Assembly: GCF_025526975.1 (NCBI RefSeq) | Contig: NW_026515689.1 | Location: 372,001-436,000 of the forward strand | Reading direction: 5' to 3' | DNA: 64,000 bases | From: Fimicolochytrium jonesii | Lineage: Eukaryota | Shown here: piece after piece, positions 1-64,000 of the stretch | Layout of the letters: the number at the start of each line of letters is the position of its first letter | How positions within the stretch are numbered: position 1 is the first letter of the stretch | Position numbers and translations under genes: made by a program | Notes under the pieces: model-generated | Seen by the model: the letters and a program-made list of their open reading frames with translations, nothing else | Databases searched by the model: none | What the model was told of the DNA's origin: nothing

Positions 1-29
1 CAATTGCAGCTAACAAAAGGACTCTGCAG

Positions 30-310
30 TCCGCCCTGTTCAACTTCCCTTCCTTGCTGTTCGTGATACTACTCATCATATGCACGTGCACGTATATACG
101 GGGACAATTCCCGTCAATACTGGATCGGAATAAGACGGGTGTGCTAGGATTATTCTGGAAGGCGGCGAGGATCGGTATGTAATTTTCATGTGGGGAGCAT
201 CGATCTATTCAGTGCCACTCTGACCGCCATATCTTGCAGGGGAACGATTGAGCCCATATGTTTCGCTGTGTTGCGTATTGATGGCCATCAGATTGATCAT
301 CTTTTCGTGA
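30..310 (+). CDS. KSH1: Protein kish (TMEM167/Ksh1), exons 2-3; start exon lies upstream of the window
   Basis: Exon 30-174 [52 protein letters not shown] intron 175-239, then [23 protein letters not shown] ending at TGA 310. Confidence 0.9.
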
Positions 311-557
311 AGGGTTGATAGTTTTGGAGTCCTTTTTGGAGTGGCACTTACAGAGTGACGCCGATCAAAAGCCGGTCGATTGTCAGCATCCACTCAAGCC
401 GGGAGGGCCCCGCCCTCCACCGCTGCCACATGTGTTGTATATACATTGATATTATGGGATGCAATAAAAAGGGAGAAGGGGCGTAAATACAACTTCCTAG
501 ACTGCGAAATGGGATGATCTCGCTTCACCACCATGCACCACTTCTATCTGCTGGCAT

Positions 558-1717
558 CTAATCCCTGCTGCTTCTAGCCCAGTCAACTTGAAGAATCAAG
601 TTGTCATATCCGAACCCGTTCAACTTCTCGATAGCCTTCTCTGCGTCCTCCTTGTGGTAGAAGCTAATGAAAGCGAGACCCTTGCAAAGATTCGTCTCAC
701 GGTCCCTCGACACGAACTGTACAGAAAAGATGGGAGTCAGTCATGCTACTTCTATCTGGCAAACCAAACCAACTCGCATGGCTTACCACTCTGGAGGTGT
801 GTCCAAATCGGTTGACAAGGTCCTTCACGTCTTGGTCCTGCGCATCTTCCGACAAGTTCGTAATGCGGACGGTCGGGAATTCGTCTCGCCTTTCTGCACC
901 CCGCATCGATTCTCCAGGGCCACGATTCCGCAAGCTTGGTGGGACATACTTGCCCCCGGCCTTGTCATCCCCGGCCACGTCCGCCACTAAAGTTGGTCTG
1001 GTTAGTCCGGGAGATTTCCGAACTCCAGCTTGAATACAATACTCAAATCGTACCAGAATCGGTCGATTCCACAGGCGCAAGGTCTCCCAAAGGCTGATGT
1101 GTGTCCTTGAATGGACACTTGCTGGTCCAGTGATCACCCTGGCAAATACGACAAGTGATCTTAGACTTTCCGGCGTTTGCCAAAATCTTCTTCAGCGCGT
1201 CGGCCTCGTCTTCCACGGGTGCGGCATCGTGATCCTTGATGGTCGAAGACAGCTTCAGGAACACCTTCTCAGCGTGACTTGTGCTGTTCGCGTCAGGACC
1301 TGCTGGCACTCCCGCAACTTCGCCAAACTTCTTCCAGTTTTTCTGATACAGCGAAAAAGGACCATCAGAACTCGAGCCGGAACGCCCTTCTCCTCGCGCC
1401 GTCCGTACCTTTCGCTCAGCAACAGCGTGGTTCACTTGAGACTTGATCAGGCGCAATTTCGTCTTTCGGGTGATCTTAACCTTCTTCCCATCCTCGTTGA
1501 TTTTGTATTCGATTGTGACTCGTGTTCCATCGGCCTCTTCTCGGGTCTCCGGAGCGGGCAAGGCATCGGCGTCAACTTCGTTATCTTCGTCGACGTCGGC
1601 CCAGTTGAGCTTAGCTGCTGGTTCACTAAACGAGGAAAACCCGTTCCAATTCAGAATGACTGCTCTCCGCAACTGGCAACCAGCACTCGGCTGGGGTACT
1701 TACGGTACGGGAGACAT
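558..1717 (-). CDS. TIF35: Translation initiation factor eIF3 subunit G (multi-exon)
   Basis: NWADVDED, KKVKITRK, WKKFG, zinc knuckle CRICQGDHWTSKCPF, YVPPSLR and C-terminal RRM (TVRITNLSED...GFGYDNLILQVDWA). ATG at 1717 is followed by a GTAAGT intron. Confidence 0.93.
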
Positions 1718-2301
1718 TGTGACGGTCGGATGCAGGTGATCTTCCAGCGTCTGGTTCTGAATTTCAAACGCTTTCGGTTTCGCCGACCGTTGGACGTTGC
1801 GCAAAGCCTTCCGCCGAGTTTTTTGCTCTTGTATCACGTGCCAAAATCATAACGCGCATTTAATTGTTTTGACTCGATGCGGTCAAAGCGTCAGTCGTTT
1901 CGTTTTCCCATGGCTCATGCGCAAAAAGCTTCGGCATTATCCCTATTGGGAGCCGCCGGAGGCGGGAGACCCTATGGCAGCAAAGTATGTCAGGTTGGCA
2001 AGCGCTACACTGCGCTATACACTGACCCTCCCCTATGCCCTCCACTGACCCTCCCTACACAGTCCAACCACAGTGATTCGCAAAAAGCTAAGCTACGTGA
2101 ATGTGGGAATCAATATGCGCTTCTCGGGAGATTGATGAAATGCACGCATTTTTTCACCCATAGTCTAATCATCGGATCTCACCAGAGATGGTGGGCGGCG
2201 TGAAGTAATGGGAGTCTTCTTCAGAAAGCGGTTCCATCATGGTTGTGGCTTCATCACCGTGCCGCTAGACCATGCAACATATTGGATGCTGATGCCTTGA
2301 A

Positions 2302-2831
2302 TGTTATTGACGACGCGTCCATACCATGCGCTTACCTCATGACAGCATCCCAACAGTCAGTCAATGTCAATTCCCTGTCAAAACCTGACATCTGCCAAAC
2401 CTCGCAGCCGCACGCAGCCGCGCTACCCCACACCTGCTACTGCCTTCATTTCTCCACGCAGCCGCACGTAGCCACACCTCCCAACACTCGGTGCTTACAA
2501 ACCCTTCTCCATACTTCCCCACGTACCCGCCCACAGCCTCAGCGTAGCCACCCCATCCCCAGTCTTCTGTTTCTATGCTTCCCCACCCTTGGCGCTTCTC
2601 TTGGCTTCCCTCTCATTCCGTACCCTTCTGCTTCCCCACGCTTCCCCAGCCTTCCCAGAAAAACATAAATAGCCGCCTCCCCTGAGCTCCCCACTTCCTG
2701 ATCCCCCAGCAGATCAACACCAGTTCTTCCTAGTCTTGTTCTAGTTCTTGTTTCGGTCTGAATACCATTACCTGTCAACAACCTGCACCACAAGTCGCCT
2801 CTATTTCCATCGGCTCCGCCCATTCATAACA
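2302..2831 (+). mobile_element. Solo LTR (530 bp)
   Basis: Termini TGTTAT...ATAACA form a perfect 6-bp inverted repeat. Flanking 5-mers TTGAA (2297-2301) and TCGAA (2832-2836) fit a TSD with one CpG transition. TATA-like CATAAATAG near 2664. Confidence 0.7.
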
Positions 2832-3710
2832 TCGAATGCAGGCTGTAAGAGTTGTCACCTTTGTTCTCCACATCATTCTCACCGGCGCTTTGGTTCTCCA
2901 TGCCGCTGTCATAAGTCTCTGCCTCAGCTCTGCGCTTGCCTCAGTTCAGCTCAGCGATGCACCCCCCGGCGAACAGCAGAAGTGGTGCACCGGCCACTGA
3001 TTGTGCAATCCTCCTATCCACACTCCCGCCGGGTCCCTGGTCTCCTCCTCCCCCACCTCCTCCTCCCCCGTTCAAAGCAGCTGCACCGACGTAGGCATCT
3101 CCAGCTCGGTTGCACTCCAACTCGGTTGCATGGTTTTCTGGCCATGGTGAAAACCACAAGGCCACCACAGTAGCCAACCACAAGGGCACCCCAATGCACG
3201 CTGCCTCAAGCAACCGTGGTGGGTACAGATCTAAGCGTGTCCCTTTGCGTGCCTGCTAGAGATGATGTCTGTTGTAGACCACTCTAGCAGAACAAGCTGA
3301 TTCCAACACCATGATTGTGTCAAGGTCAGTTGCTCGCTCCAGCACAGCCAAGATCAGTACAGTCTTGCAGGGTTGTTTGATTGCTGGGATAGCTGTGTGT
3401 CAAAAGAAACCACATCAATTCTGTGGCAATGAAGCTGACAACGGTGAGGGATTGTGGTTATTACCTGCTGGTGATTTGGTGGTGACGATGCTCGCAAATT
3501 GTGTTGGGAAGGAAGCGTCAAGCCGGGGCCTGCCTTGTCGGTGAAATGGTAGAAGAGTCACAGATGCGGCGCGCCGTCGCGGCGAGCCGCTGGTCATATG
3601 AGCCCTGCCTTTTCCCCCGGTCGGCACACCGGACCACTGCCGGATTCGCCCTAAGACTCTGTCTGCTTTGCAGCCATAGAATAGAGGACTCGGTTGTGCG
3701 GCAAAAAAAA

Positions 3711-4839
3711 ATGGCAGATATTGACTGGGATACTTGGCTGGCCAGCAAGCTGGAGAGTGAACTGAAGATTACCGACGAGGTAGGCTGTCGTGACTGACAA
3801 TGCTTCCCACCTCGGCCAATGTGCTAACAATAACAACGTGGTCGCATATTCCGCTGTCTAGACGTTTGCTGAATATATAACCCAACTCTGCACTGAGGTT
3901 TGTAGCTTTCGCCGCTTTTGCCTTTTGCGGCGCCACGTGCCCCACACCTTTCCTTCTGGGCGAACTAGTGCAACTTCTCACTGGTGGCATGTAACGGGGT
4001 AGAACAGGATACGATAGAGGAAGAGGAAAAACGCGAAGTGATAGTGGAGTTCCTCGGTGAGGCAACGTCCGACGAAGCGAACGTGGAGCCAGTCGTCGAC
4101 GAGCTGTTGAAGCGAAATGCGGAGTTTCGGGAAAAGGCGGCCAAGCGAGAAGAGGAGGAAAGACTGAAGGCATTAGAAGCCGCGAAGCGTACGTTGCCAC
4201 CTGCAGAAACCGGATGGATCCTATGGCTGCGTTTCCTATAATTCCTTTGTAGAGAAGGAACTGGAGGCATTGCAATCGAATCGTTCATCCAAAGACCCCC
4301 AGCACGACGATCAATCAAAGACGAAAAAGGCCATGTCAAGTTCCGAAAGACTGGCCCGAGAACGGTTACTAGCGCAGGTAAATAGAACATTGAAGTAGCT
4401 AGATGAGTGCTGACAAGCTGAATAGTTTCGATGGCAGTACGCATATGAGACGGACGATATTGTCGAAACAGCTGATGGGGCGGCGGAGTCCGTGTCTACA
4501 CGGAAAAAGGGCGGTGAGAGAGACTGTGAGTATGCGAGGCCACTAACCAGGACCATCTCATTGCGCCAGTGGTGGGCTGATCTCCATTTCCGGTAGTGTT
4601 AGCTAAAAACGATAATGCGGAACGGATACGGCAGGAAGAACAGGCGAAGAGGTGCGTCTTAGGGTACCGCGCCTTACCTTCCCAGGTCAACTTACCTTGC
4701 ACTTCGGTCTTACAGAGCCAAAGCGCAGGCCGATCATCAGAAGAAAGTGCAGCGAGACAAAGAGTTGCTGGAAAAACAGAGGCTCGACAAGGAGAACCAG
4801 AAGAAGAAGACCGTGAAGAGCGAAAAGCGTAGAATGTAA
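3711..4839 (+). CDS. CCDC43-like coiled-coil protein (multi-exon)
   Basis: MADIDWDTWLASKLE..., EEEEKREVIVEFLGEAT, KNDNAERIRQEEQAKR, C-terminal KKKTVKSEKRRM* (TAA 4837-4839); several short GT-AG introns. Confidence 0.7.
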
Positions 4840-6033
4840 AGTAGATGGAGAATCTGGGCTTTTTGTGGAGCCGGACCTCTATGGTTGAGGTCGATCAGAT
4901 CGGGGACCCCGGAAGCAAAGATATTCACATAGCGAAAGACTGACTAGCGCTGCCGCTGTACCCTGCGTAGGAAGAACTATAGGAAGAGTACTGGGAAGCC
5001 TGGCTGTCGGCTTGTCGGTGGATGCTGGCATTGTGTTCATGCTGTCGTGTGTGCAGCGAATATGGGGATGGATATATATCTGCAGGAGACACCAGGTATG
5101 CATCCCCATATGCATCTTCTACCTCCTTGCCCAACTTTGCGGAATGCTTCACAGAATCCCCATCCGGACATGGTGCGCAAGGGTGCACATCCAGTAGGCC
5201 AGCCAGATATCCGGGTACGACGGGTTCGCCAAGCCTCCGTGTGCAACCCAAAAGTCACCGGCCAGGGCTGCTTTGACTTGCTGCCGTCACCGTCACTTTG
5301 AAACCAACCAAGATCTCGCAATTGCAATCCACTTCACAAAGATCATCCGAATCAAATTGCTCAGTCCACTCAAACAACGTTGGGGATACCTCCTACAGCA
5401 CTCCCAACGAGTCCTGAAGCCCACATCTATATCCCCTGCCTACCACATTCTGGTGGAGAATGGAGACGTAGACCACTGGGGAAGTACAGCAATCCATAGA
5501 TAACCGCAACCGTCGCAGTCCAACGAACCAATCGTTTCCTCCGGGCGCCTGACTTCGAGTTTGGCCATTTCCACGACATTCCTACGCCGTACCGCGCGCT
5601 CTTATCGATTTTCATAAGTATCCACGGCGACGAACGGACATCGATCCATCCATCCCTTCCCAACAACAATCCATCCATCCGGCAACGAATTCCAGAGCAT
5701 CCTCGTCTCGGCAACCTCGTTTCGGCAACCTCGTATCCGACAACGGCGTCCGTAGCGCAATCGTTTCGGCTATCCTCCCAGCCCGCATATTCTTCAATCG
5801 CCATCCTTCGGCTGGAGATACTCTAAGAAGGGGAACGCACTCTCGCGCGCGCCTTGGAGCCCTATGCTACACTGTGATACGTCACTTTTCTTCTACCGCA
5901 CTATACTTCGTAGGCCCGCCGTTGCGAAGGGCAGCAATTGCGAAGGGCAGAGAGCATTCTGAGCCCCGCATCCTGCCAGGGAGCATTCTGAGCACGTCGA
6001 AAGCACAACCTCGAAGCAAACAGCAGTAGGGTA

Positions 6034-7115
6034 GTGAAGTCAGCGGCAGCAACATCTTGTCCCAGTTTGGAAATGGCGTTGGAAGATGAAGCGGACCTTG
6101 CCGCGGAGATCGCAGCCCAGGAGGCAGCGCGCGCAGCGCAGGCAAAGAGAATGAAGGAGCTGAGAGCCCAGGCCGCAAAACCCAAGCGAGCCGCTGCCAC
6201 GTCGTCGTCGTCTACGCCAACAGCCGAGTCCACTCACCGCCGGCAGCCTGCGACCGCAGCCCGCGAGCATTCCGAGCTCGCTACAAAGAGGAGAAAGGCG
6301 GTGGAGCTGGATGAGGAGGTGGAGAGTCGTCGTGGGAGCAGGAGGGGCAGTCGAGCGCAATCACCGGTGGAGGCGGGCATATCGTTGTCGGACGATGAAG
6401 GGGTGGTGGAGGTGGTGGAACGCGCGAAGCCGGAGGGGAAGCACCCTGTTGCCGGGGTGGACGACGCGGAAGACGAGGACTATAAGCCTCCTGCTGGAAG
6501 GAAGAGGAGGTGCGAAGGCCGCGTTCTACCCCGCGTTCGGTCGCCAGGAAATGTCCGCCTTTACGACGTCGGCTCCCTCGCTCACAACGACAGCACTCCC
6601 GACGCCAGAAGAGTTCTTCAACTCTACCAGCACCGAGAAAGGCACGAAAGAAGAACTAAGTACAGTCAAGTACAATAATGCAGGTTACCCACGTCGTCGA
6701 CGGTCGGCCCCCGGAGCAAACAGCCACGGGCGAGATGCCGACATTGCCTCCGACATTTTGACAACCCCAGCACTCGACAACCACACCAGCACACAATGGG
6801 GAGAGTACTGATTTCCCAGAAGAGATCAGCCATACTTGCCTGGGGTTGTCAAAATGTCGAAGAATGTCGGCCTCTTGGCAATCTTGGCGACGGCGTTGGC
6901 TGTTTGCTCTGGGGGCCGACCGTCGCCTCACGTGGGTGACCTGCTTTATTGTACTTGACTGTATATATATTGCAGAGTTTCTTCGCGCAAACAACAAGGT
7001 ATCCTTGCATTCTCTTGCGCGCGTTTTTCCGATCGTCCCTTCTCATGTATTTTTTGTAGGAGACTTGGATCGACAAATCCCAAAATCTTTTCATAATATC
7101 TGGTTATTGTGACTA
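6034..7115 (+). pseudogene. Disrupted low-complexity hypothetical gene interrupted by a MITE
   Basis: Charged A/E/R-rich ORF 6034-6678 with an apparent frame change near 6510. Removing the MITE and one TA restores EELSIYIAEFLRANNK, followed by a GT-AG intron-like segment. Confidence 0.4.
6663..6961. mobile_element. Tc1/mariner-type MITE (299 bp) with long imperfect TIRs and TA TSD
   Basis: TA|CAGTCAAGTACAATAA...TTATTGTACTTGACTG|TA; the arms stay complementary for about 110 bp (…GACATTTTGACAACCCCAG / CTGGGGTTGTCAAAATGTC…). Confidence 0.9.
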
Positions 7116-7195
7116 ACTCAAATTCACCCTAGTGACCAACGTCCTATTCGAACCTTAGGTTTGATTTCTATAGTTAAGTTATGATGTGGTGATAA

Positions 7196-8038
7196 TTGAC
7201 TGCGTACCTAGACGTGCGAAAAGCTGGATCCGACGTCACGAGTGGCTCTACCCGTCCTGACGGCAACCAGTGTTCCATCGATCCGGGGAGCAGAGTGCCA
7301 TGGACGTGTTTCGACGCGCATCGCCGCAGGTTTTACGACATCTACCCAGATTTGGTGGACAAACTCTCCAACCTTCACAACGAAATCACCCTGCCAAGCC
7401 GCAAGGATTCGGGAGCGACCATGCCGGGAGGTCGTCCGGCTCACCGGAGGCGCAAGAGGCAGAGAAAACGAGCGAAGGGGAAGAAACGGAAGAAGAAACG
7501 GCACTGGCGAAAGAACCGCGAACGTCACATATCCAGGCTATACGACCGGATGAAGACCATTGTGAGCGCACGGGGCCAAGCGCACGGGGCGTTTGCCAAC
7601 CATCCCGTCCGATGTTATGACATGGTCGTCCTCCCCGAATTCATGACGGCAGGGATGGTCCGGAAGCCACGAAAGCAGCTCAAACTCCCGCCCTTGCGAG
7701 AACGAGAGGCGTTGAACGCACCCCCCAAGGAGGGCAGGTTCACGCTCCACAAGACCACTCGCAAGGCGATGCGATGGATATCGCACCACGCCTTTCGCCA
7801 GAGGATGTTCGCCAAGGCCTTGGCCGATCCTCGCGAGACGAAGGATGTCCTGTGCACGACGGAGGAGTACACCACCAAACAATGTCCTTTCTGCGACCTT
7901 GTTCACCACAAAATTGGATCGAACAAGGTGTTCAAGTGCGGGAACGAAGCGTGCGGCTTCGAGGGTAGGAGGGACAACGTTGGGTGTTTCAATGTCGGAC
8001 TTCGAGCGATCGTCAAAAACGAAATAGTGATGGTATGA
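7196..8038 (+). CDS. Fanzor2/TnpB-like RNA-guided endonuclease, RuvC plus zinc-finger half (5'-truncated, no ATG)
   Basis: RuvC-I SIDPGSR (D at 7280), YDMVVLPEF, LHKTTRKAMRWISHHAFRQRM, displaced RuvC-II EEYTTK (7862-), zinc finger CPFC...CGNEAC, RuvC-III RRDNVGCFNV (D at 7973). Confidence 0.88.
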   Translation: MTAYLDVRKAGSDVTSGSTRPDGNQCSIDPGSRVPWTCFDAHRRRFYDIYPDLVDKLSNLHNEITLPSRKDSGATMPGGRPAHRRRKRQRKRAKGKKRKKKRHWRKNRERHISRLYDRMKTIVSARGQAHGAFANHPVRCYDMVVLPEFMTAGMVRKPRKQLKLPPLREREALNAPPKEGRFTLHKTTRKAMRWISHHAFRQRMFAKALADPRETKDVLCTTEEYTTKQCPFCDLVHHKIGSNKVFKCGNEACGFEGRRDNVGCFNVGLRAIVKNEIVMV

Positions 8039-8184
8039 GACTCTCTGAGAGTATGCCCTTACCTTCAAGGGCGAGGAGGACCTAGTCTAGAAATAGTTCG
8101 CTATGTATAGCTATGGACACTCCTCAGTTAGAAGGTGAAAGGACACCTACGTCGCCTCAATCGCTCCCGGTTTCGGACAGCCGG
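8039..8184 (+). ncRNA. Candidate Fanzor omega-RNA scaffold / element right end
   Basis: Directly 3' of the Fanzor stop. Stems GCCCTT/AAGGGC (8055-8072), GAGGAG/CTCCTC (8073-8125) and CCGGTT/AGCCGG (8167-8184); loop ACCTTC (8061-8066) is complementary to GAAGGT (8131-8136). Sequence becomes A/T-rich after ...GCCGG. Confidence 0.65.
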
Positions 8185-8417
8185 AATGAAAGTTTTACAA
8201 AATCATTCCAAGAATAGGTAAATAGCTACAGGCTGAAAAGCTCGCACACACCCAACGCCAAAAGAGGTCAGACCGTCAATTGCTTCGCTCCCGCCCTCAT
8301 GTTCTTGCTACGGTCTGCTAACCCACCCCCACGGTGTCTTCCCCTTCGGTGCTTCAGTTCGCAGAGAGATTGTTTCTTGGTTCAGATCTCCATCTGCCGC
8401 AAGTCTTCATCCTGCAA

Positions 8418-9903
8418 TCATTCCTCCAAGGCGGCATCTTCGACCTCCGGAGCATCAGCCTCAGAATCCGAGCTCCCCTGTGGTTTCCGACTGTCCACAC
8501 TTTCCTGTAGGCCCCGGACGACAGAAGGTTCAGATTCGTCTCGTGCACCGCCAGATCTCTCGTGAAGCTGTTGCTGTGGCCGCTCATGCAGGCCTTTAGG
8601 TTCATGGTCATGGAGGCGGTGCTGCAGCTCGAAGATGGTTTCTTGCATTGCCTCGTTTTCCCGGTCAAGCTCCAAAGACAGCTGGTCGGATTCTATGCGG
8701 ACGTTACCGATCAGTTGTCGTTTGCGATGCGCGCTGACGGACAGACCCTTGCCTCTCAATCTTCTCTCCAACTTCTCAACAACGGCCTTCTCCATGGCGA
8801 GCGCTGTCTGCAGTTGCTCGACTCTTCCTTGGTACAGCTGCTTGCCTAGCTCTTCGTTCTCGGTCTGAAGAGCTTTGAGCTTCGATACGAGCTTTTTGCC
8901 GGTGATGCTGTGAGCCATATATGCGAGAGCGGAAGCTGCCGATAAGCATCCAGTTTCACATCACTATCGTGCGAACGGAGACTTCGCCTCGTTACCTATA
9001 CGGCGTGAAGCTCACGCCCAATATCTCTCGCTGCAGATGTTCGATCTTTTTGTTTTTCTCCTCAACTTCTTTCTTCATTGCACCGTACAGTAGAGCCCAT
9101 GTTGGATCCAGCAGCTTCGTGGGCGAACTTTCCAGGTCGCGATCTGATTGCTGACGTCTGAGGGCTTGCAATTCGGCCTACGGATTGAAATCATTATGGT
9201 TTATCCGAAGCGGCTCTGCACTTCACTCAGAGGGTACCGTTAAAGCGCCGATATCTTGGTCCTTCTTCGCCAACTTGAGAATCATGGAGCTCTCCGGTTG
9301 GGATCTTTTCTCCAGTTCTGACTGGAATTTTGCCAGCCGCTGCCGCAACAGCTTATTCTCTGCCTGCAGCTCATCGAGAGATGCGCCACTGCTGGGTCCG
9401 GATGCAGTTCGGAGCTTAGTAGTGGTAGTGGATGCTGTTGGGGTCACTGCTGGGGCTCCTGGCGTCTGTGGTTGATTTCTCGGGGAGGCAGCAGGTGTTG
9501 GTCCCACTCCGCTGGAGATGATAGTAGTGTTGGCAAGAGGCGGATTTGATGCAGTAAAGTCCCTGGATGAGGGTGTGGATGGCGTTTGTTCTACATAAGA
9601 GGCAAAGGAGGGCTCGAATGGTGATGCCATAAATGAATCCGAAGGTGATATACAGATCTTTAAACAGATGAGAGTGAGAGGACATCCGGCAGCGAGTTCT
9701 CCATCTGATTTTTCTACCTTCTTGTTGCCGTTCTGATGATGATGATGATCGGAAGTTCCAATCTTTTGCGAGGTAGGGACAACACCAGCATAGCTGCCGG
9801 AATTTAGGGATATGCTATTGCTCAGGTCGTCCGGGAACGGCCGTTTCTGAGAGGTACGCTGTTCTGCTTGGAAAAGAGATTGCGCTGTTAGGCGATCGGG
9901 CAT
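8418..9903 (-). CDS. WTAP/Mum2/Fl(2)d family m6A methyltransferase complex subunit (multi-exon)
   Basis: LLDPTWALLYGAMKKEVEEK...GVSFTPY|SITGKKLVSKLKALQTENEELGKQL...GRVEQLQTALAMEK is the WTAP signature. Confidence 0.85.
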
Positions 9904-10596
9904 TTTGCTTTACTTCGCAAATCCTCAGTTCAATGACAACACCATCTCAAAAGTTAGGTCTCGTCTTACTGACCAACTGCCTCTGCGAGGTCTGGCATCT
10001 TCTTTTGCTTCAGTAAATGGGCTTAGCACTACCCATTTATCCCTGGTAACCGAAAAAGTTGTAGGAAGTCCCCAGCAGAGTTTTCCAGAAACGATGCTTT
10101 ACCAGGAATTCTTGAAAACGGTACTGTTATGGAAACTGCGTGGTGCGTGAGTTAAATGTTACCTCCACTGGAAAACGCCAAGAGAGTAGAAAGAGGGAGA
10201 CGACCCGGTGAATAAACGCTAGGAAACAGTACCAAGGCTTGGAGTACCCTTGACGGGTCGGGTCACCCGGTGGCCGTTCCGTCCCCCCGCGCCGCACCCA
10301 CAATTTGCAGCGGAATGACTCTCCGCTTGGGGGTGACGTGTGCACAGGCCCAATTGACAGGAATTCGACACCGCGTAGTCACGTGCTCAGCGGGATCCTC
10401 CAGGAGCAGCCATTTACTTCGAAGCCACATTCCATTTTCCCACGCTTTCCTCCAGACTTGACCAGGTTCCCACGAAAAAAAAAGGTCTCGAATACCCTCC
10501 ACCATCGCTGCCCGCTCCATCCAGTTAGTTCGCGCTGAGCATCCATAGGCGAAGACTAGTCCTCTTGTCCGAGGCCACAGATAGCACCCAGCAGGC

Positions 10597-11285
10597 GATG
10601 GTCGGATTCCCACGGAAGGCGCTCAGTCTAGGAAAAGGATGGCGCGCGCGAAAGCAAGTTCGACAGTCTGAGAAGTACGACGGTTCCCCGGTACTTCCGC
10701 TGCTTCATGTCCCTCTGCTGCCGCTGCGGCCGTCGATATTCGACTCCATTTTCTACGACGAGCTTAGCAGACCGGTCACGCCGCCAATGCCGGGACCCAT
10801 CACCTTCTTGACAGTTTTATGCGCTTCGACCGATCAGAAACAGATGATTCTCACACAGGACGAGGAAGGAAGCGAAAACGACGATTTGGGATTCCCACCG
10901 CCAAAAGCAGACGCCTTACTGCCCTTGATGACCGTTAGATCGTCCGCCGACACGTTGCGGATGTATAGATCTCACGGAGCAACCAGCTTCGACGTCGCCC
11001 CCAGTCGAGTCGTGCGTTTTGGCGACCTTGGTAAGGCATCCTTTGCTTCCTCAAACGGCGTTCTCCCGTCCACTTACTCAATTAGCAGATGCCTCTATGC
11101 GGTGTACGATGATCTCCAAAGCGATGAGCAAAAATAGACGAAAGTACGAGAGGATACTAGGAATGGTGGAGGAGGAAGACGGACGCTGCGTAGACGCGGA
11201 GGAGTGCCTTAGGCGTTGGCCCTTGTCGACTGTCCAGCGGTATTCCCTCGACACGGCGTACCAGAGTAGCGATGACAGCTTCTAG
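10597..11285 (+). CDS. Hypothetical protein
   Basis: ORF 10565-11137 (first ATG near 10597) with an overlapping downstream ORF to 11285; no recognisable motif. Confidence 0.35.
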
Positions 11286-11908
11286 ACTAGCGAGATATGC
11301 GGGATGGCATTCTCACTCCCAAGATGGAATGGAGCTCGTGGTAGATCGGTAGAACCTATCGCCCCTTGCCCAGTTCGCGCAGGACATCCCATCAGACTAC
11401 AGTAGACAATAACATTAAGTCAATAGTTTGGTATTGTGAATAGAAACGCGCACGATCTTGAATGATGATATTCATAATGCCTGTACGGGGATGTTCAGGA
11501 ATGGAGCCGACGTTCATGTGCAAGCTTTGTAAAGGAGCCCGCACCCCTTCAGCGATACAATGTAAGAGCTATCTCCGTCACGTTTGCAGTTGCTGGAGGA
11601 AAAAGGCCATTCCGCGTCCAGTGGGAGTTTCAACACATTCGACAGTACTGTTTGTAAGAGAAACCGACAAGCGGCCAAACGTCCCCAAGAAACAAAATGA
11701 TGATTAAATACACTATCTTAATGTGTGACTCGTGGAGATATGGCTGGTAAAATATACAGAGGGGTGTGGTTGCAGGGTTTGGCTTTGGGCTATGTGATTG
11801 TGACTAGTCAGGAATGGGTTCCTCTAAGCTTCAGGATGATGCTTTTTACAATTGGCGGAGCGGAGAGTTGTGCGCGGGTTAGACAACCTCGTGAGTCGTT
11901 GCCTTCTT

Positions 11909-14900
11909 TCATTCGATGACGTTCTTCTTCCATCCGGAGTTCGCTTCCGGGTCTCGGACGATCTGGAGTACAGTAATCAGGGGCGAAGCTCCGAATCTCA
12001 CAGTGACGAAAGCCTGGAATGCGCAATATACAGGCCGCCCTTACCTCAGATGTGGGCCAGTAGTGCAGACACAACTTGACGCTCAAGACACATGGAACAA
12101 GATCGAAGCTGATGCATTTGACACGGACGTATTCACCATCCTTCAGACCGCGCACGGCGTCGACGAAGTCATCGAGCGTGGTAACGCTCTGCCCGTTGAC
12201 GGCGACAATCCAGTGCGTGGTGGTAATGCCATACATGTATGCAGGACTTCCTTTGGATCGGCTTGAAACGTAGATCTTAGAAGGTAGACTTCGCGACTGC
12301 TGCAGACAAGCACGGTGGGGTTCGTGGAGAACCGCGCCTGCCCAGAAGACAACCCGCTTGACACCTTCGTTGTCGAATTCGGTTGTGGGAACCCTAATGC
12401 TCATCTCCGTCTTGTTCCGCAAAATGACCATATCAACTTCCTCGGGCCACTCTTCGGACAGCTCCAACTCTTGGACGCGTGTAACCACTTTGCCCGAAAC
12501 GCTGAGAATGACGTCCAGATCTTTGAGAACACGAGACGTGGCGCTCTCATTTTCCGTACGACGAATGAGGAACAGCTGACGCCTCTCCTTGTTCGCTTCC
12601 TGGACTCGGTGGACCCATTCGTCACTCAAACCCATATGCCGTGCTTGCGACATTTGCACAGGCGTCACTTCGATGGCCAGTCCACGAAGACGGGGAACAC
12701 CACCGGCCTGTAGCTTTCGAAGGATGGGGATGACAGAGTTGATGTCGAAGCCGAGATGATACTCCTGGTCATGTCCCGACGTTGTATGCTCGCCAAGGAA
12801 GCTCAACCAGATTCCCTGCACCTTTCCTTTCGAGTCCGCCAAAACTCCAGCAGAACATTGCTGAGCCAAGGGTGTGTCCAACGTTATGGCATCGAAGTTG
12901 ATGGCTCTGAAACGCGGGGTGCCGGAATAAGGAATCGTCACAGCTGTTATGTCCGTGACTGTCGTCTCAACGCCGACGGGCCTCTGATTGTGATTCAGTG
13001 CGATGAGAGTGACGCGATGCCCTTGGCCAAGCTTGACGTCACTGACAGGGGCACTCTTAACAGGTGTTGCGCCAAGAAGGCTGGGATCGTACTGAATGAT
13101 GGCGAAATTGTTGATGGGGTGGAGGAAAATGGCTTTTCCGGGAATGATGATGGAGTCCGCAAATGTGAGCATAATGTCCCCCAAAGTGTATGGGACGACG
13201 CTACGACCAACAACAACAAGTCCTTTCTCGGCATCTAGCACAAGACCAGCCCCCATTTTCTACACGAATGAAGGACAGTTAAGAGCCGACCTTACAAGAG
13301 CCAGTGCAGAGCGCACAACTTACCCTGGACTTCGGGAACCCCTCAATACGACACGGAATGTAGATGCTGACCTTTACCTGCAAGAATATAAGAAGGATCA
13401 GGGAGTTTGTCTATACGCTCGGTTTGATGCTGCAGAACTTACCAATGAATGGAACAGAGTTGCGGATACTCCGAGGCTCTGGTCGAGAGTGGCAAACGTA
13501 GCGGTAATGGGTTTCCAGACTTTGGGAGCTGGCCCCTCCGGCAGTTTAGTGTAATCCCAGAAACCGGTTTTATCATTTCTGACTGCAAGTCTGAAGCCGC
13601 TCCAGTGTCTCTCAGCGTCAACGATCGCCACACTCTTAGTGTGGACATCCAGAATAGAGTAGTACTCCACAGGAATGCGCTCGCGATCTGGGATGTTTTT
13701 GAATGCTTCAATGAAGGCGTCCAAGTTCGGTGTCGGCCTCGTGTCGATTGAACTGATGATCCACCCTTGGTCGGCTCCGTCTAACCGGAACATGCCGGAT
13801 GGCTCCGCCACATAGACACCCTCCACCGGAACACAAAATTGACGCGCCAGCTGGTACGAGACATCGTTTAGCTTAGCTCCCCCAACTTCGAGATACCGAT
13901 CTGGGGTGCTGGATGGTGCGGAAATCACGAGTAAGAGGCATTTCGACCACCATAGGCATCCCCGCAATGCTGGCTTACATGGTATGCAGATCCTGCACCG
14001 TGATAGTAAACTCCATGTCTACACCGCCACGCTGAATGACAACTGTGATCGCCTTCCCAACACTGTCATCGAGAATGGACTCCAGAGGCACAAACTTGGT
14101 AATATGTACGCCGTTTACACTGAGGAGTATATCTCCTTCCTCCAATACTGCCGACGCTGGGCCCTTGGGGACCACCGTTTCCGCCACAAGCATTCCAACC
14201 TCCTTCGGGAAGGTTTTGCGCACGAATGCTTCTGTTTCCTGTTTCAATCCTAGCCGCCGAACTTCATCGAATGGTCGGTGCCTGCGCTAAGAGTCAATGG
14301 TGTCCAAGGGATCTGGGGACACCGCCTCTACAACTTACATGAATTGCGTTTGGATAGTACCCCTTGGAACTGCTCTCCCTTCCTGGATGAATTTCAAGGC
14401 GCGCGCCACCCCTGTATGAAAGATCTCACCAGTTCAGCAAAAAGAGAATACACCAAATCTTCCCTGCTCATACGCCAACATACGATCTAATGGGAAGAAG
14501 AAGTCGGTGGCGGCCCGCATATGACCGCCCGCTTGCAAAGCCACTGCTTTGCCCTCAATATTCAGCACAGGCGACCCCGAAGACCCTCCACTAGTGCTAG
14601 ACGCAGCTTGGAGATAGAAGGTATTGAAGTCGTTGTACGTCATTTCTCCGTATTCTGGCGCATTTCGGTCCAGTCGCGATATCGATCCAGCCAAAATGCT
14701 GAGTTTCTCTCCAGCGTCATTTCCAACCACTCGGATGTCCAGACCGACCCGCGCTAAATGCGGAGCTAGTTCGACTTCCCGGACTTGCATGTACCGAATT
14801 TTCCTTGGGTCAAATTTGAGGATTCCGAAATCATGCACTGGGTCCCTGTACACTGGAAACACGTCCACCTCCTCATGATCATGGAACACAGCTTCACCAA

Positions 14901-15364
14901 AGAAGGGACCTGCACAAGCGACGTGTCTGTTCGTTAAGATCAACCCTCTTGTCGCATCGACCACGAACCCGGAAGCTATATGAGCAGAGAATAAGAGGTC
15001 TCAAGTAAGTACCGCGCAACCATTCCTGTATCAGCTGTGAGAGTATATGCTTACCCTCGGAGCTATCTGTCCCGTCAGTGTCAAAAGAAGCGACCTGGGA
15101 AAATCGAATACTGACAATGGATAGGATGGATTGCTCGATCGTCTGCTGCCATTGCGGGGCGTGCTGAGGAATGACGTCGATTTCTGATCCATTCGTAGCT
15201 GGTAGGGCGCCATTTTCCGGGCGCTTGTTGAAGGAGTTGGCCGGGATGCCGTCTGATCTGCTGCGTTTCCGCTTATGCGGGTACCCACTTTCGGGGAGAG
15301 GCGGTGCGAGGTCGGCCATGACCTCGGGGACCAACTCAGAAGGCACCGGAGAGTCTACGTCCAT
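11909..15364 (-). CDS. NMA111: Pro-apoptotic HtrA-like serine protease Nma111 (multi-exon)
   Basis: [66 protein letters not shown], followed by PDZ repeats and a second inactive protease domain. Confidence 0.95.
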
Positions 15365-15658
15365 GGCTAGCGGGTTAACGTTGAGGGACTTGGCGTGTTA
15401 TCGTTTCCTACGTTGGGATCGAATTCGTAGTAGTGCAAGGCAGTCGACGTGAAACTGGGACGAGGATCTGTGAATTTCGAAGTCGCTGCTGTCAAAGCGG
15501 AAGGGTCTCGATTAGGCTCATCCCCGTGAGTCACGTGATTGGACCAGCTGCCCTCAAGAGTTTTCTTCCCCTCGTCCCTCTCGAAGACCGAAATCCTCTA
15601 CCAAAAAGTCCAATCTCACAGGCACCCATAGCACGAGCGGACTCTCAAAGCAGGCACG

Positions 15659-16674
15659 ATGGCTGAACAGGTAGGCACTCTTCTTAGTCTGCCTTGGGTT
15701 TGACCGTATTTGCGGAGATAGGTCAGATACGTCGGGCATAGAGGAGCGAGGGAGACGGCGAATTCGACGAAAAGCAGAAAGAGGACAACAAGAGCCGGGA
15801 AGTGTGTGGGGAAGCGGGACTTCGTAACGGGTAGAGTAGGCTGGGACTAGTAGAAGGTGTCTCTAGGTATGAGGAGTGGAAAGGCTTGCTACTTTGACCC
15901 ACTGCGGCGACCCTGTTCGAAATGTCTTGACTGAGGCTTGGGGGTGATATCCTAGAACGAAGGGTCGCAGTGTGGGGATACTAGCAATCTGTCTACATAC
16001 CTCTAGGGAAAGACTCTCTTCAAGTTGGCAAAACCAAGATCTCAAAGGAATCGCTGAGAAGGGTTACAATAGGCATTGCAACATAGCGCATTGCTGACCC
16101 TACTCCGTTCCTTTTTCGACCAACCCACAAACAATAGACGCAAAAGGCCTTCCAGACCCAAGTGGGTATCTTCCAGAACCCCAAGCTTGGCGGTAAGAAG
16201 AAGACCACCGTCAAGAGGTGGTACAAGGAAGTCGGTCTCGGCTTCAAGACCCCTCGTGAAGCCATCGAAGGCCACTACATCGACAAGAAGTGCCCCTTCA
16301 CCTCCGACAAGGTCTCCATCCGTGGTCGTATCTTGTCCGGAGTCGTCATCTCCGTGGGAAAGATGGAGCGCACCATCGTTATTCGTCGTGAATACCTGCA
16401 CTACATCTCCAAGTACAACCGTTACGAGAAGCGTCACAAGAACTTGGCCGCTCACATGTCGCCCGCCTTCATCGGTGTCGAAGTTGGTGATGTCGTGACC
16501 GTTGGCCAGTGCAGGTAAGCTGAACTGTTTTTTGAGTGTGGTTCCCACGTTTCTCTTTCCTTTGCTGATCATGATTTTTGTTCACTTAGGCCGTTGTCCA
16601 AGACCGTCCGCTTCAACGTTTTGCGTGTGCAGAAGAAGGTCATCAAGGGTGCCAAGTCTTTCGCCAAGTTCTAA
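15659..16674 (+). CDS. RPS11: 40S ribosomal protein S11 (uS17)
   Basis: Exon 1 MAEQ (15659-15670), intron 15671-16137, TQKAFQ...[29 protein letters not shown]...RYEKRHKN...[15 protein letters not shown]...KF*. Confidence 0.96.
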
Positions 16675-17061
16675 GCTTGCCGTAGGGAATCCTCGAACTG
16701 TGACGTCTCTACACAAAATATAACATTGAACACATGATTCCTTTGTCGCTTAAAGCCTGACTGCGAAATGTGGGAGCTCGCTTTGGGCCGCAGACCCCCC
16801 GGATGGTAGCTGATGTATGCCAAATGCCCACGGCCATGACGTGGAAAACTACGTATCGCTTGCCAACGCGAAACTCGTGGTTATGTTCATTATATGTGTG
16901 TGCACTGTCTATTTTACATACATGTTTTACAGTTGTCCCGTTATGATAACTCCAGAATTATCAAAAAAACATTCGCAGTACCTGCATGTACAAATCCTTC
17001 ATCAACTCCATCCCACTACACCTTCGCCGCGTACAATAGTATCTACACCAGTCGACACATC

Positions 17062-18491
17062 TCAATCCTTGGGATCATCGATTCCATTTTCGCCGATGGA
17101 GAACATGGCTTCTGCCTCCGGCAGATTGGGCGAATCATAGATTTTGCATATACGGTTCTCGGCCCTTCCTTTCCGCAAATATAGCCTGCGAACAGATGTG
17201 TGAGCAGATGGTAGGGAAGACCTCCCGCTTTTGCTTTCGAACAGAACGTACCGAGTTGTTGAGGCATGCGCCATGATGTTCCCGCCTATGGGCTTCTTGG
17301 GATCGGTGTTGAACATTGCAGCGCCATCCACTTGAGCCACAACTTGATTTGTGATCACCACGGCAACTCCGAACTAAGATTGCAGAGACACGCATCTGTT
17401 GAGAACCGAGGGCCACAGCATCGAATCGTCACATCATCATACACACCTCATCCGCCATTCTCATCAACAACCGCAGGAATTGCGCGAGATGCATTTGTCG
17501 CGCTGACAATTCCCCACGTCCGGAAAAGTCCGTCCTGTACAATGCAGTTGCACTGTCGACTATCAAAAGGCTGTAACGCGTCTCGGCCATCATGGCGGCT
17601 GCTTGTATCAGCAGTTGCTTCTGATGGTCGGTGTGATGTGCGCGTGCGTATGCGACGTTGTCGAGTACCTCTTCCCCGTTGAGTCCAAATCTGGTCGGGA
17701 ATGCGTTAGAACACGGAAAGCCACCCTCCAGAGTCAAATCAGCGTGCTGTCCCCTATCCTAGTACCTTTCTGCCACAGACAGCAACCGCTCCGGCCGGAA
17801 TGTACCCTCCGTGTCAATATATAGGCATTTCCCCTCCCCTCCACCCATAGATGTCGGTAGCTGACATATTACCGCGAGCGTGTGACAGAGTTGCGTTTTC
17901 CCTGTTCTAAATTCGCCAAAGATTTCTGTGATGCTGCCTGTTTCGATACCACCTATAGACGATGGCATGACGTTCATATCTGCGGTAGGTGTGAGACGTT
18001 GACGCGAACACTTGACCCACCTCCAAGCAATTTGTCCAATTCTTTCGATCCTGTTTGAATCATGATGACCTCATTGCGCCGTTGGTAGAACTCCGTTGCA
18101 GTGGTGAAGTGCATTGGTACAAGCTTCGTCGCTACATCAATCCAAAGTGAGCACATGCGCTCAATGTGACCACCTGTTCTAGAACTTCGTACCTTCAGCG
18201 AGAATTTTGTCCGCTTTGGCCTCGGAGATGCCTTTGATCAGCAGCAGTGCCTTCTTTGGCGTGAAAGCAATGCTTTCAACCGTGTGGAAGCCGGCCCCGG
18301 CTAGTTTCGAAATATCTCCGGACGATATTCCAAATTCCTGGCAGAGGCTCCCAAGTTGATGATGCGCCGTGTTTCCTCTGACAACCTAGTGCAACCATTA
18401 CCTCGAGCTTATGCACTCTCATAGGCATATTCTGATCTTGTTCCTCCTCCTCCAGGCCCGCCTGCTCCTCCTGATACCCTGGGGTTGCCAT
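17062..18491 (-). CDS. RAD51: DNA repair recombinase Rad51 (multi-exon)
   Basis: [92 protein letters not shown]. Confidence 0.96.
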
Positions 18492-18915
18492 TTTGTAGTG
18501 GTGTTTTTCCGTTCTCGCCTTAACGAGATGCTTTCCACTTCACGCGCACCGCCTGATAATGCCAAGCCGTGTTTTGCTGGTGATATAGAGGGGTAAGAAC
18601 CACAATGCTCCTTTGGTGCCAGAACGTATTTTCAACCACCGCTCGAACGATGCCTGAGTTGCACTTTTTCCCACCACGAAGGCCTTATGGCTGATCTCGG
18701 CAGGTGGCTGTGAAGGCACTAACCTGGTCGTGCGTTGATGTCCGATATGCTTCATAATTCGGACACGCTTATGTCATCCTCAGCGGAGTTCAATTGCTGT
18801 CGACGGCAAGATGAGAAAGGGAATCTCCAACCGGAGCGCAAAAGCTTTTGCGTTCACCCTGGAACTTCAGCATTCCGCTCAACATCGCTTCTAACAGAGA
18901 CACAACGCAAGCACA

Positions 18916-20228
18916 ATGCGTGGAGAGAGACAGGCAGTTCGAGTGGATCCCCATCCACTCACGCTGACGAGACCGTCATCCGCTCCAGCAAGCCCGCCCA
19001 AGCGCATCGTCCACGGCGTACCGAACTCGAAAGAACCAGCTTTACATGAGGCATCGCGAGCAGCAGAGGCCTCACACCACCATCAGCTGTCAACGTCTCC
19101 GCGCAGAACCCCGCAATCACGTCCGACGAGCGCAGCACATCGCGGTCTCAGCCCACCCCTCCAAAGCACCATTTCATCAATATTGACGAATGAACTGCCA
19201 AAGAAGCTACCCCCCGCGACGCCCGGGACACTACACCGGAGATACAGTCCGGTATATAAGTGTGCTAATCGCCTTCTGGCAAAACGATGGGATGATACAG
19301 CAAATCGGCGCCATCGTGAAAAGATTGCGAGTATGAAGCCCGCGATTGACAACAAACCTCCCCAAAAATGTTCACATTTGGACATGAGGTTGAAAAAGAT
19401 GAGACAGGAGCAAGGTATGCACATGTTATGCAAGGGTTCTGACCTGAGGGAATGAATGAATTGCCAAGTCTCCCGAATAAGTCCTAAAACATCTTAAATG
19501 AAACTCTCAATGGTAGAACGAGCGAACCGCATCCAGGAGGAAAATCTCATTCTACTTAACCGCATGGCCCGACAGATGCAAGCACCGCGAGGATTCTCAA
19601 ACGTGGACTCGAAATTTCAGGTCAAACCTATGGTTCAGAAACCATCTCCAAGCTCATATGCTAAACGACGACAAATCGAGGAGTTACAGGAAGCGAACGA
19701 GGTACGTAACTAAGCGGAACAGAGCCTGCATCAAACCTTTCAATTCATTCCCCAGTCCTCGCTTCCTGCGTGGAAATCAATAACCCCTCACGCGCTCAGG
19801 TGCTTCACCGCAGACTCGCAAGCAGCCACCCCGTCTACAGCCGCGAAGCTTGGCACGAGGATCGGCGGAGGAACCTTATCTACTTCGCAAACACGACCAA
19901 ATACCCGGAAACATATGCCCAAGAATTCGAGAAGGAAGGACTTCTCTCGTCGCCTCTGGTTGCTAGGGTGGTACGGTCACAGCCGCCCACGAGAGCACAA
20001 ACACCGCATATAGAGCGGGATGGGGCATTCAGGCATCCTGAGGAGGAGGAGGAGGATGAAGACAGCGGTGATGACGAGAAGACACCGGGAATTGCATCCG
20101 TAGGTGACCGGAAAGGCAATGAAGTCGCGGGACGACATGAGGATATTGATGCTGATGGGGGCAGTCGATCTGGATCGAATGCCGAAGAAGCACCTTTCGG
20201 TGACAGTGGCCAAACTCTGCCAGAATGA
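18916..20228 (+). CDS. CFAP97/hemingway (KIAA1430) domain flagellar protein (multi-exon)
   Basis: CANRLLAKRWD...HREKIASMKPAIDNKPP...HLDMRLKKMRQEQ|ERANRIQEENLILLNRM...LHRRLASSHPVYSREAWHED. Confidence 0.8.
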
Positions 20229-20464
20229 GGCATCTCGAGTTCTTCTCTTCCGTTATGTAGAAATTCCCTTTCAAAATTGTACTATTCGGGTCGCCTGGAT
20301 TTGACTTGCACATAATGATTGTGGGTTACTATCTATTTGCAATGTTAAGGCGGAATTCCGCCGGAATGTCTATGTTAAACATAAGCCGTATATCGTTGAA
20401 CGCGGCAGGGATTACTGCTGTGGTTGATGGGATGTTACACTTGCATTCGAACATGTGTTGGGAA

Positions 20465-22221
20465 TCAAGCCTTCTCCATCAATGGATCATCTTGAAATGG
20501 ATAAGGAACCTCCACTCCCTCCTGCGTTATCGCCATTACTTTGTACACCGTGCCCATCTGTGATGGACTCACCAGTCGGTCGAAGGCTGTAGCCAGTTCC
20601 TTTCTCGTTTTCGCGTCTGCGTTCTGAAGCAACATGTTCATTCGCGGTGCAATACCCATCGCTCTCAGGAACGTTGACTGTGTGATTGGTCCATGTGCGG
20701 CAGCTGGTGGGCTAAGGTGAGACACGTTTCCTCGGACAATGACACCTTATGGTTACTCACCAATGCCATGGGTAGACTCTCGCAGGAAAGAGAAGTCCAC
20801 ATCCGCACTCAGATCTGCCTCCCCGGGCTTACTCAGCACATCGGTGAACTTATGATTTCGAATACCCTAGATCTTCGAGTGTGAGAAACACGACCATCAG
20901 ACGTAGCAAACTGACGAAATACACACTAACCCGTAAACTATCTCCCACTGTGTAGTTGCGGCCGTAGTCGACAAACAACGCGCCACCACCATTCTTCTGT
21001 ATTCTTCGCGCTATCCGATTTGACACGGCATAAGAATCCGGGGAGACTTCCACCCGGTCATCTTCTTTGAAGTTCTTCTGAAACTTCTCGTATTGCATAA
21101 TGATCGCGGACGGTTTCGTTGGCCCGTCGGCTAATGTGAAGCAAAAATGATATTGGCTACAAGATCAAGTCAACACGTGTCCTAGGAAGTCCAAGGTCGC
21201 TGAGATTGTGAACGTGAGCTCACCTGTCCGGGGACTTGTCCAAACCGACGACAATCTCACGCCATCCATCTTTCGTCAACTATGCGACCAATGTCAGCAT
21301 CTGTGAGAGACATCGGATACATTACTTGAGCATAGTTACCTTGAACTTGAAGATAGGCATGGCATCGAAGAATTCGTGGGCAACAAACATCGTGCACATT
21401 CCTAATGTCATACTCGCATGAGCTGCAATGTCAGTTTGCGCGGATCCGTGAGATGCAGTACCTTCAGGAACTGTCTCCAAACTTTCGTGCCAATGCACCG
21501 TTATATCATCATCACGCCGGATTGACGCTGTCGATTTGTCCAAGGTAGCATTTGGGGCAAGCTTTTGCGCTTGTACCTCCTGCAACCCAGGACTCGCGTC
21601 AACCATGTGGACCCCATGGATGGCTGATTTCACATCGGGAAAGTGCCCTAATGCCTGTCATGCATCGACGATCAGCTTGCGAAGCCTTCCTTGGACAAAG
21701 AGAACATTTTTCATTCACCCCAAGCATATCAGCCATCAGAGTTCCACGGCCCGGACCCATCTCTACAATTTGTATGTCCTTCGGCGACCCCAGTTGCTTC
21801 CATAATGTGATGAACCATATGCCGACTAACTGAAGTCAACGCAAATCAGCCTCCTTCCCTTTGTGTCTCTCGTTCAAAGAAATCGAAAACTTTTGTCCAG
21901 CTGCTTCTCAGGACGCACCTCCCCAAAAACTTGACTAATCTCCGGAGAAGTCGTAAAATCACCCGCAATGCCAAAAACGTCGCCCTTCATATAGTAACCC
22001 CCCAGCGGGTGCGTCAAGGCAGATCTCATGAACTCCGCCACAGATATTGGCCCTTTGAACTTGATCTCCTCGCAAAGATGCTTCATGAGTGGTGTCAATT
22101 CTTCTTTCGTCCTCGCGACTTCGGAGCTGAATGTTCGCCGGCTAAATCGTAGCACACTGTTGCGCTGAGGTGGCAGTAGGCACCGCGCTGAGCGAAGGCA
22201 ACGAACTGATAGGGCTGTCAT
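20465..22221 (-). CDS. NDUFAF7: Mitochondrial protein arginine methyltransferase NDUFAF7/MidA (multi-exon)
   Basis: GPISVAEFMRSALTHPLGGYY, GDFTTSPEISQVFGE, VEMGPGRGTL, AHEFFDAMPI, GGALFVDYG, PGEADLSADVDF, QMGTVYKV. Confidence 0.92.
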
Positions 22222-22425
22222 CGTCCTAGACAGACCTGGCAGGTGGACTGTATTTGTCGAAGCGGCGTTCAAAGTGGAGCCGGTGGGGCGAATTCCGATT
22301 TCTGCTGGTCTCAAAACTTACAACGTCGCAAAACGCGCATCGGAGTCGCCGGGGGCAGGAAAAATTCGGAAAGTGGTGACGAGTGGACCATGTATTTACA
22401 TCCCCAAGAAAACCCACCACCCACA

Positions 22426-22937
22426 ATGACGCTAAACCTCACTCTCCAATTCAGGTGCAGACCTCGCCCCCATACCATCGCTCGCCCTGTTTGTCAAACC
22501 TCTGCCACGCCTAACCTCGTTTTGTCACCTTCGCAGCGGAGGCATGGAACTCCTCTTCTCCAATCAAAAAGAGCTCGCCCTCCAAACCACACCCTCCGAC
22601 CTGCTTGCCCACTACGCCAAATCCAATCCGTCAGAGTCAACTTCAACCTCGGAAGCAGAACTCCGCCATCTCCTCCCTTACATCCGCGACACGCTGCTGA
22701 CCGAACGGGCCGAGCTGTTCATGCAGGGTGATACCGTGTATGTACCCCGAAAACAAACCTCCGTTATCATGCTTGGGGGGCGACGGTAAAACTCATATAC
22801 CGGATACTGCTTTTCTTAGACGACCGGGAATCTTGGTGTTGATAAATGATGCGGACTGGGAACTGGAGGGGGAGTTGGATTATGTCTTGAGAGACGGGGA
22901 TGTGATTGTTTTCATTTCGACGCTGCATGGGGGGTGA
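22426..22937 (+). CDS. URM1: Ubiquitin-related modifier 1
   Basis: [17 protein letters not shown]...ERAELF...[23 protein letters not shown]...FISTLHGG*. Confidence 0.95.
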
Positions 22938-23552
22938 TGAAGTTCGCTGGGTCGAAAACAGGGACGATGGCTTCGGGGGAAGGGGGAGGAAGGGGAGCAG
23001 GTGGTTGGAGCGGCTTCGGGAAAATGAAAATCTGGAGCGGAGGCCCATAGGTTGCCGGAAAGAGCACACGGCGGGCAATATGGGACACAGCGGCTACGAG
23101 ACATACCGATGGTCAATGGCCAGCCTCTCAGGCGCATCAAGCAATGCCGGAAACGTATGAGCGGTCACCAAAACGTCTGGCGGCGCGATGCCAGCGGGTC
23201 GGCATTCCGGATCGTCCTTCGAAGACATTGTAGATGTGTGAGCATAAGCACGCGTACTGGGGCGTTCTGGCGGTGAAGCTCTCAGATGAGAAATGTGGGG
23301 AGGGCTATGAGGGGAGGTGTACTTGACGGGGAGTGGTAATGCACAACTGCTGAGGCACGGGTATATGCGGGGTATATGCGGGAATCTGCCTGCAGACCCC
23401 CGTTTTCCAACCTGCTAACTCGTAAACCCGGCAAAAGTCAAACACTCATTTGGGATAGGTGTATCGCAGCGGTTTAGCCTGATAGGTCGATGAACAGCGA
23501 GTATTATCTGGGTAATATATATGTACATGAGTCGTCGGACCCATCACTCGTC

Positions 23553-23933
23553 CTATGTCTTCCGCCGGGTGAGATGGTCATATATGACAACCTGGATATG
23601 CTCATCCGTCACAATATGTGTTCTGGTTGTATTATCCCCCGGTTTCGGTTCCTAAACCCCTCAAAGGGAAATCAGTTCACCGGCCAACCCATACCACCAC
23701 CCAAAAGATATGGCCTAAAACATCCCTACCTTCGGATTGACATTAAATATCTTCCGATCTCGCTTATTTTTGAACAGTATCCCGCTCTCATTGTCCGCAA
23801 TCACCTGGAAATTGGGCGTCGCGTTGCTGGTGCATGTCTGCGTCTCCCAGTTATAGAAGCTCATGTCCGTCGTGCGTGGCATCAATGCCCGTGTGCGGAG
23901 GAAGTAGGCCGGGGGCGGATACTGAACGACCAT
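23553..23933 (-). CDS. CFAP299: CFAP299 (C4orf22/DUF4464)-like, C-terminal half only
   Basis: LMPRTTDMSFYNWETQ...NFQVIADNESGILFKNKRDRKIFNVNPK|...PGDNTTRT...VVIYDHLTRRKT*; no room for the N-terminal half before the WDR89 stop. Confidence 0.75.
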
Positions 23934-24030
23934 GGACTCGCTGGATCCGGACACGCATATTGTACAAACCTCTAATTTGCACCCTATCGAGCTACCTATA
24001 CTGCACTACTTGATAAATTATATGAAGGGT

Positions 24031-25362
24031 CTACGAATTCTGCCATAAAGAAACGATCCCGTCTTCGCCGCCTGACACGAGGCTTCCTCGCTAGAAGTGA
24101 CGAATGTCAGCTTTGGTCCATAGGGGCTAATATGGACGACTTTTCTTCCATTTACCTGCAGGTCCCAATGCACGCCCCGAACGATATCTGTGTGGCCCCC
24201 GTTGATGGTGTGAACCAGTTCTAGCCGGCCGAGGTTGACGTGGAGGACACCCATGTTTCCGCTGGACAGTCAGGGAGTCAGCATGTCAGTCAGGCCCGAC
24301 ATCATCCGAAGTGTGCACGCAACAGACAAACCTCTGATCCCCAGTCACCAAAAACATACGCTGACCAGCAGCGTCATAGACACAGTCAATCAGGTAGTCC
24401 ACCTTCATTTGCTGAGCCTCACTATCCGCCCTCACATCCCCAAACGAAAAGACCTTGTCGCCTTCCAGGAACTTGTATAGCGAGAATGTCTCCATATGAC
24501 TGAGGCAATAAATATACTCGTATGCCGGTCCGAAGAATCCGATCTTGCTAATGGAGTCCTCCTTGATGACCTGATACAGTGCATCGTCTTCCTCTAATGT
24601 CGCAAGGTTGTAAAGGCAGATCAGTCCATCCGTGGATCCGGATATCATGGCATTCGGGTCGCTCGGGTGGAAGCTGTCAGATAGAGTGTTGCAGATATGA
24701 GACAAGTTCGTCCTACGAGAGGCAATAGCGATGGAACATTACCGAAGCTGAGTGATATCGTCAGAGTGACACTCCATGAAGGTGGTGGCAGGAGTTGGAT
24801 GAGCTCTGATGTCCCTGCATGTGCACCAGAGATTAGATAGATCTCATCATACGGCCTTGGCGAAGATTGCCTTCTCACCATATTGGAATCATAGCATCCT
24901 CTCCAACCAGCTCAGTCCCAGCAGCAAGAAGCGTACGTGTACTATTGACTGCCAGACATAGGACAGGAGCCCTGGCTGAAATCATGTACGACTGCTCAGC
25001 ATTGCTTGAAGGCTCCTTTTGCAGGGAAAGATCACCCTACCATCCAGTGTAAGACCCGCCTCGCCGCTCCTTAGATCCCATAGCTTGATATGCCCAGATT
25101 TTGATCCCGACCATAACAGCGACGGATTTGCGGTGTCAAACGCAACCTCAGAGAGCACGTCTCGACTGGAACCGTCCGTTACGTTCAAGGTATTGACCCC
25201 CTCCAAAGTCCCAGCGTCGAACACATGCACCGCTCCCGAAGACGTCGGCGCTACTAGATTCCCTCCGTGTGGCGACACCTGGACGTCCAGTATGTACCCC
25301 GTCGACTCGAGGTTATGAGACGTCGCAAGACGGAAGGGGGTGTATGGAGTGGTTGCCGTCAT
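24031..25362 (-). CDS. WD40 repeat protein, WDR89-like (multi-exon)
   Basis: IKLWDLRSG, ECHSDDITQL, FHPSDPNAMISGSTDGLICLYN, LSHMETFSLY, GHTDIVR, SGGEDG. Confidence 0.85.
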
Positions 25363-25642
25363 GGTGAACTGTGCCCGGAATGGAAGCTGATTAGAGAAGG
25401 TTCAGGTAACGAAATCCTGTCTCCGCCCTACCGATATCTCCAGCTCTCCACCCCATAACTCTGACGAAGGGTCGACCGACTAGATCACAGGGCCCTGTGT
25501 CAACTCACCTTAACGCCGCCTGGTCGTTGAACTGGAATTTGCCACCCAGACCAACGCGTTCCTTGGTCGCAATTTGCTTGCACTTCTCTCGGTAAAGTCC
25601 AGCGTTAGGCCATCCGATCGCACAACCAATAAACAGCAAACT

Positions 25643-26585
25643 ATGTCTGGAAATGCCCAACGAGGAGTCTACGAGAGCAGCGCAGGGGACACCAACTTCC
25701 GCCGGAAATGGGACCGTGAGGAATTGGCAAAACGGGCTGCCGAGCGGGAAAAGAGCTCCGGGAAGGGTCAAAAGGGCAACGAGCGGGGACGGAGGGGTAC
25801 TGCAAGTTTTCGGGAGAGCGTCTGAAACGACCAAGTTGCTCATCACATTACACTTGCAGGTGGCAATGCAGACGATGATGACGAGGATGACGAGCCTGTG
25901 GAGCGGGGCTTGCTGCAAGCAAGGGAAGGCCCCATCGACTTGACGAGTAATCTGAACAAGACGCAGATTGTACAGGCGTCAGGTGCCCAGCAACCGGGCT
26001 TCTACTGTAAAGTCTGCGACTGTACGGTAAAGGACAGTGTCAATTACCTGGACCATATCAACGGGTGGAAACGTGAGTTTCAGGCGTTTTGAAAGGGTGT
26101 GAGACTGGATGGACCAAAGCACTGACGAGTCTCTGATGGTACCGGCGCAGATCAAAAGAACATGGGAATGTCGATGAACGTGGAGCGCAGCACAGTGGAT
26201 CAGGTGAAAGCCAGATTAGAAGCGTTGAAGAGGAAGGCAGCTGTTCCGGAATTAGGTATGTCATCGCAATTAGTGGTCAGCGACAAGCACGATGATACTC
26301 ACTCAGTTGCTTCTCATTTTCAGACTTTGATGCAAGGATAGAAAAGGCGAAAGAAGAGGAGGAGGAGGCGAAGAGGGCAAAGAAAAGGGAGAAGAAGGAG
26401 AAGAAGAAGAAACAAAAGTCGTCCGCAAGCGAGGAACCGGTTGATCCGGATGCGGATATGATGGCTCTGATGGGCTTTGGGTGGGTGGCTTCCTTCCCCT
26501 TCGTCCGTGCGAATTCGGGAGTGACCTTTCTCGCTTTTAACTCATTCTCGCCTACGGCAGTGGATTCGGCACCTCGAAGAAATAA
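25643..26585 (+). CDS. SNU23: U4/U6.U5 tri-snRNP protein Snu23/ZMAT2 (multi-exon)
   Basis: DTNFRRKWDREE, GFYCKVCDCTVKDSVNYLDHING, MGMSMNVERSTVDQVKARL, MALMGF(G)GFGTSKK*. Confidence 0.92.
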
Positions 26586-27008
26586 CTCATAACCAGCTGA
26601 TAGTTCTGGTGCAAATCTGAGAACGCTGGCAACGGCTGACCCTTACGGATTCCGTGCTGCGTTCCTTGCGAGAAGCGCATATCAGGTTCCAAGGCCGCTT
26701 CCTTCGTCCCTTCGCATCGATCCGCTCTGCGACACGTGGAAGCAAAGCGCTAGGCGGACTTGGGCCTTTTGTGTGGAAGGAGGTGGGGCAAGTGCATAGT
26801 GGCAACGCAGGAAATGGGTTATGTATTTCTCCACCCGCTCTATCCGTCGCTCTACATCCACCGACCGGATTCTGCTACGCTAGAGTAACTATGCAGAAAT
26901 AGGGCGCTCATGTACATATATGTATGGGACAGGGGCTACCGGGGGAACTGTATAGTACAGATAGTAGAAATGGATATGCATTGGGAATCAAGGAACTGCC
27001 GTTTATCC

Positions 27009-29385
27009 TCACAGCTCGTCCTTTACATTCTCCTTCCCAGATGACGAGTGGGCACTCTTCTTTGCAAGCTCGCACGCGGCCGGTGAAGTCATTTTGGCAT
27101 CGTATTCACATTTACTCATTTCCACGACGGAGAGCAGCTTCGTTTCCCTGCCGCATTCAACTTGGACCTGAGAGATTGAGATGGGTGAGCTTTCCGTCGC
27201 TATGCATGTAGAATAAGGTAAGGTTGTCGAAACTCACCTGGACTGAACGCTCAGGTCCATTCCAGCACCTCTCGCCGTGGTCGTACATCATATACTTGTA
27301 CTTGTCTGCCGCTGTCTCTTTTCCATCTCGTCGTCCCCACTTTTGGAACGAGCTGAGAGCCAGTTTGTCAGATGCAGGATGACGGAAGTTCCAAAGGTTA
27401 CTGTACTCTACATACCCGAGGCTGGGTCCATGGCCCCCGTTCTTCTGCTTTTGTGACGCTCTGTCTAGCAAGCAGACCTCGTAGGTGTACCTAGAGATGC
27501 AGCGTGTTACCAAAGACCAGCTGCTTTCCAAGTAGCGACCTTCAATATACTCACTCGGAGGTGTCAAGGCTGACGCAATCTTTGAAGATCTTCTCCCATA
27601 CACCGGCGGGTCCAAAATCGGTGTCCCGCAGCTTCTTCTTTTCATCCAGCTGCCCCTGCACATCGCTGATCTCGGACTCCACTTTGGACAACTTGGCAGC
27701 GGCCTTCCCGGCATCATGTGCCAACGCTGTATTGTCTTCGCCTTCGGTCACCTTCTTGACCTGTGTCACAACTTTGCTCCACAGAGACTTGGCGGATTCG
27801 ACAGCCTTTCCAGGCAAACACCGGGTAATCTTCGTGAGAGGGTCTTTGCATTCCTCTTCCGTCGGCTGGTTCGTAGATTTCTCATCATCTATTTCCGCGG
27901 CGTTTGGGAGAGCCGCTATTTCTTCCTTGTTGAAGATTTGTAGGTAATCAGCGTATTTGCGATTCACGCTCTTCACAGCGCTGTCAGCACTTCCGATTTC
28001 GGGTCTGATCGCTTCCAGAGCTGCATAAGCGGCCACCAGCTGGTTCAGTCTTTCCTTGCCTCGCGAGAACTCATCCCGTTTCCTGGAAAGGCTAGCGCGG
28101 CAGCTGTCAAGCTTTGCGCAACACGTGTCCCCTTCAGAATCTTCGGCGTCGGGATCGGTCACCTCAACATCCGGTTCTTCAAGCGCCTTGTACTCTGAGT
28201 ACAAATCAAAGGCTTTCTTGGCTGCATCGTCTTCGGATATGGACTCTTCCGCAAAATTCTCAAACTGCTGGGCAGCTTCCTTGAGGAATTCCAGGCGATT
28301 ATCCAATTTGTCGACAATCTCGGTATGCTGCTCTATCAAAGCCTTGCACGTTTCGATCTTGGGACAGCAGTCGGCGGCTCCACCTCTGCCTTTCTCCCGT
28401 TCGGCGAAGTCTTCAGCTGCCTTCTTCAACTCTGGAAACCCGGTTGGTCAGTATGCTGAAGCCAATCACGTGCAGATACCGCCCCGCATACCCTTCAATT
28501 CATCCACACGCGCGTTGAGGTCCCGCAGCTTGCGCTCCAACTTGGCTATTTCACCTCCTCGACTTGCCGACTGCTGGGCCGCATATTCGGCGTAACCTTT
28601 GGCAATTTTTTCACTCTACGCAGTGAAGGTCAGCGTTTCGAAGCTCGCGGGCCTCCAATCTGATTCATCAACTACCTCTGCTAGTAGTACTCTCTGAGCT
28701 TCAACCTCCTTTCGATGAGCCGCGCCGACTTCCATGCATGTATTGGGGCATTTCACAATTCCGAGATATTCATCGGACCCATCACAACATTCGGGATCTA
28801 CACCACAGCGTGAGCAGACATGACCTCGAAATCCTTGAACGTGAACATTTGTGAACGTTTGCAGACGACGTACCGCAGATTCCGTCGTTGACGCGTGATG
28901 AAGGGATGTCCGCGCCGACGTGACGCTCGTTCTTGCAGTGAAACACCCCGTTCGCGCACGCCGACGTTCCTAGAATAGCGAGGCAGCGGAAAACTCGTCA
29001 ATTCGCCAAACGCACGCAAACCACGAGAGTCATGATCTCGGTCGCAAGTCTACACACCTGGCTCGTCGGTCCCATCGGGGCAGTCGCAATAGTCGTCGTT
29101 CACCGAGGCGAAAAGTATCGACTTTGACCCATCCAGGCACTTGAAAGTATCCGAAGCTTCGGCAGCGGTATATAAGGTTTTCTCTGTTAGGGTAAAATTG
29201 GTTACGCTTACATCCTGGGAAGAAAACCTGGCTATATATGCGGTCAGGAAGGCGTTGAACGTACTTGCTGGGTCTACACCTCTCAGAGCAACTTCGGGCG
29301 TCCAATGGTGATCACCGGAGGATGACTTTGCCCATGCGGCGCTTGCTCCAGCCAGGAGCAAGATTACTGCGGACGGAGACCGCAT
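27009..29385 (-). CDS. GTB1: Glucosidase II beta subunit (PRKCSH/Gtb1), multi-exon
   Basis: Signal peptide, FKCLDGS...[33 protein letters not shown] domain ([17 protein letters not shown]), C-terminal KDEL*. Confidence 0.92.
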
Positions 29386-30259
29386 AGCTTCTCTATACGA
29401 TGGACACAAAGACTATGTATTCCTTCTGCTACTGCAGTCTGAGTTACGCTTGGACGCTGGCCCAAGTTCAGCAAGCGAAATTCCAGTTGCATCATCGTCT
29501 CCGTTAGCGGACGCGTGGTTTATTAGCAGTCACGTGAAAAAAAACTGCCCTCGTCGAATGTGCTTTTTTTCTGTTCCGCCTCGGTCAACGTTTCACCTGT
29601 GATGGATGTTAGCTATCACTGGACATCTGGACATCGGCGGCGCACTGGGCGACGTACTGACAGTGCTGATTACTGTGTTTTGCAGCTTTTGGCAGGCTCG
29701 GACAGGCTAAGGAACTTTACTCCAGTCGCTCAGGTAAGCAGAACGTTATTCCCTCCATCCTCACTTCCCCTAGAGTAGAGCGGGACAGACCCATCATGAA
29801 GGTTGCTGTACTTGATGCAAAAACTCCATCGCATCCTGAGCTCTTATTTTGGCAACCGTCTTGGTTAGTCTTTGAGCGGGGAGGGTAGCAATATAGTCAT
29901 AGTTACACTGATACGTACATATGCACCTTCACGGTTTTACCGCTATCATTGCATATACCGCCTAAAGGACACTAGCTTACTTTGGCGTTGGTTCTCCTTG
30001 GTATTTTAGGCTTGAGCGGTTATTCGTTAGGGACTTGGTAGCTTGGTTTTGCGAGTGGAACAGGTCTATAGAGGTTGTTGGAGGCGTGGGGATGTCTGTG
30101 AAGCGCATCAAGTCGGGGAGGAAGCGCTGGGAGCTTGTCACTCAGTGATGGCTACAGCGGGCAACGAGTTGGTAGTGGCATATCGTGAGAATCTTTATCT
30201 TAAAATCAACTATGTGTATACTGAAATCTTCGGCTACAGGCTACAGTAGCGCCTTGATC

Positions 30260-33200
30260 TCACTTTGACTTCGCACTATGGCTAGTCAACAGATTGGTAC
30301 CTTCCTGAAAACAGAGCCACGCAAATAGGAGGTATGATGCGTGGAAGAGCAGATACGTCTCGGTCGTTCCGTAGCAAAGACCAACCGCTGCAATCAACTT
30401 TACCAGCCATGGTGTGGGTACAATCTGTCGATATCTTTGTCTTTGAATATGAAAGGATGTGCAGGACAATGAGCAGGTTGACAGAGATTCGACAAGCAAA
30501 GCCAAATGGATGCGTACCGGTCTATTCCAAGATAAAGCCACGGGGCCAGCGCTTGTAACCTGTCCATGAAATCCCACGTCCAGATATAGCTCCCACTCAA
30601 GATCGATTTAATGTCGATGACAAGGCTTGGAACGGTGTACAGCTGCAGAATCGCTAATAACAATGTTGTCCAGTGGCCGAGGTTGCTGTGTGTCTGATGT
30701 TGGATGAGAGGGAGTTCAGTGCCTTTCCAACGTGGTCCTTCTTTCAGGTCGACGCGAGAATATCTCTTACGGGTTCGGTTTGGGACCACACGACCAGACT
30801 CAGGAATAAGAGCAGCAGGTAACCGGCGTGAGATGGCAATACCGCGCAGCACACGGCGAGTGAGACCCAAAGGAGCTTCAAACTACATCGAATTCAGGGT
30901 TGGTGTTATGTTTCGCAGCAAAGCGGGAACTGGAATAGCCTGGGAAAACCGTACCCGCCGTTCCAAAACGGTTGGGATCCTCTCCTCCAGCCGTCTGCCG
31001 ATCCGTGCGGCAGCTTCCGCATCAAAAGACCAACCAGGAAGTTTAGTAGGTAAAGAACGGCACTGAGTGTTGTCACAAGCCCGAATGCCATCTGGTATAT
31101 CCCCACGGAAACCGCCGCCGAGTACAGGCTTGGGGCGGCCAAGAACATCTGCCGCACTTGACTTGACCACGCTTCAGGAAGCAGCCAGTTTGCGGCAAAT
31201 GCCTGCGACGCTCCGGCACCGACGAGGAAGAGAGAGGTCCGGAAAAGGGTGCCGTCCATGAGTAGGTGTTTATGGAGTGTGAACATGCCTGTCGGTACCG
31301 TTTAGCCTTGGGTCTGAAAGTGCTGGACAAAGGATGCACCACCACTACTCACCGCCGGTCCCGGTCAGATGTTGCCTCATCTGTATGACTACGACAAGGG
31401 AATATGCAACCAACGTCATCGCATAACGTCCAATCAGCACGCCCACGCTCGATTGCCAATCCGGTGTGATATCGATCCGCAAATTGTCGCATTGCCCGTC
31501 AGTGAAAATTCGCAAGACCAGTGCTCCGGCGTTCACAGAGACTGCACCAGGATGACTATAAGCTGCCAGTAGGGATCCTTCCGCTTTGCCCAGAAATCGC
31601 TCTTCCGATGAATCACCGTCCATTGACTGATGTATGACTGGCCCGAAATGCTGTGAGATGTCGGGCTTGCAGTCTATCGCCCATCGCATTTGATACTTCA
31701 CGAGCGGTTTTGAGATTGCGGGAACCCTTACTTCCGTCAATAGCCTTCGAACGGGAACAGAGAGATGGATCTTACCGAACATGCCTATGTATAACCAATA
31801 TCAGCCGACGAGCGCAAGTGGGAAAGTCTCGATGCATTTACTTACCCGACGAGCGATCTTCGATGGGACCTATGTCGGGCATTTCCGCAAATAAGATATC
31901 TCCTTGCGCCCATTCGCTTACGGACAACAGCAAATATTCTTCTGTCTGCACGGCACTACGGCGCACGCGTGTGAGGTACAGAGTCCGACTTCCTTCAGAA
32001 GAAGGCACTGCTCTCTCCGCGCTAAACGCCAAAGAACGGCATTGATAACCGGCCTCAGCGGAACGGCAGACGTACACCATGATTTCCTTGCCAAGTGCAG
32101 GCTTATCCGTGAGCAGAACGAAACCGCCATCTCCGACCTGCCCAAAATCGAATATGCGTGGGGAGTCGAGTTTCGCGCCTGAATTCAGGAACAATCGCGA
32201 CTTGAACGGAGTCCGTGGAACGTTTGGTGGAATCGCGTTCGCTGTGAGCAAGGATCAGCATTGCGACTCAGAAGTGCATCTTATTGCACAGACCCACCAT
32301 TCCAAGAATCTGGCGCTTCACTGAACCCGCCATCCATGCCGCTCAGAAACGTATTCCGCAAAATCCGCATCCTCTCCTCAAGTGCAGCGACTTTGGAAGC
32401 CTCATCAATCCTTGCGATGTCGTAGAGAGATTGGCCAACTGCCCGAGTAAGCTGGTTGCACCACAAGATGGCTTTATGATCAGCGGGCGTCCATACGTAA
32501 GGAACCGACATCGAGTAGACTGCAAATCCATTCTTCGGAGAGATGAAGGGCGAAATCTCGGTTGTGGCTGAGGATATCATGGTGTCGTGAGTCCCGCCGG
32601 CGATCGAGATTATACTGATGTTGCGTAAAGCTCCATCGGACGAGGAGGTGCCTTCGAACCAAGTGCTCTGAAGCCTACCATACATCGAGGCCATTCGCCA
32701 TTCCAGTGGTGCTGGAGGAGCGAGATGCGGAGTCGCTAACGTTACGATGGCTCGAACGGCACCACCGTTGTAGTTCTCCAGTGTTGGCAGGAGTCTCGCG
32801 ACCATACCACCCATCGAGTGGGCGACGATGATCACAGAGGTTGGATGTGGTAACGGAGTTTGAGAGAGAGTGGGGTATAGAGAGAGGATGAAGGCTAGAG
32901 CCTCGTTGACATATTCTGCTTGATCTGACAGTATCGATTGCTTGAAGGCTGCCAATTCCTCCTGGTTATCAACTAGACGTCAATGTTGTCGTTACGGTGG
33001 ATTCATGGGCTGCTGAAGGCTGGGCACCCTTCTCTTTACCGGCGAAAAAATCAAAGCGAGGAACGAGCGAGTGCCCGGCTGCTGGCGTCTTCTCCAATCG
33101 TTGAAAGTACTGGCTGGCAAGCACGGAGCCTAAAGACCGGGCTTGCTTGTAGCTGCCAGCATTTCCAGGTATGAAAAGAACCGGAATACCTAATGGCTAT

Positions 33201-33501
33201 CGCCCGGCGATAGTTTGAGTATATCCCGGTCCCACCTGCCCCCATCATAGCACCATATCGTCCGAACCTGGTCTCCTGGGTGACGACCGTCCCGTTCCTT
33301 ATAGAGATACAAAGCGTACCTATCCAGCCCCTTCCGACTTGGCCGAAACGAGGACATGTGCACATAGTCCGGCCACATATAGGTCATGGCGCATCCGCCG
33401 ACGTCCCTGCCTCTCCGGAAGAAGGAGTCGAGGGCCACGGCCAAGATGGCCAACGATCCCACCGCATACGCCAACACGCGTAGGAAGCCCCGACTTCGCA
33501 T
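30260..33501 (-). CDS. BST1: GPI inositol-deacylase PGAP1/Bst1 (multi-exon; 3' boundary approximate)
   Basis: [36 protein letters not shown] lipase box, [28 protein letters not shown]-terminal transmembrane segments. Confidence 0.88.
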
Positions 33502-33851
33502 TGCGACTGCACTACACCGCGACTAGGACTACGCTCGTTTATTTTTAGGGCCGAAGGACAAGTATGTCCCTGTTGGTGAAGCTTGCACGGAAAGAGAGGG
33601 TTGTTGGGCCGCGAGACAGGTGTTTGCCTGTCAGCACGGTTCGGACGCCCGTCAAATGTCTGGGGCGCCACCAGCTGGATCTGGACATGCACAAACTCGC
33701 TCTCAAACAGCTCTCCTTCGCCCTACTTGCTCACCTACAGTACAGTACTGCTGCACCTACTGCCAAACATCAGCCCGTCGTCTACATATCCGTCTGTCGC
33801 TCTCTCGCCCCCCTCTCGCCTTCGCTACACCGCTTGTTAGCCGTTCTTTCG

Positions 33852-35929
33852 ATGAGCTCACCGGACCCAACGGAGCCCGACGCAATGGAGACGGACAACG
33901 TCACAACAATGGCGTCTACCCCGCCAGCAGAGTCCTTATGGGACGCCGTAGCAGCTGACGGCGAGGACCCAGAGGCCGACGCAATGCAGTTTCCCGCCGC
34001 AGAAGACCGGCACGTCAGTCCGGTGCCCATACAGCAGTACCTAGCCAGCAATCAGCGCCACCGCTCACTGCGCCTACCCCCTGAAATCCTTACGCACATT
34101 TTGCGTTTCGCATACGCAAACTCACGACGTCAGTTCTTATACAACGCTTTGGTGAACAAGGAGTGGGCGAGCTGTGCTCTACCCGTCCTGTGGGAGAGGA
34201 TCGCTCCGAGAAGGTGTGGGTCGTTCCGCTATGTCCGAATATCAGGTGGTCACGGCTCACAAGCAGAGGTGTTCCTTTCTAGCAATTTTCCACTGCCGCT
34301 TATCGTGCGCTCTCTGGATCGATTGTGGAGAACGTTGTCGAGCCCGAAAACCAGTCACGACTATGCTTCATTTCCGCGGGCGGTAGCAATTCAGTTACAT
34401 CTCAAGAATAACGAATTTGTGCCAAGGAGGCATTTGGAGGAGTTTTCCAGGATAGTTGAGGTATGTATTGTCAACCGTTAACCCTAGATTTGATATCGAA
34501 TGCATGCTCACGCTATTGTCTCGTATCAGCTTGTTCCTGGGATCATCAAATACTTCCCAAATATTCGGGATCTAGGGCTCACTCTACGAGTGGAGGAGGC
34601 GACGATTCCATTACAGGCAACTGTAAGCGTCTTTCTAGAGAGGCTGATAAGGATAACACCGCCAGCGGTGTCCCTATGGCTCAAATTGGCTGGTGTAGCC
34701 ATACTCGACTCACAATGCGCAGCCCTGGCCGAACGGTTTGGAGAAGTCGTCACGGATTTGCATCTCACCAAATGTATGGGATGCACGGCGGCCGGATTGA
34801 AGTACCTTTTGAAGGTTGGCATTTTTTCTCGCGATGCATTTAGCATATGACTGTTCTGCTCACGTCCTATTCTCAGCGCGCACCGAAGTTGCAAAGTCTG
34901 GCACTCTATATACCATCACTTCACGACCAGCTGTTGGGAATAATCGCCGAACACAACAACCAGTTGATGGATCTATGGCTGGATCTGCCAATGGAAGAAG
35001 GGTCACAGACGAATGACATGGAGATTCTACGGAACTTCTGCGACGACCTGCGAGTATTGATGCAGCGCACAAAACGATTGAGACGACTGCGACTGCGCGG
35101 AGTTCCACTGGCGCCTGAGCGCGCACACCAAATGCTTCAAATTGTGAGCGAGGAAGGCCGTGAGCTCCGATCCCTCAGCATCCTGGTATGGCCACCAACG
35201 CCAATGGGGAAAGACATCCGACGCGTCGCCTTCAAAAAACTCACAAAGCTGATCATCTCGAGCAACAACCGCCTTGCCAACGATTTCATCACCGCCGCCG
35301 CTCGCAGTTGTCCTCGGCTCACATATCTCGACGCCGGACGAACGAAGATAGATGACACATGCGTGCAGGAACTCGCCCTCCGATGTCCATCACTGGAGTA
35401 CCTTGACCTCTCCCGCTGCGCACATCCTACCACATCAGGGCTGTCAAGTCTCGCACGGCATGCGAAAAACCTGGAAGAACTAGATGTATCGTTCTGCCCC
35501 AAGATCCTCCGCTCAGAAGACATCGTGCCGTTTTTGCATCTATGCATCGGCTGTAAACGCCTCAAACGCTTCAGCATAGACTACCCGCCCGCCGGTGGGA
35601 TCGTTTTACCCGACCCACCAGCGGACGTCGGCACCGCGTCGGAGGCGGTCCGGCTCCTGTACTCCCGGTTCGGATCCATCAACAACGACGCGGTAGAACG
35701 GAAGCGCGTGCTGAACCTCAACCTCATGCGCGAGTCGTGGATGGCGGCGTGGAGGGCCGATGACCAGCATAACTTGTCCATCGAGGAGGAGGAAACGGTC
35801 CTGCTGGGTGAGGATCTGAGAGGGCACTCGGTGGTGAAGCGGTGGATGGATGAGATAAAGAAGGTTTTGGAGGGGAATCAGGGGGAATCGCTGGCGGTTG
35901 TGGGCGATTTATTGAGTGCTACGCAGTGA
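33852..35929 (+). CDS. F-box/leucine-rich repeat protein (multi-exon)
   Basis: F-box LPPEILTHILRF...ALVNKEWASCALPVLWE; cysteine-containing LRRs (CPRLTYLDAGRTKIDD, CPSLEYLDLSRC, LEELDVSFCPKI). Confidence 0.85.
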
Positions 35930-36175
35930 GCGTGTTTGTGGAGCTCTTAGCCTTTGTCCAGATTATCCAAGTTATACATATCGGCTATCAGCCGCAACCT
36001 TCTTGATGTACATCGTTCGCAGTGTGCTATGGATGCAACTTCGTGTTTCTACTTATCCCTTCTGTCTAACGCTACTCTGTATTGTCACTTCCACCGGTCC
36101 GCCAAGAACTATTACCCCAGCACCTTCGGATTCTCCCTTTCTCGATCGGGGTGTCATTGATTGATGTTCTGCTTC

Positions 36176-37399
36176 CTACCCGTCGGTGTACAGAAGCGTA
36201 TGGCCGTAGCCACAGCCAACGATCCTCACATTCCCTCCACTGTATGGTATTTCCGTCGGCGTATGCACGTCAGTCGTATGTCCCAACCCGCAGTTGCCAT
36301 GTTCATTCCAGCCCCAGATGAAGCATTGCCCGTTCGCGGTCAAGGCCACGGTATGCTCCGCACCACACGCAATCTGCATCACATCTTCTATGGGTGACTG
36401 TGTCGGAGGCTGGTTGTCGTCGATTGTCCCTATACCGAGTTGACCGAAATTATTGCGGCCCCATAGGATCAACCGCTTGCTTTGAGAAACATATCCCGAG
36501 AAATTCCATCCGGAGAACAGCTCCGAACAATCTTTCGCACGATCCTCGTCGAACCGGCAGAACCGACTACTTCGCCGTCGGGATGTGCTACCCTCCTCAG
36601 CGGAGTCACCCGACAGCAGCCCGTCTGCCGGGCCCAGCTGCCCATGCCGATTCCTCCCCTGGCTCAGAATACCACGGTCCTCCTCCGCGAAAACCACATG
36701 GTACTGCCCGCAAGCCACGTCCCGACATGGCGGGAGCACCAGCGGCCGGACATTGAAGACCACATCCAACTCCGCCTCAGCCCGCAATGGCAGCAACTCT
36801 CCGGCTTTGTTGGCACCGCACGCGTACACTTTGCCAGCTTCATCCAGAAAAACCGTAAATCGCATCCCGCACGCAATCCTCACAATCTCGCCGCTGCCCT
36901 CTGGAAGCGGGATCTCCACCGCCTCGTGCGTCTTAGCGACATCAGGCCCTAACCCCAGCTGGCCATACACATTGTTTCCAAACCCCCACACCCTCCCTTC
37001 CGCGTTCAACACAACCGTGTGGTCCCATCCGCAAGCCGCCAGCACCGGTACGCCCCGCTCGTCGCGCGACCAAGGGATGGGCGTAAACACGTGGCGGTCA
37101 CCGCCATCCAGACCTAGTTGCCCGCTTTCATTGTGTCCAGCGGCGAAGAGCTCCCTTGATGAGGTGATGATGATGGTATGGTTAGCGCCGCCGGAGATGG
37201 ATATTGGGTGTGTGAACGCTGGCAGGGCGATCTCGCATTGTGTCGGCGTGTGCACGTCCGTTGTGGAATTGATGCCGAGTTGGCCGTGGGCGTTGGAGCT
37301 GTGGCGAAGAGTTTCGGCGAAATATTCGACGTAAGACTGGTTGGCACGTACCTGTGAATGATGAGTTCTGAGCACTCACCCGCAAGCTAGAAGGGGCAT
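36176..37399 (-). CDS. RCC1-repeat protein (Ats1/SERGEF-like)
   Basis: MPLLACG|SNAHGQLG, GGANHT, GHNESGQLG, ACGWDHT, GRNNFGQLG, WGWNEHGNCG, GCGYGHT. Confidence 0.85.
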
Positions 37400-37681
37400 G
37401 GTAGGCAGCTTTCCGAGGACAAGGGACGTAGCACTATGTATGTATGCTTTACGGTGACCCAAGAGATTGTTGTGAGATGAAGCCTTGGAGACAACAAAAG
37501 TGACATCACTCAGCGAACCCCCACACGCGTTTTCTGCATTAAGACGAAAACTTGGAGATACAGCACACCGGTGAGAAGCGCACGCAGCTACATATACAGC
37601 ATCATGCAAACACCATTCATTTAAGTCCTGACCAGCCAGGAGAACCATGCATAGATACCATAGCCGATGCACCGACCACCC

Positions 37682-38946
37682 TCAACAAAGGGGCTCGAGA
37701 TAGCGAATGACATCTTCTCTCTTCCACGCCCGTGCTGAAGTGGTGATCGGTGGTCAATGCGCTGCTTCCGCGCGGGCAGACGTGGCTACGGCAGGCAACA
37801 CCCATACGTACCTATGTCCAGAGGTGTTCGGCCTCTGAAGTCTTGAATTGTCGGGTTCAGACCAAATCCTTCAGGGACAGGGTCGAACATTTGACGAATC
37901 ACACCGGTGTGTCCCTCACGAGCAGCATAGTGCGCTGGCGTGAATCCTTCCATCGTGTCGTGTTCCACCAACTTCCTCACCGTCTCGGCGCTGCCGCCGG
38001 TTGCATCCATGCGACTGCCACACAAATGCCGCAGAACTTCCACCCGTCCCACCATCGCCGCATAATGCGCGGCCCCCAACCCGCCTTTCGACGTCGCATG
38101 CACATCACATCCATTCTGCACGCACATGTCGATGCACTCCAAGGAGCCCCCAACGGCCGCCGCGTGAAACACCGTCGCGCCTTCCGCATCTTTCAGATCA
38201 CAGACATTGGTGTCCTCGTAAAAGGTCTTGGCGTTCCTTAGCAGCATTTCCAACCCAGCAGCAAACCCGGTACTTGCTGCCATATGCAGTGGAGTTCTAT
38301 CGCATTTGGACTTTGCGATCGAGAGTTCCGGGGCACAGGTGAGAAGGTATTCCAAACATTCCGTAGCCGCGTGATGAGCGGCGATATGAAGAGCTGTCCA
38401 CCCGTCCTTGTTCGCCGGTGTAAGGAGCGCTCCGTGACGAACAAGAAGGCTAAGCGTTGGGAGAAGGTTTTTCCCAGAAGCGATCATGGCGGGTGTCCAG
38501 GTGCCGTGCTTCGTTGTGCGTTATGTGTATATGCATTTGCATTTGCGGATTCAAACAAACTTTTGACAAAGAAATCTGACTTCCTTACTTTGAACCCGTT
38601 CGGATCGGCCCCGCTTTGCAAGAGAAACTCCACGCATTCCTCACTGTCTATTGCTTCATGTAGCGGTCTTCTGCCTAGCAGTAGTGTTTCACATCAGCAG
38701 CTGTACAGTGCACCACCGTCCGTTCCCTAGGCGACCATTACCGAAGGCATTAGCCAAGTTCGGGTTCGCGCTACCTTCGTCTATCAGGCACTTTATAAGG
38801 TCCAGGCGTTGAGCACGAGCGGCGAAATGCAGGGGTCTATCGCCTTTGTCGTTAACGGCAACGTCGACCAGTCCAATTTCACCTGTGGAGGAGAGGATAG
38901 CCCTCACAGCGCTAATGTCGCCTGACGATACGGCCTTTGCAAACAT
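37682..38946 (-). CDS. Ankyrin repeat protein (ANKRD16-like, multi-exon)
   Basis: GDRPLHFAAR, RRPLHEA, NKDGWTALHIAA, RTPLHMAA, GFTPAHYAAREGH, GRTPLDI|ARAW...LC*. Confidence 0.82.
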
Positions 38947-39281
38947 GTGCAGCGTTAAGCCAGCCGGAGGATGACTGCGGATGCTCCCAGGGATGCTCCA
39001 GTCCAGGGTTGGCACAATTCCCCAGACGTGACCGACCAGAGACGTGACGCTCCAAGTTGGTCGCTTTTGTCGCGACAACTTCCCTGACAACTTCCCCTGC
39101 TTCCCCGCCGACGACTTCCCCGGTTTTCGACGTCGAACGGCAGACAGCCTGTTGTCCGCAAACTCTTGTTCCCAACACATAACCGATATAAAAAGTCCAG
39201 CCGCAACCCCTCCTCTTCCGTCGCTGGCCGACCCAGAACCGCTGCACTCATTCATAATTTTGCAAAGAACTCAACACAAAC

Positions 39282-40205
39282 ATGTCAGAACGCAAAGTCC
39301 TCAACAAGTACTTCCCGCCGGACTTCGATCCCAGCAAAATTCCCCGCCGAAAGCTTCCCAAAGACCAGCAGCACAAAGTCCGTCTCATGACGCCCTTCTC
39401 CATGCAATGCACCATCTGCGGCGAATACGTCTACAAAGGAAAAAAGTTCAACGCTAGGAAGGAACGGGTGGACGGGGAGAACTATCTCGGAATTCAGGTC
39501 TTCCGTTTCTACATCCGCTGTCCACGGTGCTCCGGCGAGATTACGTTCAAAACGGACCCAAAGAACGCCGATTACGTCGCTGAACATGGTGCCCAGCGAA
39601 ACTTTGAGCCATGGCGTGACGATGGGGACGCTACGGAGGCGGAGAAAGCCGAGCGGGCTCAGCAGGAGGAGAACAACCCGATGGCTGCGCTTGAGAACCG
39701 GACGCTCGACTCGAAGCGAGAGATGGATATCCTAGACGCTTTGGATGAAATTCGGATGCGGAATGCAAAGAACGAGAGGGTGGATAGCGATGGGGTGTTG
39801 CAGAATATCATTTTGACGGGAATAGAGGAAAGGGAACTGGCAAAGAGGCTGCAGGAGGAGGAGGACGATAGGTTGGCGCAGAGCATATTCCATAGCGCTG
39901 ATGGGCAGAGCGTCAAACGGATCTTGGACGAGGACGAAGAGGAGGCGGAGCTGGAACGGGCGGCAAAAAGGCAGGCACTGCTGAACGAGGGTCAGGACGA
40001 TTTCATTCATGCAGGCCAGAAAAAAAAGACTGCGGCGTCTGAATTTGGGATTGTGGTCAAGGAGAAGCCGGCGCCGTCGATAGGTGTAGTACTGAAGAAG
40101 GCTGAACCTGCAAAACCGAGCCAGGCAGCTGGCCCTCAGGCTCCGTCAGCACTTGCAATACTTGGCGGGGCTTACAGCGATTCGGACGACGAAGATGATT
40201 CGTAG
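39282..40205 (+). CDS. YJU2: Splicing factor Yju2/CCDC94
   Basis: [70 protein letters not shown]; single exon. Confidence 0.96.
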
Positions 40206-40453
40206 GAACGCCGGAAAAGGAATCCAGTTTCAACCCCGTTCTCTTGTATATACACATTAGTTTTTAAGCAAAACAAGAATAACCTAATCTATCCGCAATG
40301 ATTCAGACACTGAGTTACGCCGAATCATGACCCATGTTCCCAGAAAGGACATGTTGGGCGAGCGGTGTTCCCCTCACAGGTTGCACATCCTTGTCGAATA
40401 CCCAAGGCCTTGTCCCAGCTGTACTCGCCAATTCACTGGCGAGGTATGCTCAC

Positions 40454-41273
40454 TCAAAACCCAAGAAGCCTACTCAGCTGATTATGCATCGCCTTGATAC
40501 TCTCCAATGCCTCATCACACTCTTCTCCCAACTCTTCCCGCATATCCTCCACCGACTCAAACTGCGTCGGATCAAAATCACACACCATAGTTCCATTGCG
40601 GATTGGAACAGCAACTCGTGGAGTCGGCGGTGCTGTGTCGGTTGCATCTTTCCGGGTGTAGGAGCGGAGTGTCATGCGACGCGAGCTGACTGTGGATACG
40701 GAGGCGAGGGAGTCTCGGGTGTCGGTGTTTGTGGATTGTTGTGCTCGTGATGTGGCGGGTGTCTGGGGAAGGTCCTGGCTGAACGTCATCGCTTCGCTCT
40801 GTTTTGGCAGTCGATGTCGGTAATGGTGTTACCTCTCTCCTCCAGAAGGCAAAGACGTACCTGAGATACTGAGGCATTGCTATCCGATTCATAATCCGAC
40901 TCTAGTCTGTCCTTCCCAGCCCTAAAGTCCTTCATTTTCGACGCAAAGAGTTTCTTCTTCCATATTTGCACATCCCCGGCATACTGAGTGACGAAATCGC
41001 CCACAGCGAGCTGGCGCAGCTCCATGGGTAAGCTGACCCAAGCTTCCTCGCAGCGAAGGATGAGATCCTCTTCCAATCGGCGTGTTTCTTCTTCGAATTG
41101 TCGGCGTCGTAGGTCCACTGGGGGGCACACAGGTGACTCAGCATACATGGACCGCAAAACAAACACAACAGCCATAGCTCTACATGCTACATACGTTCTA
41201 CCTCCAGGTTTCTTAAAAGTTCCACTTTCTGAGCGGGTGCTAAAGCACACTCGGCCTGGTTGCTGGCCAACAT
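40454..41273 (-). CDS. Nbl1/Borealin N-terminal domain protein (multi-exon)
   Basis: QKVELLRNLEVE|..RRRQFEEETRRL..LILRCEEAWVSLPMELRQLAVGDFVTQYAGDV resembles the Borealin_N helix set. Confidence 0.6.
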
Positions 41274-42429
41274 CTTGACAAAGGCTTGACGGAATAGTTG
41301 GACCGGGTAACGATATGCCCTTGATGCTGGCTTCCGTACGCGGTCTCGATCGTAAAATACTCCTCACAGTTGAAATGGAGCTGGTCTGTATTGGAGCCGA
41401 CGGATGGTGTTTGGGAAGTTCAAAGCGCAGGCTTGTCCGAATTCAATCCGAGTCTCGATTCATTTTGACAGCGGGGCTACGTAATCATCCTAGGCTCGCG
41501 CGTTGCTGTTCCCACGCGTGAGATCGTAAGCAATTTTGCAAATGTAACTCCGCTTTGGGCAGGCACACGGACCTGCGTGCATCGCAAGATATGCGACTTT
41601 ACTTCTGTATGTTGTACCTTTACGCAGTATTACACTTTCCTTCTCTCTTATAATCCGGCCACAAGGCTGAGACAGTAGGTAAGCTTCTTCCTTCATATCG
41701 GCGCCTGCCGGGGCAACTTTCTTCTTCCCATCAGCCAATCAGTCGCAAAGGCCGGACAACAGGTACGTTCTCCTGTGTAGGTCCAGTGTAGCCCTCGCGC
41801 CCTTTCATCTTTCGTTTCTTCTTCTGATCAATTGCTCGCGTTCTCGGATTCTCCAAGAATGAGCAATGTTTGAGCTTCCCTCACTGCCTCAGGTCGGTGG
41901 CAAGATTCAAACAATGGGTAACATTCCCTTCCCAGGCACGTCAATAACCATTATATGCGCCCCTTTTCCCTCTAACCGTTGATTCTCTTCTTTCTGTTCT
42001 CAGACCCCTCGCGACACTTTTACGGAGGTATGTGCGCCTATCAAATTGACTTTCTTCTCTTTTCTTGCTTATCGTTTTTAGGTCTCGCCTACTCATCCAC
42101 ATAATTGGAGGTAGTGAGCGAGTAACGAGAATATGAGGATATTCGCCGGTCCCAACGACGGGACTTGTTGCGCACAAGACGCATTGGGTGAATAACCTCG
42201 ATCAAAACAATACTTGATGACATCGCGGGATATCAAGGTAAGCCTGCCGAATACTGATTTTCGCTTTTTGTAGGAGTGGGTGTCGACCTCGTTGTGGCAC
42301 GGAAAGGTTTGGCAAGCACGGCAGTTGAGCGCGGTTGACGCCCGACGGTTCAACGCAGAATGGGCATTCCCGTTGGGACGCGGCCATGCGACAGGACGGG
42401 GGGGCACAGCGTTTTGCGAGGTGACTGTA

Positions 42430-42742
42430 CAGTGCTGTTCATAAAGCAAGACCGCTGTCAATTTGATTCACCGGCCCCCTGGACGCGCCTCTCCATATAG
42501 ATCTACGCCTAGTATCTAGTGAATCCTCCTCTAGCTGCTATGACTGCCGCTATACGCCGGGGCATGCTCGACACAAGTTTTTCTAGCACATCTGGCTCAA
42601 TATCCTGAAATGTCTGCTGTGCAATGGCCTCTAGCTGCTCTCGAGATCTCGCTCGGGTTGTCCGGAGCGTCCGGCCGGCGACGCGGTCGAGCACTTCTCT
42701 GACGGCACTGTCAAATGCGGTCTTGCTTTATGAACAGCACTG
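42430..42742 (-). mobile_element. Non-autonomous, internally deleted Tc1-like transposon (313 bp)
   Basis: TA|CAGTGCTGTTCATAAAGCAAGACCGC...GCGGTCTTGCTTTATGAACAGCACTG|TA (26-bp perfect TIR). Retains the Tc1 transposase C-terminus LEKLVSSMPRRIAAVIAARGGFTRY* (42509-42694). Confidence 0.93.
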
Positions 42743-43920
42743 TACACCGCTTACCACTTTTGTCACCATTGGCGCTCTGACGGTTGGTTAGTGGCTTGGG
42801 TTGCTTGCTTGGGGCGGTTTTCAGCACCACGTGCTGGTTGGTGGCAATTGGGTGGCTTATTTGAGGGCAGGCAGTGCCGTGTCCAAAAGCGTTTGACAGG
42901 CGGGCGGTGTGGGGCGCTTTTCCATCTTCAACGACGACTGTTTCTTTGCAATGGCAATGTACTGTACACGCACCACATGTACGAGCGGCGCGGCAACGGA
43001 CGGATGCGCGGGGTCAACATGCCGCGGTGCCGATCAGAGTGCAACCGCTTGATCCTGCCACGCGGACCAACACGTTCGCATGGCAACGTGACGACGCGGA
43101 AACGTTTGGTACGCTGCTGTTTGATTTGGGAATGGCGGTGGCTGCATCTGAGGGTGCGCCAGCGGACGAAGCAAAGCCCACGGAGCTCAGCGAATGTGGT
43201 GGGCGCTTACTCAGGGGGCGGAGTATAATTTTGAGCCTACTGAGAGGCTTGACGAGCGTGACTTGGAATGGTATCAGTCTGAATATGTCTGGAGCAACTC
43301 AGGGGTTTACCTAAGAGAAGACGCAGGGTGTCACTATGGGGCGGTCACGGGCAGGACAAGGATCGGGTCGAGGGCTGGTGGCGCCGCTGGGACCAGCCTT
43401 TGTCAAAGATGATGATCCGCGTAAAGCGGGGCAGTTTATTTCGCCAAAACGTGTGCGGATGGGGCGTCGCTCGCAGGTTGGACGTTCCAGAAGTGGGGCA
43501 ACGAGCGGGCGGTCTCGTTCTCGCGCTCTGCAGTGTCGACATGCTTTGCTATTCCCTATGAAAAACACTGATCCATATCCACCGCAACGAGACATGTGTA
43601 GGCGTGTAGGTGGGTTTCGACGATACTCAGCCTTTACATTGGAAATTCTTTTAGGTGGCCTTTCAGTAGGATGGCTGTTTCACAAGAGGGAGTTTTGGAT
43701 ATCAGGCTGGGCTCGGATCACCCTCCGGACGGCGTAGATAGCCATGCCCGTCAATTTTTGACGAGGGTAGCTTTTAGTCAGTTTCATTCGCAATTATTTT
43801 AGAGGAGGGGTTGGTTTGTGTGAGGATTTCGAGAGTTCCCATCAGAGCCATCCACTGACACACTGGCAGATCGAGCGAGATGGCCTGCGATGATAGAGGT
43901 GAGTGGTTATGCTACGTACT

Positions 43921-44081
43921 ACTCGTTGCAAGCTGAGACGGGTTGTATAAACGTTACGACGAGAACGAGTACCAGATTCCCGGGCTACTCGTTTTAACGG
44001 CGAACTCGTTGTCGTCGCGGGCTGTATAAACTGTCTAATATATATGCTGCTGTCGATTACCGTTGTCTCCAGATCACGTGA
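43921..44081 (+). promoter_or_regulatory. Repeat-rich upstream region of the MNT-HEPN gene, with TATA-like and E-box elements
   Basis: Direct repeat CGGGYTGTATAAAC (43939, 44018), inverted repeat 43957-43970/44004-44017 (13/14), TAATATATAT near 44036, TCACGTGA at 44074. Confidence 0.4.
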
Positions 44082-44284
44082 GAGCTAGCCAATTCGCGTT
44101 ACATTGTTTCGGAGCCTTCTCCTCGTCGGCCGTCTTGGCCTTCGTTGTAAAGGCTGCCGTGACATTCTCTAGAACAGCATCAGTAACCCACTTTGCAAAA
44201 GAACCGCTCATGTCAGTAACGACTCTGCACGTGCAGCAGTGGCCCATTGGTCCAAAGTTTGTTTTCGCCGTCCCGCCAACTTTG

Positions 44285-45125
44285 AGAGTTCGAAAGAGAC
44301 GTCGTTGGAAACTTTGCTGCATTCGTTGCCCCGGCCAAGGACCCGCCTCTTCCCAACCTCGGTGTCCCAGAGTTTGAAGTTGGGAAGCAAGCCGACCCCA
44401 GCGTGCGCCTCCCCCGGCAAGTGTTTCGCTGCCAAATGCACGAAGGTGTCCGGTATTGGCGAGAGCTCTTAGACATCGACACCGTTGAGTTCGGCGCTGA
44501 CGCCGATGCGCAGCTCGTTCTCTCCAATCACACGCCACCGACCAGCGACGCAGAGAGCGATAAAGATACCGACACCACGGTTCCTCCCTTCTCGGATATT
44601 CTGAAAACGATCCGATCATTTCTGATTGCCAGGCCGGGCGTATGGCGCGTTTTGCTTTTCGGTTCCTGTTTGAAAGACCCGAACGTTGCTCGGGATATCG
44701 ACATTTCCATAGAATGTCGCTTCGCTCAAGATCCCAGTGCATTAGTGGATTGGGCAGAGAGTTTGAGTGATCAGGTTGGGAAGCCCGTTGAAGTTATTGA
44801 CTTGGCAGGCTCGTTTAACGACGACATGCTCGCCATCCGCCGGAACGGTCGGTACATCGAACCGCATGGAGGACTATCGGACGACCCAGATTTCAAAAAC
44901 CACCAGGAGCTCATGCTACGCGCTGCACGACGCATGGGTGAGCTACGCGACCAGCTCCATCGTTCGTGGACGGAGACTCTTTTCGCCCCACCGCTGATTC
45001 ACCCGGCCTGGCCAAGTGTCTCGAAATGTTCTACCAGCAGTTTGAGAACTATGCGGAACGCTTTTTGTTTAAGTATAAGAATCTTCCGCGGTCTAACGGG
45101 GGAGAATCGCACAAAGCTATCGTGA
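44285..45125 (+). CDS. Minimal nucleotidyltransferase (MntA/Pol-beta superfamily) domain; middle frame of a frameshifted MNT-HEPN fusion
   Basis: PGVWRVLLFGSCLKDPNVARDIDISIE (GS at 44661, DxD at 44694)...LSDQVGKPVEVIDL...IRRNGRYI matches the prokaryotic MNT antitoxin pattern. Frame open from 44285; no introns. Confidence 0.85.
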
Positions 45126-45361
45126 ATGCCTTCAGAGACGGTGGTGTCGCATATGTCAACAGCGGCGACGTGTTGTCGATTCCTCCCATGCCAAACGACA
45201 CTTGGACTGCGCTCGACGACCTACGCCGTTTTCGTCATTTTTCGCGGAAACAATATGTGGACTATTACACGCCGGAACAGCTGTTCGCCAAGCTGCCCGG
45301 GCTTGACCAAATAGTTCTGTGGACCAGATCGGCCGTTCTCGCTGTTGGACATTCATTTTAG
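44966..45361 (+). CDS. HEPN domain, HepT-like ribonuclease toxin type; C-terminal part of a frameshifted MNT-HEPN fusion
   Basis: LAKCLEMFYQQFENYAERF...GGESHKAIV...TWTALDDLRRFRHFSRKQY...PEQL matches the MNT-associated HepT-like pattern (LxxFYxxxE...H...LDExRRFRHxxRxxY). Confidence 0.8.
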   Translation: MDGDSFRPTADSPGLAKCLEMFYQQFENYAERFLFKYKNLPRSNGGESHKAIVNAFRDGGVAYVNSGDVLSIPPMPNDTWTALDDLRRFRHFSRKQYVDYYTPEQLFAKLPGLDQIVLWTRSAVLAVGHSF

Positions 45362-45544
45362 GGACGGCCATACATCTAGGCCGCTTGCATCCCCTCTGTA
45401 TCTCACCCATGTTTTATGGCGAGCAGTGGTCAGCAATGTTTAAGTCGGAACGAGGACTATAGCATATTGTAAATTTTACAAGTATAACGTCGTTCAAGCT
45501 GTCATGGAAACCACCACCTCTCCACGACTCGATGGGCAGCCGAC

Positions 45545-47033
45545 GATGGTTAGACGACGATGGGCAGCGCAGCGACCACTGGTGGATCGGTAACCGGCTC
45601 GATCTTGTCCCACCGGAGCATCCGATCGCACCATTCGTTTGACACCTTGGTATCCTTGGGGCTGTGCGCGCGCGTCTTAAGGAAAGGGAGTTTGCGTTGA
45701 CCGGAAGGGTCGGGCTTCAAGACCGGATTCATTTCGGGCACATTCTTGAAGGTGCGGGGCACTTCGTCTTTATTGCAGGACTCGTCGTGATACTCTTGAA
45801 GAAGTTGTTTTAACTCGGCAACGACCGCAGGTGGTAAATCTTCGGCAACCTGGAAGGTGCGAGTGCCGACCTTGAGTTGGCGCATGGGTGTAGGGCGTAT
45901 GGATCGCCCAGTGATCGACTCGATAGTGATGCCGACGACTTCGGCGGCTCCGGCAGCGTCTGGTCCGGATGACTTGACTGCCCGCATGCGTGACCTTTCG
46001 ATCAAGACCGCCGGTAATAGCAACCAGTATCCTCCGGGCCTTCCCAGCGCGCGCCCTCAACGCCGCGACCCCGCTTGCTTTCGATGCGGACAATCCGGCC
46101 ATATCTTCCGGGATTGCCAATCAACCACGAAATTGGATACCTGGCGTGGATACCGGTTAGCTGCTGCCTTTTATCCTGACGACGTTCATGAGTACGACGA
46201 AGATCATACCGACTACTATTCAATGGTTCTCCACGATGTGGGCCATTATTACGCGGATCCTGAGGAGTCGGATTTTCCCAATGGGAGCTCGGAGTAGGGG
46301 ACTCCGAACTCCCGCCATACGATCCTCCGGATGATCCCCTCCCCATCACGTTGGCGGTGTTCATGGCCGAAAAGCGAAAAGCCGACGAGATCCCGGAACC
46401 AGCGTCTAAACGATTGAACACCTCGTGCATCCACTACCGTTCCCTCCACGGCCTCCGTTAAAGATGCGCCCCTCTGCTCCTCGTCCTCCTGGCCTTCCGC
46501 CACCGCCGGCACGGTTACCTCCTCGCCAACCGGGTGGTTGTGGAGCTCCCTTGCGTTGTCCCACCATCAAAGTCGGTATGATTCAACACGCCCATGAGTA
46601 CCCCGATGGAGATCGATCCCCGCGAGAAGCCCGGTCAGGCCTCTAAGATGCCGTCGTCATCAACGGTCCCGTCCCGAAAGTCCCCCTCACCACCCCCTCC
46701 GCGTGCCGATTCTCCGTTGGGTGGTGATGACCCGCGCATCCCAGCACCCATTCGGGCGTTGATCGACAAGAAGAACTTCGACATCGTCAACTTCTTGAAT
46801 GAAACGGAAGTCCGCGGCTTAACCCTAGCGGACCTTCTTCAGTGGAGCCCCGCCTTACGCGAACGTCTTCGTGACGCTATGAAACTCGTTCCCAAGGTGC
46901 GCCGCGCTGCGCTGTGCTTTCGAGAGCCGCTGCTAGGGGCCTGGCATCCCGATGCAGAGCCCCCGGATGACACACTCGAGGGACGTCTCGACTTTCATCT
47001 CAAGGCCGACAGTGACCGTCTCCACATCCTTCT
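45545..47033. mobile_element. Degenerate, rearranged Ty3/gypsy LTR-retrotransposon relic
   Basis: Plus strand: gag zinc knuckle CFRCGQSGHIFRDC (~46075) and LADLLQWSPALRERL (pre-protease region). Minus strand 45550-45920: pre-RT/RT start (LKQLLQEYHD...KIEPVTDPPVVAALPIVV). Confidence 0.75.
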
Positions 47034-47284
47034 TGTCGGGGATATCTCATATTCACTTGTATTTCATATTACACTTCTTTACTTCTACACGATCCGAGAC
47101 CCGGGCTGGCCACCCAAGCTCTCGGTCATACATTACATAAGGCGCCAAGCCTCACAGAAGCCACGCAAGCCCCACTGGCAGCCATATATAAAGCTGTCGG
47201 TCGTACTTTTTTCTTCACTTCAATACACTGTTCTCAGCCCTCTCAGAAAGGCCCATTATCGTCTACGTTTCCTCTGACGTTACA
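47034..47284 (+). mobile_element. Solo LTR (251 bp)
   Basis: TGT...ACA termini, perfect 5-bp TSD CTTCT (47029-47033 / 47285-47289), internal TATATAAA near 47185. Confidence 0.82.
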
Positions 47285-47939
47285 CTTCTGCTTATCGATA
47301 TCCATCCTCGCCAGTGCCGCCATGGTCATTATGCCTCGTACGAACGCCGTGTGTACGAACTCCGCTGGCCAAGGCGCCGAATATGATTTGCTAAGGCTGT
47401 GCGAAAGCTACTTGGTCTGACGAATGCAAAACTGGGCTGTTGTACGAATCTTAAATGCTCGCGACGAATGGAAAGTGCAGCCAGGATATGATGACGCGCG
47501 AACTGTGTGCGTAATAAATCATCGAATATTAGGGGGGCTCCGAGATTGAGCTGGGAATGTCTTCTTCGTATCTGTCGAGTCGAACGTCGATCACCGAGAT
47601 TAAAATTTTAAGCAAATCCCAAATTGGGACGCCTGCGCTTTTGCGCACCGTTTGATTACTGTGCACGACCGGGAGGATGATGCATATGCGAACAGACGCA
47701 ACAGCGACCACCGAGGCTTTTTTCGACTTTGGCTGGGCCCCCTGCTGGCTTGTGCAATGGCTCTCGTTAACTCCTCACCCTCGAAGCATCTTCTTCCTCC
47801 CTCGCAACCACACGGTGACAAAAGGGATTCTCGCAGACCACCAACACGTTATATTTGCAACCTCGTGTTAACTCGGAGCTTCAAAACCGGCATCCGGTTC
47901 ACCATCACACGCCAAAAAAAAAGGTGGATTGACAAAGCA

Positions 47940-48584
47940 ATGGCTCGCAACACAAAAGCTTCCAAGCAACCCTCCACCCGCCGCGCTGCATCTTCCCTCT
48001 TGAACCGCACCTCACAAGTGCATGCAGCTGCCCCGCACGCCCCAGCTCGCTCCTCCCACCTTCGCACGAGCTTCTCCGCAGACGCCCTCACCCCCACTCC
48101 CGCCGCCATCCCCGTCGTCACGCCAGACTTGCCCACCCTTCAACCCCCGCGTCGCAACAAGCGCAAGGCGGATATCCCGTGCCGCTCACCCACAGCCTCC
48201 ACCTGCCGTGCCCATTCACACGCGAAGGGCGAAACGGGATACATAGTCGTCCGAATCGACTTTACCGGCAGCGTCCACGTCGTCAGAGCCACGGGCGTTA
48301 ACCTTAACATCCTGAAAAGCGCTCCGGGAGCAAGCACCAGCTTGAAGAGTCGCGCGACAAGCAGCCGGAGTGCGGCGAAACCGACCGATGTCACGCCATA
48401 CGAACTGCGAAGTCGGAGCGGTGGTGTGAGCAAGACGCGTGGAGGTTCCTCCTCTTCCTCCACTAGCCCTACTAGCGCCAGCGCGGAATCGATGGCGGCG
48501 GCTGCGAACGTTAAAGGTGTTTTGAAACACCAGGGAACGGCTTCGCATGGGCATGGGACCAGGGTCACCTTTCGGGGCATTTAA
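47940..48584 (+). CDS. Hypothetical basic S/T/R-rich protein
   Basis: Open frame from ATG 47940 (MARNTKASKQ...) within a 310-codon ORF; no recognisable domain. Confidence 0.35.
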   Translation: MARNTKASKQPSTRRAASSLLNRTSQVHAAAPHAPARSSHLRTSFSADALTPTPAAIPVVTPDLPTLQPPRRNKRKADIPCRSPTASTCRAHSHAKGETGYIVVRIDFTGSVHVVRATGVNLNILKSAPGASTSLKSRATSSRSAAKPTDVTPYELRSRSGGVSKTRGGSSSSSTSPTSASAESMAAAANVKGVLKHQGTASHGHGTRVTFRGI

Positions 48585-49632
48585 ACCCACTCCGATGCTT
48601 ACCGTAGGCCCCCTCCGTCCCCCAGACATAACATTTATATACCCCACAAAAGAGCGGCTCGTACAATATACACAGGATGGTTCTCGCCCCATCAAGGAAA
48701 GAGTAGCATCCGATTTCTTTTCGAGTAGTGACACCTTCGAATGAGACCCACCATATAGCATAGCTGATAGTTGACTCTTCCGTCATCATGCCGGTCTCAA
48801 CAAGATTATTCATTCATTTCATGTATCATCATTTGTTTCATTCCTTTTTGCCAATACGAAAGCTTCCATCTTTCAAAATACTGTGGCGATTTTTTTTCTC
48901 TTGATAAAAATCGACTTTTGGCGTACGCACCGTCTCACAAGATACCCAAAGTTGCAGAAAGCACGCTGGTCCCTGGTATCAGGCATGGCAACTAGACGAT
49001 GCCGCATGTTCAGCTGAAGGAGTCATTATGCTCGTTGCGCGAAGCTCTAAGAAATCAAGCGGTCCGGACGCTACCCATCTACGAACCCCTGCCGCAGGCC
49101 GTACACGTCCAGATTTCTTCAGGATGCATACGAGAGCCATATAGGGCACTACTCACGTCCTCTGTCCCATCCATTTGCCTTTGCATTCGGGAGCGTCCGG
49201 AGAGCTAGGTTCACGTTTCCTCGTGGGCGAAAGTGAAGAATTGTCTTACGCGTTGCGCAGACGCGTAAAGCGAAGTTGAGTATTCACGGAATCACGGAGT
49301 TCCCGCTTCCATTTGCCATGAGCCTTTCGCATCCTTCGTCTCAACTTCTCGCGATAGCTACAGGTGGTGGAGATTTATTTTTCTTGCGTTTGGGATGAGC
49401 GGTCAGAACACTTGTGGTGATTTTCCCCACTGGTGATACCAAGCTCCATCGTCGTTCGCATCAGCCGCTGACCGATAAACCATGATGGATATCGATATCC
49501 GCCGTATTTCTATGAGGAGACATCGCAGGGGTATGAAATGTTATATACGTGTGATAAGAATGCATCTACATGTCTAAATGACGCCTACGCGACTAAGATC
49601 CATACTGCCGCCCCACATCCCCTTCAAGTCCA

Positions 49633-51912
49633 CTAAGTCCACCACGCAGTCCACCAGCTCGCCTTCGCCTCATCCTTCTCAACCGGCCTTACAACAATCC
49701 TATGCAGCACCCTATCCTCCCCGACCGACGCCTCCGTCGACGGGGCCCAAATCGAGTTCCAAAATCCGCTGTTTCCCGGCTTTCCAGCGCCTTCGACAGC
49801 ACCCTGGTACGCTGGATCTAGTTTGTAGTACAACGTCTGCCTCGTTGCGTCGTACATCCATTCGCCGTCGGAGACTTCGACGTGGACCGTGGCGCTTGGG
49901 TGTGTGTAGTGGAAGCCCGGGACGAAGATTTCAGTGATGCGGGTGATGTCCACTGTATCTGCCGTCGCGGTCTGATTCACGCTGGAACTCAGCCGAGGGG
50001 TGGTGAATTCAAGCACGAATTCCAACGTGTTGATATCAAACCGCATGAAGACCGGTTCCCCCGCGATCTTGGCCGCGTACGGTCTGACGACGGCGTCCAG
50101 CGCGCGTCCGCCAACGTGGTGTTCGTGGAGTCGATGGCCTTCTTCGTAGTGCCGTTCGGTGATGTCGAATGGTGCGGCGTGGGTTATCAGTTCTGGTTCT
50201 TCGGCGCTCATCGCGGATGAGGCAGCCCCGCCTGTGGATGACGCTTTCGCGGTCACGGCGGGGATACGCGAGAAGATGGAAAAGTCTTCCCCATTCCAAT
50301 GGTCCCCGTACACATTATCATTGTGCGGGTTGTAATTCCACAATGTAAAATTGACCAAACTCCCCTCCATAGCGCTCAACATCGCGTTCAGGAAGATGGT
50401 ATGCTGGGTGTAATCCCCCGTATCGAACGCGTGTTTCGAGTTGATATCCATCGCCAGTCCGCATTCCCCAAACACGATCGCCTTCTCGGGGTACAGTTTC
50501 CGCCCTGCGTCTGTGATGGACTTGATCTGGCCCATGTAGTTCTTGTTGGTGCCGGTCACACCGACGTAGGTTGCTGTGAAGAGGTTCAATGCCCCCTGCT
50601 GCAGTTTCCGCACGTCGTGGGTGACCAGGCTGTTGAAGGCTTTGTTGAAGAGGACTTTGAGATCGTACCAGTGCGGCGCGTACACCAATTGTGGGCTGTC
50701 GTTCTCTTTCGATATGGGGAAAGCGGCTTCGTTGGGGACGGGCTCGAAGAAGACGAAGAGGGATGGGTTGGCGGCCACGATGGCGTCCGTGTATCTCTTG
50801 ATGAAGGGGACGTAGCAGTCCTGGTCGAAATTGACCCGTTCGCCTGTGCTCGGCACGCGCGCGAAGTAGTTTGCGTTGAGACACCGCGGTACACCGTCAG
50901 GTCCAATGTCCCATACGCCATGCTGCTTCCATACACATTCCCGCCCAGGCAACCACGCAGACGCCTTCCCCTGGTTCAAGAGCCGCTTTCCTGCCCGCCT
51001 GGTGGGCCACGGCCAGCTCCGCACCCAGAAATCCACTTCCTGAGGGATGCCCGATGCGAGCGCCATGGACTGGAATGCGGACGGCACTGGTCCGATATGC
51101 AGGTCCTTGAGCGGATCGAATGCGTGTACGCTTTCCAGCCCAATAAAGCCGGGGTGGGGCTCGTTAATGACTTCAAAACCGATGACGCACGGCACGTTCC
51201 GGAGCCGCTTTGCTAGATGCTGGAAACTCGCGATGAAATGCCGTTGAAGGTAGTCTTGCGGATGCTCGCCTTTGTAAATCGCTTTGGGAGCGAAGATCTT
51301 CCCACCGAAGAATATCGTAAACATGGTTGCTGACGCCAGTTTCTGATAGTTCGTCGGCCATGCAGAGTGTCCAGAATCCTCTGGCTGGGCACATTGGTGC
51401 ACATACGCTGCATTCGTGTCCATGAACTTGGTCACATCCATTCCAACGACTTCAAATGTCCACCCAGGTGCTCCACTCCCTCCCGAAAACCTGCTCCACG
51501 TATCCTGGTGCGGATCAATAAAGCAATGAATGCCATACTTCTCCGCAACAGCCAGCAACTCAATCAAGTAATCTATAAACTCCTCATCGTACGCGCCCGG
51601 CCCGCTATGCTCCAACGCTTCCCACGTCACACACAGCCGGACAAACGTTAGGCCCCAAGATCGCAGTCGTGAAAAGTGCTGGTCCGCCTCGTCGAGAGGG
51701 AACGGGCGTCCGATAAAGGATACGTTCCTGTGCTCGAAGAAGCCTTCGCTGAGGTGAGTGGAACCTGGCGGGCTGGTGGGCAGCTTGGAGTTTCCTGATG
51801 CATTGACCCCGCGCAATTGAAGGACGCGGCCGTGTTGGTCGCGGAAATGGCCGTTTTGTTGCTTGAGAGGGCCTGACCACTCGTGGGCCTTGCCGAGCTT
51901 GGTGTGCCACAT
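49633..51912 (-). CDS. GH5 endoglycoceramidase-related protein (EGCrP/Egh1-like glucosylceramidase or steryl-beta-glucosidase); possible short 5' exon upstream
   Basis: LRGVN, SFIGRPFPLDEADQHFSRLRSWG, IDPHQDTWSRFSGGSGAPGWT, acid/base INEPH, YAPHWYD, nucleophile FGECG, GDHWNGEDFSI, GGRALDAVVRPY. Confidence 0.92.
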   Translation of the reverse strand: MWHTKLGKAHEWSGPLKQQNGHFRDQHGRVLQLRGVNASGNSKLPTSPPGSTHLSEGFFEHRNVSFIGRPFPLDEADQHFSRLRSWGLTFVRLCVTWEALEHSGPGAYDEEFIDYLIELLAVAEKYGIHCFIDPHQDTWSRFSGGSGAPGWTFEVVGMDVTKFMDTNAAYVHQCAQPEDSGHSAWPTNYQKLASATMFTIFFGGKIFAPKAIYKGEHPQDYLQRHFIASFQHLAKRLRNVPCVIGFEVINEPHPGFIGLESVHAFDPLKDLHIGPVPSAFQSMALASGIPQEVDFWVRSWPWPTRRAGKRLLNQGKASAWLPGRECVWKQHGVWDIGPDGVPRCLNANYFARVPSTGERVNFDQDCYVPFIKRYTDAIVAANPSLFVFFEPVPNEAAFPISKENDSPQLVYAPHWYDLKVLFNKAFNSLVTHDVRKLQQGALNLFTATYVGVTGTNKNYMGQIKSITDAGRKLYPEKAIVFGECGLAMDINSKHAFDTGDYTQHTIFLNAMLSAMEGSLVNFTLWNYNPHNDNVYGDHWNGEDFSIFSRIPAVTAKASSTGGAASSAMSAEEPELITHAAPFDITERHYEEGHRLHEHHVGGRALDAVVRPYAAKIAGEPVFMRFDINTLEFVLEFTTPRLSSSVNQTATADTVDITRITEIFVPGFHYTHPSATVHVEVSDGEWMYDATRQTLYYKLDPAYQGAVEGAGKPGNSGFWNSIWAPSTEASVGEDRVLHRIVVRPVEKDEAKASWWTAWWT

Positions 51913-52350
51913 TCTGCGACGACGAACAGGGAGCGGTCCTGTTTCTTGTGAAAGGATATGAGTTGAGAGGATTTGCGGGTGTTTGCTTGAACGTGGGAAC
52001 GCCGTTGAGTGAGGGGCCGCCGCCCATTCCTGCGGCCTCTTTTTATGACGCGACGCGAAGGAGCTTCAAGGAGGGCTGAAGGAGGTGAAACAGGAGGGCT
52101 GAAGGAGGTCTTGGCGATATCCTTCGACTATATATGTAAAATGCACAGTACTGTACATGTGGCATATATAAACAATACACGGGGAAGAAGCAAAGCGTCA
52201 AGACGAGGATGCCCCTAACAAATGCTTGGCCGGGCGATTTATGTGCGGATGGACCCGCGGGTATGTGGGTACGAATAGACATCCGGAGATACCACAACAC
52301 AAAAGCCTTGAAACGATGTTGCTGGAAAACAATGATAGTACGATTGAAGA

Positions 52351-53594
52351 TCATTTCTGGTTCAGAGTCTTTAAGATGGGGTTCCTGATAACTTCGGGGC
52401 GCGGAAAGGTGAGATACTCCAGGTTCTTTGCATATGGCGTTGGAACGTCAGCTCCAGTGACCCTGTTGACGGGCTGATCAAGTGACATGTTTTCGTCACT
52501 GGTTTTATGATGGTATCAATATCCAAGGCACGAATAGAGCGCAGATTGATGACTTGGGTAAGAGTGCGCCAAGAATAAAGATACGCATTCGACGCAGTCC
52601 CGTTTGCCGTTCCATAGTCGGGTAACTATCGGGTACCTCCACTTCAATGCCGTGCCTTTCCAATTCCTGGGCAACTTTCAAGCTTTGTCCGACAGCCCTC
52701 GAATGCTCCACTTTTGCCTTTCCAATCGGTAGAACAAAGTTGTCCTTGACAACGTCATCGGAGACGTCGAAAAGTACTCCGTACATGAGTTCATTCCCCA
52801 GCACAAGGACCGGGTCAGTGAAGCGCCGCTTTCAAAAGCTTCGTTTGCATCCTGTGCGTTCCAAGGGCTGACGACCTTCAATCCCGGTATGCGGCCGTAC
52901 CATGCAACAACTTCCTGCGAATGTTGCGCTCCTACTCCTGCCGCAGCAGCGTTTGGTCCTCCGCAGACGATTGGAAAAGAAAAGGAACTCGCCTGACATG
53001 TAACGCGTTTTCGCTGCAGAATTGACGATGTGGTCGATGCCTTTCACCTGGTAAGATTTAGACATGGATTCTGCATCGCGATTCAGCGAGCCAAAGGGTC
53101 TTTCCCACCTGCATCGCAAAGTTGAAAGTCATGAACCCGCAAACGGGCTCGAGTCTAGCCGTCGCGGCCCCGACCGCTAGGCCGGCGAACCCCGCCTCGG
53201 TTATCGGCGTATCAACCACTCGCTGTGGTCCAAACTTGTTCAGGAGACCCTTTCAGACTTTGTTAGGCACCGTGGAACTGAACAACGTCTTCCCCGAGCA
53301 AGAAGACACGTTTGCCCTTTCTCATTCCCTCCTCCATTGCTTGATCCAGGGCTTCACGGACTGTCATCTTGCGGCAAGATGAACGCAAAGGTGTCCCCTA
53401 CAGTGTCAATTTCCTCCGAAGCTCGTCAGTCCTCCTTTGCGAGTGGCGGCTTGCCTCCCTTCGCGCGCCATAGTGGCATCGGAGTCCGAAATTGCTCTCA
53501 TCTGGTCTGTGGTTATGGCCATCCCTCGCCAACCGAGGCTGCCCGGCACGCGTAGGTTGGCACCGAACCTGCGAGCTGTGTGCTGGAAATGCAT
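52351..53594 (-). pseudogene. PDB1: Pyruvate dehydrogenase E1 beta subunit pseudogene (unprocessed)
   Basis: [82 protein letters not shown]. Frameshift/stop at ~53250-53265, deletion between KAKVE and HSRAVG, first splice donor reads AT at 53501. Confidence 0.88.
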
Positions 53595-53856
53595 AATAAA
53601 GGGCCAGATTTAGCGAGTAAGCAGGGGTGAGTTGGTGCGGGCCCCGCGCAAAACGAATGGTGGGTAGTTGGGCTTTTTCCGAATGTCCATCGGCCTGGAA
53701 AGAAGGGGGAAAGTGTTGACCGCTGAGAAGACCGCGACGCGAGCGTTAAGAATGACCGCTGGAAGGACGTTGACATCTGGATATTCAAGCTGACCTGAAC
53801 CCTCGACAACGAGCACAGTACTGGACATAGACGACACAGGGCCATCGGTCGGGGCA

Positions 53857-56532
53857 ATGGCGGCGGTACGGGAAACGTCACTACATACTGCTCTTCCAGC
53901 AGAAGGAGCAGCAAAGCTGGGTGTCCACTTGGCGCCTGCGCCGTACGGTCATGAAGTCCTGATCTCGCTCCTGGAAGAGACGGCGAAAGCAGAGAGAGAA
54001 CGAACAACCTCAGCTCAGGGACCAGTTCCGGGTTGGCCAAATACACCTCATACACCAAGTACCCTGTCAGGCGGACCCCACAGTGCATATTTCGATCACC
54101 CGGGATCGCGGCGACCTTCGACGGCGTTGCTCCGAAGGCAGGCCTCGATTCAGATATCTGCCGCAACCAGACACGATGGGGCACCTCCATATCTGCTGCG
54201 GAAGGTGTCTCGCATAGTGCAGGAACCAACGGAACCGCATCACGGCACCCCTCCAGCCCCATTACTACGACACTCTTCCGCGACCTCGCCAGCAACACCA
54301 CCCGTTTCGCCATCTACGACGGTCACCCTGACCAAGGACGTGTTCAAAGATCAAGAGTACCAAGCTTACTTGGATCACTTAACGTCATGTTCTCTGAAAA
54401 CACTGAAATCCGAGCCAGCGGTGTTAGTTAGGGAAACCGCCAGGCTCCAGCAGCAATTAGCGGATCTCGCATACACCGAGTACAGATCGTTTTTGAGAGC
54501 AAACGAGTGTACGCGAGACATCAAAGGCACCTTTTCAACAATGGACGAGCAGCTGAACGCTCTTCAAGCATCGCTGCCGGAAGTGGAGTCTGCGTGCTCA
54601 TCATTCGCTACGTCTTCGACTGAGAGCATACTGAAGGATAGGAAGCGTGAGCTTCTCGTTCTGAATCAGCATTCGAAACTGGTGGAGATTCTGGAGATCC
54701 CTCAGCTAATGGATACACTCATCAGAAACGGCTACTACGATGAGGCGATGGACTTGCAAACACATGTACAAAGGCTGCTACTCAGATACCCACAACATAA
54801 GATTCTGCAGTCGGTCGGGAACGAATTAGAAGCGACAACGAAAGTGATGCTAATGCAACTCGTGAATTTGCTGAAAGGGGACGTGAAGCTTCCGCTCTGC
54901 ATACGCGTCATGGGCTACCTTCGTCGGATAGAGGCAGTGGCAGAGCCGGAGCTGCGGTTGATCTTCTTGCAGCAACGCGACAAGTTCTTCCGAAAACGCG
55001 TGGATGATGTGTGTGGGAAAGAAGGTGTAGGGTCGGGCACTCTCCGGGATCATGCGGAATACCTCCGCAAGTACATCGACGTATGTCGCGAATGCTTCTT
55101 CGATATCGTCGCGCAATATCGGGCCATCTTCTCGGATGCTACTGCTACCGCGAATACGAACGGCGACACTGGCATCGATAGTGCAGCACATGTCAACTTC
55201 ACATCCGCCTTACTGTACGATACCGCATCCCACTCCACTCTGACGCACTCTATCCTCTCATCCTACGTGATGCACCGGATGGACCATCTGCGAGAGGTCC
55301 TGCGGCTTCATTTGCTACAGATGACAGACGCAGCGCAGGTGGCCAGTATCTGCACGCAAACTATGTACTTTGGCATGAGTCTAGGCCGGATCGGCATCGA
55401 TTTTCGGAATGTGGTCCGACACGTGTTTGAGGATGCCATTGAAACCATCGTGAGCAGGACGATCATGGACGGGACAACGCAGTTTTTGCACTGGCTGCAT
55501 GAGACCACGGCAGAAGCTGCCAATGCCATCACGGCCGCTGCATCAGCAGATATTGCTGTGCCAGCATTTGGCAGCTCGAGGCAGAACAGTTCCCGGCAGT
55601 CGGCGATAGTCGCATCGAACCCGTTTATCAAAAGCGTATATCTCCGACACTCCTCAACAGCTTCAGAGAAAGCGCCCAGCAATCCTTCCCGCCCGAGCGG
55701 GGCGGCTCAACCCCTCGTATCTGCCCCAACCTCGCTTTTGGCGCACCCGCCGTTAGCTTACCTTCTCAACACCTTCTTCAATGCGTTTAATCATTTGCGA
55801 GCACTTCCAGCATTGTCCCTTCGGGCCCGTATAGAAACGCTCATCGAAGCACGACTAGCGTTATGTGCGGAGGGGTTGAGCGACGTTGTCGCAAGCGTTT
55901 GGGACTCGGATGTCTCAGGAGCATCCTCAACAACGGCAGATGTGAGGCAAATTGTCATGATAGTTGCCGACGCTTGGTGCCACGTTCTGATTCCAGCTAT
56001 TACGGACGGCTTCAATCGGATATACCCAGATTCTTCTCGGCCAGCTACGTCTGAGAAGGCAACTGCGGATGTAAATGGCGTAAAGGAGCGGCAAGACCCG
56101 TGGGCAAAACTGTCGCAACCCATGTTGAAATATACAACGGCCGCGCAAATACCGCAAGCCAAGGTCGAAAGCCATGACGCGTCAGAATTACGGCCAACTG
56201 AATTGGGCGGTACTCTCGGTGATGATATATTCCCAGCCCAGCTTCCGGATTCGGCATCGGCGGCCACTGCAATCACAGACGTGCCCTCATCAGGCACGGC
56301 ATCGAAAGCGCCCGATGTCTTGCAGGTCAGCGCTAATCCAAATTCACAGGAAGCTGCCGATGCCACCTTGCTTCAACCGTCTCCCTCAGCGCCTCTTGAC
56401 CCCACTTCGAAGATCACCACGCATCCGTCTCCAGAGATTGATCCGCTGTCGGCGAACCTGGTGGATGTTCCAGAGATGGATGGGGAGCTGGATATCCCTC
56501 ACGCAAATGACGCGGGCGCTGCTGAAGTATAA
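53857..56532 (+). CDS. COG8: Conserved oligomeric Golgi complex subunit 8 (Dor1)
   Basis: YLDHLTSCSL...EP...LADLAYTEYRSFL, LVEILEIPQLMDTLIRNGYYDEAMDL, LPLCIRVMGYLRR, QTMYFGMSLGRIGIDFR, HPPLAYLLN; single long ORF. Confidence 0.93.
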   Translation: MAAVRETSLHTALPAEGAAKLGVHLAPAPYGHEVLISLLEETAKAERERTTSAQGPVPGWPNTPHTPSTLSGGPHSAYFDHPGSRRPSTALLRRQASIQISAATRHDGAPPYLLRKVSRIVQEPTEPHHGTPPAPLLRHSSATSPATPPVSPSTTVTLTKDVFKDQEYQAYLDHLTSCSLKTLKSEPAVLVRETARLQQQLADLAYTEYRSFLRANECTRDIKGTFSTMDEQLNALQASLPEVESACSSFATSSTESILKDRKRELLVLNQHSKLVEILEIPQLMDTLIRNGYYDEAMDLQTHVQRLLLRYPQHKILQSVGNELEATTKVMLMQLVNLLKGDVKLPLCIRVMGYLRRIEAVAEPELRLIFLQQRDKFFRKRVDDVCGKEGVGSGTLRDHAEYLRKYIDVCRECFFDIVAQYRAIFSDATATANTNGDTGIDSAAHVNFTSALLYDTASHSTLTHSILSSYVMHRMDHLREVLRLHLLQMTDAAQVASICTQTMYFGMSLGRIGIDFRNVVRHVFEDAIETIVSRTIMDGTTQFLHWLHETTAEAANAITAAASADIAVPAFGSSRQNSSRQSAIVASNPFIKSVYLRHSSTASEKAPSNPSRPSGAAQPLVSAPTSLLAHPPLAYLLNTFFNAFNHLRALPALSLRARIETLIEARLALCAEGLSDVVASVWDSDVSGASSTTADVRQIVMIVADAWCHVLIPAITDGFNRIYPDSSRPATSEKATADVNGVKERQDPWAKLSQPMLKYTTAAQIPQAKVESHDASELRPTELGGTLGDDIFPAQLPDSASAATAITDVPSSGTASKAPDVLQVSANPNSQEAADATLLQPSPSAPLDPTSKITTHPSPEIDPLSANLVDVPEMDGELDIPHANDAGAAEV

Positions 56533-57137
56533 TTAAAGGGGCCAGGAAGGGAGGGACCAGAGTGGCAGGGGCTGTAACTTTTTGTATGTAACTGACTATA
56601 TAGACCCTCCAACTGAAAGCGCTAACGAAGAGCAAACGCTGCAACGAAGATCGAATAGAGGACATCAACGTTCCAGCTTAACGAACAATTTCTTGCACCT
56701 GGTGTTACACGGGATCGTAAATTGTGTGCAAACACGTAATCGTCTCCGCTAATTTCGACAGCGCGATATTGTGACTTTTCACTTTTGCATGACATTGCGG
56801 ATCGATCGAAAAAGGGTAAGCTTCCCAACGCAGACAATCAACATTGAGAGCCGCCTGTGTCTCCGCCCATCCAGAAGGAGCCAGGGCAAAGGAAGAGGGA
56901 TCGTCAGCAGGCGTCAAAAAGGTTTAACAAGGTTAGAGTCAAATCTCAAGCAGAAATATCTGGTTTGGAAAAGCCTGGATTCAACCTTTCCCCCACGGCG
57001 GAGACAGCTGCATTTCGTTAATGGAGCCAAAAGCTGAAGAATCTTGGATAGTATAAAAGCAGGACTGAGGTGTTGCAAGCAAAGTTCATTCTGGCCGAAG
57101 TAACATCATCTTGGTGGTTGTCATCGACCTCTCAGAC

Positions 57138-60100
57138 ATGCCAGGTTCAGATCGTAGCAGCTTCACGACGGGCTCCCAAGCCTTGTCCGTTCCTGGCAGC
57201 TTGGGCACTGTGCGCGGCAATGGATTCCTGAATCGGCTAGAGAAGAAATACAAAACGCCGTTTTTTTCGCTTTTGGTTACCCTCGTGAAAGGCGGGGAAC
57301 ACAATGTTACCGCTCTTATAATGATGATCGCCGAATGGCTCCAGCTACTGGACTTCGTGAGTCCCTGTCATTACAACACCGTCATAATCGTCAAACGAGC
57401 TGATGTTCATTTCTCTTCCTTTTCTAAGGCCTTTGACCAGTTCAAATGGGGGTAAGTAGATCTAGAGTCCTAGAAGCATCAACACGCATATTGCGTTGAT
57501 TAGCTTTTGATCGTCAATCTACGTGAACAGCGCAGGGATCGGAAAGACATGGCAGAATATTCTGTCCGTTTTGCAGTTCGAAAATCTCATTATCCACTCG
57601 ATAACTTGGGAGGTAAAGCGATTAAAGCGGGAGAAACGAGACTTCGTTGGGAGGGGTGAATTTGTAATCTCCTTCTTGTCGTAGGGCTTGATCGTCCTTA
57701 TTTCTGTGGTCCTCTTCCTAATAGGTAAGCACCTTCGACACCGCTCTTCTTGTGTGTGCATCGAGACTAAAGCACTGCCTGTTGAAGCGCTGTTGATCGG
57801 CTTGGCGTACTATGTATTTCGGGGATTCTTCCAAGGATCCTTCAAGGCGGGCATCGGCCCAGTCCGCTTATTGCGAGCAGGGGTTTCCGCATTGCGTGGG
57901 TTCATCCGTAAGAAGACGTCTATGGGTATGACATCTTCACTCACCCACTGGTTTTCCAGTTACCGTCGGGTTCATCCCGATGTATGTCCCAGTAAGTAAC
58001 TTTGCGGATGCCTCCAGTATACAGTCGGATGACACCCATTATCTGTGCTCACCCCATCTTCATGCAGCTCCTAGCCGTGTTCAACTGTCGACATACACAT
58101 GAAGTAATGGACGATTATCCACCATGCACCTCGAGTATAAATATTGTCTATATGGTCCTCGCGTCTATCGGCATCGTCATTCTCCTCCCTTTTACTGCTC
58201 TCGCAACCATGACATATTTCTGTCCCAACTCAGTAAGTGAGGATGGGTTATAGTATACCTAGTACTTGGGCTAATGTCTTTCATTGCTTTCCTCTCTACC
58301 AGCGGTACTAGACTCTGACACAATCGCCCGACTCCTAGGTGTTTCGCCCAGCTAATCATTGCTTATATGCAGCACGCCCTCATGGCACGCCCGCCCATCT
58401 GCACGCCAGGAACTTTTCGAGCTTCTGGGGAAGATTGTCTTGTCGAGCGCTCTCCATTTTTTGGTGGACTATCCAGTTATCCGCGCTATCTTGTACTTTG
58501 TATTCGTCACCACCCTCACCTCGCTCGTCTTCATCCACCTGCCGTATTACAACATGAAAATGAACTTCCTCAAGTTTGTCCTGAGCTTCGAGGTACGGTG
58601 TCTCTTTGTTGATAATGTTTTGGCGATGTTCTCGGACGCTGATGTTCTGCTAGTTGATGTGGTCGGGAGCATGCTTACTGGTTGTCGCTGCCAGAGACAA
58701 TGACGTTGATGGCAGAAGTGCCATGATCGCATTCTTCGCTGGTACACCCGTAGTCGTAGGGTTAGGCTACCTGATCATTTGGTTGCGATGGCGATCGCTT
58801 CAATCAATTTTCCCATCAGCGAGCACATCGGACGACAAAGGGGCGGATGAATTTGTTGGGAAAGATTTGGAGCATGCAGGGGAAAAGGCAGACCCGGTTG
58901 CAAAACGTCTGAGTACTGTGAGGTTTCGATGGGCCCATACCGTCGTCTGCACTACGCGCTTTCTCTCAGTCGATAGTACTCGAGAGGAAATCCATCGCGC
59001 GGAGCTTTTGTTTCGACGAGGCATGGAGCTGTTCCCTCAAGACGTTGAGTTGCTGATCTCTGCCGCTGTGTTTTTTACGGTAAGCAAAAAGGCAGACGCA
59101 CGAACATCCACTTTTGTGGCCAATCAAAACTGTCTCTTTACCGGCTAGGCGTACCGAGGAGATTCGGCTATGGCTATCATGCTTTGCCAAAAGGCCTTGA
59201 AGCTGAGGCCTGCCCTGGACCTTGAGTTCACGATCTTCTACCTTCGTCGTGGAGGCATTATCGAGGCAGCCGATGGCAAAACACATTTAGACTTGGTTGA
59301 CCAGTTGGATGTGCGTCATCTCACAAAGCGGGCGAAACGCTACCACGATGAGGCCAAGCGGAAAATTGGTCTTTTCTGGCGGCAGCTTCTGACGAGTCAG
59401 CCAGTCCCCGACAAGGTCCGCATCTTGAACGATCTGGCCTCGCAGATCAACCGAGCTGAGCGTCGAGGAGCCTCAACATACGAACAGCTGATCAATCGAT
59501 TTCCTGTGGGCCGTCACTGGTGAGTGGGCAATTGATATTGCTTCCAACGAACAACCGCGCCGCATGCAACGAACAACCATGCTGATACCCTTTGGTGTTA
59601 GGATCGCTTATGCTAACTTCGTGGAGGAAGTGCAAAACGATACCAGACGCGCGGATGAATTGTACACCCAGTACGAAGCCATTACGGAAGAATTAAATGA
59701 TGATGGCGAGGGTCGTAGTTCATCTGGCGGTGGCAGCTCTGCGCGGCTTGCGAGAAGACCGTCCTCTGTCAGCGGGAAGATCACTCGTATCGCTCCGAAA
59801 ACCAAGAAGTAGGTGGAGCCCCCAAAGAAACTGACGGAGGAAAAAACTGACGGGCCACGACCTCAGAGAGCGTATCGTCGCCAGAGAATACGGTCGCCAG
59901 ATCGCCGCGTTGAAATCTTCGGCTTTGCAACGGATGGGTCTCATCAACAAGTTCCTGATTATGGTACGTTCCCTTGAATCTTTTTTTCGGCATCCTTTAT
60001 ATACATAGCCACCTTAATGTCATGTGTCCCTAGGTTTTGATTGTCGCCGCTATTGCGGAGTTCATTTATCTGAAGCAGATGACAGGAATTATCGCAGGCA

Positions 60101-62855
60101 AAATCGACACGGTCTTCCAAAGCGGATACCGGCGCGAAGCAGCTGTCCTTATCCCACGAACTATGCGTGCTATGCAAGATTCGGCGCAGCTTGCAAATGA
60201 TACGAGCTTCGCAGAACAAGCGGCAGCCCTGAAAGGCATTATAAGCCCTTTGCTGGGCCTCCAAAATGTGAGTTCACGCGACGGTCGTATATCGGAGGAT
60301 ACATTTCATCAAAGACAGCTTCATTTAGTCCATATGTGATACTGATGGCGGATCACGATAATTTAGGACCTGTTTTACAACAAAATGACAGACGAGCAGG
60401 CGGTAATTATTCTGTGTCCAATCGACTTCGTCGACCAGTGCTGATGATCAGTTTTCTCCCTTAGAGATTTTATTGGCTGAAGCCCACTTTGAACTTAACC
60501 TAGTAAGTTGGGCGAATGGTGATGGGCTCGACTAAGCTTGGCTGAATTTGGTGACCGACTTTGCTCTGGGCAATCAGTCTTCGGCGCGACCCAACGACCG
60601 GTTCGCGTATAACGTCACAATTTGTCAATTTATTTGATGCATCGACAGAACTGGAAGCCTATGCCTCGATATATTCACACGGAGTTACCATGCCTATGTA
60701 CGCTTCCCCGGCGTTGCTGCATACCCTGGGTGGATGGTATTACATTATGGCCAATTCCGCGATAACGGTAATGACGAAACACACGAGAAGGTACAAATTG
60801 AGGAGTTCCTCACTTCACTGTCATTCCTAGATTGGGTCTGCGTTTTCCGAGGCAACTTATTCCTACGTAGCATCCGTCGTGTCATACACGAGAACGTTGG
60901 TTTTCATACAGATCGTTATCCTCTCCACGGTCGCCTTTCTCGTAGCCTTTGTGGGTCTGTTCCTATTCTTCCCAACGATGCGCAAAGTCCAGGAGGAACG
61001 TGTCAAATCACTCGCCGCGTTCACTAGGATTCCTCGCGGTGTGGCAGAGACCATTTACATGCGGTATGGGAACTTGAACGGGAACGGAACGGGACCCGAT
61101 TCCGGCGACGAAGAGCTAGACGATTCTGGGGATGAAGATGATCAGGACGAAGATTTAACCCAGGGCGATGAGATCAAGTCCTCACACTCTCAAATTCAAC
61201 GCCGTATGCAGCGCAAAATTGCGGTACGGTACCACTTCAAAGCGTGATTCTATACACGGACATGACGAGGCCTAATCCCTTCCGCGCACTCAGATAACGC
61301 TCCTTGCTCTGGTGGCTATGTTTGGTGGCTACTTTGCGGGCATGCAAACCACATCGAAGCCGCTCGTGGATGTGACCACGAGAGTCAACCTCGCGATGCG
61401 CATGAGATTTGGAGCCATGCGAGTCGCTTATCTATTAGAGGAGATCATACGCGGAGACTATGAGACATTCACGAACAAAGCCAGTTTGGTTGGCACAATC
61501 ATGTATGACTTGAGCATTCAGGATCAATATAGGTACATGAAGTGTTGTGTATCAACGTTTACGTTTACCGGATGCAAACTGCGTTTTATCTTTCGGCGCT
61601 TTCAAGGGCCACTCTGCTGACAGGAACCGCCACTTCCCTTGTATCGGTCGACTCACCGCTAGAGCCTGCCCTAAGAGATCAGCTGTTCGACACCAATCTG
61701 GAACACGAGGGCGTCTCCTACTCTTTGGTAGATGCTCTTTTTGTGTTAAGAGAGATGACCTCCTCCACTTTGAGCAGAACCACCACGCAGAATGTCACTC
61801 ACGCCGATCCGGAGGTTTGTATTGATCTTCAGCTAGTAATGGTCATTTCACGAGAGCTGAACTATTTTGCCCATCAGTTTCAAAGGTCTCTTGCGACGGC
61901 GATGCTGGTCCAGCAAGGGATGCTGAACGCCGGGCAACGCCTACGAGAGGTTTTCAACGATTATGCGGACAGGGCACACCAGGTGGCGGGAGCCATTCTC
62001 GGCACCATGCTCGTGGTGTTCCTGTATGTTTATTTCCGGGTGCTGCGGAAACTAGTGAAAATGCTGAATCGCGACCAACGGAGCACGCAAAAGTTACTCT
62101 TGATGATACCGCCACAAATTGCGATCGATCTGGAGATCATTTCGTCGATCGCCGACATGGAGAAACAGTCCGCACTCAAGAGGTTCATGGACCGAGTTTG
62201 GTATAAACAGGCATCCGCGGAGGGAAAAGAAGCTGATGAACCTCCGAAGGGCCCAAATTCTCGCCACAGTCCCCCCGAAAACAGAACAATAGAGAAAACT
62301 AGATCGTTGTCCGACATAGGATCATTACCAACACAGCGGAATGGTCGCGCTGCGGACCTGGCATTGGTGGCAGCAGAAGTCGGACAGCATAACGGCTTTT
62401 CGGACATCAAGCCAAAACCCCGCGTTGCGCGGAACAGAGGGTCTTCCTTTTCGGGCACGAAGTCTCCTGCCATGATACTTCTGTCCGGACATGCGGAAGA
62501 GCATCCTGACGACTCGGCGGATGATTCAGTTATGGATTCCCCGGTACTGTTGCGGTCCGAAGTTTCTGGCGATTTCAATCATCGTTCGAGTAGACGACGA
62601 TCGTCTTCTAAGCTTGCTCGCAGTGCCAGCGCTACACTGCCTACGAGCAGCGACATGACGGGTGGAACAGAGAAGGAGAGGCAGCCCGAGTTCTTGACAA
62701 GAAGTCCTGACGAAGAAAGCGGGCCAGTTCTGGACCCTTTCACAGGGGCAGAGATATCGGAGGCCGAGATTCGGCCACCAAGCAGGTCTGCTATGCGCAG
62801 CACGCCGACAGGAGGCTTGAGAAAAAGTCAAAGCTGGGCCAGGCATGAAATGTGA
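57138..62855 (+). CDS. Large polytopic membrane protein, tiny-macrocysts TmcB/TmcC-like (multi-exon)
   Basis: N-terminal TM bundle (EWLQLL, HLPYYNMKMN), AELLFRRGMELFP, HDEAKRKIGLFWRQLL...ASTYEQLINRFP...YANFVEEVQND, further TM pairs and QKLLLMIPPQI; S-rich tail. Confidence 0.7.
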
Positions 62856-63366
62856 AAACGGCCTCTACTGAAACATTATCAAATGTAAATGTGCTGAAAA
62901 AGTATTTAGTTTGACTCGATCCACCGCCGGAACTTCGCGCAAGCGAAGTCCCCGTTTTAATTAACTTACCACTTGCAACTTCGGTAACAATTTGTTCATT
63001 TGTTCGGCCGTTACCAGCCGTACTGTGTAGGTCTGGGTTGTAACTTGAAACTTGTTTGACCGTTGCCGCGCAGGATGTGCTCTGCTTGCGTCGGCCTGGA
63101 AATCGCCCATTTCGTAATCTTCATAGGAACGGGTAGCATAATTCCTTTCCATCAGAACTTTACTCCACAGGAAACCGTATTTTACATTTCGTATTTTACA
63201 GTCTCTTGAATCCTTGTCAATATTATCGGTGAAACCTGGTTCTCAATTGATTGACGAGGATCAGGGATCTCGTTATTCGACTCGGAAAGGGAGAAGGGAG
63301 GAGGTACGCCGACGGGAGATGATGACAGGATATGCATGAACACAGACCGTTCTTCCAAACTCTTTT

Positions 63367-64000
63367 CTAACACCTAACACTATCCACCGCTTTCAACACT
63401 GCGTCCACAAGCATGGGTCGCAAAATGACCTGAAGGTGTGTAGATCCTTTGTCCGTCCAGACACCTCCAAAGGTCCCGCTGCAAAGGTCCCGCCCCCAAG
63501 CGTTGTACGCTTTCAAGCGCATAGCGGAATATACATCGTCCGGGACCTCAAACACCTGTTCGAAATTTTCGAACTGGTCCGCCTCTACAATCAATACGAA
63601 GGGCGCTTGACCGGTCTTCGTGCGCGCTTCCCGCTGCTTCATGAGTTTATTAGTCGCATCGCCCACCATGCGATATTCATTCACCAATAGAGCATAGCCC
63701 TCCGGTTGAAGCTCTTGGAACGCATAGTCAAATCGCTCGGGGAGTGTAAGACGTGCTGCGACTTCGTCACCCGACGTTCCAGACACGATCTTCGGGGCGG
63801 CGACAAAGCGGCCATATCCCAGTTGCAACTTGAGGACTTCTTTCGCGGCCGATGCTTCCATCCAGTTCCGAATCTTCTCTTGCCCAATACGCATTTGGTT
63901 ATCGATGTCGCTCACCATGGGGTCGGCAAACACGATGGCGTTCACCTTGAGAGCCGGATGCTGGTAGAGTCGCGCTTGAATAATTGATCCGGCCATCGAA
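63367..64000 (-). CDS. Alpha/beta hydrolase, C-terminal part (gene starts beyond the window)
   Basis: Window edge reads S-M-A-G (nucleophile elbow), then ARLYQHPALKVNAIVFADP, PFVLI, and GSTH near the C-terminus. Confidence 0.65.
   Translation of the reverse strand, partial: SMAGSIIQARLYQHPALKVNAIVFADPMVSDIDNQMRIGQEKIRNWMEASAAKEVLKLQLGYGRFVAAPKIVSGTSGDEVAARLTLPERFDYAFQELQPEGYALLVNEYRMVGDATNKLMKQREARTKTGQAPFVLIVEADQFENFEQVFEVPDDVYSAMRLKAYNAWGRDLCSGTFGGVWTDKGSTHLQVILRPMLVDAVLKAVDSVRC

What the first reader, a model, noticed from the sequence alone, without database searches (positions are those of the whole stretch)
7196..8038. Fanzor2-type RNA-guided nuclease relic with all three RuvC acidic residues
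Seen: DPG, LPEF where canonical TnpB has its RuvC-II Glu, the displaced EEYTTK glutamate, a 4-Cys zinc finger and RD-N. Established: this rearranged site with the YD..LP.F / SH..F.QR motifs typifies Fanzor2 (IS607-TnpB derived), whereas the characterised Spizellomyces enzyme is a Fanzor1. This copy lacks the N-terminal WED/REC region and has a 9-nt in-frame insertion from a local duplication (AGCGCACGGGGC at 7565 and 7579). It is probably dead but may point to intact family members elsewhere in the genome.
Basis: partly seen in the sequence, partly recalled or inferred. Interest (0 to 1): 0.75.

Follow-up and report, generated by a model that had tools for sequence, protein, structure and literature searches.

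The report
Dead Fanzor2 transposon remnant in chytrid
This stretch is the broken remnant of an IS607-like jumping gene in a chytrid fungus: it keeps only the DNA-cutting rear half of a Fanzor2-type RNA-guided nuclease plus scraps of its serine recombinase, so it is likely dead and is an ordinary transposon fossil.

Summary
ORF 7196-8038 (280 codons) carries DPG, LPEF, the displaced Glu (TEEY), a four-Cys zinc ribbon and RRDN. It passes Pfam's Cas12f1-like TNB cut-off and matches a chytrid protein family at E 1e-105 to 1e-123.

The relic is larger than reported, about 6505-8137. Upstream lie remnants of an IS607-type serine recombinase gene: a MerR-HTH tail, the YIYCRVSS catalytic motif and a 61-nt GT-AG intron. 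A 299-bp TA-flanked foldback insertion splits that gene. About 1.5 kb, covering the rest of tnpA and the Fanzor WED/REC part, is deleted. One frameshift (~7245) and a net +9-nt local duplication (7565/7579) follow. A conserved 3' hairpin (8062-8135), likely the omegaRNA/right end, survives.

The Fanzor2 call is supported by three things: the serine-recombinase partner; a family profile that hits only mimivirus Fanzor2 among solved Fanzors (E 3e-14, no Fanzor1 at E<=10); and a predicted fold closest to TnpB/ApmFz2.

Full-length relatives (640-880 aa) exist in other chytrids, and more distant ones in Tilletia, an aphelid and soil metagenomes. The host genome was not available. This is a new member of a known kind, of low to moderate interest.

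The parts
6505..6662 (+). tnpA exon 1 remnant (C-terminal part of the MerR-type HTH, '...RVRSPGNVRLYDV...HERRTKY'). The 5' end is truncated: the first ~20 codons and the left end are missing. The start coordinate is approximate (+/-20).
   Evidence: tblastn of P0025 aa 27-76 onto 6523-6660. blastn of 6533-6664 against L001 1645-1785, 78%. No similarity upstream of ~6505 in the 3-way alignment. The L001 counterpart scores MerR PF00376 at 35.1 bits.
6663..6961 (.). 299-bp foldback (MITE-like) insertion flanked by TA (6661-6662 and 6962-6963). It splits the tnpA ORF.
   Evidence: Inverted repeats I1-I3. L001 and L002 are continuous across this point. Removing 6663-6963 restores the frame as '...RTKYIYCRVSSRKQQG'. 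DNA fold -117 kcal/mol, z -20.
6962..6998 (+). End of tnpA exon 1 with the serine-recombinase catalytic motif YIYCRVSSRKQQ(G).
   Evidence: tblastn of P0025 aa 77-90. 93% nt identity to L001 1782-1822.
6999..7059 (+). 61-nt GT...AG spliceosomal intron of tnpA.
   Evidence: Removing it gives 'KQQGDLDRQI', identical to P0025. L001 has an intron at the same place.
7060..7078 (+). First codons of tnpA exon 2 ((G)DLDRQI). Homology stops here, at the left edge of the ~1.5-kb internal deletion.
   Evidence: blastn of 7055-7078 against L001 1881-1904, 92%; translation.
7079..7197 (.). AT-rich (34% GC) junction or filler with no homology to the family. It stands in place of L001 ~1905-3410 (rest of tnpA plus Fanzor N-terminus, WED and REC).
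   Evidence: No match in tblastn, blastn or hmmsearch. GC content.
7198..7257 (+). Fanzor linker-helix remnant 'RRAKSWIRRHEWLY' read in another frame. A frameshift near 7245 separates it from the main ORF.
   Evidence: Three-frame translation. Second-best fragment of 2721 in the six-frame hmmsearch, at profile positions 546-560 directly before the main match at 565-825, but E is only 0.43.
7262..8038 (+). Fanzor2-like C-terminal half: RuvC-I (DPG 7280-7288), LPEF strand (7631-7642), alternative Glu (TEEY 7859-7870), zinc ribbon (7883-7954), RuvC-III RRDN (7967-7978), stop 8036-8038. Includes the net +9-nt duplication at 7565-7590.
8039..8137 (+). Conserved 3' non-coding module with a hairpin at 8062-8135, ending in AGGTG. 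It is the likely omegaRNA scaffold end and right end of the element. Conservation stops after ~8137.
   Evidence: 3- and 4-way DNA alignments. Pair counts: 84% of cells paired against 33-52% when slid, 7 of 23 pairs compensatory, from 3 sequences only. Fold of 7900-8150 has z -2.97.

Best explanation
The ORF at 7196-8038 is the C-terminal RuvC/zinc-finger half of a Fanzor2-like nuclease, and it sits inside a 5'-truncated, internally deleted and insertion-disrupted IS607-like element (window ~6505-8137) that is likely non-functional.

Shown here: intact relatives in other chytrids and in soil metagenomes are built as follows. First comes tnpA (MerR-HTH plus serine recombinase, with one short spliceosomal intron). 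Then comes a ~640-680-aa Fanzor ORF on the same strand. Then comes ~100 nt of conserved 3' sequence with a hairpin.

In the window copy:
- the left end and the first ~20 tnpA codons are gone;
- a 299-bp TA-flanked foldback element sits between 'RTKY' and 'IYCRVSS';
- about 1.5 kb (the rest of tnpA plus the Fanzor N-terminus, WED and REC) is replaced by 119 bp of AT-rich filler;
- the remaining Fanzor part has one frameshift, a net +9-nt local duplication, Gln in place of the family's Met before CSIDPG, and no in-frame ATG before residue 76.

Inferred from characterised relatives (ApmFz2, IS607 TnpB): in intact elements the serine recombinase would move the double-stranded element. The Fanzor, loaded with an omegaRNA transcribed from the 3' end whose guide is the flanking DNA, would cut TAM-flanked empty sites and so favour retention of the element. 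This copy can do neither. At most its 3' module could still be transcribed.
For: Homology: Pfam PF07282 above cut-off. 14 near-length and 16 longer homologues, all named ones from Chytridiomycetes (Borealophlyctis, Thoreauomyces, Geranomyces, Rhizophlyctis), best P0015 at 72% over 92%.

Extent and lesions: tblastn and blastn mapping, alignments, frame tests, six-frame HMM scan of the whole window.

Serine-recombinase partner: P0015 carries PF00239 and P0025 carries PF00376/PF13411. L001 exon 1 scores MerR at 35.1 bits; exon 2 scores Resolvase at 19.9 bits, below the 23.3 cut-off.

Fanzor2 affinity: the family profile hits 9b0l_P (ApmFz2) at E 3.1e-14 in three collinear stretches covering REC/WED, RuvC-I and RuvC-II/ZnF/RuvC-III. 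It is the only Fanzor among 11 PDB hits at E<=10. Foldseek's top hit for the AF2 model of P0022 is 9b0l_P at E 2.6e-13. VIA-align gives ISDra2 TnpB Z 18.2 and ApmFz2 Z 15.2 with 376 residues aligned and 19% identity.

Triad: D of DPG, E of TEEY and D of RRDN align to the ApmFz2 CGIDPG, NEY and DRD motifs. The AF2 model places LPE at the end of a strand and TEEY just after the last strand before the zinc ribbon.

Eukaryotic residence: GT-AG intron and flanking host genes WTAP, COG8 and RCC1.

Decay: 3 of 57 otherwise invariant columns are changed, two of them to Pro, against 0-2 of 54-56 in 12 relatives. The terminal branch is 0.34 against 0.13 for the nearest relative.
Against: The ORF is still open for 280 codons, and the catalytic, zinc and most invariant residues are intact (54 of 57). 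Decay of this half is therefore slight, and inactivation rests on the missing parts, not on the ORF itself.

The left boundary (~6505) and right boundary (~8137) come from loss of similarity to only two or three diverged relatives. No empty site was seen.

The frameshifted helix remnant is statistically weak on its own (E 0.43).

The Fanzor2 assignment lacks a phylogeny with labelled Fanzor1, Fanzor2 and TnpB references. The family (~670 aa) is also longer than the ~500 aa that PMC10711439 gives for Fanzor2.

The AF2 model is of middling confidence (pLDDT 72.8, pTM 0.46).

No RNA data bear on the omegaRNA or on expression.
Confidence: 0.85

Rival explanations
1. The truncated ORF is a working or domesticated short protein: a RuvC plus zinc-ribbon module expressed by itself or from an upstream exon.
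For: The frame is open for 280 codons with the triad and zinc ligands intact, and only 3 of 57 invariant columns are changed. Gene models of 240-298 aa that start at the family's Met in 'GNM[CA]SIDPG' exist in several chytrids (P0001, P0003, P0004, P0008).
Against: That Met is Gln here, and the first in-frame ATG is at residue 76, after RuvC-I. The WED/REC parts that bind omegaRNA and target DNA in solved relatives are absent. A frameshift lies directly upstream. Three of the short models sit on contigs of 0.9-1.3 kb, so they are probably cut or truncated copies called from the first Met. Two helix positions are changed to Pro.
Confidence: 0.05
2. It is a non-autonomous derivative that still matters in trans. 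Its surviving 3' module would be transcribed into an omegaRNA whose guide is the DNA right of ~8137, and this would be used by intact Fanzor2 copies elsewhere in the genome.
For: The 3' ~100 nt and its hairpin are conserved with compensatory changes, and the region folds better than shuffles (z -2.97). Internal-deletion derivatives that keep their ends are usual for DNA transposons (general knowledge).
Against: The left end is missing, so TnpA could not mobilise it. No intact copy is known in this genome (not searchable; none in the window). There are no RNA data. The support comes from only three sequences, and the structure was derived from the same alignment.
Confidence: 0.07
3. It is a Fanzor1 relic, like the characterised Spizellomyces SPu-1/SpuFz1 family, and not Fanzor2.
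For: The host is a chytrid near Spizellomycetales, a group rich in Fanzor1 (PMC3627910 and PMC10432273, passages). DPG plus the alternative Glu occur in Fanzor1 too (PMC10711439). The family length (~670 aa) is in the Fanzor1 range.
Against: The element carries an IS607-type serine recombinase, and PMC10711439 reports that 'no Fanzor1s appeared to be encoded in IS607 transposons'. SPu-1 has 33-bp TIRs, TA duplications and a single ORF. The family profile finds ApmFz2 at 3e-14 and no Fanzor1 chain at E<=10.
Confidence: 0.03
4. It is bacterial IS607 DNA, present through contamination or very recent transfer, and not a resident eukaryotic element.
For: IS607 is a prokaryotic family. NCBIfam's guided_TnpB and IS607_TnpB models give weak matches.
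Against: There is a GT-AG intron in tnpA at the same place as in L001. The relic lies between intron-bearing host genes in one contiguous window. All named close relatives are fungal. Both NCBIfam scores are far below their cut-offs (29 against 100; 14 against 350).
Confidence: 0.01

Closest known systems
ApmFz2 (Acanthamoeba polyphaga mimivirus Fanzor2, 'TnpB-like protein L79', PDB 9B0L), encoded in an IS607-type element with TnpA
   Same: It has an IS607 serine-recombinase partner, DPG in RuvC-I, a Glu just before the zinc ribbon, the S...F.QR helix motif and RD in RuvC-III (alignment). It is the best sequence match among solved structures (E 3.1e-14), Foldseek's top hit and VIA Z 15.2. Its omegaRNA is encoded at the 3' end up to the right end (PMC10530073 and PMC11832414, passages).
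   Different: Identity is only 15-19%. The chytrid family is ~150 aa longer: an N-terminal ~135-aa extension outside the TnpB-like core (model range 133-672), and ~70 profile positions facing 23 ApmFz2 residues after the LPEF strand. It is a nuclear fungal element with an intron in tnpA. The window copy lacks everything before RuvC-I.
ISDra2 TnpB (PDB 8H1J, 8EXA) and IS607-family TnpB
   Same: It shares the WED-REC-RuvC-zinc-ribbon architecture and gives the highest structural Z to the family model (18.2, with 356 of 362 residues aligned). It is a transposon-encoded nuclease with a 3' omegaRNA.
   Different: It has the canonical RuvC-II Glu and D-hydrophobic-G (PMC10711439). ISDra2 uses a Y1 transposase. 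It is prokaryotic, with no intron and no basic NLS-like extension.
SpuFz1 / SPu-1 (Fanzor1 of Spizellomyces punctatus)
   Same: It is a chytrid-borne Fanzor with DPG and the alternative Glu (per PMC10711439).
   Different: It is a single-ORF element with 33-bp TIRs and TA duplications and no serine recombinase (PMC3627910). The family profile shows no similarity to it at E<=10.
Eukaryotic IS607-like sequences (PMC3673617; Fanzor2 elements of PMC3627910)
   Same: These are full or fragmentary tnpA/ORFB copies integrated in eukaryotic nuclear genomes, many of them truncated.
   Different: Those surveys list Amoebozoa, Ascomycetes, Basidiomycetes, Stramenopiles, a choanoflagellate and viruses, but no Chytridiomycota. 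S. punctatus is listed with 3 Fanzor1 families and no Fanzor2 family.

Membership tests
TnpB/Fanzor superfamily | Cas12f1-like TNB (OrfB zinc-ribbon) domain | tested here: met
   PF07282 scores 30 bits against a cut-off of 26.3, aa 214-267. CPFC-x14-CGNEAC motif.
TnpB/Fanzor superfamily | RuvC D-E-D triad present | tested here: met
   D29 (DPG), E223/224 (TEEY) and D260 (RRDN), aligned to the ApmFz2 motifs through the family profile.
TnpB/Fanzor superfamily | N-terminal WED and REC domains | tested here: not met
   Absent from this copy and from the whole window. Present in full-length relatives (profile stretch 77-303 against ApmFz2 26-260; fold). The locus is a fragment of a member, not a whole member.
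TnpB/Fanzor superfamily | omegaRNA encoded at the 3' end, and RNA-guided DNA cleavage | tested here: inconclusive
   A conserved 3' hairpin with compensatory pairs, in 3 sequences. No RNA data; cleavage is not testable with these tools.
Fanzor (as against ordinary TnpB) | DPG in RuvC-I plus the alternative Glu six residues before the first CxxC (PMC10711439) | tested here: met
   DPG at aa 29-31; E223 + 6 residues + C230. That paper's strict pattern fails only on spacing (193 residues against 120-160) and because the second Cys pair is CxxxxC.
Fanzor2 | Encoded in an IS607-type element beside a TnpA serine recombinase | tested here: met
   tnpA remnants at 6505-7078 on the same strand. Relatives carry MerR plus Resolvase.
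Fanzor2 | Closer to TnpB/Fanzor2 than to Fanzor1 in sequence | tested here: met
   The profile gives ApmFz2 E 3.1e-14 and no Fanzor1 chain among the 11 PDB hits at E<=10.
Fanzor2 | TnpB-like compact fold (as against the Fanzor1 fold with REC2 and other insertions) | tested here: inconclusive
   The best structural matches are ISDra2 TnpB (Z 18.2), ApmFz2 (Z 15.2) and Cas12f. The model has pLDDT 72.8. That Fanzor1 entries are not listed is not evidence.
Fanzor2 | Clade membership in a phylogeny with labelled Fanzor1, Fanzor2 and TnpB | not tested
   No labelled Fanzor1 or Fanzor2 sequences could be fetched. The tree holds only the family and unnamed or fungal relatives.
IS607-like transposon | TnpA with an N-terminal MerR-type HTH and a serine-recombinase catalytic domain, placed upstream of tnpB | tested here: met
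   Window remnants 'RSPGNVRLYDV' and 'YIYCRVSS'. L001 scores MerR at 35.1 bits and Resolvase at 19.9 bits (below cut-off); P0015 carries PF00239.
IS607-like transposon | No terminal inverted repeats and no target-site duplication | not testable with these tools
   The left end is missing here. The ends of L001 and L002 are not defined, and no empty site is available.

The most novel reading that the evidence does not exclude
The relic is a fossil of a distinct 'long' Fanzor2 lineage: a ~670-aa nuclease with a ~135-aa basic N-terminal extension, paired with a serine-recombinase gene that has acquired a spliceosomal intron. This lineage has settled in early-diverging and other fungi (chytrids, an aphelid, Tilletia, a glomeromycete) and still has apparently intact copies, such as the 672-codon ORF of L001. 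That would make it a eukaryote-adapted IS607 system whose nuclease and omegaRNA could be active.
Probability: 0.3. Interest if true: 0.5.

Novelty: new member of a known kind. Interest (0 to 1): 0.27.

Why it matters
By itself the locus is a dead transposon copy with no likely consequence for the host. It has two uses. First, it shows that IS607-type Fanzor2 elements, with a serine recombinase that carries a spliceosomal intron, live in chytrid genomes, a group known so far for Fanzor1. The 2013 surveys I read list no chytrid among IS607/Fanzor2 hosts. Second, it leads to full-length relatives that could be tested as RNA-guided nucleases. It is also a clean example of how such elements decay: 5' truncation, internal deletion, a nested foldback insertion and small indels.

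Tried and rejected
- Whole-genome search for further copies: no genome is held for this window. Within the window there is none.
- Public sequencing runs: none was listed and no RNA holder was listed, so nothing can be said on expression.
- Earlier findings of this scan: nothing by sequence or by place.
- Viral contigs: 41 pattern matches, none confirmed as a relative.
- Rfam over 6300-8500: one sub-threshold match (MIR1446, 19.3 bits against 70) inside the foldback insertion, taken as chance.
- Fanzor1 structures (8GKH and 9CER-9CF3, as listed in PMC11423790) are not among the 50 rows shown by Foldseek or by VIA-align. Not being listed does not exclude them.
- dN/dS: synonymous sites are saturated (pS 0.76-0.84), so no ratio can be given. 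It shows only that most divergence was under constraint (pN 0.22).
- I considered that the Glu of LPEF is a retained canonical RuvC-II Glu. I rejected this because relatives have Q (P0187) or R (P0191) there, while the Glu before the zinc ribbon is kept in all five relatives inspected.
- Names for ten long, more distant hits: none carried an organism name.
- I considered that the ORF upstream (5992-6505), which is in frame with the tnpA remnant, belongs to the element. It has no similarity to L001 or L002 and no Pfam match. Left open.
- Paper searches for Fanzor together with chytrid genera: none of the 10 listed papers (of 100 found) holds 'Fanzor'. Supplementary tables of the 2023 surveys, which may list these chytrid proteins, were not read.
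Full report
**1. Observation**

The window holds a stop-to-stop ORF at 7196..8038 (+) of 280 codons. These are SIDPG (aa 27-31), YDMVVLPEF (141-149), SHHAFRQR (196-203), TEEYTTKQ (222-229), CPFC-x14-CGNEAC (230-253) and RRDN (258-261).

Pfam's Cas12f1-like TNB domain (PF07282) matches aa 214-267 at 30 bits, above the curated 26.3. NCBIfam's guided_TnpB and IS607_TnpB models match weakly and far below their cut-offs (29 against 100; 14 against 350). A direct phmmer search of solved structures gives only marginal Cas12f matches (best E 0.11, 9 hits at E<=10).

The 12-mer AGCGCACGGGGC stands at 7565 and 7579. Only five loci in the 64-kb window have an exact, non-simple direct repeat of 12 nt or more within 20 nt, so it is a real local duplication. 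All 13 relatives aligned lack three residues here (IV-R-QAHGAF against IV-SARG-QAHGAF). At the codon level, a 12-nt copy of the downstream sequence stands where L001 and L002 have one Arg codon, a net gain of +9 nt.

**2. Relatives**

The ORF has 14 homologues of similar length and 16 longer ones. Every one that carries an organism name comes from Chytridiomycetes: Borealophlyctis nickersoniae and Rhizophlyctis rosea (Rhizophlyctidales), and Thoreauomyces humboldtii and Geranomyces (Spizellomycetales). The rest come from metagenomes.

The best hit is P0015 (829 aa), 72% identical over 92% of the ORF. The long forms are 560-880 aa. The window ORF aligns to their last ~260 residues.

Two long gene models carry recombinase domains. 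P0015 has PF00239 (Resolvase). P0025 has PF00376/PF13411 (MerR HTH) ahead of PF07282.

A profile search of 1.84 billion cluster representatives finds 46 at E<=1e-30, 1648 at E<=1e-10 and 3902 at E<=0.001. Named members among the next-closest clusters come from Tilletia (Basidiomycota), Amoeboaphelidium and Scutellospora. The Scutellospora model is fused to a TnpA-like N-terminus.

**3. The relic is larger than the ORF**

tblastn with the long models finds two more pieces upstream on the same strand. Window 6523-6660 reads '...RVRSPGNVRLYDVGSLAHNDSTPDARRVLQLYQHRERHERRTKY' and matches P0025 aa 27-76, the tail of the MerR HTH. Window 6962-7000 reads 'YIYCRVSSRKQQG' and matches the serine-recombinase catalytic motif of P0025 aa 77-90.

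A scan of metagenome contigs gave three related loci. L001 (6845 bp) holds tnpA in two exons followed by an uninterrupted 672-codon Fanzor ORF at 2240-4255. Its exon 1 scores MerR at 35.1 bits. Its exon 2 scores Resolvase at 19.9 bits, below the 23.3 cut-off for this 58-aa piece.

At the DNA level the matches are as follows:

| Window | L001 | Identity |
|---|---|---|
| 6533-6664 | 1645-1785 | 78% |
| 6962-7002 | 1782-1822 | 93% |
| 7055-7078 | 1881-1904 | 92% |

Three conclusions follow.

(a) Window 6663-6961 is an insertion relative to L001 and L002. It is a 299-bp foldback whose arms pair over most of their length (DNA fold z -20). It is flanked by TA on both sides. Removing 6663-6963 restores one frame reading '...HERRTKYIYCRVSSRKQQG'.

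(b) 6999-7059 is a 61-nt GT...AG intron. Removing it gives 'KQQGDLDRQI', exactly as in P0025. L001 has an intron at the same place.

(c) Homology stops at 7078 and resumes at about 7198, which corresponds to L001 ~3410. About 1.5 kb is therefore missing: the rest of tnpA and the Fanzor N-terminus, WED and REC. It is replaced by 119 bp of 34%-GC filler.

Upstream of ~6505 the window no longer resembles L001 or L002, although those two still resemble each other through the tnpA start. The first ~20 codons of tnpA and the left end are therefore missing.

Just before the main ORF, another frame reads 'RRAKSWIRRHEWLY' (7198-7257). This corresponds to the family's 'RAK.WI.R...LF' helix. In a six-frame HMM scan of all 2721 fragments of the window it is the second-best hit and is collinear with the main match (profile 546-560, then 565-825). 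Its own E-value is only 0.43. I read it as a frameshift near 7245. No other piece of the family exists in the window.

**4. The 3' module**

After the stop codon, the window, L001 and L002 stay alignable for about 100 nt and then diverge. The last shared letters are AGGTG, at window ~8133-8137.

RNAalifold predicts a hairpin at window 8062-8135. Counted on the three sequences, 84% of cells pair, against 33-52% when the partners are slid. 7 of 23 pairs show changes on both sides, against 0-3 when slid.

There are two caveats: only three sequences were available, and the structure was derived from this same alignment. Window 7900-8150 folds better than shuffles (z -2.97).

In ApmFz2 and IS607 TnpB the omegaRNA scaffold overlaps the 3' end of the ORF and runs to the right end (PMC10530073, PMC10711439 and PMC11832414, passages). 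I therefore take 8039-8137 as the likely end of the omegaRNA scaffold and the right end of the element. This is inferred, not shown.

**5. Fanzor1 or Fanzor2**

According to passages of PMC10711439, DPG plus a Glu six residues before the zinc finger characterise Fanzor1, Fanzor2 and a small cyanobacterial TnpB clade alike. That feature says 'Fanzor', not 'Fanzor2'.

The assignment is nevertheless supported by other evidence.

(i) The element carries an IS607-type serine recombinase. PMC3627910 places Fanzor2 only in IS607-type elements. PMC10711439 found no Fanzor1 in IS607 transposons.

(ii) A profile of 13 family members plus the window ORF hits the mimivirus Fanzor2 chain 9b0l_P at E 3.1e-14. 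The hit is in three collinear stretches covering REC/WED, RuvC-I and RuvC-II/zinc ribbon/RuvC-III. It is the only Fanzor among the 11 hits at E<=10.

(iii) An AlphaFold2 model of P0022 (pLDDT 72.8, pTM 0.46) has 9b0l_P as Foldseek's top hit (E 2.6e-13). By VIA-align it is closest to ISDra2 TnpB (Z 18.2, rmsd 7.4, 356 aligned), ApmFz2 (Z 15.2, rmsd 8.7, 376 aligned, 19% identity), ISFba1 TnpB (Z 14.7) and Cas12f (Z ~14).

The same sequences show that the Glu of LPEF is not conserved, while the Glu before the zinc ribbon is.

In the model, YDVIVLPE forms a strand ending at P-E, which is the canonical RuvC-II position (Pro or Gly in Fanzors, per the bioRxiv preprint 2026.06.23.733943). TEEY follows the last strand before the zinc ribbon. 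That matches the description of the Fanzor Glu in PMC11423790.

Two things are missing. There is no tree with labelled Fanzor1, Fanzor2 and TnpB references. The family is also longer (~670 aa) than typical Fanzor2. It has an N-terminal ~135 residues outside the TnpB-like core, and ~70 profile positions after the LPEF strand that face only 23 ApmFz2 residues.

**6. State of the copy**

The remaining half is little decayed. The window differs at 3 of 57 columns that are invariant in the other 13 sequences: Q to S, L to P in ANHLV, and R to P in RKRRK. The 12 closer relatives differ at 0-2 of 54-56 such columns, and the distant P0030 at 5 of 59.

Against L001, pN is 0.22 and pS 0.76 (saturated), so most of the divergence accrued under constraint.

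I built a tree of 26 rows. Seven rows (P0005, P0016, P0027, P0028, P0153, P0156 and P0159) were dropped by my motif filter. The window sits inside the chytrid clade (support 100/100, 21 rows), nearest to Borealophlyctis P0015. Its terminal branch is 0.34 against 0.13 for P0015.

The copy cannot make a Fanzor. The family's Met in 'GNM[CA]SIDPG' is Gln here. The first in-frame ATG is at residue 76, after RuvC-I. About 60% of the protein is missing. It cannot make a recombinase either.

**7. Host and neighbours**

The downstream gene on the minus strand (8418-8957 and on) is a WTAP/Mum2 homologue (58.9 bits). The window also encodes COG8/Dor1, an RCC1-repeat protein, a GH5 enzyme and others.

The COG8 ORF is 49-58% identical to those of Powellomyces, Geranomyces, Thoreauomyces and Spizellomyces. 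The host is therefore a chytrid near Spizellomycetales, but none of these species.

**8. What is known**

PMC3627910 lists S. punctatus with three Fanzor1 families and no Fanzor2 family. PMC3673617 found IS607-like sequences in Amoebozoa, Ascomycetes, Basidiomycetes and Stramenopiles only. PMC10432273 states that Fz2 'is found broadly in fungi'.

My three searches turned up no paper that describes IS607/Fanzor2 elements of chytrids. I did not read the supplementary tables of the 2023 surveys, which may list these proteins. All papers were read as passages returned by 'find', not in full.

**9. Verdict**

This is a truncated, internally deleted and insertion-split copy of an IS607-like tnpA-Fanzor2 element. 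It is a new member of a known kind and is likely dead. The relatives it points to are of modest interest.

Noticed in passing
window 6661-6963: A 299-bp foldback element with TA on both flanks and arms that pair almost end to end (DNA fold z -20). It looks like a Stowaway/Tc1-mariner-type MITE nested in the tnpA remnant. No second copy occurs in the window. Whether it relates to the ORF-less inverted-repeat loci reported around SpuFz1 elements (PMC10432273) could not be tested.
   Followed up: partly
L001 1886-2240; gene models P0017, P0020, P0025, P0030, P0153, P0156: The Fanzor reading frame stays open for ~118 codons upstream of its conserved Met and overlaps tnpA exon 2 in another frame. 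The resulting peptide ('...APVFAPW...SRR.W...') recurs in gene models from chytrids, Tilletia and Amoeboaphelidium. It could be a by-product of tnpA conservation or a real overlapping N-terminal extension.
   Followed up: no
L001 1557-4360: A soil-metagenome contig with an apparently complete element: tnpA with a 64-nt intron, an uninterrupted 672-codon Fanzor ORF (2240-4255) and the conserved 3' hairpin. The tnpA frame is broken once near 2060 ('HRERLV*' then 'LLQLVFETCHV').
   Followed up: partly
proteins P0001, P0003, P0004, P0008, P0009: Several chytrid and metagenome gene models of 197-298 aa start at or near the Met of 'GNM[CA]SIDPG'. P0004, like the window copy, loses homology just before the 'RA..WI.R' helix. 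Truncation near this point may recur, or these may be artefacts of gene calling.
   Followed up: no
window 5992-6505 (+): An open frame that encodes an Ala/Glu/Arg/Ser-rich, low-complexity peptide and runs in frame into the tnpA remnant. It has no Pfam match and no similarity to the DNA upstream of tnpA in L001 or L002. Its origin is unknown.
   Followed up: partly
window 8418-9909 (-): A WTAP/Mum2-family gene (m6A-writer subunit homologue) with introns. Its 3' end faces the right end of the relic.
   Followed up: partly
window 3042, 5708, 5922, 63468: Four other places hold an exact direct repeat of 12 nt or more within 20 nt. These are small local duplications like the one in the relic.
   Followed up: no

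What the first reader, a model, noticed from the sequence alone, without database searches (positions are those of the whole stretch)
8039..8204. Candidate omega-RNA with pseudoknot and a sharp element end
Seen: 146 nt after the Fanzor stop fold into successive stems. The 6-nt loop ACCTTC (8061-8066) of the GCCCTT/AAGGGC hairpin is the exact complement of GAAGGT (8131-8136), allowing a pseudoknot. A terminal hairpin ends at ...GCCGG (8184), followed by A/T-rich host-like sequence. Established: TnpB/Fanzor guide RNAs derive from the element right end, contain a pseudoknot and take their guide from flanking DNA; IS607-type elements end at GG. Inference: scaffold 8039-8184 (possibly starting inside the ORF), guide ~8185-8204 (AATGAAAGTTTTACAAAATC), in the 3' flank of the convergent WTAP gene.
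Basis: partly seen in the sequence, partly recalled or inferred. Interest (0 to 1): 0.7.

Follow-up and report, generated by a model that had tools for sequence, protein, structure and literature searches.

The report
Compact guide RNA of broken Fanzor2
Just after a broken RNA-guided nuclease gene (Fanzor2) in a soil chytrid fungus lies a short stretch, conserved in related transposons, that is predicted to fold into the enzyme's guide-RNA scaffold; it ends 47 bases earlier than first proposed, so the likely guide is a different 20 bases, and this copy would need a nuclease made elsewhere.

Summary
The omega-RNA and its pseudoknot hold up, but the proposed end and guide do not. The locus is a decayed IS607-type Fanzor2 element in a Spizellomycetales chytrid. 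Two metagenomic relatives with full-length Fanzor genes (L001, L002) share the same layout after the stop codon: a hairpin whose loop starts TACCT, a long stem closed by GWGGAG/CTCCWC, a 7-8 nt linker, then AGGTG. The distance from stop to AGGT is 98, 96 and 96 nt. The sixth pseudoknot pair reads U-A, A-U and G-U in the three copies. Similarity stops right after AGGTG (window 8137). 8138-8184, including the 'terminal hairpin', has no counterpart in the relatives and folds no better than shuffles. The scaffold is therefore about 8055-8137 and the guide is predicted at 8138-8157, matching the published rule that the pseudoknot's 3' strand abuts the guide. The end reads TG, not GG. This copy's nuclease lacks its first ~390 residues, and its transposase carries a MITE, so the RNA could work only with a nuclease made elsewhere. 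Limits: three distant copies, no RNA data, no left end, no whole genome. A new member of a known kind, from a chytrid clade not found in three Fanzor census supplements.

The parts
8055..8137 (+). Conserved core of the predicted omega-RNA scaffold. Its 5' end is uncertain; 8039-8054 is not conserved.
   Evidence: 8053-8128 folds at z = -3.13
8055..8072 (+). Stem-loop 1. In relatives the loop is 8-9 nt and begins TACCT; this is the 5' strand of the pseudoknot (8060-8066).
   Evidence: 2 pairs changed on both sides, 2 cells unpaired; read-through tails of P0016 and P0013 translate the same motif
8073..8125 (+). Long stem-loop 2, closed by 8073-8078 pairing with 8120-8125; the interior varies between copies.
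   Evidence: 6 of 6 pairs kept in 3 of 3 copies, one A-U to U-A change
8131..8137 (+). 3' strand of the pseudoknot and inferred end of scaffold and element (ends AGGTG).
   Evidence: 6 pairs kept in 3 of 3, sixth pair UA/AU/GU; no similarity beyond
8138..8157 (+). Predicted guide (host flank; length assumed about 20 nt). It can pair back with 8133-8137.
   Evidence: Inferred; back-pairing; no second match better than 15 of 20 in the window
8138..8204 (.). Flanking DNA between the element and the WTAP gene.
7204..8038 (+). C-terminal remnant of Fanzor2 (RuvC DPG, rearranged E, C4 zinc finger, RD). About 390 N-terminal residues are missing and the frame shifts near 7252.
6506..7078 (+). 5' remnant of IS607-type TnpA (MerR HTH to the YCRVSS motif), split by a MITE and carrying a 61-nt GT-AG intron (6999-7059).
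6663..6961 (.). Palindromic MITE inserted at a duplicated TA inside TnpA.
   Evidence: empty site seen in L001
8418..8918 (-). Last coding stretch of the convergent host WTAP/Mum2 gene.
   Evidence: PF17098, E 6e-15

Best explanation
8055-8137 is conserved in sequence and pairing pattern at the right end of related IS607-type Fanzor2 elements and is likely the guide-RNA (omega-RNA) scaffold, with a predicted pseudoknot that ends at 8137 and a predicted guide at 8138-8157. In intact family members the RNA would be processed from the 3' end of the Fanzor transcript. Stem-loop 1's loop would pair with the last five to seven scaffold bases to form the pseudoknot held by the WED and RuvC domains, and the next ~20 host bases would direct cutting of the empty site after the serine recombinase excises the element, favouring its retention (inferred from ApmFz2, ISXfa1 and CboIStron). 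Shown here: conservation, pairing pattern, boundary of similarity, and the broken genes. Inferred: expression, folding, protein binding, guide length, and that the scaffold end is also the recombination end. This copy cannot make its own nuclease or transposase, so it is a relic or at most a guide donor for a Fanzor2 made elsewhere.
For: Stop to AGGT is 98, 96, 96 nt in window, L001, L002. The 96 nt ending at AGGTG align in 3 of 3 pairs among these three copies (scores 43-53; 0 of 500 shuffles as high each). The 96 nt after it do not (42, 366 and 83 of 500). An unbiased search found only two helices of 4 bp or more shared by all three: stem 2 and the pseudoknot. 49 of 51 cells pair, 4 of 17 pairs change on both sides, and sliding the partners drops pairing to 37-61%. 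Core folds have z = -3.13, -2.22, -2.42. The stem-loop 1 motif shows through in the read-through tails of 2 of 6 proteins with extended tails, P0016 and P0013. The family has MerR and resolvase TnpA, DPG plus rearranged E, and ApmFz2 as best sequence and fold match. In ApmFz2 the pseudoknot uses scaffold positions -4 to 0 (PMC11832414); PMC10711439 places it on the five bases flanking the guide.
Against: Only three alignable copies, all distant (54-62% protein identity), so 5 of 6 pseudoknot pairs never vary and covariation rests on one pair. The tool warns that its shuffle count is not a probability. The more distant L003 lacks stem 2, ends AGGTT, aligns with only 1 of the 3 other copies (L002) and is not hit by model R1 at E up to 5. 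L001's flank has a strong hairpin of its own (z = -2.49), and the L001-L002 49-nt flanks scored at 22 of 500 shuffles, so a longer, fast-changing element end is not strictly excluded. At this locus 8133-8137 pairs with 8153-8157 at probability about 0.9 in a model that cannot form pseudoknots, which could misfold the RNA. P0024, P0028, P0029 and P0167 have extended tails without the motif.
Confidence: 0.82

Rival explanations
1. One reading: the scaffold and element run to the GG at 8184 and the guide is 8185-8204.
For: A 6-bp hairpin is predicted at 8167-8184. GC falls from 0.62 to 0.30 at that point. IS607 elements recombine at GG (PMC10711439). L001 also has a hairpin in its flank.
Against: No similarity to any relative past 8137 (0 of 3 pairs with the window; 178, 419 and 323 of 500 shuffles as high). 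The hairpin is no better than shuffles (z = -0.60). It would put the pseudoknot strand 47 nt from the guide, unlike ApmFz2 and ISXfa1.
Confidence: 0.06
2. The conserved stretch is only a DNA right-end signal for the serine recombinase (or an mRNA 3'-end hairpin); the pseudoknot is coincidence.
For: IS607 right ends carry overlapping DNA and RNA constraints (PMC13521648). A 6-nt complement arises in 2.7% of shuffles. No RNA data.
Against: Stems keep pairing while letters change, including the long-range sixth pair in three forms. The geometry matches known Fanzor2/TnpB RNAs.
Confidence: 0.07
3. The scaffold ends at 8137 but the transposon continues further, or recombines at the GG (8134-8135) or GT inside the motif, so the TG end is not the crossover.
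For: L003 ends AGGTT, and its pseudoknot pairing stops at the GG. No left end or empty site was found.
Against: TG follows AGG in 3 of 3 independent insertions of the closer group (about 1 in 256 if both bases were free flank; my arithmetic). In CboIStron the scaffold's last two bases are the core dinucleotide (bioRxiv 2023.11.20.567912).
Confidence: 0.25

Closest known systems
ApmFz2 omega-RNA (Acanthamoeba polyphaga mimivirus IS607 element; PDB 9B0L; PMC11832414)
   Same: IS607-type TnpA plus Fanzor2. The family protein's best sequence match (E 5e-5) and fold match (E 1.5e-16). The pseudoknot joins a 5' loop to the last five scaffold bases.
   Different: ApmFz2's scaffold spans -205 to 0; here the conserved core is about 83 nt. 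The family protein is 649-672 aa against 520. The element is nuclear in a chytrid, has introns in TnpA and ends TG; ApmFz2's TAM is GGG. This copy is broken.
ISXfa1 reRNA (PMC10711439) and CboIStron omega-RNA (bioRxiv 2023.11.20.567912), bacterial IS607
   Same: Serine-recombinase element, right-end RNA, pseudoknot abutting the guide.
   Different: Their ends are GG-based. ISXfa1's RNA is about 150 nt. No group I intron here (none found by Rfam on 7700-8400).
SpuFz1 and its ghost loci in Spizellomyces punctatus (PMC10432273)
   Same: Same host order; short RNA right after the stop; loci that keep the RNA without a working gene.
   Different: Fanzor1 lacks the pseudoknot (PMC11832414) and Spu-1 has terminal inverted repeats. 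SpuFz1 was not among the PDB hits at E up to 1 or the listed fold hits. This locus is a decayed full element, not a shown ghost family.

Membership tests
Fanzor (any) | RuvC1 DPG motif and glutamate six residues before the zinc finger (PMC10711439) | tested here: met
   Window, L001 and L002 all have IDPG and EEY(T/S)TKQCPFC. D-to-E spacing is 190-203, outside that paper's 120-160 search pattern.
Fanzor (any) | Eukaryotic genomic context | tested here: met
   WTAP and Nma111-like neighbours; the latter is 100% identical over 84% of the query to a protein NCBI names from Fimicolochytrium jonesii. Named homologues are all chytrid.
Fanzor2 in IS607-type element | Upstream MerR-HTH/serine-resolvase TnpA | tested here: met
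   Pfam MerR and Resolvase in P0025, P0015, P0016; remnant in the window and fuller genes in L001, L002.
Fanzor2 in IS607-type element | Closer to Fanzor2/TnpB than to Fanzor1 | tested here: met
   ApmFz2 is the top hit by sequence and by fold for the L002 protein. No tree was built.
Fanzor2 in IS607-type element | Intact nuclease (WED, REC, RuvC) at this locus | tested here: not met
   About 390 N-terminal residues are absent in the window. Full ORFs are present in L001 and L002.
IS607 family | GG core dinucleotide at both ends | tested here: inconclusive
   Conserved end is AGGTG in 3 of 4 loci and AGGTT in L003; left end not found.
TnpB/Fanzor2 omega-RNA | Conserved structured stretch at the right end with an abrupt loss of similarity | tested here: met
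   boundary at 8137. Only distant copies were available.
TnpB/Fanzor2 omega-RNA | Pseudoknot between an apical loop and the five bases next to the guide | tested here: met
   one covarying pair, five invariant.
TnpB/Fanzor2 omega-RNA | Expressed, bound by the nuclease, directs TAM-dependent cleavage | not testable with these tools
   Needs RNA sequencing and a cleavage assay.

The most novel reading that the evidence does not exclude
Chytrids carry an undescribed nuclear IS607 lineage with an intron-bearing serine transposase, an enlarged 650-680 aa Fanzor2 and one of the smallest pseudoknotted omega-RNA scaffolds (about 83 nt; possibly under 50 nt in the L003 subgroup), which recombines at TG instead of GG and so would cut at a TAM ending in TG. 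Decayed copies like this one would supply extra guides in trans.
Probability: 0.3. Interest if true: 0.6.

Novelty: new member of a known kind. Interest (0 to 1): 0.38.

Why it matters
The corrected boundary gives a ready-to-test scaffold for the intact relatives (L001, L002 and chytrid genome copies). A short natural Fanzor2 RNA with a possibly different TAM would interest genome-editing and transposon groups. The clade's peptide motifs were absent from the supplements of three Fanzor censuses, and its D-to-E spacing falls outside one published search pattern. The locus itself is a relic and the mechanism is a known one.

Tried and rejected
No whole genome is held, so sister copies could not be aligned. 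Within the window there is no second copy by blastn, tblastn or model R1 (next hit 13.3 bits, E 0.96). Rfam gave only 3 chance-level hits on 7700-8400. Protein-seeded scans found 0 of 43 candidate stretches in viral contigs, 0 of 23 in prokaryote genomes and 3 of 39 in metagenomes. DNA-pattern scans gave 120, 5 and 28 loci. Model R1 was run on 80 of the 120 and on all 33 others; the best, L137 at 32 bits, was selected by the pattern itself. None of the 153 loci has a Fanzor match by tblastn at E up to 0.01, so all were rejected as chance. Sequencing runs: no RNA holder listed. The one DNA run X1 covered only two 151-nt pieces of the WTAP side and nothing informative on L001; this is no evidence either way. 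Left end: no shared motif upstream of TnpA among window, L001 and L002, and no convincing inverted copy of the right end. Targets for either candidate guide: none better than 15 of 20 in the window. ESM Atlas gave no usable hit for the 6073-6660 ORF. The hairpin at 8040-8052 is specific to the window and was dropped from the model.

Full report
Observation. The minimum-energy fold of 8039-8204 shows successive stems but is only mildly stable, z = -1.49. A hairpin whose loop has a perfect 6-nt complement downstream arises in 136 of 5000 shuffles of 8039-8184 and in 9 of 438 tiles of the window; a looser 5-nt version arises in 752 of 2000 shuffles. The single sequence is therefore suggestive, not decisive.

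The element. The ORF ending at 8038 carries the TnpB zinc-ribbon domain (PF07282, E 6e-7). Searches returned 14 similar-length and 16 longer homologues; every named one is from a chytrid. Three of the 16 longer gene models (P0015, P0016, P0025) include resolvase, and P0025 also MerR. A neighbouring host protease is 100% identical over 84% of the query to a protein named from Fimicolochytrium jonesii, followed by Powellomyces and Spizellomyces. A profile search found 44 cluster representatives at E up to 1e-30. The window copy is broken. TnpA similarity runs from 6506, is interrupted by a 299-nt palindromic MITE at a duplicated TA, resumes through a GT-AG intron shared with L001, and then jumps, after about 120 nt of poorly alignable A/T-rich DNA, to the Fanzor segment that corresponds to about residue 390 of the 672-aa L001 protein. 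The RuvC D-E-D residues and zinc finger are intact, but WED and REC are gone. The L002 protein's best PDB match by sequence and by predicted fold (pLDDT 72, pTM 0.50) is ApmFz2.

The RNA. A metagenome scan gave three related loci. In L001 and L002 the stop codon is followed by the same layout as in the window, and AGGT ends 98, 96 and 96 nt after the stop. The 96 nt ending at AGGTG align among the three copies far above shuffles (0 of 500 in each of 3 pairs). The following 96 nt do not (42, 366, 83 of 500), nor does 8138-8186 against any of the 3 relatives. In alignment A4 only two helices of 4 bp or more are shared by all three: 8073-8078 with 8120-8125, and 8060-8065 with 8132-8137. RNAalifold picks the same two. 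With stem-loop 1 added, 49 of 51 cells pair and 4 of 17 pairs change on both sides; slid controls give 37-61%. The sixth pseudoknot pair is U-A, A-U and G-U. The structure was derived from these same sequences and there are only three, so this is support, not proof. Two further family members show the stem-loop 1 motif through read-through protein tails (2 of 6 extended tails among 30 proteins scored). L003, more distant, keeps a similar loop and a complementary strand ending AGG only 47 nt after its stop but lacks stem 2; its fold is not significant (z = -0.88) and model R1 does not detect it.

The boundary. PMC11832414 (first fifth of the text and passages) shows the ApmFz2 pseudoknot using scaffold positions -4 to 0, with the guide starting at +1. 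PMC10711439 (passages, sections 25 and 26) places it on the five bases flanking the guide and shows it is needed in ISXfa1. The conserved pairing here, TACCT with AGGTG, is five pairs ending where similarity ends, so the scaffold is inferred to end at 8137 and the guide to start at 8138. In CboIStron the last two scaffold bases equal the recombination core GG (bioRxiv 2023.11.20.567912, passages). Here they are TG in 3 of 4 loci, which predicts a TG core, but no left end or empty site could be found and L003 ends TT. Against a clean picture: L001's flank has its own hairpin, and at this locus the predicted guide can pair with the pseudoknot's 3' strand (the program cannot model pseudoknots, so the competition is not measured).

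Mechanism. Inferred from ApmFz2, ISXfa1 and IS607 IStrons (PMC13521648, passages): TnpA excises the element, Fanzor2 loaded with the right-end RNA cuts the rejoined site, and repair restores the element. Here neither protein can be made, so the RNA is a relic or a guide donor in trans, like the ghost loci described for SpuFz1 (PMC10432273, passages). Whether the genome holds an intact partner could not be checked.

What is in print. Fanzor2 in IS607-type elements is known (PMC3627910, passages; PMC10530073, passages), as are eukaryotic IS607-like sequences (PMC3673617, passages) and introns in Fanzor loci. Five library searches (listings and abstract starts) showed no paper on this chytrid clade. 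The clade's peptide motifs scored 0 in the supplements of PMC10711439, PMC10432273 (one scanned file not searchable) and PMC10530073. PMC10711439 does list 33 Fimicolochytrium rows; I saw 2, both a different Fanzor type. Supplements of bioRxiv preprints and subscription papers were not seen, so absence from print is not established. That CAGT-type inverted repeats with a TA duplication point to Tc1/mariner is recalled, not tested.

Verdict. A real omega-RNA-type scaffold with a supported pseudoknot, about 83 nt, ending at 8137 rather than 8184, on a dead Fanzor2 element: a new member of a known kind, with a compact scaffold and a possible TG end as the points worth testing.

Noticed in passing
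window 6999-7059; L001 about 1820-1886; L002 about 2511-2577: The IS607-type serine transposase genes carry GT-AG introns. The window and L001 share one position; L002 lacks it and has another.
   Followed up: partly
window 6663-6961: A 299-nt palindromic MITE with a TA duplication inserted in TnpA; no second copy in the window.
   Followed up: partly
window 6073-6660: A 196-codon charged, low-complexity ORF runs in frame into the TnpA HTH remnant and replaces its normal N-terminus. It has no Pfam or Atlas hit; the element's left end seems lost.
   Followed up: partly
L003 996-1043: A distant relative has a much shorter version (47 nt from stop to AGGT) with a similar loop and a small UUCG hairpin in place of stem 2; P0013's tail shows the same loop motif.
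   Followed up: partly
proteins P0024, P0028, P0029 (Borealophlyctis gene models): Family Fanzors that continue 190-290 residues past the usual end without the RNA motif; P0028 ends in C2H2-like zinc fingers. They could be gene-model artefacts or domesticated fusions.
   Followed up: no
L001 4356-4420: Strong hairpin (z = -2.49) directly after the inferred element end, unrelated to the window's flank.
   Followed up: no
window 7079-7200: About 120 nt of A/T-rich DNA between two TnpA-matching words at the deletion junction; origin unknown.
   Followed up: no

What the first reader, a model, noticed from the sequence alone, without database searches (positions are those of the whole stretch)
44210..45361. 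Prokaryote-type MNT-HEPN toxin-antitoxin module as one intronless fused gene in a chytrid-like fungus
Seen: an MNT domain (FGS-x9-DID, KPVEVIDL) directly followed by a HepT-like HEPN domain (LEMFYQQFE...SHKAIV...LDDLRRFRHFSRKQY). It has no introns although most neighbouring genes do, and it sits in a transposon-rich island. Established: MntA/HepT pairs are bacterial/archaeal two-gene TA systems in which the MNT AMPylates a Tyr just after the RxxxxH motif of the HEPN RNase to silence it; the equivalent Tyr is present here (45254-45256). Inference: a horizontally acquired operon was converted to one eukaryote-compatible polypeptide. It could be a self-inhibited RNase switch for antiviral defence, cell death/incompatibility or addiction of a mobile island. 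I do not know of a described fungal system of this architecture.
Basis: partly seen in the sequence, partly recalled or inferred. Interest (0 to 1): 0.9.

Follow-up and report, generated by a model that had tools for sequence, protein, structure and literature searches.

The report
Jumping fungal toxin–antidote gene, broken copy
This fungus carries a frameshifted copy of a three-part gene (a predicted ubiquitin-like cap, a nucleotide-transferring antidote enzyme and an RNA-cutting toxin-type domain of bacterial kind) that is intact in related chytrids, likely moved between chytrid species recently, and is predicted to be a single-protein poison-plus-antidote switch.

Summary
The domains are real: an MNT (GS-x9-DxD; Pfam Polbeta) and a HepT-like_2 HEPN with the acceptor Tyr at 45254. 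But the window copy is not one ORF: it is broken at about 44296 and 44960. Intact or near-intact fusions exist in Geranomyces variabilis (90% identical), a degenerate one in Thoreauomyces, others in unnamed assemblies, with fragments in a moss and a liverwort. Sampled prokaryotic relatives are separate genes without it. The canonical RxxxxH His is Lys here; that position varies in the parent Pfam family, whose other invariant polar residues are mostly kept, so RNase activity is open. Against another chytrid's contigs the gene shows dS 0.11 while neighbouring YJU2 shows about 1.4, and it lies elsewhere there: a likely recent cross-species move. The HEPN half is damaged in 4 of 6 chytrid copies. 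Best reading (0.5): a mobile, self-inhibited toxin-antidote protein like bacterial FhepTA, which hosts keep disabling; the window holds a dead copy. Main rival: an AMPylating enzyme with an inert HEPN. New variant of a known kind.

The parts
44210..44296 (+). First coding piece: ATG and start of the predicted ubiquitin-like (beta-grasp) domain; ends at the first frame break
   Evidence: tblastn 28 of 29 identical to P0005 residues 1-29
44298..44960 (+). Second coding piece: rest of the N-terminal domain, Pro/Ser/Thr/acidic linker, MNT domain and first HEPN helix; ends at the second frame break
   Evidence: 91% identical to P0005 31-251; Polbeta E 3.6e-5
44210..44528 (+). Predicted ubiquitin-like / beta-grasp N-terminal domain (interrupted by the first break)
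   Evidence: Model of P0002 residues 1-109: Z 7.2-7.9 to kindlin chain 5xpy_A, bacterial multi-ubiquitin proteins, 2d5g, SOSEKI polymerising domain and MAP2K5 PB1; middling Z, fold only
44529..44597 (+). Low-complexity linker rich in P, E, S, T, D
   Evidence: 46-77% P/E/S/T/D in 8 family members; pLDDT under 50 at P0002 117-125
44598..44870 (+). MNT nucleotidyltransferase domain: GS-x9-DxD (44658-44702) and third acidic residue (E, 44790-44792)
   Evidence: (alignment to 5yep_A)
44901..45358 (+). HepT-like_2 HEPN domain (first helix in the second piece, remainder in the third)
   Evidence: PF20797 E 1.8e-6; Z 11.5 to 7ae2_A
44960..45361 (+). Third coding piece: HEPN core to the stop codon
   Evidence: 95% identical to P0005 252-379
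45233..45256 (+). HEPN motif R-H-F-S-R-K-Q-Y; Lys at the canonical His position, acceptor Tyr at 45254-45256
45050..45051 (.). TA site, empty in the window, where contigs of runs X1 and X2 carry an element with terminal inverted repeats that truncates the HEPN
   Evidence: loose ends; the two ends agree in 22 of 27 letters as inverted repeats; junction reads as the C-terminus of P0004
42426..42746 (.). Context: 321-bp non-autonomous transposon-like element, perfect 30-bp terminal inverted repeat
45800..46297 (+). Context: gag-like zinc-knuckle ORF remnant
   Evidence: zf-CCHC E 3.2e-5

Best explanation
The window holds a twice-frameshifted, likely dead copy of a mobile gene whose intact form is predicted to be a single-chain toxin-antidote switch: a HEPN ribonuclease held silent by its own nucleotidyltransferase. 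By analogy with bacterial FhepTA (inferred, not tested), the MNT would AMPylate the Tyr after the HEPN motif and block HEPN dimerisation; loss of the N-terminal part, likely steered by the ubiquitin-like cap and the unstructured linker, would free the HEPN to cut RNA and stop or kill cells or zoospores that no longer make fresh protein. The gene likely crossed between chytrid species recently, and hosts repeatedly disable it. Shown: domains, frame breaks, intact homologues, divergence contrast, different genomic place in the compared organism. Predicted: the ubiquitin-like fold. Inferred: RNase activity, AMPylation, proteolytic activation, selfish or defensive role.
For: Architecture: model pLDDT 78.9, pTM 0.72 with matches to MntA, HepT-type HEPN and beta-grasp folds. 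MNT catalytic residues: D-x-D invariant in 11 of 11 aligned rows; GS-x9-DxD and an acidic third residue in all 6 chytrid copies. HEPN: the window frame keeps the polar residues nearly invariant in 31 prokaryotic PF20797 proteins (Y, E, His of the WH site, F-R-H, R, Y; each 28-31 of 31); the 20 residues around the motif are 17 of 20 identical to P0022, although P0002 and P0022 share only 58 of 149 HEPN residues. One member on an early branch, P0007, has the full R-H-x-x-x-H-x-Y. Damage pattern: HEPN broken or degenerate in 4 of 6 chytrid copies (window frameshifts; P0004 truncated by an insertion; P0003 model lacks the His/Tyr stretch; P0026 model lacks about 30 aa and has R-H changed to Q-Y). 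Mobility: 58 differences in 1200 bases against X1 versus 56 in 271 for YJU2; dS 0.11 versus about 1.4, Fisher p 1e-8; the gene is on neither the 33-kb X1 contig bearing YJU2 nor the 17-kb contig bearing GH5. dN/dS 0.48, p 0.03. Precedent: the FhepTA HEPN half is toxic alone, silenced by the MNT, and degraded from the N-terminus (PMC13000451).
Against: The canonical His of RX4HXY is Lys in the window, P0002, P0005, P0026 and the P0006/P0022 group; in the prokaryotic pairs whose MNT is nearest, 5 of 6 HEPN partners keep His. A second site, His in 25 of 31 prokaryotic rows, is Glu in all 9 fused-family rows that cover it. P0008 and P0011 have Thr for the motif Arg. PMC3710099 states that HEPN domains fused to MNTs typically lack RNase residues and are most likely inactive. 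I found no experimental test of the PF20797 family as an RNase in the passages read. The first frame break lies upstream of the MNT, and the two bryophyte fragments are damaged in the MNT too, so the toxin-first asymmetry is not clean; the gaps in P0003 and P0026 are gene-model features that I could not check in DNA. dS for YJU2 rests on 41 codons of one gene. No source reads were available to verify the breaks.
Confidence: 0.5

Rival explanations
1. Domesticated AMPylating enzyme: the HEPN is a catalytically inert substrate-binding or regulatory domain, the MNT is the working enzyme and modifies other proteins or small molecules, and the ubiquitin-like domain is a targeting header, as in Crinkler-type proteins.
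For: His-to-Lys in the chytrid and P0022 clade, Arg-to-Thr in P0008/P0011; MNT is the best conserved domain (50 of 96 versus 58 of 149 for HEPN between P0002 and P0022); statement on fused HEPNs in PMC3710099; Crinkler-type proteins pair a Ubl header with enzyme domains of prokaryotic origin and occur in free-living eukaryotes (PMC5289972).
Against: The motif and acceptor Tyr segment is the second most conserved 20-residue window between P0002 and P0022 (15 of 20), as expected if it is the MNT's own substrate; the sixth position is Asn in 14, His in 13, Ser, Gln and Lys in 1 each of 30 free-standing prokaryotic PF20797 proteins, so loss of His does not mark the fused state; a useful enzyme would not be expected to be broken in most copies; Pfam Crinkler (PF20147) did not hit any member at E up to 1.
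Confidence: 0.27
2. Functionless passenger: an old gene that moved with neighbouring mobile DNA and is decaying everywhere in chytrids.
For: 4 of 6 chytrid copies and both bryophyte copies are damaged; dN/dS of 0.48 is only moderate; mobile-element remnants lie on both sides.
Against: Full-length open frames persist at 30-40% identity with invariant catalytic aspartates; flanks diverge far faster than the coding region (alignment to X1 stops at 44191 and 45388); contigs of both halves are in X2, a run whose YJU2 and GH5 contigs lack stretches present in X1 and so look spliced.
Confidence: 0.1
3. The two frame breaks are assembly errors and the gene is intact and working in this organism (a rival only to the 'dead copy' part).
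For: No reads of the source were available (best share of words 0.14); motifs are otherwise unspoiled and there is no in-frame stop in the three pieces.
Against: Neighbouring long ORFs of 306, 758 and 912 codons are unbroken; neither break sits in a long single-letter run; independent disruptions occur in relatives.
Confidence: 0.1
4. Bacterial or cross-culture contaminant joined into the contig.
For: Both enzyme domains are of prokaryotic type; no long read bridging the gene to YJU2 or GH5 was seen.
Against: Homologues on 334-652 kb contigs of several G. variabilis assemblies and in Thoreauomyces; in X1 the gene's contigs have depth 358-368 against 354-358 for host-gene contigs; GC and GC3 lie within the range of window genes; 0 of 33 prokaryotic loci hold both domains in one ORF.
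Confidence: 0.03

Closest known systems
FhepTA, fused MNT-HEPN toxin-antitoxin of Shewanella mobile elements (PMC13000451)
   Same: MNT then HEPN in one chain; GS-xn-DxD; Tyr two residues after the motif's sixth position; mobile setting.
   Different: FhepTA is about 276 aa, bacterial, keeps R-phi-xxx-H and is close to HepT/MntA of the DUF86 type; this family has a HepT-like_2 (PF20797) HEPN, an added predicted ubiquitin-like domain and linker, Lys for His in chytrids, and its named members are eukaryotic.
Type VII HepT/MntA two-gene systems (PMC7641770) and the PF20797-associated MNT/HEPN gene pairs
   Same: Same folds (Z 11.3 and 11.5); the nearest sampled prokaryotic pairs have a 96-105 aa MNT, mostly GS-x9-DxD, followed by a HEPN with FRHFF-x-H-x-Y.
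   Different: Two genes, no N-terminal domain; signature RX4HXY and GSX10DXD not met letter for letter here.
Spok spore killers of Podospora (PMC6660238)
   Same: Functional analogue only: one protein holds a predicted nuclease that kills and a modifying enzyme that protects; spreads by cross-species transfer; natural alleles lose killing and keep resistance.
   Different: Unrelated domains (PD-(D/E)XK nuclease and kinase); ascomycete meiotic drive is shown there, nothing of the kind is shown here.
Crinkler / CR proteins (as reviewed in PMC5289972)
   Same: Ubiquitin-like N-terminal header joined to an enzyme of prokaryotic origin; patchy presence in eukaryotes.
   Different: No Pfam Crinkler hit; no MNT-HEPN C-terminus named in the passages read; the primary paper was not held.
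Sacsin (PMC3710099)
   Same: Eukaryotic protein with both a ubiquitin-like and a HEPN domain.
   Different: Large multi-domain chaperone-type protein with a HEPN-T (PF05168) domain; not this family.

Membership tests
Type VII HepT/MntA (Class I) | MNT with GSX10DXD and third carboxylate | tested here: met
   GS-x9-DxD plus Glu at the position of MntA D71; spacing is 9 not 10, but 8-12 occurs in prokaryotic partners
Type VII HepT/MntA (Class I) | HEPN with RX4HXY | tested here: not met
   R-H-F-S-R-K-Q-Y: Lys at the His position in the window and chytrid copies; met only by P0007
Type VII HepT/MntA (Class I) | Acceptor Tyr after the motif | tested here: met
   TAT at 45254-45256; Tyr in 9 of 10 fused-family rows, the tenth has a gap
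Type VII HepT/MntA (Class I) | Two adjacent genes, HEPN of PF01934 or PF08780 | tested here: not met
   One gene in intact homologues; HEPN is PF20797
Type VII HepT/MntA (Class I) | HEPN toxicity neutralised by AMPylation | not testable with these tools
   needs bench assay
FhepTA (fused MNT-HEPN) | MNT followed by HEPN in one chain | tested here: met
   P0002, P0005, P0006, P0007, P0008, P0022; not in the window copy, which is broken
FhepTA (fused MNT-HEPN) | R-phi-xxx-H-x-Y retained | tested here: not met
   Lys for His in chytrid copies
FhepTA (fused MNT-HEPN) | MNT blocks HEPN dimerisation; redox cysteines in HEPN | not tested
   no dimer model of the full chain was made
Pfam HepT-like_2 (PF20797) | Score over the curated cut-off of 27 bits | tested here: met
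   window last frame 28.4 bits; P0006, P0007, P0008, P0011, P0021, P0022 36.5-44.2 bits; full-length P0002 and P0005 fall under it
Pfam HepT-like_2 (PF20797) | Near-invariant polar residues of sampled prokaryotic members | tested here: met
   Y, E, H, F-R-H, R, Y all kept in the window frame; the LH His (25 of 31) is Glu
Ubiquitin-like / beta-grasp fold | beta-beta-alpha-beta-beta-beta topology and structural match | tested here: inconclusive
   topology in the model; 7 beta-grasp rows at Z 7.2-7.9 over residues 1-109, a range the tool calls middling; domain not folded alone; no Pfam hit
Crinkler / CR header | PF20147 match, LxLFLAK and HVLVVVP motifs | tested here: inconclusive
   no PF20147 hit at E up to 1 (the model is in the library); resemblance of the strand pattern is recalled, no profile-profile test was possible
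Spok-like single-gene killer | Killing of non-carrier spores and self-resistance | not testable with these tools
   analogy only

The most novel reading that the evidence does not exclude
A bacterial type VII toxin-antitoxin pair has become a eukaryotic single-gene selfish killer or defence switch: fused, capped with a ubiquitin-like domain that hands activation to the proteasome, and still jumping between chytrid species and once between fungi and bryophytes, while hosts knock it out by frameshift and transposon insertion.
Probability: 0.3. Interest if true: 0.87.

Novelty: new variant of a known kind. Interest (0 to 1): 0.68.

Why it matters
Toxin-antitoxin modules are held to be prokaryotic. 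A three-domain fused version with named members in chytrids and bryophytes, a likely recent cross-species move and repeated knock-outs would be a working eukaryotic descendant of a type VII system and a candidate single-gene drive or defence element in early-diverging fungi, where I know of none (own knowledge). Natural variants with His (P0007), Lys (P0002, P0022) and no Arg (P0008, P0011) make the open question of which residues a HepT-like_2 RNase needs directly testable. If the HEPN is inert, it is still an undescribed eukaryotic AMPylating enzyme family.

Tried and rejected
No whole genome is held for the window, so paralogues in the same organism were not searched. Sequencing runs: only two holders at share 0.14, no RNA holder on record; neither is the source, so the breaks are unverified. 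Introns as the cause of the frame changes: rejected, relatives align codon for codon across both places. Viral vehicle: three scans of viral contigs and the viral structure library (no match at E under 0.001) found no family member; two metagenome scans and two plasmid searches were blank; these scans find close relatives only. Self-association of the N-terminal domain: no verdict. First structure job on 3 rows was poor (pLDDT 49) and was not used. ESM Atlas on P0003 gave only weak structural rows, among them archaeal clusters carrying both Polbeta and HepT-like families; the N-terminal domain could not be searched there. P0015 and P0019 are unrelated repeat proteins and were dropped. Codon adaptation was uninformative (off-frame controls scored as high). 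MNT tree does not resolve one origin for all 14 rows; donor not identifiable, only two prokaryotic phyla were sampled. Exact look-up of the window's YJU2 and GH5 proteins returned nothing. Earlier findings of the scan: nothing in 3 look-ups. Paper searches with no description of this family; supplement searches of PMC3710099 (only 4,325 characters held, so its additional file may bear on this unseen) and PMC13000451 gave no hit.

Full report
Observation. They lie in different frames: the MNT in an ORF spanning 44286-45125 (Pfam Polbeta E 3.6e-5) and the HEPN in 44942-45361 (HepT-like_2 E 1.8e-6), with the ATG at 44210 in a third piece. tblastn with intact relatives shows three collinear pieces, 91-97% identical to P0005, and breaks at about 44296 and 44960. 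Contigs of two public runs are in frame across both places, so these are not introns. The host context is fungal: YJU2 and a sterylglucosidase-type GH5 flank the region, both as single ORFs.

The family. Word-index searches found fused proteins in Geranomyces variabilis: P0002 (388 aa, 90-92% to the window frames), P0003 (356 aa, 50%), and in P0002's cluster P0004 (286 aa) and P0005 (610-aa model running on into a thioesterase); later P0026 from Thoreauomyces humboldtii. A profile of 3 sequences against 1.84 billion representatives gave 17 hits at E up to 0.001, 8 at 1e-10 or better. These added full-length proteins from unnamed assemblies (P0006 with four cluster members, P0007, P0008), partial ones (P0010, P0011), and fragments from the liverwort Calypogeia fissa (P0009) and the moss Ceratodon purpureus (P0012) on megabase contigs. 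The weak tail was short MNTs, two longer MNT-bearing proteins and two unrelated repeat proteins. The origin of the unnamed members is not known; they could include prokaryotes.

Anatomy. A model of P0002 on 11 rows reached pLDDT 78.9 and pTM 0.72. Residues 129-256 match MntA (5yep_A, Z 11.3, rmsd 6.0, 116 aligned; 1wot Z 10.6, rmsd 2.9), 232-385 a HEPN toxin (7ae2_A, Z 11.5, rmsd 3.2, 134 aligned), and 1-109 seven beta-grasp rows at Z 7.2-7.9. The last is a fold-level prediction at middling Z; no Pfam family hits it. A linker of 46-77% P/E/S/T/D joins it to the MNT.

Catalytic residues. D-x-D is invariant in 11 of 11 rows, and the window has Glu at the place of MntA's third carboxylate. The HEPN motif is R-H-F-S-R-K-Q-Y, against RX4HXY in characterised HepT (PMC7641770, passages). 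To judge the Lys I took the 30 best-scoring PF20797 loci of a 251-genome sample of one phylum plus one more. In 30 of these 31 proteins that reach the motif the sixth position is Asn 14, His 13, Ser 1, Gln 1, Lys 1, while R, the next His and the Tyr are kept in 30 of 31 rows and the fifth-position Arg in 28 of 31. The window frame keeps all of those. Against this, in the 10 best MNT matches from a second phylum (20 of 301 genomes matched), 6 have a HepT-like_2 partner and 5 of the 6 keep His; an upstream His (25 of 31) is Glu throughout the fused family; and P0008 and P0011 lack the Arg. Activity is therefore open. The motif segment is under strong constraint: 17 of 20 identical between the window and P0022.

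Origin. No prokaryotic locus had both domains in one ORF (0 of 33) and the N-terminal profile had no match worth listing in either set of loci. The 10 fused-family HEPN rows form one side of a long branch, 100/100, against 28 prokaryotic rows (three short rows left out), with P0007 on the earliest branch under a midpoint root. In the MNT tree chytrids, the P0022 group and the bryophyte fragments group at 96/93; P0007, P0008 and P0011 sit apart without firm support. P0003 from G. variabilis pairs with the Thoreauomyces protein (100/98) rather than with other G. variabilis copies. The acquisition from prokaryotes is old; the donor cannot be named from two phyla.

Recent movement. Runs X1 and X2 (organism A) hold the gene at 58 differences in 1200 bases, but YJU2 at 56 differences and 2 gaps in 271 bases, and only short pieces of GH5 align at 80%. 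From the listed differences (39 of the 40 shown for the gene, 22 of the 40 shown for YJU2; both tables were cut), dS is 0.11 for the gene and about 1.4 for YJU2 (p 1e-8); dN/dS for the gene is 0.48. In X1 the 33-kb contig with YJU2 runs 11.9 kb on in the direction of the gene without containing it, whereas in the window the gene starts 4 kb after YJU2. Shared ancestry cannot make alleles younger than the species split, so transfer or introgression is the likely cause (inference; one yardstick gene). Depth in X1 equals that of host-gene contigs, which argues against contamination there. X2 lacks stretches that X1 has inside YJU2 and GH5, so it looks spliced, and it holds both halves of the gene; that is a weak hint of transcription in organism A, as the run's type is a guess.

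Repeated damage. In X1 and X2 an element with terminal inverted repeats sits at the TA at 45050-45051; the junction reads as the end of P0004. With the window's frameshifts and the gaps or changes in P0003 and P0026, 4 of 6 chytrid copies have a damaged HEPN while the MNT motifs stand in all 6; P0005 has one motif change (Arg to Gly) and P0002 keeps the signature. The window's first break also cuts off the MNT from the ATG, though an internal ATG at 44436 gives an MNT-only frame (P0001).

Mechanism. In FhepTA the HEPN half alone is toxic, the MNT AMPylates the Tyr and blocks HEPN dimers, and activation likely needs degradation from the N-terminus (PMC13000451: abstract, introduction, one results part and passages). 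I infer the same switch here, with the ubiquitin-like cap and loose linker as the eukaryotic route to that degradation. Cross-species spread and loss of the killing half recall Spok killers (PMC6660238, passages). The main rival, an AMPylating enzyme with an inert HEPN, rests on the Lys and on the statement in PMC3710099 (passages and section 5 part 1) that fused HEPNs are usually inactive; a Crinkler-like header reading (PMC5289972, passages; the primary paper was not held) belongs with it and was not supported by Pfam.

Novelty. Fused MNT-HEPN systems are described in bacteria, and PMC13000451 says in one sentence that fusions also exist in eukaryotes, without naming fungi (0 occurrences). 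Seven paper searches and two supplement searches showed no three-domain family of this kind; most subscription journals are not covered. Verdict: real, new variant of a known kind, window copy likely dead; interest 0.68.

Noticed in passing
window 7196-8038 (+) and 6661-6963: ORF with a Cas12f1-like TNB zinc-finger domain (PF07282, E 5.9e-7), suggesting a Fanzor/TnpB-type remnant, just downstream of a degenerate 300-bp inverted repeat (69% identity).
   Followed up: no
window 42426-42746: 321-bp element with a perfect 30-bp terminal inverted repeat that begins and ends at TA, holding a short ORF end that recalls a Tc1/mariner transposase (recalled; no Pfam hit).
   Followed up: partly
window 45800-47277 (+): Gag-like zinc-knuckle ORF and a following 231-codon frame without Pfam hit; likely an LTR-retrotransposon remnant; no LTR pair found.
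   Followed up: partly
window 39415-39496 and 51270-51499: Run X1 has extra stretches of about 70-80 bases inside YJU2 and GH5 that the window and run X2 lack: likely introns present in organism A and absent in the window organism.
   Followed up: no
P0005 residues 417-556: One G. variabilis gene model continues from the HEPN into a thioesterase domain (E 3e-20); may be an annotation join or may place the gene beside a secondary-metabolite locus.
   Followed up: no
P0009, P0012: Fragments of the same family in a liverwort and a moss genome, grouping with the unnamed P0022 set: a possible fungus-bryophyte exchange.
   Followed up: partly
L044:247-2603 (+): Prokaryotic 375-codon frame with a C-terminal MNT and an unknown N-terminal part, overlapping a recombinase-like ORF (read by eye).
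   Followed up: no
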